Shown: in pieces, positions 1 through 64,000 of the stretch
How positions within the stretch are numbered: the first letter of the stretch is position 1
Layout of the letters: each line of letters starts with the position of its first letter
DNA from: Octopus sinensis
Lineage: Eukaryota
Assembly: GCF_006345805.1 (NCBI RefSeq)
Contig: NC_042997.1
Span: 97,216,001-97,280,000 of the forward strand
Length of the DNA stretch: 64,000 nucleotides
Reading direction: 5' to 3'
The notes under the pieces: generated by a model
What the model was told of the DNA's origin: nothing
Databases searched by the model: none
The model's input: only the letters and a program-made list of their open reading frames with translations
Translations under genes and position numbers: made by a program

Positions 1-420
1 AATCTGCCGGCCTGTCCCTCTCTCATCTACCGGCCTGTCCCTCTCTCATCTGCCAGTCTGTCCCTGTCTTTTCTATTGGTCTGTCTCTGTCTCATCTGCC
101 AGTCTGTCCCTCTCTCATCTGCGGCCTGTCCCTCTCTCATCTGCCAGTCTGTCCCTCTCTCATCTGCCGGTCTGTCCCTCTCTCATCTGCCGGCCTGTCC
201 CTCTCTCATCTGCCGGCCTGTCCCTCTCTCATCTGCCAGTCTGTCCCTCTCTCATCTGCCGGCCTGTCCCTCTCTCATCTGCCGGCCTGTCCCTCTCTCA
301 TCTGCCGTGTCCCTCTCTCATCTGCCGGCCTGTCCCTCTCTCATCTGCCAGTCTGTCCCTGTCTTTTCTACTGGTCTGTCCATCTTCTTTTGCCAGTCTG
401 TCCCTGACTTTTCTGCTGGT
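1..420. repeat. 23-bp minisatellite (ctgtccctctctcatctgccggc), degenerating rightwards
   Basis: Unit recurs at 23-nt spacing (ctgtccc at 12, 35, 58...); it explains the spurious 301-aa ORF 76..981. Confidence 0.9.
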
Positions 421-850
421 CTGTTCTTGTCTTTTCTATGTGTTTATGTTTGTTGGTTATCTGTTTCTCAAAGAGTCTGTTACTGGCTGTCTGCCCATTT
501 GTCTGTCTTTCTCTCTCTCTATCTCTCTTTCTCCCTCTATCTATCTATCTCTCTAGCTCTCTCTATCTCTCTCTCTCTCTTTATCTCTCTCAGTCTTTTC
601 TACTTGTCTGTCATTGTTTATCACTATCTACTTATTTGTCTCCCAGAGTCTGTGGCTGTCTGTCTGTATATATGTACCTGTCTGATAGTTTTCTGCTATG
701 CGTTTTCTGTCTGTCTGTCTGTATATGTTACTGTCTACAGGGTTTTCTGTTCCCAGCTTTTATCTTTCCAATGTCTTCACTCTCTCTCTCTCTCTCTCTC
801 TATATCTATATATATCTATATATATCTATATATATATATATATATATATA

Positions 851-881
<31 letters not shown>

Positions 882-1090
882 TTGTTTATCTTTTCTACCT
901 GTCTGTATATGGCACTGTCTACCAGTATGCCTGACTTTCTCTCAATATCTTAAGAAGATGAAATTGGCAAAGAAAAATTAAAACTGACAGCAAAATGAAC
1001 AAACAAACAGACCACTGACGTGCAGGCAAGTGGACAGACAGACAAACCAGCAGACAGAGACAGACCTTTAGTCTAAATGTGAAAACATAC

Positions 1091-1122
1091 CTCAGTGTGT
1101 TCAAACTGAACAGTTCAAAATA
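1091..1122 (-). CDS. Candidate small internal exon (32 nt, or 15 nt if the CAG at 1108-1106 is used)
   Basis: Minus strand: long T tract, then ...tcaag|TATTTTGAACTGTTCAG|TTTGAACACACTGAG|GTATGT with a canonical donor. No homology evidence. Confidence 0.25.
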
Positions 1123-1924
1123 CTTGATCATTGAAATACAGAAGAAAAAAAAAATAAAATAACAACCATATAGTTTGGTTATTTCTTAAGAAAACATTGT
1201 TGCTTTCACACGAAATAACTGTCTGTCACAAAGACATGAGCGAAGGTTTTGTTAACTTAATTTCTGCACATCGAATAGAGTCTGTGCAGGCCATAGAGAC
1301 TGTGTGTGTGTGTGTGTGTCTAGAGACCCAGTAAGTATAAGAAAAAAAGGGACAAAGATACACACAAAAAGACACAAACATACATCTTCATACACCAACA
1401 CGTTCATTCCTAAATATACATAGATATTACAAACACACACACACATAGACACACAAAGAATTATACATAAATATTAGGCAAATATATTGACCTTCATATA
1501 CACATATTTACTTCCATAGTGTAAGTCTGTAAGCAAGATACACACACATAAATTAAACTACAAATACATAAGCAAACCTACATGCATATGATGTATGTGT
1601 GTGTCTGTCCAGAAGGATTTAGTTGAACAAAATGATCCCAGTGCCTTTTGGGTTTTTTTAAGCCCAGTACTTACTCTGCTAGTCTCAGTTGCTGAAGTGC
1701 TAAGTTACAGGAACATAAACAAACCAACACTGATTATCAGGCAGTGGTGAGGAACACACACATGGAGATATATATATATATATACACATGTATATAAATT
1801 AGAGAAGGACTACCATGAAGCAATTCAACAATGATATACTTAAATCATACCATATAGAAAAAAATTAAAGATACGATAAAACATTTACCTAAAACTAAAT
1901 AAAGTACTAAATAATAAATAGTAA

Positions 1925-1953
<29 letters not shown>

Positions 1954-1959
<6 letters not shown>

Positions 1960-3724
1960 GCGATGAGTAAATTGTCGCCATGATTTTGTCAACTACACAG
2001 TATAGTGGGGTCAGTTGGGCACCATCTGTGAGAAAAACACCATCATTACACAAGTCACTCAGCCAGAAATTTGGAAACAACATGCTGTACTGCTTAGCAT
2101 TCACACCAGAAGCTCCAATACAAACATTTCAGAGTGTCTGGGTGTCAATCTGAGGACAGTGCAGAGGATTTGGAAAGAGTTGGATGAGTCTAATGGTGAT
2201 TACAAAGGTACAGCAGCTCAGAAAATTCACTCTGGTCATTCTGATAAGAGAAGAACTACTGAATTTGTTTGTAAGATCCAGGCCATGATTGACAACAATC
2301 CCTCCAAGTCAATCAGGTCCATCGCCAGGGACATGGGAGTGTCTGAGTTTCTTATCAGGCAGGTAGTGCATGAAGACATTTGGTATTCCTCATACAAGAT
2401 GAGAAAGGGCCATCAAGGACAAGAGGAAAGACCATGTTATTCCAAGCCATCAAGGACAAGAGGACAGACCATGTTACAAAGCTTTTGAACAAACTCAAGC
2501 ATCACCTCCAATTGAACATGCTTTGGTTTTTCTCAGAAAAGAAAAATTTCTGCCAGGATCAGATGGTAAACACATAGAACACCTGTTGACTTGCCAAGTC
2601 CCAAAAACATGTACCAAGAGTAATACAATTCTATATTTAAGAGATGAGGAATTATGTACATTATTTACATTTGACGTATATTTGTCTTGATCTTGCTTGT
2701 TAACACGTTTCGGCTGATATACCCTCCAGCCTTCATTAGGTGTCTTGGGGAAATTTCAAACCTGGGTTCTCATTCCTAAGGTATTTTTCAACGTTATTAT
2801 TATCATTATTATTATTGTTGTTGTTGTTGTTGTTCAGGTCACTGCTTGGAATCGAACTCAGAATCTTGGGGTTAAGAGCACAGGCTACTAACCCCAAGAT
2901 TCCGAGTTCGATTCCAAGCAGTAACTTGAATAATAATTATAATAATAATAACAACATTGAAAAATACCTTAGGAATGAGAACCCAGGTTCGAAATTTCAC
3001 CAAGACACCTGATGAAGGCTGGAGGGTATATCAGCCAAAACATGTTAACAACAAACAAGATGAGGACAAATATCCGTCAAAGGTAAATAATGTAAATAAT
3101 GTACATGTACCAAGAGTGATAAAAACCAAACATCCAGTCAACATCATGTTTGAAGGGATCACTAGTGATGGCAACATTATGCCACCATTTATCTTCCCAC
3201 TCAGACTCAGCATGGAGGTCTACATCAAGTGCCTTGAGGAGGTAGTACTGCCCTGAATCAAGACAGTGGCTGCTGGGAGACCCTATGTCTGACAACAGGA
3301 CTCTGCACCATGCCACACAAGTAAGAGAACCCAGTCATGTCTGTCAGGCAATTTCTAAAACCACATCATCCCTAAAATCTGGCCACCTAACTCTCCAGAC
3401 TGCAACCCCCTTGATTATTTTGTGTGGAGCACAGTTGAGCAAGAGACCAACAAAACTCCTTGTAACACCAAAGATGAACTGAAGGCAAGTATTATGGCAG
3501 CATTCACCAACTTAAACAAGGAGACTGTCCAGTAAAGTTGCATCAGATTCCGAAGTCGTCTGGAGATCAAGGTTGAAGCCAATGACAATTTTATTGAATA
3601 AATTTACTCTTTAGTGTTTCAAGATATTTTTATGTAATTTTGGTAAATATATCTGTTAAAATGAGATGACAGTGTTATTTTCATTTTCGTGTAATTTAGA
3701 CAACAATTTATTCACTGCACCTTG
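1954..3724 (+). mobile_element. Decayed Tc1/mariner-superfamily transposon, DD37D (maT) family
   Basis: Imperfect TIRs (tagggtgcgatgagtaaattgtc / acaatttattcactgcaccttg) in TA context. Transposase pieces: KSIRSIARDMGVSEFLIRQVVHEDI and QQDSAPCH...WPPNSPDCNPLD, with 37 residues between the last two catalytic D. Several stops; interrupted at 2622-3102. Confidence 0.9.
2622..3102. mobile_element. Head-to-head inverted dimer of a tRNA-headed element with a hammerhead-like, Penelope-type tail
   Basis: The left part (to about 2873) is the reverse complement of about 2889-3100. 15-bp direct repeat acatgtaccaagagt at 2607-2621 and 3103-3117. B-box gagttcgattcc. CTGATGA-A-GGCTG..CAGCC-(G/A)AAA core in each arm. 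Confidence 0.8.
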
Positions 3725-3728
3725 TATA

Positions 3729-3782
<54 letters not shown>

Positions 3783-3789
3783 TATATAC

Positions 3790-3847
<58 letters not shown>

Positions 3848-4302
3848 TGTGTGTGGTGTGTGTGTGTGTGTGTGTGATGATGGGCTCCTTTCAATTTCTG
3901 TCAACCAAACTCAAATACAAAGTTTTACCCAGTACAAGGCTTAGCAGAAGACACTCGTGTAAAGTGTCATACTGTGGGACTAAACCCAGAACCATGTGAT
4001 TGAGAAGCTAACTCTTTTCCATACCGCCATGCCTGAATCATTTTTAGCAGTTGAACCCAAAGTTTGATAAAATGATAAATAATATTGTATAACTATAGGG
4101 TCCATCAAACCAGCATGATCTCAAACTTAAATCCCAATATTCTATATGCTATTATTAATCGGTTTACCAACTTTGAATTGCATCATTAAAAATTATTTAT
4201 TACATGTTTCTTGACGGTTCTAAATTCTTATGATATAAACACATGCACACATGTGAATAAAGGCAAATGCATGAATATGTCTGTCTATATATAAATATAT
4301 AT

Positions 4303-4489
4303 AAAAATTCTATAATTATGAGTATAATTATAATTAGGGTTCAGCAAAAATTTGCTTCACCACATACTGAAATTTAGAAATAACAGTTAAAACTAACTAT
4401 TTCACTGCCATAAGAAAATCTCCTGTATGTGGTGAAGCAAATTTTTGCTGACCTCTAATTATAATTATACTCATAATTATAGAATTTTT
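4303..4489. repeat. Fold-back of about 65-bp arms next to a TA tract (probable PLE tail fragment)
   Basis: 4303-4367 is the near-perfect reverse complement of 4425-4489. Confidence 0.8.
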
Positions 4490-4618
4490 GTATAAGTTTA
4501 CCAATAATGGTTCTTTTAACATACCGAACTACTTGGTAAAATTATTAATTATTCATTAATTTTACTATTATATATATGTATGTATGTATGCATGCATGCA
4601 TACATACATACATACATA

Positions 4619-4856
4619 CATTTTACTCTAATCCTTCCTAATAAACCATGTTCCATCTAGTAACTGCTTATTGGTCAAAGTATTAACAATTGGTATCCTG
4701 GTACGTACATACATACATACATACATACATACATACATGCATGCATACATGCATGCATGCATGTATGTATATACCAGGATACCAATTGTTAATGCTTTGA
4801 CCAATAAACAGATACTAGATGGAACATGGTTTATTAGGAAGGATTAGAGTAAAATG
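4619..4856. repeat. 85-bp inverted duplication around a (TACA)n/(TGCA)n spacer
   Basis: 4619-4703 matches the reverse complement of 4772-4856 with about 3 mismatches. Confidence 0.9.
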
Positions 4857-4997
4857 ACCTAAATTAGCAATCATAATAGACAGTAGGAATGGTAGCCAAG
4901 TAAATGGGGAGTCAACACATCATAACCTGCTTTATCTAGCTATTACTTAATCAGGATGTAAATGCATGTTCAAACAACAATATATTTAAATCTATAC

Positions 4998-5397
4998 CAG
5001 GAATTCTCAATCACTATTTTTTGTCTTGTTTTGTTTTCTGCCTCTGCCCCCACCCCCACTCCCACGATAACCATTTTACTTTGGTGGACCCTTTCCCCCC
5101 CACTTAGCTATTCGATATTGAAAAACTAGTTTTATAGATACTTCTTACAAAATTCCTATTTTGCTATTCACACATTCACATGCAACAGAACTCTCTGAGC
5201 AAATGTGTTTCAGTGGCCAGAAACATGTTGAACTATGTTAAGTATTAGAGAAAGAAACCAAGTTGTTTCTTGCAATAAATACATCTAAAACAAAATTTTT
5301 TCATGACCCCCTTAAATATTCCCATAGATCCCCAAATTACTATTTTGCTTCCATGGATCCTGCAAAATCTCATATGGACTCCAGTTAAGAACCACTA
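4998..5397. mobile_element. hAT-like MITE (old copy)
   Basis: Ends caggaattctcaa / gttaagaaccacta; partial TSD (tatac); interior is the reverse complement of the copy at 45340-45658. Confidence 0.6.
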
Positions 5398-6000
5398 AAG
5401 TATACCACTTTTCCAAATCCATTTGTTTCACAACTTCTAGAGATCACTTATGCATACCTCTATCTCTACAGTCAACTATATGTCTTCCAATATACACTCC
5501 ATGAACTACAGATAATGCTTGTGCGTGATCTATTTATCTACGATAAAAAAGGAACCCACCACCACCACCACCACCACTAATATTGGTACACAAATCTACT
5601 ACCAACATGATCAACAGTTACACCACATGGAGTTTGCATTTATTTTTATTTTCGACACCCTCTTGAAATAGATATCAATGTCAATTTACATTTACTGATC
5701 TTTTAACCCACACACTCCAGGATTTCAGCTGCAACTTGCAAATATGCAAGTGTTAGGATGTCTAACAGAGTAACGAAGCAGCATGTTTCAACTTGAGAGA
5801 GAAGGAAATTTAAATTTAGAAGATGCAACCAACTGCACCTGGCAAGTGACAGATATGATATCAAATAGCTTAAGCTATTTATTTATAACAAGTATTCACA
5901 TACAATGTGTATGTGTGTTAATATGTATGTATATAAATATGCCTATTAAAAATGCCTATTTATTCTGACTTATGGATTCTTTGACAACTTTTATATATAT

Positions 6001-6044
<44 letters not shown>

Positions 6045-6267
6045 CGTGTATGTTTGTGTGCATGTATGTTTGTGTGTGCATGTATGTTTGTGCGTGCATG
6101 TATGTTTGTGCGCGTGTATGTTTGTATGTGCGTGTATGTTTGAGTGCGTGTGTGTTTGCTTGTGTGTGTGTTTGCTTGTGTTTGTATGTGTATATGTGTT
6201 TGAGTGTACATATGTGTATGTTTGTGTGTATGCTTATGTGTATGGAGGGAGTGTATGTCTGTGTTTC

Positions 6268-6299
<32 letters not shown>

Positions 6300-6667
6300 C
6301 ACATGCATACTTCTGTTTCCTCATTTTGATATCATGTGATAATTGTAAATGAGTGTCACTATGATACTAGTAGTGTCATACATTTCTAACATCCTGCATA
6401 CCATATATGACTATAAGAAAATATTACCCTGCTTGGAAACAAGTGAGGGCTGGTGACAGGGAAGGGCACTCAGCCATAGAAAAATCTACCTCAATAAAAT
6501 CCATCAAACCCATGCAAGCATGGAAAAGTGGATGTAAAAAATTGAAGATAATGAAAATCAAAACAAAATTAACAAAATAAAATAAAATTAACTTTTGATG
6601 TTTTCCTAGGGGAAATATTCCTCAGATTTTGCTTGTAGTAAATGTTAGCTCTTATTGCCTAAAATCT

Positions 6668-6985
6668 GAAGGCATGTGGCTTAGTGATTAGGGGTATTCA
6701 CTCATGATCACAAGGTTGTGAGTTCAATTCCCAGTGATGTGTTGTGCCCTCGTGCAAGATATTTTATTGCACGCTGCTCCAGTCCACTCAGCTGGCAAAA
6801 ATGAGTTGTACTTGTATTTCAAAGGGCCAGCCTTGTCACACTCCGTGTCATACTGAATCTTCCTGAGAACTACATTAAGGGTACATATGTCTGTGGAGTG
6901 CTCAGCCACTTGCATGTTAATTTCATGAGCAGGCTGTTCTGTTGATTGGATCATCTGGAACCCTTGTCATTGTAGCCAGTGCCAT
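6668..6985 (+). mobile_element. tRNA-derived SINE, family 2
   Basis: A-box (tggcttagtgatta) and B-box (gagttcaattcc); homologous to 60186-60395. Confidence 0.8.
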
Positions 6986-9771
6986 TGCCTATATTTTATT
7001 ATCACCAAGCATAAAGCTACATCGCTCTCAAGTGTAATCCCAGTTAGTTATAGGGGATAGTTTCACGAGGTACATGGCCACCTCACTAGTGTTGTTGCCA
7101 CATAAAAGTACCTGGTACACTTCATAAAGTCATGGAAACCATACTAAAGGAGACATTGGTGTATGGTTACAGTCTTTCACCTCATCAGATCCTGCCAAAC
7201 CATCCAATCTATGCCAACATGGAAAGCAGACATTAAAAGAAGATGACAATGATGATGATGATGATGATGATGAAAATGATGATGATAATGATGATGAAAA
7301 TGATAATGAAGATGAAGATACATAAAATCATCATCATTGTTATCATCATTGTTTTAACATCCACTTTTCCATGCATACACAAACATTTTACATTTCATCT
7401 AATATCTTAAAAGTTAAAGATTTTTGTCTTTGCAACCCTTTCAAAATTATACCAAGACAATTTGCATTACATGGAAAGCAGACATTAAAAGGGAATCTTT
7501 TCCTAGTCACTAAACCTGCTAAAGAAACAGCTTAAAAAAGGAAAGTTGTTAGACAGTCTTGAATACACAAAAGATAATTGAAATGTCTTTGACAGTAGCA
7601 ACATGTTACTATATTATTACACCACACACAATGACTTAGGTATATTAATATCACCATTCTTATCATGTCAACATATTTATCAGGAACAATCATTACAAGC
7701 TTCACAAGTGAATCATTAAAAGTTAATTTTATATCTTATGTCAGGCATTCATTTTACATACACTCTAATACATGCTCTTCATTATATTAAATATATATAT
7801 TTTTTATATTCCAGAGAGAGAGAGAAAGAGAGAAAGAGAGAGACAGACAGGCAGAGGAAGGAAGGAAGGAGCAGAGAGAGAGAGAAAAGTGCTGAAAGGG
7901 AGACAAAAATAAGGACATTTAGAGAGAGAGAAACAAAGAAAGAGTTAGTGTATATTTTTGTCTATACATCCTCTGATTTGAAAATTGTAGCATAAATTCT
8001 TCAGTAACAAATAGAAGAATGGTCAACAAATCTATTGAGCCATTTATACTAAGCACTGAGGGTGAAACTACAAGTAAAAGCAATTCAAAATCTGAAGAAA
8101 ATTCTCCCTAAAGCTCTAAAAGAGTTAAAGAACCCATTATATGTACAATTTCCCAAAAATCACAGAACCCATATCTATATTTCAAAAACCTTGCCACACT
8201 AATTTTAATAAGACATTAAATGAAACAAATACCGTTTTAAAAAAAGAATGTTTTCATAAAAAAGAAATCTACAGCTTATTTTGAAAATGGTGAATATAAT
8301 TTCATTACAAAATCATTAACATTATTATCATCATTGTTATTCTGCCAAGGTCAATTTTGCTTTCATCCTTTAGCAATCAATAAAACGAGTACCGGTTGAG
8401 TGCTGAGGTCAATATAATCAATTTATACCCTCGACTGAAATTGCTGGCCTTGTGCCAAAATTTTAAATTATTTTTATCATCACTGTAAGCATCCACTTTT
8501 TTATGCTTGTGTGAGTCAGATGGAATTCATTGAGGAAAACATTCTAAGCTCAGATACCTTTGCAGTAACCATCTCTCGCCTGTTCCCAAGCAAAGATGTA
8601 ATTGTCCCATAGTTGGACATGTTTTCACAGCAGACTGGCAATAAGGGTCTTTGCTTGTATGAAGCAACACTCATTTATAACTATCTTGTGATATAAAGAG
8701 AAGGAGACAAATACACACATATATAAATATATACATACACATAAATATATATAAATACAATGGGCTTCTTTCAGTTTCCATCTACTATATCCACTCACAT
8801 AGCTTTAGTTATCCCAAGGCTTTAGAGGAAGAAACTTGTCTAAGGTGCCAAGCAGCTGGATTGAACTTGAAACAATATTGTTGGGAAGTGAACTTCTTAA
8901 CCGCACACCCATGTGTGTGCCTACATATATATTTTTATTGAAAGGTATCTTATCTCACAGTACTCAGAATTTGTTCACAGAACCCTGAGATTATTCAGAA
9001 TCCACTTTGGAAAACACTACATTAAGGAACAATATTTTTTATGGCTGAAAACAAAATGTATGTAAATAATCTCATTCTAACTACATGTGAGTCATTTAAA
9101 GTTAATATTTTATGACATGTAGGTCAGAAAATATGATGTGATACATGATGGTGATACATGATGCAACTATGAAAGAAGGATGTATTTAAACATAAATTTT
9201 TAACCATGACTAATCAATGACTAATTTTATTAGCTTATCTGGATATTTTAGAACCAGAATGATGGATTTGTTTTCCACTTATGTAATTATTTTACATTGA
9301 ATAATTATTTTTCATAATTATTTTACATAGAATAATCAATGGCTCAAGTCTCATTACCTTATTAGGATATTTTGGAAAACAGGAGTGCATTTTTTTTCTC
9401 TCTTTTCTTACTTCAAAGGGCAAGTATTTTCAACCATAGTTTAAGAATGACCAGTACTTTGTGAATGAAATTTGCTAGCAAGAGACTTTTGTGAATCAAT
9501 TCATATAAGTACATTCACTTGTTTTATATCCATTTTATATCCATGAGTTGGACTAATATGCATTGAGTTTATAGTTGGATACCCTCTCCATTGCTAACTC
9601 TTACTTAGATCTAGCAAATAGCTTTCTAATTATCTACTAGATCTCTGCAATATCATCATTTACTTTTTCCATGCTAGCGTGAGTTAGATAAAACTTATTG
9701 AAACAGTTTTTTTTCCCTAACAGTTGGATGCTCTTCCTGTCACTGGCCTTTACTTGCTCCCAAATAAGGTA

Positions 9772-10002
9772 TAACACTCTTTTGATACTAACCCACCTGA
9801 AACCACCTCTGGCTCTATAGTACAAATGTCTTATTTTAAAAAATTCTGCATTAAAATCTTCCACTAAACCTTAGTCACAATTTATGTTACTAACACCAGC
9901 TTAATGATAACTAAGTTATTTTATTAAATTCTTTGTTATATTTAAAATTAATTGAGAGAAACACAGAGCATCTCAAAATAAATATGGTAACAAAAGGGTT
10001 AA
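9772..10002. mobile_element. piggyBac-like MITE (second family, decayed)
   Basis: Right end caaaagggTTAA, left end ctcttttgatac; related decayed copy at about 38315-38545. Confidence 0.5.
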
Positions 10003-10252
10003 TCTACCTGTCATTTGAACGATAAACCACTCAATAGCTACATGTTTTTAGTGGCATATATAAACAATAACAGTAACTAATACAAAGTCTTGCCATTGCT
10101 TACGGTTTCCTACCAATTTTCACTCACAAGACATTGGTCAGGCTAAGGATCTAGCAAAAGACACTTGCTCACAGTGGGAGTGAACCAAATGACTTCATCA
10201 TTACAAAGCTTCTTAACTCTACAACTATGTTTGTGTATGTTTCAACAAAATG

Positions 10253-10495
10253 CTATAACATCAGTTTATTCATCCATCTAAATAGAAGCCTCTCCTCAAC
10301 ATCCAAATCTCCTTCAAATATCATTTTACTCAAACTTTTTATTACTCTATTTCTTTTAAAACACATTACGAATATTTCAATTAATTTTGACAGTGATGAA
10401 GAATTAACACATGGCATCTTCATTAACACTGGCACTAAATTTAGGATGTTTATATTACTTATGAGGTATTCTATATTTTTCAAAATGTACCTATC
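10253..10495 (-). CDS. Candidate terminal coding exon, 80 aa, weakly CARD/death-fold-like
   Basis: ttcttccaacattag| then DRYILKNIEYLISNINILNLVPVLMKMPCVNSSSLSKLIEIF...FRWMNKLML*; non-repetitive sequence. The length alone is not significant. Confidence 0.25.
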   Translation of the reverse strand, partial: DRYILKNIEYLISNINILNLVPVLMKMPCVNSSSLSKLIEIFVMCFKRNRVIKSLSKMIFEGDLDVEERLLFRWMNKLML

Positions 10496-11181
10496 CTAAT
10501 GTTGGAAGAATCATAACAATCAAGCACAGACTGAATTTAATTTTGAAAAATTACATTAATACCTAAATAACATAATATGTAAATGACATATTCAAGCAAA
10601 TTTATCCTAATGATAATTTTATAAAAGCTAATCAGCCTTAATTTAAAAATTTGGTTTTGTTTAGTGAGAGGGATGAAACTGCTTGGTTTCGCTTTTTTTT
10701 TTTTTTTTTGAAAGTTTACGAATATCACAAGCCTTTGAAGAAACTGCCATTCTTAGTTCATTACTCAGGTCTTCGTCAGTCTGGTATGAAGACGATTTTT
10801 GCATCATTCAATTTGGAAAAAAAACTCATATTGATCAGACGTCAAAAACTGAGATATGAATTTCAAAGCATTTTTATGTAAAGCAGGGAATTTCTCAGGA
10901 TTGATGGATTTGTAGAAGTCCAAAAAAAAAACAGATTCTTATATTTCAATTTTATTAAGTTATCCAACTGCAAATCAATTAATTCTAATTGTCAGGAATC
11001 TGGAGCCTCCTCAGGACACATATCAAAAGAAAAATCAGAGAATAATCTCTGTTGATATATATCTGATCACAAGTCAGCTTCATCAAACCTGACCTGGATT
11101 TATAAACAACCATCACTAAGCAACCATTCAGTCAATTAAACATCCACATATCTATCCTATTTTTTATTTTACTTATTCCAA

Positions 11182-11510
11182 TACAACATCATAAGCGGAA
11201 AGTGTAACCTCTCGAAAAAGCTGTTCTTCACTCCTGCTCCAGAGCGTCGGCTGCGGGGTCATTCCGAAAAGCTCTACCTGCAACGATTTCATCTCAATCG
11301 AAGGAGAGGAGCTTTCTCCATCCGGGTTGCGGATCCGTGGAACAAGCTGCCAGACGAGATGGTGAAGATGCCGACGACCGCTTTGTTCAAAGCCTCCCTG
11401 GACCTCAAGTGGCCTGAACTCTTTACATGAACACCACCCTGTACTTAACTCCATGTCCCCCTACATGGCCTTGCTATTTGCTTTTGAGCCAAACTAACTA
11501 ACTAACTAAC
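11182..11510 (+). mobile_element. 5'-truncated CR1/L2-group LINE 3' end (young)
   Basis: Uninterrupted frame YNIISGKCNL...RLRGHSEKL...AFSIRVADPWNKLP...FKASLD...* (stop 11428-11430); 3' hairpin ccatgt..acatgg; (AACT)n tail. Confidence 0.9.
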
Positions 11511-11581
11511 ATATCATTCTCAAGAAAATGTGTCAAGTTAAACCTCATATGACCCTTAAATGGCAAAGAATCTTGGTTAGT

Positions 11582-11977
11582 AGGAGTGGCTGTGTGATAA
11601 GTAGTTAGCTTACCAACCACATGGTTCCAGGTTCAGTCCCACTGCATGGTACCTTGGGCAAGTGTCTTCTACTATAGCCTCGGACCAACCAAAGCCTTGT
11701 GAGTGGATTTGGTAGACAGAAACTGAAAGAAGCCCATCGTATGTATATGTATGTGTGTGTATATGTTTGTGTGTCTGTATTTTCACCCCCACCCCCAATC
11801 ACTCGACAGCCGATGCTGGTATGTTTACATCCCCGTAACTTAGCGGTTCAGCAAAAAGAGACCGATAGAATAAGTACTAGGCTTACAAAGAATAAGTCCT
11901 GGGGTCGATTTGCTCGACTAAAGGCAGTGCTCCAGCATGGCCGCAGTCAAATGACTGAAACAAGTAAAAGAGTAAAA
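11582..11977 (+). mobile_element. tRNA-derived SINE, family 1 (dominant family in the window)
   Basis: Head gagtggctgtgtg..ggttcagtcc, internal (TG)n and tail gaaacaagtaaaagag. Many further copies or fragments, e.g. 3880-4035, 8760-8915, 30665-31030, 35575-35790, 36245-36410, 50705-50960, 52065-52225, 53625-53765. Confidence 0.9.
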
Positions 11978-12692
11978 TAGGTCTTAAATTAAAAATAATC
12001 ACTAGGGCTCTACATGCTAAGATATATAACTGAGAATACTGCCATACTTGTTTTAAAAACAGAAACCTACATAATGACTGCATTACTCCTCACAAATAAT
12101 ATTTATTCTAAATTCTTATATATATTTAATTGACCCCAACTAATCCTACTCCCACCCCCACATACAAGTACAAACAGCTGTTACTCCTAAGCAACGGTGG
12201 CTTGGTAACAAGTACTATGTTTTCATGAATTATTTTAGGTGCCTAAACTGTCAAGAACAGATGTAGTCACCTTCTTGGTCCTCCCACTCAACCCAACAGA
12301 ACATCCAAAATGAATGAATGACAGAGAGAGGGGGGGGAGAGATGCATCGGCAACCTGGCTGGTGCTTATTTACAGCTAAGTAGACTGGTACTATGGGAAA
12401 AAATGAAATGTCTTACTCAAGGATACAACATATCATCTAGTCCAGGAATTGAACTCAGGGCTTTATAATCGTGAACCAAACACCTCTAACCATTAGACCA
12501 CATATTCCCTCCATCATAGTTATTTCAACTTCTTTCTACTATAGCAAGCACAGGGTCTGAAATTTGGGGTGAGGTGGGGAATAGTCAATTACATCAACCC
12601 CAAAGTTCAACTGGTGCTTATATTATCAAACCCGAAAGAATGAAAGGCAAAGTCAATTTTGGCAGCATTTGAATTCAGAACCAAAAAAAATG

Positions 12693-13314
12693 TTAACTTT
12701 TTAGCATTTAAACTGGCCAAATCCTGCTCAAATATTCTACATCTTTTACATTCAAACTGGCCATATCTGATCTCTCACACCTGACCTACACTAACATTCT
12801 AAAAAGAAACAGGTGCAGCCATGGCTGTGTGATAAGAAGCTTACTTCCCAACCAAATGGTTCTGGGTTCAGCCCCACCTTGGACAAATGTTTTCTACTAT
12901 AGCCCTGGGCCAAGCAAAGCCTTGAAAGTGGATTTGCTAGATGGAAACTAAAAGAAGTCCATGTAATGTGTGTGTGTGTGTGTGTTTCTCCCTCCCCACC
13001 ACCACCATCACTTGGCAGCTGATAATGGTGTGTTTATGTCCCCATAACTTAGCAGTTTGTCAAAGGAGGCCAATAGAATAATTACTAAGCTTGCAAATAA
13101 TAAGCCCTGAGCCGATTTCTTAAACTAAAAGCCAATTTAAAGTGAGCTCCAGCATGGATACAGTCAAATGACTGAAACAAGTAAAAGAAAGACTAAATAA
13201 ATGAAAGAATTATATCATCGAACCCTCAAAGCTATGAGAAACATAATTAATTCAAAACAATTTGAATTAAAAAGCATTACATTTGACAGAGTAATTAGAA
13301 TACTAAAGGGTTAA
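12693..13314. mobile_element. piggyBac-like MITE carrying a nested family 1 SINE (12812-13190)
   Basis: TTAA flanks at 12693 and 13311; termini ctttttagcatt / aatactaaaggg. Confidence 0.8.
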
Positions 13315-13399
13315 GCATTTTGTCCAATACAGTAAAGATTATGCCAGCTCAATGTTAGTCTAACTTTGATGGTATTTCAACTTCTAACTTATAGTCACT

Positions 13400-14330
13400 G
13401 TTAGGTTGTATGCTTTTTCCATGTGATGTTTAGAGTGGCTTATAACATACAGATACAAATGTTAGCAAGCCTTGCTTCCAAGTGTTTAGTACCTGTTGAA
13501 GTTATAGATTTGTACAGTATCATTGATTCCACAATGACAGAGAAGTTGTTTCTCTAATGATAATCAGAAAATGGTATCTTCAGTCACAAGAACAGTCACA
13601 AGATGTATTTTTCCATCCTTTTCTGTGGATGCAAAGTTACTTCTGAAATACACAAAGAAGTTTATAGACTTTGATTACACCCTCCTAATTAAGAGATGTA
13701 TTCAGTTTTTGAATCAATAACATACAAACCAATATCTTCTGCCACTATTTCAATGTCATGTAGAAGAGTGGTAGCTTCTGTCTGTGATGATAGCAATATG
13801 ATTAGCATAATCAGTGTCTGTTAATGCTGCCATAGTTGAGACAAGGGAGGGTAGATTTTGTTAGAAATGAGCTAAGTTTTTTAATATTTTCAACTGAAGT
13901 GTGAAGGATGTAGTGCAGACAGATGATAAATAGGAATGGCCTTGCAAGATGCCAGCATTTATGTCAAAGCAGTCAATGTTCTAGAAGATGGTTATTATGG
14001 CTACTACTGTTTTTTTTTGTTGTTTTTCTTTTTTTTTTTTTTCTGAGGTACACCACAAAAAAGAATTTGCTCCAATTTGCATCAGTGGGTAAAGTCAAAA
14101 GCTTTTGAGAAGTCTACAAACAGTAAAACTACTTACAGAATTTTAGCTCTGACTTGCACAATTATTCCCCTGTTAAGATCAATTCAATTCCAAATCATTT
14201 TTTTTTTTATTTGTATTTTTTTAAGACCTTCAGAATTTCTAGTTAACAGTAATCTGTTGTATATTTTTGGTGCAGATACTTTAAAAGTAATTCTTTAGTC
14301 ATGTCTAAATTTCCCTTCTTGGAGAATGGG
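13400..14330 (-). mobile_element. Old RTE-X-like LINE RT remnant
   Basis: Minus-strand fragments PFSKKGNL, KIYNRLLL, LLFVDFSKAFD and TDYANHIA..LLHDIE..IGLYV; a further piece lies on the plus strand at 14520-14600. Confidence 0.7.
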
Positions 14331-15358
14331 AGAATACAACTTTCTCAGTTGGCTTTTGATTCTATGCTGCATTACAGGTGGTAGGAACAATTCCAGAACC
14401 TTCTTAGTAATCCCCCAGCAATGTCAGAGAGACCTCTAGGAACAATTATTAAACATGATTTTCATATGAGACTTGATGATTTCACATTTGATCAGCTTAA
14501 TGAAGTACTGAAAAGAACCAAAAGCAGGAAGGCAATTTGACTTGATGATATACCACTGGAAGTTAGGAAGACAGAGGCATTCAATGATATCATCCTGCAG
14601 TCTTTTTCTGAAGTATGAAAAATAACAATAAATCAAATAAAAATATAAAAACTGTTTTCTTCCATTTGAGCTAAAATTATCCTTCTTAAATTAATGCATG
14701 ACACATTATGGGCACACATGCAATAGTATAGCTAGAGTTTGTGTTGCTTGAGACTGAATAATACTATACTATGTATCACAACCACCTGTTTGTTCTATAA
14801 CATGGTACATATCAAGTCTATTTTGCACATATGTTTATCTGAGTAGCAGGTGATCAAATGGTTAGCCAGATTCCAGAAGTTAGTATTACAAATAGGTCAT
14901 TTGCATCACAGAAACTTGTTCTTCTTTCATTCTTCATACCATAGTCTCTAGTCTCCTGAGTAATAATCCTGTCAATGTCCTGCATATTTAAGTTATCAGC
15001 TATGATAATGAATTCACAATCATTTCATTATCAAGGTCAACAAGAGAACCTCAAAGAACAGGTCCCTTTGAGTATGAACCAGTTAGGACTGAATTGAGCA
15101 AAGATCACGATTGCTGTTATGCTGTCTTTGATTGACTAGATAAAACTAAATTACTTCATCACATACTCTAATTATCTCAATTATTTTATATATACATTTT
15201 CCTGCCAACAAAATGTATCATCCTCCATCCATTCCAGTGTTGTAATCTATATGGTAAAAATGTAATTCTCCATACACTACCATTAAAAAAGAACAAAAAG
15301 GATTGGCTATAGAAATAACTTGTATCTATGACTTTAAATTACAACTAATTTCAAACCT

Positions 15359-16230
15359 TTAACCTTTAAGCATTCAGATTACTCTGTCAAAAGTAATGCT
15401 TATTTATTTACATTGTTTTGAATTGATTATGTGTTGTATTGTAGCATTGAGATTGTGATGATGTGACTGTTTACTTTTAGGATGATATTGTAGAATATGT
15501 ATGAGAAGTTGGATCCGACTGGTTTGAACATAAAACAAGTAAAATATTTGGGCCTGATATGACCGTCATTTAAAGTCTGTTTCCCATGCTGGCATCATCA
15601 TCATCATCATTGTTTAACGTCTGCTTTCCATGCTAGCATGGGTTAGACGATTTGACTGAGGGCTGGTGAACCAGATGGCTGCACCAGGCTCCAATGTTGA
15701 TCTGGCAGAGTTTCTACAGCTGGATGCCCTTCCTAACACCAACCACTCTGAGAGTATAATGGGTGCTTTTACATGTGCCATGGCACGGGGGCCAGTCAGG
15801 CGATACTGGCAATGACCTCGCTTGAATGTTTTTACACGTGCCACCGGCACAAGTGCTAGTAAGGCAACGCTGGTAATGATCACGTTCAAATGGTGCCCTT
15901 TTACGTACCACCGGCATGGAGCCAGTTAGCTGCCCTAGCAACGGATCATGCTCGGATGGTGCTCTTAGCACCCTACTAGCATGGGGTGCAAGTGCCAGTA
16001 AGGCGACGCTGGTAACGATCACACTTGAATGGTGCCTTTTATGTGCCACTGGCACAGAAGCCGGTTAGCTGCTCTGTCAACGATCACACTCGTATGGTGC
16101 TCTTTGCACCCCGCTAGCACAGATGCCAGTCATCAAATTTGTAACAGACAATTTGATAGAGCCTGGCTAGACAGAAAACTGCACCATGCTTCACTGTCTG
16201 TTACAGCCAGTTTAAATGCAAAAGGGTTAA
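15359..16230. mobile_element. piggyBac-like MITE with nested RTE 3'-UTR fragment (about 15590-16140, minus strand)
   Basis: TTAA-cctttaagcatt ... aatgcaaaaggg-TTAA; the insert has a (CAT)n tail and roughly 60-bp subrepeats. Confidence 0.8.
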
Positions 16231-16953
16231 ACAAAGAGCAAAACTGTAGTTGGTAAAATACCATACAGAGTACTCTTTGTTTGCATCTTTTCATTTTTAT
16301 CTTTCTTTTCATCTACTTTTGCAGGAAAAGAAAGAAAAGAAACCAAACTGTTATTCTAGATTAAGAAAAAAGAAAATGCTTAACTTATAAATTCTTCCTT
16401 TAGACTACTACAACAGGAAAACAAAAGAATAATTTTATTTGCTATCGGAAGAGAATATGATTAGGGACGAAGCCCTAGTTACATGTAAGATAACATTCAC
16501 TAAAGTTTTGTGGAAGTACAAGTTTAAAACAAATAACACTAAAAAATATTTTTTCACAAATTGCCAAACTGATGATGTCAAAGAAATAAATTTAGAAATA
16601 GAAATAAAATAGATAAAAACATTATACACTAAAATAAAGATAACAAATGGTATGCTGATAATTAAAAATAGTTCCACCAATACTCTACAAAATGTAACCT
16701 AATTCTGACAGTTTATTTATTTACTATTTCTTTTTATTAGATTTTTGTTGTTTATTTTTATTTTACAGAATGTTAGTTTCATCATTTATAGGAAGTGTTT
16801 AGAATTTAAGCTATAAATACATCCACATTTATGATTCTAAGTTCTATAAGACATTACACACCAACACGTTTGTGTACTCAATTTTATAAATATACATGTT
16901 TATATCTATGTGTGTGTATTAGTACATATGTGTATGTGTGTACATTGTACAAG

Positions 16954-16990
<37 letters not shown>

Positions 16991-17344
16991 ACTTGTGTTT
17001 ATGTGAATGTATAATTGGGGGTGGGGCTATAGATAAACTTAAGCTAGATATATATATTTGTGTTTATATTGTAAGTTACAAACAAAATTAGCACATAGGT
17101 ATTTTCAAGAAGGGCTATATAGAAATTCAAATTAACTAAAAAAGTTATGTGGTGGAGGGAGAAAGAGAGAGTGTAGGTATGCATGTATTTTCAAGAATGT
17201 ATGTGTGTGTGTCTGTCTGTGCAAGACAATGTGTACAAATATGTATGCATAAGTGTGTGTCAGTGAATGAGCACATATTCTCCCTCACAAGTGCTCAATC
17301 ACTCAAGCGCTTACCCAATCACACATGCAGGTGAGGATAATGAG

Positions 17345-19284
17345 TGAGTGACTACATGAATAAGAGGGGGCTGAGGACTGAACCTTGGTGGACCCCTACC
17401 TCTACCCGGAATTCTTCACTGTACTCGTTGCCAATCCTCACCATACTGATGGTGTTTCTGTACATGGCTCGCACAGCTCTCACTAACCATTCATCTATCC
17501 CTAGTTTCCTCATTGACCACCAGATAAGGGATCGGGAGACCCTGTCAAAGGCTTTCTCCATGTCAACGAAAGCCAGGTACAGAGGTTTATCTTTGGTTAG
17601 GTATTTCTCCTGCAGCTGTCTTATCAGAAATATGGCATCAGTAGTGCTTTTCCTTGGCACGAACCAAAACTGCATCTCATCTAAACTGACTTTCTCACTA
17701 ATTAGTTGGGCTATGACCCTCTCCGTGACCTTCATTACCTGATCCAATAACTTGATACCTCTGTAATTATTTGTATCTAAAGCATCACCTTTACCTTTGT
17801 AGCAGTTGACTATGGTGCTGCTACACCAGTCATTGGGTATGACTCTTTCATGTGACTAGGCTATAGCCGACACTGCCAGATATTTTGAGCATCTCTGCAT
17901 TGATTCTTGATGGGCCGGGGGCTTTCGCTGTCTTCATACTCTTGATTACTTTATCTAACAAGGTACTGTCAATTCAGATAGCTGGTCCCTCTGTTGGGTC
18001 GACATTCAGCAGACTCTCTTTCTTCCATTCATTCTCTTTATTGAGCAACCTTTCATAGTGGCGTCTCCAAACCTCTCTCTTTGCAACCTCGTTTAGTGCA
18101 AGTGAACCATCATCCATGTAGACACATTTCTCTCCTACGGCATCATGATTCTCTCTCACACACTGTCTTGCAACACGAATACTTCAAGTCCTTGGTCCTC
18201 ACGGCACAGAACATTGGCAAATTTTTTCTTATCTGCTTCCCCTCTGGCTAAATAAATCTGTCTCCTAGCTTCCCTTGTGGCAGCCTGATACAATTCCCTG
18301 CTACCTCCGTTCTTCCAGTCCTTCCAAGCCTGTTTCTTTTCCTGTCAACCACATTGTTCCACCACCACGTTACCTTGGGTCGAGAGGGGACTTTGCACCA
18401 TCCACAGATCTGGTCAGTGGCTCTCAGCAAGTTGTCCCGTAGAAACCTCCAGTTGTCTTCCACATTATGTGATGCTATATCCCCTTCTGTTTTGTCGAAG
18501 GCTTTGAGTAATATGTCTCTGTCCATTTGAAAGATCTTTAAGCTTCCAGACCCTTCTCCTCCAAGCTGGTCTTCTTCTGGGCATCCATTTAGCCCTGATC
18601 CCAAAGTCACTAACTACTAATCTATGTTGAAGGGTACATTCTTCGCCTGGGAAGGTTTGGGCATTTATAAGCAGCCCTATATCCCTTTTTCTGGTGAGGA
18701 TGTAGTCAATTTGGCTAGTGTATCTGCCAGAACAGTAAGTGACTAGGTGACAGGCGGGTTTCCTGAAGTTGGTATTGCAAACCATAAGATCATTTGCATC
18801 GCAGAACTCCAGCAGTCTGGTTCCCTCCTCATTGCGGGAACCAAAACCACGGCCTCCATGTACGTCATGGAAGCCCCCTGCATGTTGTCCAACATGTCCA
18901 TTGAAATCACCAGCTACAAAGAGAAGGTCCCTGTCATTCATCAACAAGGTAGTCTGCAATAGGGTGTCATAAAATCTTTCTTTCTGCCCATCCGGTAGCC
19001 CCGGTCGAGGGGCATAGGCTGAGATAATGGTAGCTAACCTATGGTGAAGCACTAATCTAATCTTAAGTATTCTATCACATACTCTGACTACCTCGATTAC
19101 CTTATCAACCCATTTCTCCACAAGAAGTATACCCACGCCCCTGACCTCATCAGTGTTCCCTGGCTAGAAAATCATGTACCTAAGTTCTTTACCTGTGAGG
19201 AGCCTAGCGGAACTTCCTCTCCACCTTACTTCTTGGATGCAGCACAAATCTACATGTCTCCGTTCAAGCATCTCAACAATCTCA
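17345..19284 (-). mobile_element. RTE-clade LINE fragment: APE endonuclease plus N-terminal RT, frameshifted
   Basis: GDFNGH and TSQIDYIL (APE); FVDMEKAFD and GVHQGSVLSPLLF (RT). Confidence 0.95.
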
Positions 19285-19294
19285 ATATATATAA

Positions 19295-19373
<79 letters not shown>

Positions 19374-19772
19374 GTAGGTTAGAGGATGTATGAAAGTGCA
19401 TGAATATGAAACCCAAACATCACATGTAATTGCTTGCCTTTTCTATCATCTAAGTCTTAAAGAAATCAATTATTATCTTGTAAGTCAGGCAAATCAATAA
19501 TGGATCACATTGAATATATCATTGTTAGCATATAGATGTACAGTTTATTCTCTTTAACTTTCCCATTCCTAACATAAAAGCATCTGCTTCTCTGAACATA
19601 AAGCTAGCTAACCTCATACCCTCATCTTTCAGACATCACACCAAAATCTTAAACCAATTCTTCTGCTGTTCTTCCATCCCACCCAGAATAGCCTTTCATT
19701 CTGATATTTCTACCCTGTCAATGTTTCCCAACTAATGCTGGTGTGTTTACATCCCAGTAAATAAGCTACATT

Positions 19773-19803
<31 letters not shown>

Positions 19804-19824
19804 TTATACATTCATACATATACA

Positions 19825-20980
19825 TATCAAAGGAAGGCTAACTGGGAAGATTTGTGTGTGGCAAATACTCAGGGGTGATGAACACTGAAAATGTGCAGAA
19901 AACAGCTTCTGTCACATACCAGGGGGAAAATCTAGAAGTAGTTGATAGCTTCCGTTACCTAGTCAGTAGTGGGGGTGGATGCTCTGAGAGTGTAGCTGCT
20001 AGAATAAGAATAGTCTGGGCAAATTTCAGAGTGCTCCTACCTCTGCTGGTGACAAAGGGCCTCTTGTTCAGAGTGAAAGGTAAACTGTATGACTCATGTG
20101 CAAACAGCCATGCTACATGGCAGTGAAACATGGGCCGTGACTGCTAAGGACATGGGTAAGCTTGCAAGAAATGAAGCTAGTATGTTCCACTGGATGTGTA
20201 ATGTTAGTGTGTATACATGACAGAGTGTAAGTGCCCTGAGAAAAATGTTGGACATAAGAAGCATCAGATGTGGTGTGCAAGAGAGACGACTATGCTAGTA
20301 TGGTCATGTGTTGCATATGGATGAGAACAGCTGTATGAAAAAGCATCACACCCTAGCAGTAGAGGGAACCTGTGGAAGAGGTAGACCCAGGAAGACCTGG
20401 GATGAGGTGGTGAAGCACGACCTTCAAATGTTGGACCTCACGGAGGTGATGACAAGTGACCGAGACCTTGGAGATATGCTGTACTTGAGAAGACCCAGCA
20501 AGCCAATTGAGATCGTAACCATGGCCTATGCCAGTGCAACATAACTGGCCCATTTAAGAGTGCCATTCAATCATTGGGCAATAAACTGTGCGTGCAAAGA
20601 TCTGTTTAGTCAAGTGAAGTCATTGTCATGGCCGATGCCAGTACCACCTGACTGGCTCCTGTGCTGGTGGAATGTAAAAAGCACAATTCAAGTGTGGTTG
20701 TTGCCAGTGCTGCCAAACTGGATCCTATACTGCCGGCATGTAAAAAGCACCATTCAAATGTGGTCGATAATAGTACCGCCTAACTGACCATCGTGCCGAT
20801 GGTACATAAAAAGCACTTACTACACTCTCGGAGTGGTTGGCGTTAGGAAGGGCCTCCAGCTGTAGGAACCTTGCCAGATCAGATTGTAGCCTGGTACAGC
20901 CTTCTAATTTGCCACTCCTCAAACCATCCAACCCATGCCAGCATGGAAAGCAGATGTCAAACGACGATGATGATGATGAT
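19825..20980 (+). mobile_element. RTE-clade LINE 3' fragment with 3' UTR and (GAT)n tail
   Basis: LEVVDSFRYL, ARIRIVWANFR, GRGRPRKTW; tail gatgatgat. Confidence 0.9.
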
Positions 20981-20984
20981 ATAT

Positions 20985-21200
20985 ATATAAGAAAAATAGA
21001 AAATGGAGACAAATGCTCAAGATGTTATTTAATCATTTGTATCTTCATATCTCCTACATATATTTCGATGGATACATCCAAAATGCATCCGACAAGATGG
21101 ATAATGCTCAGCTATGCATCAATCTCTTCAGGGAGGATATAAATAACAGTACTCATCAAATAGACATTTTAACATATATGAAACCCCAGAAAATGTGATA
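20985..21200 (-). mobile_element. Penelope-type mini-element fragment between TA tracts, containing a hammerhead
   Basis: Contains the ribozyme at 21047-21140; shares the agaaaatggag motif near its 3' end with the 32-kb element. Confidence 0.65.
21047..21140 (-). ncRNA. Type I hammerhead ribozyme with an intact core
   Basis: Minus strand: CTCC-CTGAAGA-GATTGATGCAT...ATGTATCCATC-GAAA-TATATG-TA-GGAG. Stems I, II and III all pair; predicted GUA cleavage between 21055 and 21054. Confidence 0.8.
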
Positions 21201-22384
21201 TATAAATATGGATATGCAAACACATACACACGTCTTGCTTGTTCAAATCCCATACAAGTGTGTCCATTGTTTCCTAGGACACTTAAACAAAATTTAGCTA
21301 CCTTGGAATTATTCCCTCGGATCCTTCCTATATATTCTACACACACACACACATACACATGTATGCATATGATTTTTCAAGCTGGTAATATCAATATGGT
21401 GTATTAGCTACTCAGCATGAGGTTTAAATTAACACACATAGTTTGTAAAAGACAAAGAGCATGTGTTCATGTAAAATGTCACTTACCTCATACAGTTAGT
21501 AAGCCATCATGTTGATATTACCAGCAAAAGAAATAGCAAAATGAATTCAATATTCTGACCAGGAAACCTTGTGAAGCAGAATTCAAATGGTTTTTGTGTG
21601 GTTTTTATTAATAATAATTCTTTCTGCAATAGGTATAAGGCCTGAAAATTGTGGAGAGAAGGCGAGTTGATTGCCTTGAGCCTAGTGCTCAACTGTCTTA
21701 TTTTAATGACCCTTAAAGGATGAACTACAAAATCAACCTCAGTGCAATTGGAACTCAGAGCATAAAGATGGACAAAATGCTTAGCAGCATTTTGTCCAGC
21801 ATGCTAATGATTCTGCCAGCTCTCCACCTTATTTTTATTATGAAGAAGAAGAAGAAGAGAAGAAGAAGAAGAAAAAGAAGGACGTTATATAGACCTCTTT
21901 GACTCAAGTTAGAGAAGGGGTGCATATTATACACAAGGGTTAGGTTTTTCAGAGGTACCGCCCCCTAAAAATCCCCTGCGTATTATACTCAAGGGCGGAC
22001 TATACTCAAGGATTTATGGTACTTATGTGGCACAGACAGAAACAGTTGGGGCAAATTTTCTATGGCTCGATGCCAACGCTTACCTAGTTCCAGGTAATGA
22101 AATACTTTCCCATGGGTGGGCGTGTTTTCACAGAAGATTGGAAACAAAGAAAACCACTTGTATGATGGTGACACTTACAACAATCATACAAAGGCAAGAC
22201 AAAGAAATATCAAGTCTCACACACACATAAATGCACACCTACATACATACAACAAGCTTCTTTCAATTTCCCTCTACTGAATCCATTCACAAGGCTTTGG
22301 TCAGCCCAGGGCTTTGACATTCCAGCGACATCAGAGCTATATAGTAAATAATTGGTTAAATATTCTAAATACTTTACTTATTGT

Positions 22385-22520
22385 TCTGTTGTGTCTGGGG
22401 AGAGTCATTCTCTTTTAGTACCTTATTATTTAACACACTCGCTGGTAAAATTTCCACTTATTTTATCTTTTTATTTTCCTAAAATTTTCGTTGTGTCTTG
22501 CAACCTTTTCAATAGTCTTT
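22385..22520 (+). repeat. Copy of a short dispersed repeat also present at 38710-38942 and 40512-40702
   Basis: Shared ttctgttgtgtctggggagagtcatt...ggtaaaatttccactta. Confidence 0.75.
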
Positions 22521-22660
22521 ACTTATTGTTTTTTTCTTTTTCCTGTTAGAAAACACTTTTTCAAGATGCCACACAGCAGGATTGAACCCAGGACCAAGTG
22601 GTTGGAAAGCAAGCTTCTTAACCATGCAGCCATGCTTGTACCTATATCCGTGTGTGTGTT

Positions 22661-22723
<63 letters not shown>

Positions 22724-23559
22724 ATATAAATGTAATATGATGGCAGAATCAATAAATTGTGAGAAAAAAATACTTAGTTTGAGTTACATCATTTTACATT
22801 CTGAAATTCAAATGCCACCGTAAGTCCACTTCAGCTTTCATCCTTAGAGGTCAGAAAATAAATAAGTACCAGTCAATAAAATAAGTGTTGATATATATAT
22901 TATATACACAAATGAATCAATTATAAAAATGTATTGATCAAATTGTATTGGGTGAAAAAATGCTTTAACAGGAAAAAGAAAAACACAATAAGTAGAAGTG
23001 TTTAAAATATTTAACCTATTATTTACTATGTGGCTCTGATGTCTCTGGAATGTCAAAGTCCTGTTATTAGCAAAGCAAGTTTATTGATAATAATATGAAT
23101 AAATCCAACTATCGAATAATTGTATAACAAGTCATAGTGCTCACTCACTCTCTCTCTTGCTCTCCCTCACTGTGTGTATGTGTGTGTGCATGTATATATA
23201 CATATATATAAATATATGTATGTATGCATAAGTTAAGCTTATGACAAATATAATCCAGTGGCTACTTAAACAATTACACCACATGACCTATGTAAAATAA
23301 CTAACAAAATGAATGAATGATTGCACTAACGACTGCCTCTATCTGTACAAGTGTGTGTGTGTGTGTGTGTGTGTCCAGCTGTATGTGTGAATCTATCTGT
23401 GTGTCTCTCTCAGGAATGGCAATGTTCAGTCAAGAGTAGCAAGCAACTAATAGAGGGAACTTTAAATAGTAATGCTACCAAATGCTAAAGATAGTTAGTT
23501 ACTAGTACTGAAATCAATGAGGTATGTATACATACACTTTCTTTCTTTCCCTCTCAAAC

Positions 23560-23790
23560 ACATACACACATACACACAGAAAGCAAACAAGAGCACACAC
23601 ACACACACACATAGCCAACAAGACACATGCACAGCCAAAAAGACACACACACACAACCAAAAAGACACACACACACACACACAGCCAAAAAGACACACAC
23701 ACAGCCAAAAGAACACACATACACACACACACAACACACAACAAAACACATAGCCACTAAGACACACACAGCCAACAAGAAACAAAGTTA
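23560..23790. repeat. (CA)n-based minisatellite with acagccaaaaag units
   Basis: Direct inspection. Confidence 0.75.
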
Positions 23791-24039
23791 ACATCAAAGC
23801 CAGATCCACTGGTAACCTATTTTTTTATGCCATTCACTAGGCTCTCACTTTAGGGAAATGTCTTCAACTATGTCTAACATGCAAATCTATCAAATCTTCC
23901 TGCCTATGATCTCTACCTATTTCTCATTCTTTGGATCAGGGTCTTCCTATCCGATTGCATCATAACAGGAAGTGTTGACAGAACTCTTCCTACTCCACTT
24001 TGAATAAACTCTGGGGGTATTTAAAGTTCAATGATAGAA

Positions 24040-24320
24040 GAAGAAAGTGAGAGAGGCCACGTCCAACAATGCCCATTCTATAATGGCTTTTGTTCCTCAG
24101 AGATGGCCGATCTCATACTTCAATCACTTAGGCACCCTTCATCCATTCATTTTTTTCACCTCCCATCACCCTTAGTGCATTCAACACCCTCAGCTTTTCA
24201 CTATTATTCCCAGTTATTTCTGTGTAAAACTTTGGTCTTCTGGAATCTATTCTCTGCTTAAGCCTTTTCTGCAAGTGTTGACCTGCAACAGTATGTTAAA
24301 TTAATAACATCAACCCTACT
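24040..24320 (+). mobile_element. Very old CR1/L2/Jockey-group LINE 3' remnant
   Basis: FYNGFCSSEMADLI ... KTLVFWNL resembles the Y..G.CS.EL / RT..LWN.LP RT C-terminus. Confidence 0.5.
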
Positions 24321-24746
24321 AGTCTCAGAGAGCCTGAAAAAGTCATAGGCGAGGTTCCATCATTCAGACTTAAACACCAGAGTGTCTTTCTGCTGATTTA
24401 TTTCAGTACTGCATGAAACTATTTCAGCAAAATATGTTCACATTCTCTATTAACAGGTCAAACATCTTGTGTCTTCATTTTCAAAGATAAGTAGAAAGAA
24501 AAAAACCTTTACTTGAAAACAAGGAAGTGTGTAAGTTTTAGTGACAGAAAGGATATTTAACTGTAAAATAATGACACAATAATAAGTGTTAATCCAACCC
24601 ATGCTAGCATGGAAAAGTGAATAAAAAGACAGACATGCATTTATAAACAAGAACACACATTCATGTGCAGCTAGATACATGTCTATAAGCATCTTAACAC
24701 ACATCAATATACAGACACATCTATATGCAGACACACACAATATCTA

Positions 24747-24777
<31 letters not shown>

Positions 24778-25269
24778 GCACAGTTTATGTTTCTAAGTAA
24801 ACATCAATAAATATTTTATAAATATTTGGTACCTTCATATGTGTATGTGTGTTTGTGTGCGTACACACACACACACACAGAATAAAATAACATGAATGCC
24901 GACATTATATCAGGTTGTAAAGAACCATTGTAATAGCAAAACAAAAAGCCTTTGAAAACCAGCCAAACCCTACCAAGTTCTTAATTCTCATAATTTAACA
25001 GAACAGAGTCAAAATAGTCTGTTACTGGATTATCTTGACATAGAATTTTCATGAATTTGTCCTGTTTCCTTACTAAGATTCTATATCTCAAATATATTCG
25101 CTGTAGTAATTTAGCATTGGCAGAATAGACTATGATCAAAATTGTTCCTGTTAACAGCATTTTTATTTCTTTCAGATAGTGAGTATTTAAATATCAAATT
25201 ACTGGATGTAAGGTTACATATCTCTTACTATTTTTTAAGATGCCTTTGCTACTATTTGTTGTTGTTGTT

Positions 25270-25571
25270 GTCTGTTCCTTCTCAAGCCATGCCTAGCTCA
25301 TAAAGGCCGTTTTCCCGGTTTCCTTGGTGTATAGGTTCCCCAACCTGAACGGGACGCCAGTCCATCACAGGTGATCTGCAAGATGCAGGGGGAAAGAGTG
25401 AGAGAAAGTTGTGGCGAAAGAGTCAGCAGAAGTTCACCATTACCTTCTGCCGGTGCCGCATGGAGCTTAGGTGTTTCACTCATAAACACACACATTGCCC
25501 GGTCTGAGATTCGAACCCATGATCCCTCGACCACAAGTCTGCTGCTCAAACCACTAGGCCATGTGCCTCCA
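25270..25571 (-). mobile_element. tRNA-derived SINE with a V-domain-like segment
   Basis: Minus strand: A-box tggcctagtgg, B-box ggttcgaatc, and cctgtgatggactggcgtcccgttcagg; related copy at 48465-48690 (+). Confidence 0.75.
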
Positions 25572-25597
25572 CCATTGCTACCATTTCTAACATATGG

Positions 25598-25823
25598 TTA
25601 ACCTTTTAGCATTCAGATTACTGTGAAATGTACTGCTTATTTATCCACAATGTTTTGAATTAATCATGCTTTATCTTGTAGCTTTGAGATTTCATTGATT
25701 TGATTGTTCATGATTAGAATAATATTGTAGGGCAAGTATGAGAGGTTGGATCTGGCCAGTTTGATGATAAAACAGGTAGAATATTTTGGCCAGATATGGC
25801 CGGTTTAAATGCTAAAGGGTTAA
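25598..25823. mobile_element. piggyBac-like MITE, uninterrupted, about 220 bp
   Basis: TTAA-ccttttagcatt ... aatgctaaaggg-TTAA. Confidence 0.85.
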
Positions 25824-26426
25824 ACATTTGTAACATCAATTCTTCCTCTCTCTGGCAAGTACTGTATTTCATTACATTCTGAGTTCAAATCCTGCTGAAG
25901 GATTTGAAACAATAATTTTAATTGTCCTAAGCTGCTGCTATTGTTTAACTGCAGGCTAATGGGTGGGGGAAGCAAATGGTCAAAAGGACAGTGACAGAGA
26001 GACAAACAGACATAGATATATTATCTTTTTATATGTATAAGACCATAGTGTCCAAAATGTTCTTTACAAATATATGATGTTATGATATGACTTGAGGGAA
26101 TTTTGCATAGTCTCTTGATCAAAGTAGAAGAGACATCCTACACTGGCTTGAAATAACTTGTTCAGCCCTCAGATCAGCCTTGATCAACAAGGTTTATAGT
26201 GAAAAGTGTCCTAGTTACAAACATAGCAGGTTGAGTTACTGTGTTCAAGGTCCCGTGTTGAATACTGAAACCAGTATTCAAATTATTGGCATCATTTTAT
26301 TGAAAATATTGTGAGGCATAGCTGTGTGGATAGGCACAAATGTGCAGAGTGGCATGTGTATGTATAGGATAAAATTTTATCAATGGCCAGCAGATCAAAA
26401 AATACCTTTAAAGGTTAAGTTTATAA

Positions 26427-26582
26427 ATAACTTATAAAATAAGGGCAAAAGAAAAATTCTAATGCCAAATATGCCGAAAAAAAGACAAAATTGTCAATAA
26501 CCATTATAATGGTTATTGACAATTTTGTCTTTTTTTCGGCATATTTGGCATTAGAATTTTTCTTTTGCCCTTATTTTATAAG

Positions 26583-26586
<4 letters not shown>
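26427..26586. repeat. Perfect 160-bp palindrome with no spacer
   Basis: Two 80-bp arms, centre ccatta|taatgg at 26506/26507; no mismatch found by eye. Confidence 0.92.
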
Positions 26587-26621
<35 letters not shown>

Positions 26622-26656
26622 CATACACACACACATACATACACACGCACGCATAC

Positions 26657-27426
26657 ACACAAGGTGCATTCCAGAAGTTCTTATTTTAAGAGAAGCAGTT
26701 ATAACTGTTCTAGATTATTGTACTTTTTAGTACATCATTATTATATAATAAGCTGACCTGCTCACTTTTATTATTCCAAATTGAAGGGGACAGCTGCAAC
26801 AACACTTTGAACACACCCAACTAAACACCGTTTCTCACACTTTACTAGTTTGCAGCTCATTACATTTTGTGTTAAACTGAACAAAAATGCTACAGGAACT
26901 TATGAAATGCTCCAGACTGGTTATGAATTAACTGTTTAACTGCCCAAGAGGTTCAAGGGTGGTAGAGAAAGGTGAGAGACAAGAGATGTGGGAGAGATGT
27001 GGGAGAACTGGTTGAGCAAATCTGCAGTTTTCTGGATGGAGTTTGTCATGAGTCTATAAGGACAATAAGCATACAGTTTGGAGTTGGTGTCGCAACAGTA
27101 CACAAAATTATTCATGAAGATCTCAACAATTGCAAAATTTGTGGAAAGTTTGTTCCCTGGGTGTTCAGCAATGAGTATCCTGGCAACAAACTACTTGACA
27201 GATAGGCATCAAAACTGTCCCTTTTTCTCTGTTATCCTCCCTACACTCCAAACCATGTTCTCTGTGAATCTTGTTTGTTCCCAAAACGAAGGAGAACCTC
27301 TGAAGAACTACAACAAGTACATAGTCAGAGGATCCTGCTTTGAAGGTGATTAGAGTTTTGTACTTTTTTGAAATAAATAAAAGTCCCTCCTGAAAATGTC
27401 TGAAAATCTCTGGAATGCACCTTGTA
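26657..27426 (+). mobile_element. Internally deleted mariner relic
   Basis: TIRs caaggtgcattccaga / tctggaatgcaccttg; SIRTISIQFGVGVATVHKIIHEDL..KICGKFVP. Confidence 0.85.
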
Positions 27427-27484
27427 TGTGCGTACATTACACACACACACACACACACACACATTATATATATATATATATATG

Positions 27485-27586
27485 CAGGTACCACTTTAGC
27501 ATGCAGTCTAACCCTAACCCCAATCAGGTAATTTAACAGTGTAGACTATGGATTCGGCATTAGACCACATGCTAAAGTAGCACATG
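27485..27586. mobile_element. About 100-bp MITE with internal CCCTAA units
   Basis: TIR ccactttagcatgcagtctaa / ttagaccacatgctaaagtag; ctaaccctaaccc inside. Confidence 0.6.
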
Positions 27587-27608
27587 ATGATGATGATGAT
27601 GATGATGA

Positions 27609-27646
<38 letters not shown>

Positions 27647-29024
27647 TCGTCATCGTTTAAAGTCCGTTTCCCATGCTGGCATGGGTTGGATGGTTTGACT
27701 GAGGACTGGCAAGCCAGAAGGCTGCACCAGGCTCCAATTCGTTAAATACATGGCTACATTCAAGTTTCATCTTTTTTATTTTAGATTTTGCCTATCTTCT
27801 TAGTTTTACATAGTTCGTTGGAATAGTAGAGTTCTTAAATCCATACCCAACTTTTCTAGATCTTACCAGTCTCCTTTTCAAGAATTGAACTGAATATATT
27901 TGATTTTTGTGTTGTTTCTTATATACTGATTGAATTCATGAAGATTTTCCTGCTGGAGCCTTTTTGACCATTAGCGTCATGTCTGCTTTGGCTTGGTTTC
28001 TATAGCTGGATGCTGTTCTAAACAGCAACTATTTTACAGAGAGTACCAGGTGCATATTTCATGGTACACCACTACTGAAGTCCCCATGCAGCATGCAAGT
28101 CTAAGATCCCTTCTGCTGAGTGGTGCTACAGGAGAGAGGAAAGCAGCTTTATGCATGGGGATGAGAGGCTAAATATATCAGAGAAGGGGCTGTGACAGAA
28201 CAAGTTACTTGCTATAGAGGAGCTACATGGTTACTTACTTAGAAGAGAGGGTGGAAGTAACTGGGGTGGAGCTGGACTAAGTACTGCAATTAATACAATT
28301 AACTAAATTCCTTGAAAGGACTACTCCAATTGTTGGATGGAATTTGGTTAAGATAGAGCTCTTTATTTCTTATTTCCATAATGACATGATCAATAGTTTT
28401 AACGTGGATGTACATTATTGTTAGTACATTTGTGTGAATGTATGTGCATATGTGTGTGAGTGTCTATATATACACATACATACACATATACATATATTTG
28501 TACATGCACGTCTGTGTGTATGCATGGGGGTGCATGTATGTGAGGAATGTGTTCACGAATGCAAGCTGTATTTGTATGTACATTTTGTGTGTGATTGTGT
28601 GTGTGTGTCCCTGTCCATATGTAAAAGTGGTATGTGTACATGCAAGAATAGTGTGTATATGTAAGCATAATGTGTGCATAACCATGTTGTACATGTATTA
28701 ATGTATGTATATGCGTGTGTGTGTATGATTATGTGCGTATATATGAGTAGACATGTATGTGTGTAAGAAAGCAACCTTATCTCTCTAAACAGTTCAATTA
28801 TTAAAGCGCTGTATACAAGCATCAGTGGCTACAAGAAATTCTATTTGCTTCTGTCTATGTAACCAAACATAATTATCATAATTATTCTAAAGCCAGCTCA
28901 CAATGTGAAAATATTCACCAACAAAGGCAACATGTTTTGGTATATATATATTAGTAAGTAAACAAACTTATGAAAACACACCAAAGCCCATCATAAAAAC
29001 AAAAAAACAGCTAGCTATATTAAT

Positions 29025-29472
29025 ATTGGTTTCAAATTTTAGCACAATGCCAGCAATTTTGGAGGAGATTGTAAGTCAATGACATCAACCCCAGTATTCA
29101 ACTGGTATTCATTTTACCAATCCCAAAAGAATGAAAAGCAAAGTTGACCTCAGTAGAATTTGAATGAAGAACATAAAGATGGGTGAAATGCCACTAAGCA
29201 TTTTGTTTGGCATGTTAACATTTCTGTCAGTTCACTGCCTTTTAGCTATATGAATATTGGTTTCACATTTTGGCACAAAACCAGCAATTTTGAAGGAAAG
29301 GTAAGTCAAATACATCAACCCCGGTGCTCAACTGGTACTTATTTTATCAGCCCTGGTAGGATGAAAGGCAAAGTCGACCTCAGCAGAATTTGAACTCAGA
29401 ACATAAAGATGGACAAAATGCCACTAAGCATTTTGCCTGGTGTGCTAATGATTCTACCAACTCTCTGCCCTT
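29025..29472 (-). mobile_element. Two tandem copies of SINE family 3 (CpG-decayed)
   Basis: Central motif gactttgcctttcatcct...taagtaccag on the minus strand; other copies at 8340-8465, 12545-12690, 21625-21830, 42030-42350 and 56100-56512. Confidence 0.85.
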
Positions 29473-29561
29473 TAGCTATATAAATATTAACACACGGGTT
29501 TATAGAAATAAATGCATGAGCATGTATGTGTTCATATGCACACAATTATATATATATATAT

Positions 29562-29686
29562 AAAATTATAAAGTAGAGTATCTACGAGATACCACCATGC
29601 TGAAAATATCAGCCATGAACCGACTCTAAAACCGATTCAGTTCATGGCTGCTATTTTCAGCTATCTCGTAGATACCCTAATTTATA
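29562..29686. repeat. Fold-back in TA tract (probable PLE tail fragment)
   Basis: gtatctacgagata..gctgaaaatatcagccatgaac pairs with gttcatggctgctattttcagctatctcgtagatac. Confidence 0.75.
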
Positions 29687-30274
29687 ACCTTTGAATGTTT
29701 TTTCCATGCTGAGCACTTGATAAGTTCGTTATTTTATTTTAGATTAACGATCTTATCCTTATTTATATAAATTTATATATATATATACATCACCTGTGTG
29801 ATGCCATATAAAAGCACCTATATGGTGCCACGTAGAAGCATCCAGGACACTCTATAAAGTGGTTGGTGCTAGGAAGAGCATCTATAACTATAGAAACTAT
29901 ACTAAATCAGACTGGAGTCTGATGCAGCTCCCCATCTTGCCAGCTCTAGTCACACCATCTAATCAATGCCATGTTAAATGATGATGTTGATATATATATA
30001 TTGGCGTTAGGAAGGGCATCCAGCCATAGAAACACTGCCAGATCTGACTGGGCCTGATGCAGCCTTCCGGCTTCACAGACCCCAGTTGAACCGTCCAACC
30101 CATGCTAGCATGGAAAACGGACGCTAAATGATGATGATGATGATGATGATATATATATATATATATATATATATGGGCAAATTGAAAATTAAAAATAAAA
30201 CAACAAAAGTCAAAAGGACATACACATGGAATGTATTTATTTGATGCTCAGCAAAAGGTGGAAAAAAGAGTAGG

Positions 30275-30311
30275 TGTATAACATCTCAAGCACAGTTCTT
30301 CATCAGAAAGA
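30275..30311 (-). ncRNA. Degenerate minimal hammerhead in a PLE-type fragment (about 30175-30450)
   Basis: TTT-CTGATGA-A-GAAC-TGT-GCTT-GAGA-TG-TTA; homologous to the 61480-61514 motif; GAAA mutated. Confidence 0.55.
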
Positions 30312-31963
30312 GGAGAGGAAAGGTCCTGAGAGAAGGGAAAAAGTCCAAGAAAAGTACATGTGGTTACATGGCCGAAGTGACCAGAACTGAAAACATGTGT
30401 CAGATCATGGAGAAATGGATGGGGGTTGGCAAAGGAAGGGTGTATGACTAGAGAAAAACTCAATAAATTTTGTTCAACCCATGTGAGCATGGAAAAGTGG
30501 ACATTAAAACAAGGATGGTTTCTCCAAGCTTGAGATATTACATATGTAAAAGTATGTGGTTTAATGGTTAAGGTGTTTAGCTTATGATCATAAGGTTGAA
30601 GGTTCAATTCCTGGACCAAGTACCATGTTATGTTCATTTCATGTTGTTCCAGTTTTTTAAACTGTTACCTTTTATCTTTTACTTGTTTTAATCATTTCCA
30701 CTGTGACCATACTGGGGCACCATCTTGAAGGGTTTATTCAGATGAATCAACCCCAACCCAGTATTTATTCTCTTTTGATGAACTGCTATGTTACAGGAAT
30801 GTAAACAAACCAATACTAGTTGTCAAGCAGTGGTAGGAGACAAGCACAACATACCAAACACACACAAATGCACACAAAACTGGCTTCTTTCAGTTTCCAT
30901 ACCAATTCCACTCACAAGGTTTTGGTTAGCCCATGGCAGTAGTAAAAGACAGATTCCAAAGGTGCCACACAGTGGAACTGAACACAAGATCATCTGGTGC
31001 AGAAGCAATCTTCTTAACCATACAGCCATGCTGCAGGTGCTGATGCAATCCTCTTCCTCCCTCTGTCACATCCTGGATGTTCTGCCGGATCAAGATTTCA
31101 GGAGCCAAGAAGAATGTCTGTCTGCTCACATCTATATAGAAGGCACCTAAACAATTAGTAAAACATATGGTACATGGAACCCTGTCAAACTTTCTCTTGA
31201 CTGATAGGTGGATACACAGTAATAACATCCTGAACACATGTATATGGTGCATTAATACTGAACCAACTTCATGGTTTGAGCTGAATTATTAAGCACTCAT
31301 TCATATCCTCATAATCATCAGTACGGAAGGATATGTAACCGAAATAGAATGGAAGTTATTGACTTGCAAACTAATGCATTGGAATATTAATAAATATTTG
31401 TTCTGTAAGCTATTTCTAAGACTGATACATTTGCCTGGAAAAGCATTCATTCTTATTGATGCATATGCATGCACACATACACACACGTGCATGCATACCT
31501 AAATAGAAACATACATGTACATACGCAGATACATAGGTAAACACATACATTCTCACACACACACACACAGTGAAACAAATACATACTAGCATACATACAT
31601 AACAAGAACATAAATAAATCATTTAAACTGCAATGAAATGTAATTTATATATATATATATAGATAGATACACACACACACACATATATATGCAAGCGTAC
31701 ATACATACACACATATATATGCATGCATACATACACACACACACACATATATATATGCATGCATACATACACACACACACACACATATGCATGCATACAT
31801 ACACACACACACACATACACGCATACATACACACACACATATATATGCATGCATACATACACACACACACACATACATGCATACATACACACACACATAT
31901 ATATGCATGCATACATACACACACACACACACACATACATACACACACACATATATATGCATG

Positions 31964-32033
<70 letters not shown>

Positions 32034-32039
32034 CACATA

Positions 32040-32675
32040 TTCAAAGAGAGTTAGAGGTTGTGAATCCAACCCACTAAGGGATAATATCTGTTCAATATAC
32101 TGCTGGTAGAATAGCCAATTAATACACAAGTGTTGGTTATTGCATCGCAATTACACTACTGAGTATAACAATTGGGCGAGGGTAATAAGTGGTTTTACCC
32201 TTAATTTATATAGCAAGAAGAAAATGGAGGGAATCCAGAGGTAAAATTCACCAGCTGTTAGACATTGTATTATGTCTATTTATTTAAAACAGTTCTGATT
32301 ATATACATGTGTAAAGTATTAGTAATTTCTAGAATAGAGAAAGAAGAGCAGTTTCTTACAGCTGTTTCTGCCAAGAGGTCACAGTACTTCACGTTATTTC
32401 TATCTTTTCAGTGTACAGTAGTGATCTGTAGATAAAATTAGGCTTCTTGGGCGTGCCTCTAGGCTTCATCAGAGAGTTTTATAAGACAGTCTAAGAAGTT
32501 CAGAGGGCTAACTTATGTATGTAAGAAACTGCTCTTCTTTCTCTATTCTAGAAATTACTAATACTTTACACATGTATATAATCAGAACTGTTTTAAATAA
32601 ATAGACATAATACAATGTCTAACAGCTGGTGAATTTTACCTCTGGATTCCCTCCATTTTCTTCTTGCCATATATA
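32040..32675. mobile_element. Penelope-type mini-element (minus, about 32523-32040) plus inverted partial copy (32520-32675)
   Basis: Arms of about 150 bp (32207-32360 and 32520-32675), near identical; TA tracts on both sides; hammerhead in the loop. Confidence 0.8.
32354..32475 (-). ncRNA. Type I hammerhead ribozyme with extended stem II
   Basis: TCT-CTGATGA-A-GCCTAGAGGCAC...GTGACCTCTTGGC-A-GAAA-CAGCTG-TA-AGA; palindromic stem III and GUA site; A.A mismatch at the base of stem II. Confidence 0.75.
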
Positions 32676-32722
32676 TATGCATATGTATTTATACTTCAAA
32701 TATATGTATGTATGTATGTATA

Positions 32723-32804
<82 letters not shown>

Positions 32805-32808
32805 GTGG

Positions 32809-32841
<33 letters not shown>

Positions 32842-32870
32842 ATGTATATATATATATATATAATATGTGG

Positions 32871-32912
<42 letters not shown>

Positions 32913-32924
32913 GTATATATATAT

Positions 32925-33570
32925 ACAGTTCAATCCATTATCCAAAAGCTTGACGATACCTCTTCAGAGAGGAGTGTGTGAGTTGCTCACAAGTGTACGA
33001 GTGGTTCAGACATTTCCAAGATGGCCGGAAAAATGTTGATAGTGGAGAGCATCCTGGGAGACTTGCAACCAGAAGAACTGAGAAAAACATCACAGATGTG
33101 CATGCAGCTGTGAGGGGAGATTTTTGAATCACCATCCGTGAGTTATCAAAGGATGTGCAGGTTAGTTATAGTTCAGTTCAGGTCATTATCACTGAAGATT
33201 CGGGTATGAGACATGTGTCTGCCAAGTTCATGCCAAAAATGCTTTGAGATGACCAAAAGAGCACTCAAGTTTCAGTTGCACAAAATTTCTTTGTGTCAAG
33301 ATGAAAACTTTCGGAAAACTTTGCATACACCTCTGAGCAAGCATTGCCAAGCTTTTGGCAAAATTTGATGCAGATTCTCAGCTCAACTTTGTCATGGTCA
33401 ATGCAATGAACACATGGTACTTCCAAGTACTGATGTAAACAACAAACATGAGTTAGAATGTTAAAACTTAGTGCACATGCACAGCAGAGTTCAAGGTCAA
33501 TCTGTACTGCGTGCATTAGCTTTGTTACTATGGCAACAGTCTGCATACTTATTGATCAGTCCATGTATAT
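32925..33570. mobile_element. Rearranged mariner relic
   Basis: Plus-strand [20 protein letters not shown] and GMRHVSAKFMPK; minus-strand N-terminus ELRICIKFCQKLG. Confidence 0.75.
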
Positions 33571-33584
33571 ATATATATATATAT

Positions 33585-34900
33585 ATATCATCATCGTTTA
33601 ATGTCCGTTTTCCATGCTAGCATGGGTTGGACGATTTGACTGAGGACTGGCAGACCAGATGGCTGCACCAGGCTCCAATCTAATCTGGCAGTCTTTCTAC
33701 AGCTGGATGCCCTTCCTAACACCAACCACTCCGAGAGTGTAGTGGGTTGTTTTATGTGCCACTGGCACAAGGGGTAGTCAGGTCGTACTGGCAACGGCCA
33801 TGCTGAGATGGTGTTTTTTACATGCCATCTGCACAGGAGCTAGTCCAGCAACACTAACAATGACCTCGCTCGAATATTTTTTTTCACGTGCCAGTAAGGC
33901 GACGCTAGTAATGATCACGCTCGAATGGTGCTTTTTACATGCCACCAGCACGGAAGCCAACTGGCTTCCGTGCTGGTTCTGGCAAGGGTCATGCTCGGAT
34001 GGTGCTCTTAGTGCTCTACTAGCATGGATGCCAGACATTAAATTTGATTTTGATTTCACTTGCCTCAATAGGTCTTCGCAAGCAGAGTTTAGTGTCCAAT
34101 GAAGGAAAGGTACACATAAGTAGGCTGGTTACACCCCTGACATAGGCCACACGGTTATGGTCTCACTTGGCTTGCCGGGTCTTCTCTACTTCATCCAAGG
34201 TCTTCCTGGGTCTACCTCTTCCACAGGTTCCCTCAACTGCTAGGGTGTGGCACTTTTTCATACAGCTATCCTCATCTATTCTCGCCACAAGACCATCCCA
34301 GCACAGTCATCTCTCTTGCACACCATATCTGATGCTTCTTAGGTCCAACTCTCAAGGTACTTACACTCTGTTGAGTATGCTCACTGATATTACACATCCA
34401 TCGGAGCATTCTGGCTTCATTCCTGGCGAGCTTATGCATGTCCTCAGCAGTGAAACATGCATGCCCATGTTTCACTGCTATATAGCATGGTTGTTCGTAC
34501 ACATGTGCCAAACAGTCTACCTTTTACTCTGAGCAAGAGGCCCTTTGTCATCGGCAGAGGTAAGAGCTCTCTGAACTTTGCCCAGGCTATTCTTATTTTC
34601 GTAGCTACACTTTCAGCGCAGCCTCCCCCACTACTGATTTGGTCACCTAGGTAACGGAAACTATTAACTACTTCCTTTTATATTGCTGCACCTCTCATGT
34701 GTCCATAGCTTACACTGGGTACATCTCATAGAGTTTCTACCTACGCCTTTTCTACAGATCGAACAGGGCCATCTACCTGAAGGGATTTGTGGTTTGCCAG
34801 CCTTCCTACTTATTAGGACTTTGGTTTTAGCTAGGTTGACTCTAAGGCCCTTCGATTCTAATCCTTGTTTCCACACCTGAAACTTCACCTCTAGTTTGTG
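33585..34900 (-). mobile_element. RTE-clade LINE 3' fragment with internal deletions and 3' UTR
   Basis: KGLRVNLAKTK..WPCSICRKGVG..CTQCKLWTHERC; GRGRPRKT; (CAT)n tail at about 33590. Confidence 0.9.
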
Positions 34901-34928
34901 CATATTTGTGTGTGTGTGTGTACATATG

Positions 34929-34962
<34 letters not shown>

Positions 34963-34978
34963 CATTTATATTTGTCTC

Positions 34979-35023
<45 letters not shown>

Positions 35024-35500
35024 ATAATTTATTGCAGAATAGAAGAAACATTACAGATAAGATTAATACAGACATATACAAATGTATCAGTATATATTTG
35101 TGTGTGTGTGTGTGTGTAGATACAAACAAACACAAATGCTTGACCTGGTTTAAATTGCTAAGGAGCCACTTTGTCATTGTAGGAGTGAGTAATCAGCTGC
35201 GTATTCTGTTAAAAAGATATCACCTACATTATAATCACTGGATTACTAAGAAGCATGTAAGAAAACATTAAGCAATCTAAAAACAAAGAAGAAAAATATC
35301 TACGACTCTCCTAAAATAAGTAAAACAGCCTCATACCTAAAAACGTCCAACTGACCTAGATGAGTGTGAAGATGCGTAAATCTATTTCAGAAAATAATTG
35401 AATCAAATTTCATGAAGAGGTATCTTCCTTGTCATCAACAGGCTATGCTTATTTTGGTATCCTTGTTTTTTTAAACACATACACAAACACACTGGTTACA

Positions 35501-35569
<69 letters not shown>

Positions 35570-35801
35570 ATATTTTATTCTTTTACTTGTTTGTCATTAG
35601 ACTGTGGCCATGCTGGGGCACCACCTTGAAGAATTTTAGTCAAATAAATCAACCCCAGTACTTTTCATTTTTTTAAGCCTGGTACGTGTTGTATTGGTTC
35701 TTTTTGCCAAACTGCTAAGTCACAGGGATGTAAACACACCAACACCAGTTGTCAAGTAGTGGTAGGGGACAAACACAAACACACACACACAAATAAAAAT
35801 A

Positions 35802-36183
35802 GGAACAGGAGTGGCCGTGTGGTAACTACCTTGCTTATCAACCACATGGTTCCATGTTCAGTCCCACTGCATGGCACCTTGGGCGAGTGTTTTCTACTTA
35901 TAACCTCAGGCCAACCAAAACCTTGTGAGTGGATATGGTAGACGGAAACTGAAAGAAGCCTGTTGTATATATATATGTGTGTGTGCGCGTGTGTGTGTTT
36001 GTCCTCTCACCATAACTTGACAACCGGTGTTGGTGTGTCTATGTCCCCATAACTTAGTGGTTCGGCAAAAGAGACCGATGGAATAAGTACTAGGCTTACA
36101 AAAAATAAGTCCTGGGGTTGATTTATTCGACAAAAGGTGGTGCTCCAGCATGGCTGCAGTCAAATGATTGAAAAGAATAAAAG

Positions 36184-36187
<4 letters not shown>
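35802..36187 (+). mobile_element. SINE family 1, full length
   Basis: Homologous end to end with 11582-11977. Confidence 0.9.
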
Positions 36188-36246
<59 letters not shown>

Positions 36247-36855
36247 GCAGGCCTCTTTAAGTTTCTCGGTCTCTGTCAGCCAAATCCACTCACAAGGCTT
36301 TGGTCAGCCTAAGGCTATAGCAGAAGACACTTGCCCACAGTGCCATGCAGTGAGAATGAAACTGGAACCATGTGGTTGGAATGCAAGCTTCTTACCACAC
36401 AGCCACTCCTTAAGCATTGGTGTGGGTGCTGGTGTCACTTAAAAGACGCCCAGTATACTCTGTAGAGTGGTTGGCATTAGGAAGGGCATCCAGCCATAGA
36501 AACCAAACCAAAACAGAATATGGAACCTGGTGTGGGCCCTTGGCCTTGCAAGCTGCCCAAACTATGCCAGCATGGCATTAAATGTTTATGATGATAAATG
36601 AATATATTTCTAGGAGATAAAGAGACCAGAAAGAAGCATTCTCAGCATGTGTGTTTGGCGGGGTGCATAGATGTATAGATACACATGTATATATTCTGTA
36701 AGTTTGTGAATGCGTGAGTACAGTTGTATACATGTGTGTATATTGTGAGTGTATCAATTTGAGTAAAATGTATAAATGCGTGACTTGTGTATATGCACCC
36801 ATATTCATTTGTATGTGTGAATATATGTATGTATGAATGTGCATTTATGTACATA

Positions 36856-36889
<34 letters not shown>

Positions 36890-38709
36890 TGTATAAATTA
36901 TGAATGTATGCATGTATGTCTGACTATATGTATGAATGCATGTACATATGCATGCATCCATAGAGACACATAAATGGATATATGCATGTATGTACCTAGG
37001 AATGTATACAAGTATAATCGCAGAGGGTGCACCAATGAAATGAGATTTCCCCTACCCCAACAAACTCTACTGAATCCCTACTGACTGAACTCACACATAC
37101 TAAATGCAGAATCATTTCTTTATGTCATAGTTATATACTTAACTTGTGATTAATCCTGACCCAAGAAACCAGTGAACAAAGGACTTCCAGTTATAAAAAT
37201 TCCATATTTTCCTCAGGCAAAGTCCACCTTGGACTATATTATCCAATGTGTCCTTAAAGGCAACAGAGTATGATTTGAGGGAAACTTAGCAACTATTTCT
37301 AGCAAGCTGAAACCAACATGGCTGTGAAATTAAGTAAATCACTTTGCAACAATATAACTTGAGGTCCAGTCCTGCAGCACAGTTCCTTAGAAATGTGTCT
37401 TCATTTTAGCCTTGAGTTGACCAAAGCATTGTAAATAAAATTTAGTAAACAGAAACTATGTGGAAGCCTGTTAAAGGGACTGTTCCTGTACTCATGTGGC
37501 AACTTCAATCTGTCACCAAGTTTAATAGCACTATTTGATCCTTGGGCACCTTTAGTAGAGTTTACTCTTTGGGAGTATATGGTCCCAATCTCAGGTCTAA
37601 GTATAATACCTTTACCCCAAACCAGATGAGGGTCTGAAAAAGATCCTTGGCATTGCTTCACTTCCTCTAATTAAATCATGTGAAAATAAAATAGATAAAA
37701 TGCCACATAAGCACTCAGCCAATTTCACTAGAAGCATGTAAATACCTAATAGATTGATGCTAAAAATAAATTCTATTTGATACTAAAGTACAATATTAAT
37801 CAATGCTAACAGCTAATCTAACCCAAATAGCGATACAACAATATACAAGAAAATCCAATACGTTGGTACCTTGTTTAGTGTTATTCTGTTTAACACTGAT
37901 TCACAAGTGGTAATTTTCCTTTGAGATATACTTCGTAGGATAGTATAACACTAATATAACAGAACACTCCACATGGAAATTCCATCAACTTTTGATGCAT
38001 AAATTTATATATTTTCATAATTATTGTTTTATTATGTTGAAGATTTTTTTAATAATAATTACACAAAGCATTGAGGTTATTATTAATTTTAAAAAATCTT
38101 GCTACTTCAGGTATTGTTTTGTAGAAGTACCAAATCCTCTCTGATGTCACCTTCTCTGAACATTTCCCAAATTGAATAGCTGTTCTTTGTTCAGGTTTTC
38201 TTGTATTCAGTTCCTTCTTGAAATTCTTGATATTTTACTCAATTTCCTTCATTCATGTTATTTTGTTGCATTCATTCTTTCTCTTGTTGCTTCAAGTCAT
38301 CAATTTTTTGCCATAGTGAAGGTTGTTTATCTCTTGATACCAACCCACATGAGACTATCAGTGGCTCTAAGATACAAATTTCCTATCATAAAGTGATCTA
38401 AATTAAAGCCTATCAAAATGTTGTGCTAGTATATGTTCCACACACCCCTTAAGAAATGCAAAACGATTTTACTAAATTCTTCATTATTCACGAAATTTAT
38501 TGAAACAAAGGCAATGTGATTCAAAAGAAAATGAGAATAAAATTTGTAGAGCAAAATATTTGCAGAAATGCAAAAAGTTAAAAGATTAGAATAAAAACTG
38601 GAATATTTTGTTTGTTTTTTTTACTGTTTAGCCAACCCCATTGAAGCAACAGAAGATAAAAATATCTTTCTTTCCACCAAAAAATTAATCAAAATGTTTA
38701 AGGACAAAT

Positions 38710-38942
38710 TCTGTTGTGTCTGGGGATAGTCATTTTCTTTTTGTGCCTTATAATGTAACACACTCACCGGTAAAATTTCCACTTATTTCTTTTTTATCAT
38801 TATTTTTTATATTTTTTTATTTTACCGGTGGGTGTGTTACATTATAAGGCACAAAAAGAAAATGACTCTCCCCAGACACAACAGAATAGGCTTCAACACA
38901 CGAACTCATATAAAGAATCTTGCAAACCAAATCCAAAAACGA
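38710..38942. repeat. Inverted pair of the short dispersed repeat (probable PLE tail)
   Basis: 38710-38777 is the reverse complement of about 38817-38887; same terminus aaaccaaatccaaaaacga as the copy ending at 40702. Confidence 0.8.
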
Positions 38943-39794
38943 AATAAGGAACAAATGTTTTCTTGAAAATGAAATTTTTAAGGACCGAGTGTTTTCCTGG
39001 AAAATGAAGTGAAGAAACGCAAGAAACAAGGAATCACACACTCGTGCATACTCCGACAGACACTCAAATTGTTCACACAATTTTTTTTTAATCATCATGA
39101 ATGAGAAATAGCGGGCAACTCCAAGTGCTGGAAGTTACTTAGGGTGCGGGGGTTAAAGAACACAGTTAAAGAACAAGTGTTGGCGCAATAGGACGCTGGT
39201 GAATGTCAAACATATGTGAATAAGTCATTAAAAGCTTGACTACATCAGCGAATAGAACCATCATAAAAAATACGAATGTGACAACTTCATTGTAATCAGC
39301 AAAGAAGGGGATTCATTCAAGGATCGGAAACACTGATCAGTTATCCGGGGCCCTCACAGTTCCTGATGCCCATTGCTTCGCTGTCAATGAATATGTTGGT
39401 CCCTGTTCATTGAGAACACACTTGTCTAGGAGCCCAATCAAATCTAGTGAGAGTAGAGTTCACCCTGTATGATGCTCGCAACTTAGAGATACAAATCGAG
39501 ACCTCATAAATTTCTGAAAGCGAAAGCCACACCCACTTCTGATGTAATCTCTTTTCCTCTGGTAAAATTTACGTCTGAGATCCTGGGCTCAATATTAATC
39601 TATCTATGCTGTGGTCTGCCGACACTAGTATGAACTATAGGCTTCAATGTATTGTTTTTCTCGGGGGTTAAAATCCATTCCAACGGTGATCACCCGCCTC
39701 CTTTTTCTTGCTTTCTTTTTTTTTTTCTTTTGTACTTATGTGCTAGGATCTTAGGAACACATTATCTAACGTGTTCTTTTTCACTATTTCTAGC

Positions 39795-39945
39795 AGGTCG
39801 AGTGACACGTAGAGGTTGCCTCATTGGCTCGCGGGCGGAAATACAAAACGATAAGGCGGGTGCATTTAACGTTTATCTCACGAATAAGATTGGCGGACTA
39901 AACTACAAATCGCGGGTCACGCTATTTTTCGAAATTGCGAGCAAC
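39795..39945. promoter_or_regulatory. Promoter-like CpG-rich island
   Basis: ATTGG (CCAAT) boxes at 39823 and 39889; GC-box/E2F-like gcgggcggaaa at 39831; ACTACAaatc (ZNF143-associated motif-like) at 39902; located next to the CpG-depletion boundary. Confidence 0.5.
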
Positions 39946-40108
39946 TTTACCTCTTTAACTAAAGCTGCTTTCTCATTTAGAATTTTAATTTGTAACAAAA
40001 AGCAGGAATGTTATTAAATCTACTAAATCATAAAATAAGCATATTTGTACTGCCCTACAGACAATCATTAAACCCAAACAATATATATATTTTATATATA
40101 TATATATA

Positions 40109-40474
40109 GGCGCAGGAGTGGCTGTGTGGTAAGTAGCTTGCTAACCAACCACATGGTTCCGGGTTCAGTCCCACTGCGTGGCATCTTGGGCAAGAGTCTT
40201 CTGCTATAGCCCCGGGCCGACCAATGCCTTGTGAGTGGATTTGGTAGACGGAAACTGAAAGAAGCCCGTCGTATATATGTATATATATATGTGTGTGTGT
40301 ATGTGTTTGTGTCTGTGTTTGTCCCCCTAGCATTGCTTGACAACCGATGCTGGTGTGTTTACGTCCCCGTCACTTAGCGGTTCGGCAAAAGAGACCGATA
40401 GAATAAGTACTGGCGGTGCTCCAGCATGGCCGCAGTCAAATGACTGAAACAAGTAAAAGAGTAAAAGAGTAAGA

Positions 40475-40476
<2 letters not shown>
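40109..40476 (+). mobile_element. SINE family 1, CpG-intact copy with a short internal deletion
   Basis: ggcgcaggagtggctgtgtgg..gggttcagtcc; lacks the segment between aagtactgg and cggtgctcc that other copies have. Confidence 0.92.
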
Positions 40477-40511
<35 letters not shown>

Positions 40512-40512
<1 letters not shown>

Positions 40513-40702
40513 TGTTGTGTCTGAGGAGAGTCATTTTCTTTTTGTGCCTCATAATGTAATATAAGAAATAAGTGGAAATTTTACCGGTGCGTGTGTTACA
40601 TTATAAGGCACAAAAAGAAAATGACTCTCCCCAGACACAACAGAATAGGCTTCAACACACAAACTCATATAAAGAACCTTGCAAACCAAATCCAAAAACG
40701 AT
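40512..40702. repeat. Second inverted pair of the same short repeat, in a TA tract
   Basis: 40512-40560 is the reverse complement of about 40595-40645. Confidence 0.8.
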
Positions 40703-41790
40703 ATATATACTAGCAAAAGTTTCATTTTCGGCTACTTTCTAACACAATCTGTTATTTAAAGTGCAGCTTTTTTTATGAAATTGATCTGACGAACTAGTTC
40801 ACAAACAACTAGATAAAGTAGCAGACACTACGCGCATTACTACCCTGAAATTGGCGAACACGCTACTCACTGTTATTGTTTTGTTTTTTTCTGCTGCTTG
40901 CAAAAGTTATGATGTTTTGTTATTAATGCTACCTGTAAATTAATATATCAACACAATTACTTCAATTGTGGCTACAGCTGAAATAGGTCGCGATGGAAAT
41001 AAGAGAAGGAAGATGTACGCAGGGAAAACGATGTTCCCCTCTTTTACATTCAGCTCAAGTGGGTGGGGTTGGATTGTAGCGTCAAGCTCCACTCTTACCC
41101 AACCTCCGCTTTAAAAACTTTAAGGAGCTCATAGTCCCTAAAAACCCATTTCCCTCTATAAATAGGTTTCCGTGCAGTACTTAAACTATAGTTTGTTTGT
41201 TTTTTGGGGGTTTTTTTCTTAGCCCTCTCCCTCACAAACACACATACGCAATGTACTTGACAACTAAGGCGGAAAACATTTTAATTCACAATTTACGATG
41301 TACACACTGTCCACTTGACTAAAATATATATTACCAATGCAAAATTAAGAATCAATTTTCATGTTTGTCTTTTACCAAATCTGATTAGCTTATGTTAATA
41401 TACTAAAAAAAGGTGCAATTACCAGTTATGTTATTATTGATTGATTGATTGATTGATTGACAGACAGACAGACAGATAGATAGATAGATAGACAGAGCAA
41501 TGCTGCTCAAAGCTGTGAATGTGGTACAAACTTAAATGATAATATTGAAGCTTTATGTTGCCGATATACATCACAGTTCAGGGAAATAAGATAACCCAAC
41601 AGTTCCGAGTTTAATCCCCACTAAATGTGACATTTCAAAAACAGCAGAACATCTAGGAGTCATGATTTTTAAGTGAATCCGGCTCCATTCGAGTGTCGGG
41701 AACTAAGGGCCGAAACACTTGCTTGGCGGGCGTTCTTCCCCAGAAGATTTCTTCTGCTGTCCGCTCGCCTTGTAGCTTATTTCCACTTAC

Positions 41791-41871
41791 TATATTAACT
41801 GGTCTGTTCACCGACCTGCCTCCTATATGGATGTATTGGGTGTCACAACACCTGCTATCTCGTTGAAACTC
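41791..41871 (-). CDS. Candidate exon 2 (81 nt, phase 0-0); the frame stays open to a stop at 41653 if the donor is skipped
   Basis: ttttcttacag|GAG... EFQRDSRCCDTQYIHIGGRSVNRPVNI |GTAAGT; only frame 0 is open, matching the phase of exon 1. Confidence 0.4.
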
Positions 41872-42352
41872 CTGTAAGAAATTTTCTGCAAAGTGTACTA
41901 ACACATTTTTAATCTGGAAAATCCATTCCAGTCTCACAGAAAATAATCCTAGATACTCCAAACCCTGAATAATTTGTGAAATAATGGAAAGATTGGATGT
42001 AGACACGAAATAGTAATTCTTTTTATACATGGCAGAGGGCATGAAATTTGGGAAGAGGGGGAGCTATCGTTTACATCGACCCCAGTACTCAATGGGTACT
42101 TTATCTTATCAACCCTGAAAAGATACAAACGATTCTACTAGTCCGCCGCCGTTAGACACGAAATAATAATAATTTCTTACATGGGAACAATGCCAAAAAT
42201 TTTGCGGTAAAATAACAGTTGATTATATTGATCTCAATGCTTGACGAAGTACTTTATTTTATCGTCCCGGAGGGATTACAGACTAAGTCGACTTCGGCAG
42301 GATTTTAACTCAATACGTAAAGGGGAGTGACTCAAAAATCGCATGGCATTTT

Positions 42353-42468
42353 GGAGAAAGTAAAGAATATGTACACCCGGTATTTAGAGTTAGGGTTTAA
42401 AGTTAGTGATAAGGGTTAGGGTTTTGTTACGCCGAAAACAGGTGGTGTACATATTCATCACCTCCGCC
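42353..42468. mobile_element. Merlin-like 116-bp MITE with telomere-like repeats, inserted in a SINE
   Basis: 25-bp GG-initiated imperfect TIRs; exact 8-bp TSD ggcatttt (42345-42352 and 42469-42476); gttaggg units inside. Confidence 0.75.
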
Positions 42469-43908
42469 GGCATTTTATCCAACACCCTAACGATTTTATC
42501 AATACACAAACGTTTTATCTACATTTTATATTGTCTTGTTATGTTTCTGTTGTCGTCCTATTCTGTTATTTTTATGAATTCATGTCTCGTTTTGTCTTTT
42601 GCTTTCATCGTTCTGCTCATTATATAGGCCCATACATAACTCATCATTTATTAATCAATAAGTTAGCATTTCTGAAAAGCCGTCAATATTACCAAGTGCA
42701 ATACTCACTTGAGACCAACGGTAACATTTTAATCAGTTATACATCATAATCAGTAAGTATATTATTTGACGATAGATAAATAGGGCAAGGCTTCCTTTTG
42801 TACCCCCACCAAATACCCCTTTTTATTTATTTATTTATTTTTCTGAGGAAGTCTTTCCATAAATAGATAGATACGTTAACATGAGAAATCAGATATGGGT
42901 GGTTATGGCATCCGCCCTTTCTCAACGGCTCTGAAAATAAGAGAATCAGTAAAATCGAACAGCAGAAGCAATTGTTCGAGAAATCACACACAAGCATGCA
43001 TTGTCATCGCTAGAATTGGTTGGTAGGGAAAAATTACAGAAGTAATGTTTATTGGTAAAAAAAGATATCGATAAAATAAAGGCTAGCGATGGTGGGGCTG
43101 CATTTTAAAACAGATTTAGCTGCTAATTCTTGCAGGTCCAGCGTCCGAGTAAAGGCCATAATACCAAGGACTCTGAGCCTGTTGTGGCCGTCGGGGCCCA
43201 ACACTGTGGCCTTCGGTAAGAAGTATAGATTCTGCATTTTAAAAAAATGCTGATTATATAGTGTACTTAGCTGTTTCGAAAGTCTGTATGTTTATTCTAA
43301 TGTTCTTATATTCTTCAAAAGTATTTTGAAAACTTTGTTATTTTTATAATTACAACATTTCACAATAAATGTAATTATATTTATAAATGTAATTATATTT
43401 ATTAAATAAATTTTTCTTTGGTGCAAATTTAGATTTCATTTAATTCAGGGATTGCCCTCAGATATAAAAAAATTGTTCGCCACCAGGAACTAAACTAATA
43501 CGAGCGATGCCCTCCAAGCTCCCCCGAAAAGTTGCTTTTAAGTTTACGACAGATCAACAAACATTCTTCATTTCACATTTTCCTTTTAATTGAGTCGGTC
43601 GTTTGAAATTTGTCAAAGGGTTGCTAACACAAACAAATAAAGCTGAGGGAAGGAACTTGGGGGAGGGACTGTAGCACGCATGTTTCTCTCCACGAATATC
43701 AGCTACTAAAGAGAAGAGAATCAAGAACCGTCCCAAGAATATACAAACTTGCGTACACACACAAGCGTCGCCCCCGCCCCAGGTGTGCGACTAACCCTGC
43801 ATGCATCTATGTTTATGTTTATAAATGTAAATCTCTACATACGATTGTATATACATGTATTTCAAAAGTGTGTCTGCAATAAATTAATGAATAAATAATT
43901 CGTCTTAC

Positions 43909-43980
43909 CCGATCTAATTCTCGCTGAATTTCGGATTGAAGAGCAATTTCTTCATCGTTATCAAATATTCGTCTCGGCAT
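43909..43980 (-). CDS. Probable first coding exon of an unidentified host gene (MPRRIFDNDEEIALQSEIQRELDR)
   Basis: ATG with A at -3; in-frame upstream TAA (44037-44035); 24 protein-like codons; donor CGG|GTAAGA. Confidence 0.6.
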
Positions 43981-44927
43981 AGTTCCAGTGTTACAAAATG
44001 AGTAAAAACCAAAAACCGAACAAAAAGTAGTAAATTATCCGATGAAACTTTCGAATTAAAATAAACCGAAGATAGGGATTTTGTTTCACGAAAATATATA
44101 CATGTAAATATATATTTTCATAACTAACTATAACTACGTCTTCTGTTTTACATAAAAACTCCTCACAGAACTAGTAATAAGTATGAAGAATATGTATACT
44201 TTTACATATAAATGTACGGTTGAAGTGCATGAAAGTAAGTTTACGCAGTGATGAAATATAGATATTTGTTTTCCAAGGCAAAATATACTAAAACAAAATA
44301 CAGAAACTAAGATGTTTAAAGAGAATTTGTCTCTTTCTTCTCTCTTTTCTTTCTTCTGATATAGATATAACTATAAATGTCGAACAGAAGTAAAAATTCA
44401 CGATAAGTATGAATGCATATGTGTATATATAGACATCACGTAGCGATAGATATAAGTTATAGTCGCTTAGTAGCAGTTCAAATTATAGAGTGAGAGAGAA
44501 GAGAAAATAAAAGTGCGCCGACGGCAACTAGACAGCTTGATATGAGAAGTAACGTGGATACGCATATACAAACGCGCGCACATGTACTCACACATACACA
44601 GGTCCACACCCACATTCACACACGCCACATTCACATGCACACACATACACTTTTATTACAAATAAAATTTTCGCTTCACTAGCCCATGATGAAATGCAAA
44701 AAAATAAAACGTGTCTATAAGTAACAAAATATATAATTAAAACAAAAAAAGGTAAATACAATTTTATGTCTTTCATAGTATTAGTAAAACCTTTAAGCTA
44801 TTACAAACAGTTAATTAAGGTATGTGGTCACGCATGAGCAACAAGTATGAGCGCTTTTCCAGGTAGATATTTTGAAGTTCACTTTGCCCGCGTAAACACT
44901 CGTTAGTTGTCAGTCACTTGAAACAAA

Positions 44928-44976
<49 letters not shown>

Positions 44977-45339
44977 ATATATATATATATATATATCTTT
45001 CTATCCATTCCTCTATCTCTATCCGTCCGTCCATCCATCTATCTATCTTAGCAAGCTATCACCTTCTCTTATCTCTAGTTTGTTTACAGTAACTGTTTAA
45101 TATTGTTAAACTTTTTACTTCTTCTGTCTATTATAGCTATGGTAACACCAGTACTGGATTTTGGCCTAAGCTAAACGAGCTGCACTTGGTGCCTTATTAT
45201 CCACAGAGACCGCAAAATTATCGAAAGGCACGTTTTCAATTTTTAAGAGACTTGGTACTATTTTTTTAAGCAAGCGGCCTTCAGCTTTATAAAATTTAGG
45301 GCTAAGTCTAAATCCAACAGTGTAACACAACTTCTTACC

Positions 45340-45658
45340 CAGCGGTTATCAACTGCGATCTATATGACCTCTTAGGACCCATATGAGACTTTGTGGGAAC
45401 CCACGATCCACAGTAGTATTTTAAGGGCCCCTGGTAAAAGTTTGCTATGGACGTATATACTGATATGTGTTGCAAGAAGCAGCTAGGTTAATTTCTCAAA
45501 CATTTTACATGAGTTAACGTGTGTAAAGCAAAATATGAATTTTGAAAGAAGTTTCTATAAAACTAGTTTTTAAACATCGAGTGTCTGTGGGGATCCACCA
45601 GAATAAAATAATAATCAAAGGGGTCCATGAATTAAAAAAAAATGGTTGAGAACATCTG
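45340..45658. mobile_element. hAT-like MITE
   Basis: Ends cagcggttatcaac / gttgagaacatctg; 8-bp flanks ttcttacc / ctctaacc (6 of 8 match). Confidence 0.7.
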
Positions 45659-45713
45659 CTCTAACCCCAAAACATTATCTTTCCTCCTTTCTCTCTACCT
45701 CTTTCACCTCCTC

Positions 45714-45756
<43 letters not shown>

Positions 45757-46146
45757 ACTCTCTCGACAGTATAACGCCCTGCTCCTACGCGCTAGTTTCT
45801 TTTCCTACCTCCTCCATTGAAGCCCGTCTCTCCTCTCGATGCCCATTCTATATCTCACTCGATTCTTTCTTCACAGATTGTCAACTCTCAGAAATTCTCC
45901 CTCTCCTGCAGATATTGATTTACATATGCTTGTAATATCTGTAAGATGAACATAAGCCACATCCATCTCACTCGTCTCGGATGGCCTGTGAGAATCATGA
46001 ATACTGCCAGTCCCACAAAATAAACACAAGGAGACAATTATGCAGTGTCATCCAGAGTACACTAGTTAATGCCAACAAGAAGATAATGAAATAGCTGTAA
46101 TTATATTAGGAAAGTTTTGTTTTTTTTTTAATCATATTTAGAAGAT

Positions 46147-46975
46147 TGTAGTGGATCTTGCATGCATGAAGTGGATTCGATCCACCATAGCCAAATTTAA
46201 ATTAACACTGCAACAGAACTTTTTCCCAAATTGGAACAATGGTTTTTCTCTGACAGCAGTTTTACATTTTCCAGATGCCTTCAGCTTGGCCGAAATAATG
46301 TCTTCTCCACTTGACCCTTTCTAACCTCTTCTACTTCACCAAAAGCTAGAATAGAGATAACAAGACCACCAACTAAATGTATTGTTCTCAATGATATGTC
46401 TATCCTTCTGGATAGCTATAAAAAGCAAGAACACCCCAAGCAAAAATCAGTTAGTCACAGTCGGTGACGAATCAACGAGTCCAGTCACATGGTGACGACT
46501 CAACCAGTTAGTCACTACAGTGCCAACGAAGTCTGGCTGACCATCATTGGTCAGAGGGAGAAATGAAGCTTACTGTCAGCAACTGTAAGACAACGTCCCA
46601 CACCCTACAACTCTCACTAGCTCTAATTCTGTTCTCTTATAACATCATTCTATCGCTATCGGTGGATTACTACTAACTATTCGTATACGCCAAACTAAGT
46701 AAATAAACATCCTTCCGCATCTAACTTTCTTTTGCATGCTTTTGGATTTATCATAACCTGCCTGTCGAGGCAAGGTATTGAATCGTAACGGCAAATAAAC
46801 TTTATGCATTGTTCATCTTTCACATCCTACAGTATGCGATTATAACAAAAAATTTTTATCGTTACAACTGCTGACTCCGACATTTCATAATAATGTTTAC
46901 TAATCAATCTTACCCGTTACAATTGGTAACTACACCAAAATAAAATCCTTATCGTTACAATTGGTGACCCTCGAC
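46147..46975 (+). mobile_element. Gypsy-type LTR relic followed by three LTR-end/PBS units
   Basis: TGTAG start; TATAAAA at about 46417 with TCAGTT about 30 nt downstream; AATAAA; cgttaca plus tRNA-Trp-like PBS (consensus tggtgaccccgac) at 46869, 46924 and 46962. No TSD found. Confidence 0.6.
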
Positions 46976-47631
46976 TTCAACTAAAAACTTCATCATTACA
47001 AGATGATCTACTGCTAGTTCCTTCGCTCCTGGAGTTGAGCTTAAAGAGATGATATGAAAGAATATCGATGATAAGATGCAGTGAGCGTAGTGAAATACAG
47101 TGTTATGCTTTTGTATTGATATATCACGTTTTAGTTTCCCGGTTGAAATTATATGCCGTTAATGTTCTTTGAAAAAACTTTTTGTGAATCAAATCTTAGC
47201 AAGTTTCATAGAGATGAGGTAAGGAATCGAAATAAGTGATGCAGTTCTTTAAGTTCCACGTTTTCCTTGATAGGACATGCAGGTCTGATCAACTGCATTC
47301 CAGTCGAGATCATCCTGTTTTTCTCAGGCAGAGTGCACTCGGAACGAATGCAGACGGTAGGATATGGTTTGAGGAGAACGTAACCGGCATTTCTAGCACG
47401 TCGAGTGACAGGGGAGTAAAGGCTACCTCACCAGTTTGCCAGGACATGGCTTTCAGCAATGCTGTTTCGGTAGTTGAAGTCATCATTTTCCTTCGTTTGA
47501 CGATGAACAACTGAAATTCTTTTGATACCTACAAACACCACTAGTTTTCTTATTTTCTCTTTTGTTACATATTAAAATACACTAGACACAAATATCAAGA
47601 TATACATATAAAATACTATATACATATACAA

Positions 47632-47858
47632 TACCTATTTCTTTATTACCCACCAGGGGCTAAACATAGAGGGGACAAACAAGGACAGACAAACGGATTT
47701 AGTCGATTACATCGACTCCAGTGCGTAACTGGTACTTAATTTATCGACCCCGAAAGGATGAAAGGCAAAGTCGGCCTTGGCGGAATTTGAACTCACAACG
47801 TAACGGCAGACGAAATACCGCTAAGCATTTCGCCCTAACGTTTCTGCCAGCTCGCCGT
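47632..47858 (-). mobile_element. SINE family 3, CpG-intact
   Basis: Head ggcgagctggcagaaacgttag, B-box-like gagttcaaattcc, central ctttcatcctttcggggtcgataaa. Confidence 0.88.
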
Positions 47859-48858
47859 GGCACTAAATGCAAGTGTAACACGGAAAAAAATACTAAGAAA
47901 ATCATCAAAACATTGGCTGCTTTCACCCGAGATTTTTGTGTCATCGGAAACGAAGGAACTTTACGAAGAGAACCGCCGCGAAGACTTCAAGGCATAAATA
48001 ATGACAGAATAAACAATGCAACTGACTGGCTACAACCAGTTAAATCATCATTATGCAAAAAGTAGTAATGTGATTGATAAGAGGAAGGAGAAAACGAGGA
48101 AGACCAAGGGCTGCATGTTTATTAAGATATTCTGGTTGCAGGAGCTGAAAGCTGTCAACGGGAGAACGTAAAAAACGAATACGCAACCGACCTTTAAATT
48201 TATAAGTACAAACCATTCGACGGATTTCCACTCTGTTTCTGACTAGTCATTTTCACTCACAAGGTGTGCTTCCTATTGACTCTACAGAAAATTGCACTTG
48301 CCATGCAGCGTAATCGAAACCAAGACCGCATGATTGCTACAGCGAACGTCTTACCCACTCAGCCCTGAGAACTGCCATTCGATGGGTAAAAATGCTCAGG
48401 ATCAATTGACTGACTGATCAAAATAAGGTCAAAAATAAAAGTGGTATTTTATGTAGATGTAGTGAAGGCTTAGTGGTTAGGGCGTTGGACTCGTGATTGT
48501 AAGACTGTGGTTTCGATTCCTGGACAGGGTGATGCATTATATTCTTGAACTTCCTTCCATGTTGCTCCAGTCTACTAAGCTGACAAAAACGAGTATTCCT
48601 GCGACGGACCAGCCTTCCGTCTACTGGGGAATATATATGCCTCAGAAACCAGAAAACCGACCTTATCAGTCTATATGACTAGTGAAGGAACTTTATCTTT
48701 TTTGCACAGGCGTGGTCATGTGATAAAAAGTTTGCTACCTAAACACATCGTTCTGGGTTCAGTCCCACTGCGTGGCACCTTGGGTTGGTGTCTTCTACTA
48801 TACCTCGGGCCGACCACAGCATTGTGAGTAGATGTGGTTAACGGAAACTGGAAGGTCG

Positions 48859-48932
<74 letters not shown>

Positions 48933-49051
48933 ATATATTCAGATGAATTAGGTACTTAAGTTGAGGCACCAGAATTTAGTACGGTATTATCCATACAATT
49001 TCAAAATAAGGTGATTAAAATCAAAATAAGCAACAGGATATACAGAGGTAA

Positions 49052-49137
49052 TGCAGTGCGATCGTTTCAAGCAACTCCATTTAATTGAACAATGCAATCA
49101 TTACATCAGTTTAAATGCAGATCAATCCTCAGCTGCA
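49052..49137 (-). ncRNA. Hammerhead motif, cleavage triplet mutated (GCA)
   Basis: TGCAG-CTGAGGA...GAAA-CGATCG-CA-CTGCA. Confidence 0.55.
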
Positions 49138-49389
49138 TAAATACATAGAATTGAATTTAAACAGATGGACACATTAGTATAATTTTACCTAAAACCTCCA
49201 AGAAGGTAAGGAGATAGAAAGAACATGCTGTCTTTGAAGGTAAGGAGATAGACAAAGAACATGCTTCAGCTTCTGAGCTGAAGTGAAGACAGCATGTTCT
49301 TTTTCTATCTCCTTACCTTCTTGGAGGTTTTAGGTAAAATTATACTAATGTGTCCATCTGTTTTAATTTAATTTCATTCTATGTATTTA

Positions 49390-49475
49390 TGCAGCTGAAG
49401 ATTGGTCTGCATTTAAATTGATGTAATGGTTGCATTGTTCAATTAAATGGAGTTGCTTGAAACGATCGTACTGTA
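49390..49475 (+). ncRNA. Hammerhead motif, GUA site, weak base of stem II
   Basis: TGCAG-CTGAAGA (49395)...GAAA (49459)-CGATCG-TA-CTGTA. Confidence 0.65.
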
Positions 49476-49505
49476 TTACCTCTGGATATCCTGTTGCTTA
49501 TTTTG

Positions 49506-49589
<84 letters not shown>

Positions 49590-49639
49590 CATGCACACAC
49601 ACACACGCAATCATTATTTGTGACAGAAGTAGTTTAGTT

Positions 49640-50027
49640 CAAAACAGCTATCTGTGTATCATGCTTAAAGCAGAAACATCTATAGCGGTATTCGTCTCAA
49701 AGAAACATCTCTTATAGATGTATGGTATGAAAGAAGTACATAAATATATCAGAAGTAGACGATAATCATGCGTCTTTCTGCCTCTTTTCGCTTCGTCAGT
49801 AACAAATATCCATTGGCATTTCCATGCTAAGACAAAATCAGCCACCACTGACACTATAAAACAGTAAACCATCTCTACTGGTTGATTTTCCTCTACTATT
49901 GATAATATTTCTGTGTTTTTTGATACTATACCTCTATAAGAAGTGCTTTCTCGAAACGAATACCGCAGTTTAGACGGCTTTCATTGATGTATATGCTTTA
50001 AGTATGGTACACAGATTGCCATTTTGC
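49640..50027. mobile_element. Decayed MITE with long imperfect TIRs
   Basis: atctgtgtatcatgcttaaagca / tgctttaagtatggtacacagat and gcggtattcgt / acgaataccgc. Confidence 0.6.
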
Positions 50028-50620
50028 GTAAAGGATACACGTGTTTGTGTAATACTCAACGACTTGCACGTTAAATGAATAAACTGGTTCAGTTGACCGA
50101 ACAGCTCAATACTAGTCGTCGAAAACCGACGAAGATCCATTTATTAGTCAACTGAAATTTATCCAACAAGGTCAAAACTGCCATGCACACACGCGTTATG
50201 CTCACCGTAGGCTTACATTCTCCACAAAGCACAAAAATAATAATAACAATAACTGGATATCTTAAGTGACCTCATAAACTAGTTCCACTTGGTTACATTT
50301 CAAACGAAAAAAAATTGCCTCGCACACCCCCGCACACACGTTTATGAGCGAATATATGTAGGTGTGTATTTATGGACGAGTATTAATATTTTTGTGTAGA
50401 CATTTTTTCTTTTATACATTACCCTGGCATTCACGAATGCATCGAGATCGACACAAATGCATACACACAATCAGAGTCATAGACGCACACACACACACAC
50501 AAACAAACACACTAATATAATGCATATACACATGTATGTGTATATATATATATTTGTTTATATATTCATGTGTATGCGCGTATGTTTTATATACGTATTT
50601 CTCTTTCTCCCTTTCTCCCC

Positions 50621-50704
<84 letters not shown>

Positions 50705-51007
50705 CTGTTATTCTTTTACTTGTTTCAATCATTTGACTGCGGCCTCAGCTGGAGCACCACCGTAAAGGGTTTAGTCGAAGAAATCGACCCCAGGACTTAT
50801 TCTTTGTAAGCCTATTACTTATTCTATCGGTCTCTTTTGCCGAACTTCTAAATTACGGGGACGTTAACACACCAACATCAGTTGTCAAATGATGGGGGGG
50901 GGCGGACAAACACAGACACAAACACATAAATACACACACACACACACACATAAACATATATATATATCTGTATATATAAAAGGCAAGATGTGTTTATGTC
51001 TGTGTAT

Positions 51008-51084
<77 letters not shown>

Positions 51085-51099
51085 TGAATGTAGTTTATA

Positions 51100-51610
51100 C
51101 ACGTCTACAAATTAGCAGGCATGTCGCTCCAATTTTAGGAAGACATTCGTCATGATCGTAGCTGTATTTTCGTCAACTTATTTTCCCCAGAGGCACCAGC
51201 GAATAGCAGTAAAAATAAATTTTGAACCAAAACTTTTAACAATTTTCAAGTCGGAGAAATCACGATTGTTTGCAAACAGGAGTTAAGTCCCCTTCAAGCG
51301 ACGAGTAAGTTTTCGTTAAGACTTTTGTTGTTCTTTTTTTCCATCGATGTAAAAAGTGTTTTGTTGATATACGGCAACAGACACACACACACACACGAAC
51401 ATGTATGCGTACAAAAACATGTATGCAATATGTGTACGTACGTACGTGTGTGTGTGTGTGTGTGTTGCCCATATATATATATATAAACCAATTTCAACGG
51501 ATTTCTCCCAAATTTGTCGTCGATGTTACTTAGTTTGGTTTGAAATAAAGACCTTGATTAGCTTAATAATCCTAACTTATTCCCGGACAAAGCCGGATTA
51601 TACTGCTAAC
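51100..51610 (+). mobile_element. Possible non-autonomous Helitron-like element
   Basis: 3' hairpin ccggacaaagccgg followed by ctgctaa (CTRR-like); internal microsatellite; 5' end not defined. Confidence 0.35.
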
Positions 51611-52065
51611 ACAAAATGGGACAAGAACGGAAAACATCCGGACAACTAGGTGATACAAAAAGGGACAACAAAACATCCAAATAGATGATACAGAGAAAAC
51701 AAGGACGGGTCATACGAAGTTTTCTATCTTCGGTCAAGCACCAGATTATCCTCGCAATTTCGGCTGATTATTCTTGAGATAGCTCCAATCTGGCCAGCCT
51801 CAAGGAAAAACTAAGCCAAGCATTAGATTCCTTGGAAGAAAGCAGCGAATGTATACAAAAACAAGGACGGAAAAAACGGACAATGTTACACAAATATAAA
51901 TACAATAAAAATAATAACAGGACATAACAACAGGTGTCTTTCGACTAAGGACGAATTGAATTAAGCTGGCGCGTGTGGAAATGAAGCTTTACGGCAGAGA
52001 TACAAAACTTTCACAAACACAGGGAAGAATATCGATATGGCGCAGACCACAGTCAGACCAAGAAA
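51610..52065 (-). mobile_element. PLE-type tail fragment with a degenerate hammerhead-like motif; second copy at 57895-58011
   Basis: CCTTGA-GGCTG..CAGCC-GAAA-TTGCGA-GG at 51810-51745; homology to the 57.9-kb copy. Confidence 0.5.
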
Positions 52066-52248
52066 GGGGTTTCTTTCAATTTCGGTTTACCAAATCCACT
52101 CGCAATGCTTTGGTAGACCCGAGGCTACAGTAGAAGACACTTGCCCAAGGTTCCACACAGTGGGACTGAACTTGGAACTATGTGGTTGGGAAGTAAGCTT
52201 CTTACCAAGCAGCCACGCCTACACCTATATGTGTGTGTGTGTATACAT

Positions 52249-52500
52249 ACAGGTCGTCGTCGACTTATGACCTATCCTACTTACGACCTATCCGACTTAC
52301 GACCTATCCGATTTGCGACCGACCGACTTTATGACGACTGGCACGCCAGCTTCCGACATCAATAATAAATAGTCCAGCTGAAATCTAATGGATTTAATTT
52401 CTTACATGGTTGAAATAAATAAATAACAATTTTTTTAAGCGAGCAGACGATAAATAATTGCACTTATGCGCATATTTAAGCGATGGTCGCTATAAAAAAA
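52249..52500. mobile_element. pogo/Tigger-like MITE end with subterminal repeats
   Basis: TA-caggtcgtcgtcgacttatgac followed by tandem ccgacttacgaccta units. Confidence 0.55.
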
Positions 52501-52546
52501 TTAGTTCAATAAAAAAATACTTTCATTGTCAACGTACCACCACCAC

Positions 52547-52606
<60 letters not shown>

Positions 52607-52835
52607 TTCAATATAACTGCATCCCCTATCCATCTCTCCCTGTCTTTAGCTAACTTTTTAACCACGTAATAAGTATTCCTTCCCCCCCCCCGCTGCACGT
52701 CGTCAACACGTCTCTCTCCCACTTTTCTCTCGTTCTTCTCTACCTTCAGCTGCCCACGTAACTATTTGGCCTAAGTGTATTAATATCAATCACCTTTCTC
52801 TTCTTTTTTCCTCTTCTTTCTTCACCCCTCTCTCG

Positions 52836-52867
<32 letters not shown>

Positions 52868-53814
52868 TACATACATACACTTTTACTTTACCTCTCACTC
52901 ATTCCACCTCTCGAACTGTATAACGGAAGAACGAACAAGCAGATTATTATATAGATTCTTAAGAACGATCGTGCATATTTAAGGCAACGTCAAGAGGTCA
53001 GAAAGACTCTCACATACACAGCTAAAGCTGCGCTATATATTGTAACTGTGGTGATGTTATACAATCTAAATTTGCGTAGTTCACGACAGGCAGCTAGTTT
53101 ACATATGACACACACTTCAGGTTGAGTGGTTAAATGTTTTGTTTTTGTTTTTTTCAGTATACCTTCAGTCATATATGCTCGACATAAGTTCCCATAATCA
53201 GCAATTTAGCCCTCTTAAGTTAAGTGCCTTCCTGGAGGCGAACATTACCTACTTAGTAGTTTGTAACGCCGTGAGCATTATGGTCAACTTAACTTTTAGT
53301 ATGTAAGACGCCCATTATCTCTTCCTAGAAAATGAGGAAATTAGGCAGAATATGTATTTTAATGAGTTTTTCTTTCTTTTTTTTTTTAATGGTCTTCCCT
53401 CAAAAGAAACTGCATTTTTAGATTTGGTGTCTTCTGGATAAGATGAGTCTGAAATTGGTTGTATTAATTTTTCCTGCCTAAATTCGGAATGCTTAAATAT
53501 TTTGTAAATAATTTCATTCGGCAACAGAACAGGCAGAAAAAAACATAATATTCCACAAATTTATTTATACAAATACCTAATGCATACGCGCGCGCACGCA
53601 CACACACACATATTTATATATATCAGTGTCCGTCTACCAAATCCACTCACAAGGCTTTGGTCGATCCAAAGCTATAATAAAAGACACCTTCCCAAGATGT
53701 CACGCAGTGGAACTGAAACCGGAACATGTGGTTGGGAGCTAGCTTCTTACCAAACGCCCACGCCTGATATAATAGCACATCATCCAGAGAAGTCTTAGAT
53801 ATAATCTTTTGTAC

Positions 53815-54155
53815 ACTAGGCACAGTCGATTAGATCGACCTCAGTACGCAACTGGTACTTAATTTATCGATCCCGAAAGGATGAAAAGCAAAGTCGACCT
53901 CGGCGAAATTTGAACTCAGAACATAAAGACAGACGAAATACCTATTTCTTTACTACCCACGGGGGGGGGAACAAGGACAGACAAATGAATTAAGTCGATT
54001 ATATCGACTCCAGTGCGTAACTGGTACTTAATTTATCGAACCCGAAAGGATGAAAGGCAAAGTCGACCTCGGCGGTATTTGAACTCAGAACGTAACGGCA
54101 GACGAAATACGGCTATGCATTTCGCCCGGCGTGCTAACGTTTCTGCCAGCTCACC
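53815..54155 (-). mobile_element. Two tandem SINE family 3 copies
   Basis: Repeated cgaaaggatgaaa(a/g)gcaaagtcgacctcggcg; another copy at 55420-55643. Confidence 0.88.
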
Positions 54156-54744
54156 TCAGATATGAAAACTTAATTAACCCTATCAGCTTAAACGACTAAG
54201 TAGAGAGATCTCTTGTTGGATTGTAACAATGTTAAGGTCATTACAAGTGTTGATAATATATGCATGTGTTTTTAGAAATTATGGTATACATATTTATGGA
54301 CTTAACCTACATACGCTATAGGAACACCCCAAAGAACTTTAGAGTATTTTTAGAGACACACCATTGAAAATAAGTTAAACTAACACGAGAACGAAAGCTT
54401 AGGGTGATGTTTTTCTTTTTCTTTTATTCCTTTATTTCATGCCGGAAGGACGGGGGTTTAAATAACAGATTACCTAATTCAGACTAATTAAAGTAGATAA
54501 AAAGTAATTCAGAATTTGTTTTCCGTTAACTTTGTGTAAACAGCTGATAAATATGTGTGTAAATAATTTTATCTCGATGTGTGCGTAAATGTGTCCATAA
54601 ACATAGTCACACACCCCCACACAGAGAGAAAGAGATGGAGACAGAGAAATCACTGTTTTATGGTCACAGCCACCTCAGGTGACAGAATATAATGCTAACG
54701 GAATTTGTAACTAAAAGCACAGTTTGAAAACTATAATCAAGACA

Positions 54745-54808
54745 CACACACACACATACATAAGCACATACATACATATATACCTACCTACGTACATACC
54801 TACATACA

Positions 54809-54840
<32 letters not shown>

Positions 54841-55090
54841 GACATACATACATACATACGCACATACATACACACACACATAATACATACATACATACAT
54901 ACATACATACATACGTACATACATACATACATACATACATACACACACACATAATACATACATACGTACGTACGTACGTACGTACGTACGTACGTACGTA
55001 CGTACGTACATACGTACATACATACATACATACACACATACACACATACACACATACATACATACATACATACATACATACATACATACA

Positions 55091-55122
<32 letters not shown>

Positions 55123-55316
55123 CATACATACATACATACATACATACATACATACAACATACATACATACATACATACATACATACATACATACATACAT
55201 ACATACAACATACATACATACATACATACATACATACATACATACATACATACATACATACATACATACATACATACATACATACATACATACATACATA
55301 CATACATACATACATA
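54745..55316. repeat. Long (TACA)n microsatellite with an internal (TACG)n block
   Basis: Direct inspection. Confidence 0.95.
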
Positions 55317-55854
55317 ATTGGAGCATTTGGTTTTGTTAGTAAATGCCTGCCAGTTTGGATAAGCTTGGATTTTCAGAAAAAGAAATCAACCAATTAATTC
55401 GCACATTATGAATACAATCTTATCTCTTTATTGCCCACAAGGGGCTAAACATAGAGGAGACAAACAAAGACAGGCAAACGGATTACATCGACCCCAGTGC
55501 GTAACTGGTACTTATTTAATCGATCCCGAAAGGATCAAAGGCAAAGTCGACCTCGGCAGAATTTGAACTCAGAACGTAACGGGCAGACGAAATACGGCTA
55601 TGCATTTCGCCCGGTGTGCTAACGTTTCTGCCAGCTCGCCGCTTTCTTGTAAATACAATCTGTAAGCGGAAACGTAAAGCTATGAAAGACTTTTCTCAGG
55701 TTTCAAAAAATTGATATTGTTTTCGTTATCTGTATTCCAGCGATGAAGTTTTGTAGCTTTGTTAGAAACCAGCTCTTTCTTCAGAGAAAGAATTTAAATG
55801 ATTAAAAACAGAAGAGACATACATACATAATACATACATACATACATACATACA

Positions 55855-55885
<31 letters not shown>

Positions 55886-57142
55886 GTATATGTGTGTGTA
55901 TATATACACGCGCGCGCGCACACGCACAATTGTTTGAATAACGACGGTGTGAAATTCAGGATTAAAACGAAAAAAATGACTGCTTTTAATAAGATCTACA
56001 TATATGAGGGTGTGCCACTGCCCAGATGAAGGAACATAGGAAAAGAGAAGAGATCCCCATGCGGAGTAACTGTTGTTTGATTAGACCAATCTACCTCTAA
56101 TATAGGCACAAGGTCTGATATTTTAGGTGAAGGGGTTAGTTGGTACCACCAAACCCTGTATTTAAGTGGGACTTTATTTTATCGACCCCGAAAGGATGTT
56201 AGGCAAAGTTGACCTCAGTGAGGTTTGAACTCAAAAGGTAAAATATCCGGGAGAAATGCTGCTAAGCATTTTGTACGACGCTTTAGCAATTCCGCCAGCA
56301 CCCCCACCTTGATAAGTCTAATATAGTGGCTTTAAATTTTGGCACAGTAATTTCGGGTGAGGGGTAAGTCGATTACATCGATCCCAGTGCTCAACTGGTA
56401 TTTATTTTATCGACTCCGAAAGGATGAATGGCAAAATCGACCTAGGCAGAATTTGAACTGAGAGCGTAAGCATTTTGCCCGGCGTGCTAACGATACTGCC
56501 AAGCTTGCTGCCTTAATCTGCCAAATATGGCAGTTAAAATGCAGAATAGTGAATAGAATTAGTTAGATACTGCAATGTATGTGTATATTTGTATGTTTGA
56601 GCGGGTACGTGCAATGTGGAGCAGAAGGCATGTACCTGGTAAGGGATTACTTACAGAACCATCTGTATGAAGACTGGTGGTTTGAAGGGTTTAGAAAACG
56701 TTAGACATGATTCACGAGGGAGGGACATAACTGAATTTAGAGGACGCACATTGCATAAAGGCATGTGTTTTTACTGCAATTATATGTACGTATGCACATT
56801 AATCTGTTTTCCTCATAATAACCTTGTCTCTCTGCTATCGGGAGTTTATAATCAGCACCGATTGTGTTGTTCTTTTTATCGTCAACAAAACTTCTGATAA
56901 ACCTGCGCTACACTCCTTTAGACTAAAGTAGGTAGCCTCTGAGTGTGTTTAGAGAGCAGTAAGTACATCTCCTGTATTGAGGGTGATAAGGTTTTGTTTG
57001 CGCTTTTTTTGTATTTTTTTTTAGTATTATCTCTCTTTTGTTCATCGACCGATTATTTTTATTTTTTCTTACAACAAATACACCTGGCATGAATATTATT
57101 AGTTTCAGTTACTAGAACAATAATCACTTAACATTAAACATA

Positions 57143-57848
57143 CAGGATGTTCGCGTTAAATTTCACAGTTTGCATAAAAGGGAAAAGAAAACAATATCAC
57201 ATCCAAAAATTTTAATGCTTTTAAACAAATAAAAAACATATCAACTAGATTATATTCACGATAGCCCCTCCTAGCGTCTACCACGGCCTCGAGATGGCTC
57301 CGAAAGTTGGCGCATGCGTTCCTCACTGTGTCCCTGGGAAGATCTCCGAACACCTGTTTAATCTTGGCCACCAGCTTTGCTTTGGTGTCTTTCTCAGATG
57401 CGCCTCACACACAATAATCTATGGGATTACAATCGGGGAAATTAGGAGGCCAAAAATTCTCCGACAAGCACTTCAGACTCTTTCCGGAGCTATGACTTAG
57501 AGGAGAATGCTACTTCTACCTGCAACTTACTGCAACGAAGGTTGAACAACAGTCTCCATCAGCTTCACATAGCTGTCTGAATTGAATTTAAGATCCCGCT
57601 CCAAGGTGTGAGGATGAACTCCGGCGTACAGATGCAGTTAGAACGCCTGCTGTATCCTTTCCTGCAGACTTCGGCTTTGTAGTTTCCTTTGCAGTTATCT
57701 ATGTCGCGTCGTACGGCTTTTCAAATATTCACAGAGCATCGAGCAGCAGTCATGATGTCAGCATTTTGATACCCGGTGCGAATCATCATAATACAAGTTA
57801 ACTCTTTTCCAATATCCACGTGGTTTCCAGTCCTCCATGTTCGCTGAC
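57143..57848 (-). mobile_element. Second maT-like (DD37D-type) transposase relic
   Basis: NFWPPNFPDCNPIDY and TVRNACANFRSHLEAVVDA; TA-caggatgt terminus. Confidence 0.8.
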
Positions 57849-57896
<48 letters not shown>

Positions 57897-58009
57897 ATAC
57901 AAACTGGGACAAGAACGCAAAACATTTAGAAGATGATACAAAAAACACGGACGGGACATTCGAAGCCTTCAATCTTCAGTCAAGAACCGGATCATCCTCG
58001 CAATTTCGG

Positions 58010-58041
<32 letters not shown>

Positions 58042-58044
58042 ACA

Positions 58045-58809
58045 TTGGGCTTGGGCAACCTTTAACGAGAAGAAGGCCGCATGAGATATGGTTCATTCAT
58101 CAGACAGACCACTGTGAGGATGAGCCGGAAGAAGATGATCAATGGTCAAGGGACCGACCAGAAGAGGAAATGCGAGTGGGGAAGTAGGGGGTGAGAGACG
58201 AGGGTCGGCCTCCTCTTGCCCGCCAGAGACATCGTGAATGGACGTCAAGGAATTCGCTCACGGGTTGGTCACATAGCAGCTGCTTATACTGGGTGACAGG
58301 GCTAGAGCAGGATCACCGGAGAGATTACTACTAGACAGGCGAAGACGAGAGAGGAAAGTAGGTGTACTTCTTTTCATTTCTCACGCATGACAAGCTATTT
58401 CGGCAATCATATACAGACGTCGTTGTCCCCTTAATATATGATGGCAGCGAAGATAAAGATCGGCAGTGATGTCATCAGACCTTTCTATGGTGAAGGAAAG
58501 GTAGTAGCCTGGATTCGAAAAGTTAAAATTGTGGCCAGGTTACAAGGCATCGAAGATGTAGCAAGCCTCAGGCGCTGTTTTCGGAGGGGAATGCGCGGGC
58601 ACTGTACCTAGAAATGGATAATGAAGAACAACTGAGCGCGGCAAAGATCGAGCAGCGCTTCAGAAAGGATTACACACAGAAAGCGTACACCGCTTTTGCT
58701 TAGCTGGGAACGGTTGGATGAACGGGAACAGGTTGACGAATATGCTGCGGAGGGACTGGAGAAGGTAGCGCGACTAGCCTTTGTGAATGGCTTTCCCTGG
58801 GTAGAGGTA
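58045..58809 (+). mobile_element. Gypsy LTR retrotransposon relic: PPT, LTR (58192-58438), PBS and gag pseudogene
   Basis: Purine tract 58174-58191; TG start; PBS-like tgatggcagcg at 58439 (tRNA-Leu type); gag-like IRPFYGEGKVVAWIRKVKIVARL..LYLEM..EQVDEYA..LAFVNGFP with frameshifts. Confidence 0.8.
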
Positions 58810-58817
58810 CTTATCTC

Positions 58818-59243
58818 GGATCTTTTCGGTTTGAACGGCAGTTTTTTCTAGCGGTGTCATATGAAATTGTCACCCATAATTATGACTCTAGTATCGATCT
58901 ATTGCATTTCAATCTATTTTAGGGTTAGGGTTAATTAGGGTTAGGGGTGGGAGGAAAGGTATCTTTTTTTCTTCAAAAATGTAAATAAACCCAATCTGTT
59001 TCTTAAACGAGGGACATATTCATACGGCACAGAATGTTGTTTACCTCAACGGACGTCAGTGATTGGTTGAAATTGTAGAAATTGAAGAAAAAAGCAACAA
59101 ATATCTTACAAACTATAGAATTTTCTCAATAAAGCCAAGAGAAATAGATGTTTTATAAACACATTCTACCAGTATAAGAAGTTTAAAATTTTTTAGTTAC
59201 CTAGAAATTATGTTAAAAACTGCCGTTCAAACCGAAAAGATCC
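58818..59243. mobile_element. Merlin-like 426-bp MITE with TTAGGG repeats
   Basis: Perfect TIR of about 29 bp (ggatcttttcggtttgaacggcagttttt); exact 8-bp TSD cttatctc (58810-58817 and 59244-59251). Confidence 0.88.
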
Positions 59244-59549
59244 CTTATCTCCTCTGTTTGAAAATTTAAGGACACAGAACGCTTGTGTCCCGTAGCCAAC
59301 TGGAAACGATGTTTCCTGGGGCTAAATAGCATTAGTATTCTTCCCCTTCCTGGGACTGCCACATTAATTTGGCAACAAACCATCACTTTATCGTGCTGCA
59401 ACTGTACAAGTCACTCTGAGAGATTTAGAAATGCAATATTTCTAATAATTAATTATGTTATTGTTTACATATTTAATGTATGGCTCTGATAAAAGGCTAA
59501 CTGGAAATAATTATTCAATGACAGAAAAAACAATAGTATTCAGTAGCAC

Positions 59550-59570
59550 AACTACAACTACTACTACTAC

Positions 59571-59620
<50 letters not shown>

Positions 59621-59621
59621 G

Positions 59622-59678
<57 letters not shown>

Positions 59679-59686
59679 TTAATAAT
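59550..59686. repeat. (ACT)n/(AAT)n microsatellite
   Basis: Direct inspection. Confidence 0.95.
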
Positions 59687-59874
59687 CTCGGTGTTTATAT
59701 ATCAAATGGGTGGTCAGTAGTGGATAGGAGTTGCAATGACGCATAACGAATATTATGCTGCAATTATTACAAACTATTGCAACAAATCCTTGAATAAATC
59801 AATTTTTCGAAAGGTCTTCTGTTCTCTCTCTCTCTCTCTCCTATCCCTCTCTCCTTATCTCTCTCTCCTCCTCA

Positions 59875-59921
<47 letters not shown>

Positions 59922-60185
59922 TTGTGTGTGTGTGTATGTACATATGCACATGCATATTTCTCTTCTCACATATTGGATTGTGACCTGTTTTCAATATCCA
60001 GTTGAAACAGTTCGGCATATCTTGATAAAAGTAATGAACGTCCTACTTCACTCATTTACCAATTCGCCTTTTAAATATATATGATATAGAAGCATATGTG
60101 ATATATCACCATCGTTATCATTCATAGGTGTGTGTGTGTGCGTGCGTGTATGTGTGTGTGTGTGTGGTGTGTTGTGTGTGTGTGT

Positions 60186-60395
60186 GAAGGTGCATGGCTC
60201 AGTGGTTAGAGCGTCGAGCCTACGATCGTGAGGTTGTGAGTTCGATTCCCGGACCGGGCTGCATGTTGTGTTCTTGAGCAAGACACTTTATTTCACGTTG
60301 TTCCAGTCAAACTCAGCTGTAGAAATGAGTTGCGACATCACTGGTGCCGAGCTGTATCGGCCTTTGCCTTTCCCTGGGATAACATCAATGGATAA
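60186..60395 (+). mobile_element. tRNA-derived SINE, family 2, CpG-intact
   Basis: A-box tggctcagtgg, B-box gagttcgattcc, CORE-like cttgagcaagacactt. Confidence 0.88.
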
Positions 60396-61324
60396 CATCC
60401 CGGCTACCCATAAAAACGTCGACCGGGGCGAACCTCTCCTTTCCTCAGTAGCCACGCTTCTGTCAAAAAGTAGGTACATTGGTCAACCCAAGGCTACAAG
60501 AAAAGAGCCTTGCCCAAGGTTTCACAGAAGTGGATCAAAGAGCCGTGTTATTGACTGAGAAATGAAATCCTCAACCGCACTGTTTTGCATATATACTTCC
60601 TGAGTATTTTCATCTTTGTCTCTCTCTCCGTACTACTGACAATAAGTCTTCTAAGGTGTGTGTCCAACTCGCCGACATGTTTTGTAGAACAGTTATACAT
60701 ATGTCTTTGTTTCTAACAAATAAACATACAAACAAATACGAGTAGTATGTATGCGTTATTGATTGATTTACATTAGTGAACATTTTTGCCTTTTGACTGA
60801 TTCACCTGTTTCACATTCCTGTCAGTAACGTCTGTTTATCGATTTTTAAACTTTCCTTTAGCCGCCGTTTTAGGTCACATTCTGTAACGGTCATTTTTTT
60901 TTTTCAGTTTCATGTGAGTAATAAGCTGACTCGAACCACCAGCACACACATGCGCATACACACGCGCACACACATACACACACACACGTAAATATTTATA
61001 TATATAAATTAAATTAGAGATAAAACCACTATTAGGCAAATCAAACAATGAAAAACATAAACCAAAACATAAAAATAAACATAATTAATATAATATACAA
61101 AATATATAAAATATAAAATTTAATATTTAAGTTATTTAAATTTAAAATTTTTAATTTATATTTATAAATTTTTATATTTTTTAAATAATTTTTAAATTTT
61201 AAATTAATAATTTTTTTTAATTTTTTAAAAAACATATATAACTATCAAAAAGTATTAAAAGGTTTAATATAAGATAATAAGTATAATAAGTAAGTCTGGA
61301 TTTACTCCCTCATATTATTATTAT

Positions 61325-61384
<60 letters not shown>

Positions 61385-61479
61385 AGTTTAATCCAAACGG
61401 GAAAACAGAAAAAACAACAACACGTGGAACAATTACAGTATTATTATTATTAGGCGCTCAGGAAAATGGAAGAAGGAGG

Positions 61480-61514
61480 GTATGACGTTTCGAGCGGAGC
61501 TCTTCGTCGGAAAC
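61480..61514 (-). ncRNA. Minimal Penelope-type hammerhead (U4>C) in a PLE fragment (about 61383-62245)
   Basis: GTTT-CCGACGA-A-GAGC-TCC-GCTC-GAAA-CG-TC-ATAC. Confidence 0.7.
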
Positions 61515-62243
61515 ATAGGAGAAAGAAAGATCCCGAGACGGGAGGACAGAGGAAAAAAAAATTGCAGGTAGTCTTCACGAGGTCACATACTAAAAAGACG
61601 GAAGTGATAAAAAAGGAGGAAAATGTTTTTTAAAAACAGCAGAGCTGAATCAAAGAGGGAATGGTAAAAAAGGTGTGCGAGATGACGAGGGTGTGTGTGT
61701 GAGTGTGTGCGTGTGTGTGTATGTGTGTGTATGGTGGACAGTGGCTAGTAGCAGGCAGTAGTAGAATTAAAGGAGTGGTGCGGGGGTACCCTAGCAAGTC
61801 AGAAAGGCAGATCAGAAACAGGGAGGTATGTGTGTGTGCGTGTGTATGTATGTGTGAGTGTGTGCGTGTGCGTGTGTGTATGTGTGTGTGAGGCGAGATA
61901 AAAAAAAAAATATATGTATATGTTAGTGCGTGCAGGGCGAACGGATGACATAGCAAGTCTCAAGTGAGTGGTCAGTGGTAAAAAATGGGAGGAAGGAGGG
62001 AAGGAGGGAAAGGGTGGGGGCGTATGTAACGTGCAAGTGTGTGTGTTGAGTGGTAGTGTGTGTGTGTCCAGTGTGCGTAGTTGTGTGTATGGCAAGTAAA
62101 TTTGAAGTGTGTGTAAGTGTAATGTATATATATGCAAATGTGTGTGTGTGTGAGTGGGTGTATGTATGTGTGTGCGTGTATGTACAAAGAGGGGGGAGTT
62201 AAGGAAAAAAACTGCAGCGGAGAGGGGGGAAAGGGGAAGATGG

Positions 62244-62315
<72 letters not shown>

Positions 62316-62485
62316 AATGGATAAGAACTCAGTTTTAAACAAATGTGGTTAGCTATCTCAAACAATCAAAATGCACGAAGAATACACATTCAAGGTAATT
62401 CCTCATTGATGACAAGTAGATCCAAATATCACTTAAAAGAATTTTGAGAAATTCAGATCATTAGACAATATAGATACAAGTGAAT

Positions 62486-62845
62486 AAATGCCTGTGTAAC
62501 TGTAAAAACAAAATTGTCTGCCCTTTAGAAAAACAGTGTTTAAGAAAAATATAGTCTATCAGTGCTAGATAATACTTACGACCCGGGATCGTAAGTATTA
62601 TTACATAGGTTCATCTGCTACAATCTGGGAATCTAGATTTCATAATCATTCTCATTCGTTTAAGTATAGAAGAAAAGGTAATTCTTTAGTAATGCATTTG
62701 GGATTTAAAAGATAGGAACATTTAGTATGATTTAAAATGTTCCATTATTAGTTATTCACCATCATACAATATTGATAATTCTACATGTGATCTTTGCCTT
62801 GAAGAAATGTATTATATAATTACTTCTAAATTAATTTTATTAAAT
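62486..62845 (+). pseudogene. Penelope-like element GIY-YIG endonuclease, decayed
   Basis: CNCKNKIVCPLEKQCL /fs/ IVYQC*..YYYIGSS..WESRFHNHSHSF /fs/ WDLKD..CDLCLEEMYYI. Confidence 0.85.
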
Positions 62846-63189
62846 TTTAATGGGAATTTTACAATGAAATTTTGTCACAAGTTTAGGAGAGTATTATTAT
62901 AATTGATTATAATTGCTTTTCATATGTTATTTAATAAGCATAATTTTTCTAAAAAAAGTTTTACTATATTTGATAAATAGATAACTAATTGTCGTGACGT
63001 AGGATCTCTGTAACGTAGAATTCTTGCGTTTATTCTTTATTTTTTCGTTATCTACTGACGTCACCAAGAGTTGAATACAAAAATCAGTTTTCTTATATTA
63101 CAGTTTTTCTTCTTAACGTTCTTTTTGTATGTGTTCGTGTGCTGGAATTATTTCCTTAGTTCACTTCGAATTTAATTAATTTTGGATCA

Positions 63190-63286
63190 CCCTGATAACA
63201 CTATGTTAGCAAGTATTTTCGGAAATATTAATTTCAGTGATATTTTCAATATATAAATATGTTGATACAACAGAAACAATTGTCGG
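63190..63286 (+). ncRNA. Degenerate hammerhead downstream of the PLE endonuclease
   Basis: CC-CTGATAA (63192)...GAAA (63273)-CAATTG-TC-GG; palindromic stem III; G8>A and poor stem II. Confidence 0.5.
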
Positions 63287-63357
63287 CTTTGTAAGGTGAA
63301 TTCTACGAAAGATGTGATTTTGTCTTCCCATATTTTTTGTTATACACACACACACAC

Positions 63358-63394
<37 letters not shown>

Positions 63395-63665
63395 CGTAAA
63401 ATCAGTTTGCCAATGTAAGATGGCAGTCTCCTGCGTAGGACGTTTAACTCCAGGATAACATTTTTTTCCAGCTGGTTATCAACACACAATCTGTCTGAAA
63501 TATACTGTGCTAGCTCCGTCCTAGCTACTATCAGTACCAACAGGCCAATGGTTTCTAGGTAATTTCCCGTCCTCTTAGCTGGACAACCACCGGCTAGAGA
63601 TACCAGTTTACTCGACGCTGTTCACAGTATATATAGAAGACAGTCATTGATTTCGCAATGAGTAA

Positions 63666-63771
<106 letters not shown>

Positions 63772-64000
63772 GATGGGCTTCTTTCGTCCGTCTACCAAAT
63801 CTACTCATAAGACTTTGGATGAGCCCGGGCTATAATGGAAGACACGTGCAAGATGCCGTGCAAGCTTCTTACAGTCACACCTGTGCATATACACATACAC
63901 ATATCCACACATACATACACACACATATGTATATATGTGTGTGTATGTATGTATGTATGTATGTATGTATGTATGTATGTATGTATGTATGTATGTGTAT

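Follow-up and report, generated by a model that had tools for sequence, protein, structure and literature searches.

Why does one arm of an inverted repeat begin within a few bases of the bond at which the other arm's ribozyme is predicted to cut? This question is raised by a locus of Octopus sinensis (contig NC_042997.1), which we analyzed in a window of 64,000 nt (contig positions 97,216,001 to 97,280,000; all positions below are those of the window). The initial annotation had read the inverted arm as the cDNA of a self-cleaved RNA, copied to its 5′ end, and the locus as a genomic footprint of hammerhead activity.

Arms, predicted hammerhead and junction

The long arm (32040..32520, minus strand) is the 481-nt 3′ end of the element. 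It runs from the farther of two fixed 3′ ends back through the predicted hammerhead, and many genomic copies share its exact end base, followed by TA repeats. The last 164 nt (32040..32203, minus strand), called the tail here, separate the two fixed 3′ ends, which are the putative start sites of reverse transcription. Positions 32204-32360 and 32520-32676 are inverted arms of 157 nt each with 2 mismatches. The left flank (31640..32039) is a TA/CA microsatellite, a target-type sequence in which no target site duplication could be read; the right flank (32677..32925) is a TA/TG microsatellite. Decayed transposon fragments lie near the locus at 32960-33440 (plus strand), 17344-19163 and 34146-34900 (both minus strand). 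From the text of their open reading frames, we take them to be fragments of a mariner-like transposase and an RTE-like LINE.

The predicted hammerhead (32354..32475, minus strand) has a type I layout, with CUGANGA, GAAA and NUH around three stems. Read along the minus strand from 32475 to 32354, it consists of UCU, the CUGAUGA core (32472-32466), a 97-nt region with a long stem II, GAAA (32368-32365), CAGCUG and UA|AGA(AAC). Stem I has 3 bp (UCU/AGA), and the 2-bp stem III is closed by the palindromic AGCU. The hammerhead consensus places the scissile bond after the GUA triplet. The predicted cut thus lies between 32357 and 32356 on the minus strand (32356..32357), and we number 32356, the first base past it, as +1.

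The hammerhead-shaped motif is conserved. In 40 copies selected because their core was intact, the hammerhead's named pairs were 88% paired, compared with 35-46% after sliding. Covariation was thin, with two-sided changes at 3 pairs, and 315 of 500 shuffles reached as many. The window copy folded no better than its shuffles (z -1.25). RNAalifold recovered only 6 pairs from a ragged alignment. Rfam returned no hammerhead match at the locus and none among the 150 of 163 matches listed. Five copies (L030, L308, L336, L382 and L540) carry internal deletions that take part or all of the hammerhead, with short homologies at some of the deletion ends.

The short inverted arm (32520..32676, plus strand) extends from -4 to the nearer of the two fixed 3′ ends. 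It opens at 32520 with TGTA|AGAAAC and thus begins 4 nt upstream of where the cut is predicted; the sequence across the junction is ...CTTATGTATGTAAG. The earlier statement that homology begins within 4 nt of the GUA site is therefore correct. Four bases had also been described as repeated at the junction, as the mark of a microhomology template switch. A tandem TGTA does lie there (TGTATGTA, 32516..32523, plus strand), but nothing was duplicated. On its left, four bases belong to the long arm; on its right, four correspond to arm positions -4 to -1, with one mismatch to the usual parent sequence. Reverse-complemented, the left TGTA (32516-32519) is element sequence, and ATACATAA is also present in L006, L059 and L120. 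Since the left TGTA belongs to the element, the tandem is not a scar, and we rejected both a duplication made at the junction and a microhomology origin. Among 106 other truncated 3′-anchored arms, 7 also start within 4 nt of the cut, so that closeness in the window copy is weak evidence by itself.

A contig from run X2, which carries another organism label and comes from another study, spans 32491-32611. It reaches 29 letters left of the junction, just short of our bridging rule of 31 letters, and its differences from the window arm amount to 1 letter plus 6 gap letters. On the strength of this contig, the junction is probably real and common to the source of run X2. The window arms are only 1.3% apart, although each is 4.5% from the family reference; this is the second lowest divergence of 79 pairs, whose median is 8.8%. 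Positions 32204-32360 and 32520-32676 also have private substitutions and deletions in common against the family, and the run X2 arm is less similar. The arms may have been homogenized later; gene conversion between the inverted arms or polishing during assembly is possible. The low divergence would also suit a short arm that arose by a later duplication at the DNA level, or as an assembly artefact, with no relation to reverse transcription. We find this barely credible, because the near fixed 3′ end of the family is also where the short arm terminates and the run X2 contig covers the junction region. With the differences of that contig from the window arm, later homogenization of an old two-armed insertion fits better than a new copy.

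Identity of the element

The long arm has 2628 candidate relatives in the genome, of which 40 were scored. They have two fixed 3′ ends in common, 164 nt apart, and variable 5′ ends, which identifies the minus strand as the sense strand. Judged from its sequence, the element fits the 3′ end of an endonuclease-bearing (EN+) Penelope-like retrotransposon. A sister subfamily, B, keeps the hammerhead and diverges in sequence after +3 from the window's subfamily, A. B is the larger one, with 460 and 678 exact anchor matches.

Walking upstream in B, we found no open reading frame within the first 2.2 kb. Farther on, a fragment in L472 matched GIY-YIG in Pfam (E 1.9e-4), at 22.1 bits just below the cut-off of 22.6; it was the only one of five fragments to match. 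On the sense strand of one genomic copy of B, the end of a homologous fragment lies 2683 nt upstream of the cut, and GIY-YIG is tied to subfamily A solely through the common terminal repeat. In one genomic copy (L313 and L467), about 2.7 kb of non-coding, microsatellite-rich sequence extends from the endonuclease stop to the hammerhead. No homologues of the endonuclease fragment were found among longer proteins at E 0.001. A CDC...C...C cysteine motif lies ahead of GIY-YIG in L470, and a variant of it in L473. The Neptune clade, which we compared by description, has a Zn-finger-like linker before its endonuclease in the accessible part of PMC8557442.

An asparagine-rich stretch also precedes the GIY-YIG fragment in subfamily B. 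Long stretches of this kind run from the RT-thumb-like region to the endonuclease (L473:231-641, L495, L477 and L037:2270-3017). They resemble the N-rich inserts of Adineta Penelope elements, as far as these are described in the accessible part of PMC3846280. In subfamily A, L037 carries a decayed 151-aa RT-thumb-like piece, which stands head-to-head with the repeat as its inverted partner. In Atlas, the top match of this piece was HTH_animal (50% of members) at 0.96, and one cluster had RVT_1 at 17%; in Pfam it had no match. A full RT was not seen in the copies examined.

An inverted partner adjoins 89 of 165 truncated arms, and in 70 of the 85 head-to-head loci one long 3′ end is paired with one short one.

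Distribution of 5′ ends around the predicted cut

Arms were gathered by exact anchors 3′ of the cut, which makes their selection independent of where they start. The three sets of subfamily A were near-complete (69 of 70, 66 of 67 and 62 of 63 arms kept). The two sets of B (94 of 97 arms kept, and 79) were samples, consisting of the first 100 of 460 matches and of 79 arms out of the 678 matches, drawn from contigs C1 and C2 to 159 Mb. Matches with less than 600 nt upstream, duplicates and 15 arms of the B +38 set that were called beyond +24 were dropped. The final set held 260 distinct arms, with the window's plus arm left out.

Moving upstream, the number of 5′ ends per 100 nt at risk was 0.33, 0.29 and 0.34 from +175 to +41. 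It then rose to 0.75 (+26 to +40), 1.04 (+13 to +25) and 1.80 (+1 to +12). Past the cut it fell to 0.59 (-12 to -1), and then to 0.33, 0.29 and 0.34 farther upstream. The zone from +1 to +25 held 59 events against 43 from -100 to -1, a rate ratio of 4.0 (p 6e-12; 2.9 in A and 5.9 in B). In 3′-anchored arms this zone also exceeded +41 to +120 (ratio 3.8, p 6e-6). The best change point was -2, with a 95% set of -3 to -1. The initial annotation had proposed plotting breakpoints against the GUA position. The ends are indeed far from uniform and step at the cut, but they form a ramp over the 25-40 nt downstream and no peak at the cut itself. We looked for a spike at the cut or +1 and found 5 ends at -1 to +2 (1.13 per 100 nt), compared with 1.42 per 100 nt at +3 to +25. 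The density step agrees with a footprint of hammerhead activity at the level of the family, although the window copy proved atypical, as described below.

The step was stable to several changes of the data. The ratio was 3.84 without 8 doubtful calls and had a median of 4.0 with one arm per locus. When 1500 uniform truncations were simulated, no pile-up appeared, +1 to +12 was slightly under-called and the median error was 0; the pile-up is thus not made by the pipeline. Of 97 arms that reach +40, 34 end within +1 to +40, against 12 expected, and 63 read past the cut. The excess over background corresponds to roughly a fifth to a quarter of the arms reaching +40. At the 85 head-to-head loci, the farther arm ends at +1 to +13 in 20 cases and at -13 to -1 in 5. 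The partner also stays 3′ of the cut for 34 of 37 arms that start at +1 to +25. The same was true for 28 of 31 arms starting at +26 to +125, so this behavior of the partner is not specific to the pile-up.

Local sequence could produce frequent ends just 3′ of the motif through a pyrimidine tract, palindromes or microhomology hot spots. Junctions do recur at +10 and +27 in A and at +19 in B, with fold-backs at palindromes, and the rate correlates with the pyrimidine share in B (rho 0.51-0.57). Counting one event per position lowered the ratio to 2.4. However, this ratio was still significant (p 4e-4), and plain ends carry the excess as well as inverted ones. Neither AT content nor RNA:DNA hybrid strength tracked the peak. 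Rates are mostly low in the bins from +37 to +108, which are more AT-rich and form weaker hybrids, and likewise in other pyrimidine-rich bins. We therefore regard an origin from local sequence as very improbable.

Another reading is that the RT was blocked on uncut RNA by the folded hammerhead, by its dimer or by protein of the element bound at this place. Intact copies have a long, stable stem II (of four folded, two gave z -2.7 and -3.2), and the stem III palindrome could, by model, form an 8-bp intermolecular helix at -9 to -2, whose edge is near the change point. Protein assistance is reported for the Anolis hammerhead in the accessible part of PMC11167929. A second hammerhead family of the same genome also suits a block. 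It was recognized through the decayed end of another abundant hammerhead-bearing repeat at 2950-3090 of the window (plus strand), in which GAAA is broken; the intact-core pattern has 1878 exact matches in the genome. This comparison family is unrelated, with a GUU triplet, a 5-bp stem II and 3′ ends only about 50-85 nt beyond the cut. In a small sample read by eye, 1 of 29 ends fell at +1 to +18, where about 6-7 were expected. A step is thus not universal among hammerhead families, which counts against a cut as its cause, and the family with the short stem II has no pile-up. On the other side, placing the stop at stem II's base (-12/-13) fitted 3.7-5.1 log units worse than -2/-1 (a change point at +4 was 6.2 worse), and stem I has merely 3 bp. 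A block without a cut seems unlikely to us, although a block by a dimer helix or a protein is indistinguishable from a cut in genome data.

The ramp could also arise if transcription started inside the terminal repeat at about +1 to +25, so that the RT ran off a capped 5′ end and the hammerhead was a bystander. According to a review (PMC6765202), the upstream partner's pLTR is where Penelope transcripts begin, and dispersed starts would give a ramp with no spike, as observed. But in both subfamilies, which differ after +3, the upstream edge is no more than 3 nt away from the scissile bond. In addition, the accessible part of PMC11167929 places the cut of the Anolis element 26 nt downstream of the start codon, which means that transcription there starts upstream of the hammerhead. 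For these reasons, we consider a transcription start distinctly doubtful as the source of the ramp.

Proposed template cutting, the window copy and known systems

We think it rather probable that copies stop preferentially 1-25 nt past the predicted cut because part of the template RNA had cleaved itself and the RT ran off the cut end. Under template cutting, the element's protein would nick both strands of a TA repeat, by analogy with PAc in vitro, and each target strand would prime a single cDNA, beginning at one or the other of the two fixed sites. The hammerhead would cut the RNA, probably as a dimer held by the predicted 8-bp helix of the palindrome. On a cut template the RT would run off, and the cDNA would end at +1. 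Two cDNA ends, or one cDNA end and the target, would then be trimmed to a microhomology, in line with what has been proposed for R2 junctions, and this would spread the ends over +1 to +25 and let them fade by +40.

The window copy does not follow this course in full. One template at least must have been uncut, because its long arm continues across the ribozyme. A read-through partner is present for only 3 of the 37 arms starting at +1 to +25, which makes the window copy atypical. The family's step at the predicted cut agrees with the proposal that such an arm is cDNA copied to the 5′ end of a self-cleaved RNA, but the window's plus arm includes G-U-A, bases that have no place in the cleaved RNA. 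The opposite arm could have supplied the right TGTA only if the parent had TAC at this place, which is the reading in 2 of 24 relatives. Post hoc, we compared 31 other arms whose partner reads through; three of them (L017, L109 and L010) had junction microhomologies that fit a start at exactly +1, as the model of the initial annotation would have it, against 0.4 expected. The far partner of L215 was a microsatellite match, and L215 was dropped from this subgroup. Because of these +1-compatible rates and the 2/24 figure, we give roughly equal weight to two origins of the short arm: another RNA, which had been cut, with the partner providing TGTA, and an uncut RNA on which copying stopped at -4/-3 by chance.

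The type of element and its layout of inverted arms, tails and microhomology junctions are already known for Penelope-like elements, as the accessible parts of PMC8557442 and PMC3846280 make clear. The EN+ Neptune-type elements described there share with ours the head-to-head 5′-truncated arm, the tail on one arm, the TA-microsatellite targets, the C-terminal GIY-YIG after a cysteine motif, the terminal-repeat hammerhead and the N-rich stretch between RT and EN. Our element differs in a tail of 164 nt (30-40 in theirs), in the roughly 2.7 kb between EN and hammerhead, and in a stem II region of about 95 nt. The same parts of these papers contain no link of 5′ ends to the cut, and PMC8557442, in its accessible text, calls the role of the hammerhead in endonuclease-bearing Penelope elements unclear.

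PAc, a Poseidon element of Anolis studied in vitro (PMC11167929, accessible part), is also similar: priming occurs on both target strands, the tail is set by two internal RT start sites, and a dimer is predicted. In that system, however, insertion in vitro could do without cleavage, and the cut was not the end of any RNA-seq read, whereas the genomic ends of our family show a step at the predicted site. Metazoan Penelope hammerheads cleave poorly in vitro (PMC4209133), which, like the results for PAc, speaks against template cutting. R2, with its HDV-like ribozyme, gives a precedent for reading a ribozyme site in 5′ junctions; as far as the accessible part of PMC3774820 goes, the site sets the cDNA end there and the junctions are variable and microhomology-primed. 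The R2 ribozyme lies at that element's 5′ end and gives rise to full-length copies, whereas a hammerhead near the 3′ end would give short non-coding arms, with trimming within element sequence. Metazoan non-LTR retrozymes, in the accessible parts of PMC7229834 and bioRxiv 10.64898/2026.07.22.740005, have a type I hammerhead with a palindromic stem III and are kin to Penelope terminal repeats. We rejected this identity for our element, which has one hammerhead at the locus, an inverted layout, no tandem unit bounded by two hammerheads and a family that extends upstream into a coding element.

A family-level step of 5′ ends at a hammerhead cut was not found in the literature searched, which lay outside subscription papers and supplements; Fig. 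S2 of PMC11167929 may bear on it. As a genomic read-out such a step is inexpensive, and it can be applied to any Penelope-like family. If it reflects cleavage, the ribozyme acts on germ-line transposition templates and limits what is copied. Tentatively, we suggest that self-cutting of germ-line templates by Penelope hammerheads might serve as a brake. Cut RNA would give short non-coding arms only, two-armed insertions would record RNPs with cut, uncut or mixed RNA pairs, and the window locus would stem from a mixed pair whose junction lies exactly at the cut.

Some head-to-head pairs (L103, L240, L100, L049 and L245) have no overlap between their arms, one of the arms being confined to the tail. 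Such pairs would be expected from twin priming on a single RNA; overlapping pairs would need two RNAs or displacement. Beside several copies in TA-rich places (L310, L366, L199 and L285) stands an abutting repeat that ends in CTAG, which is presumably Helitron-like.
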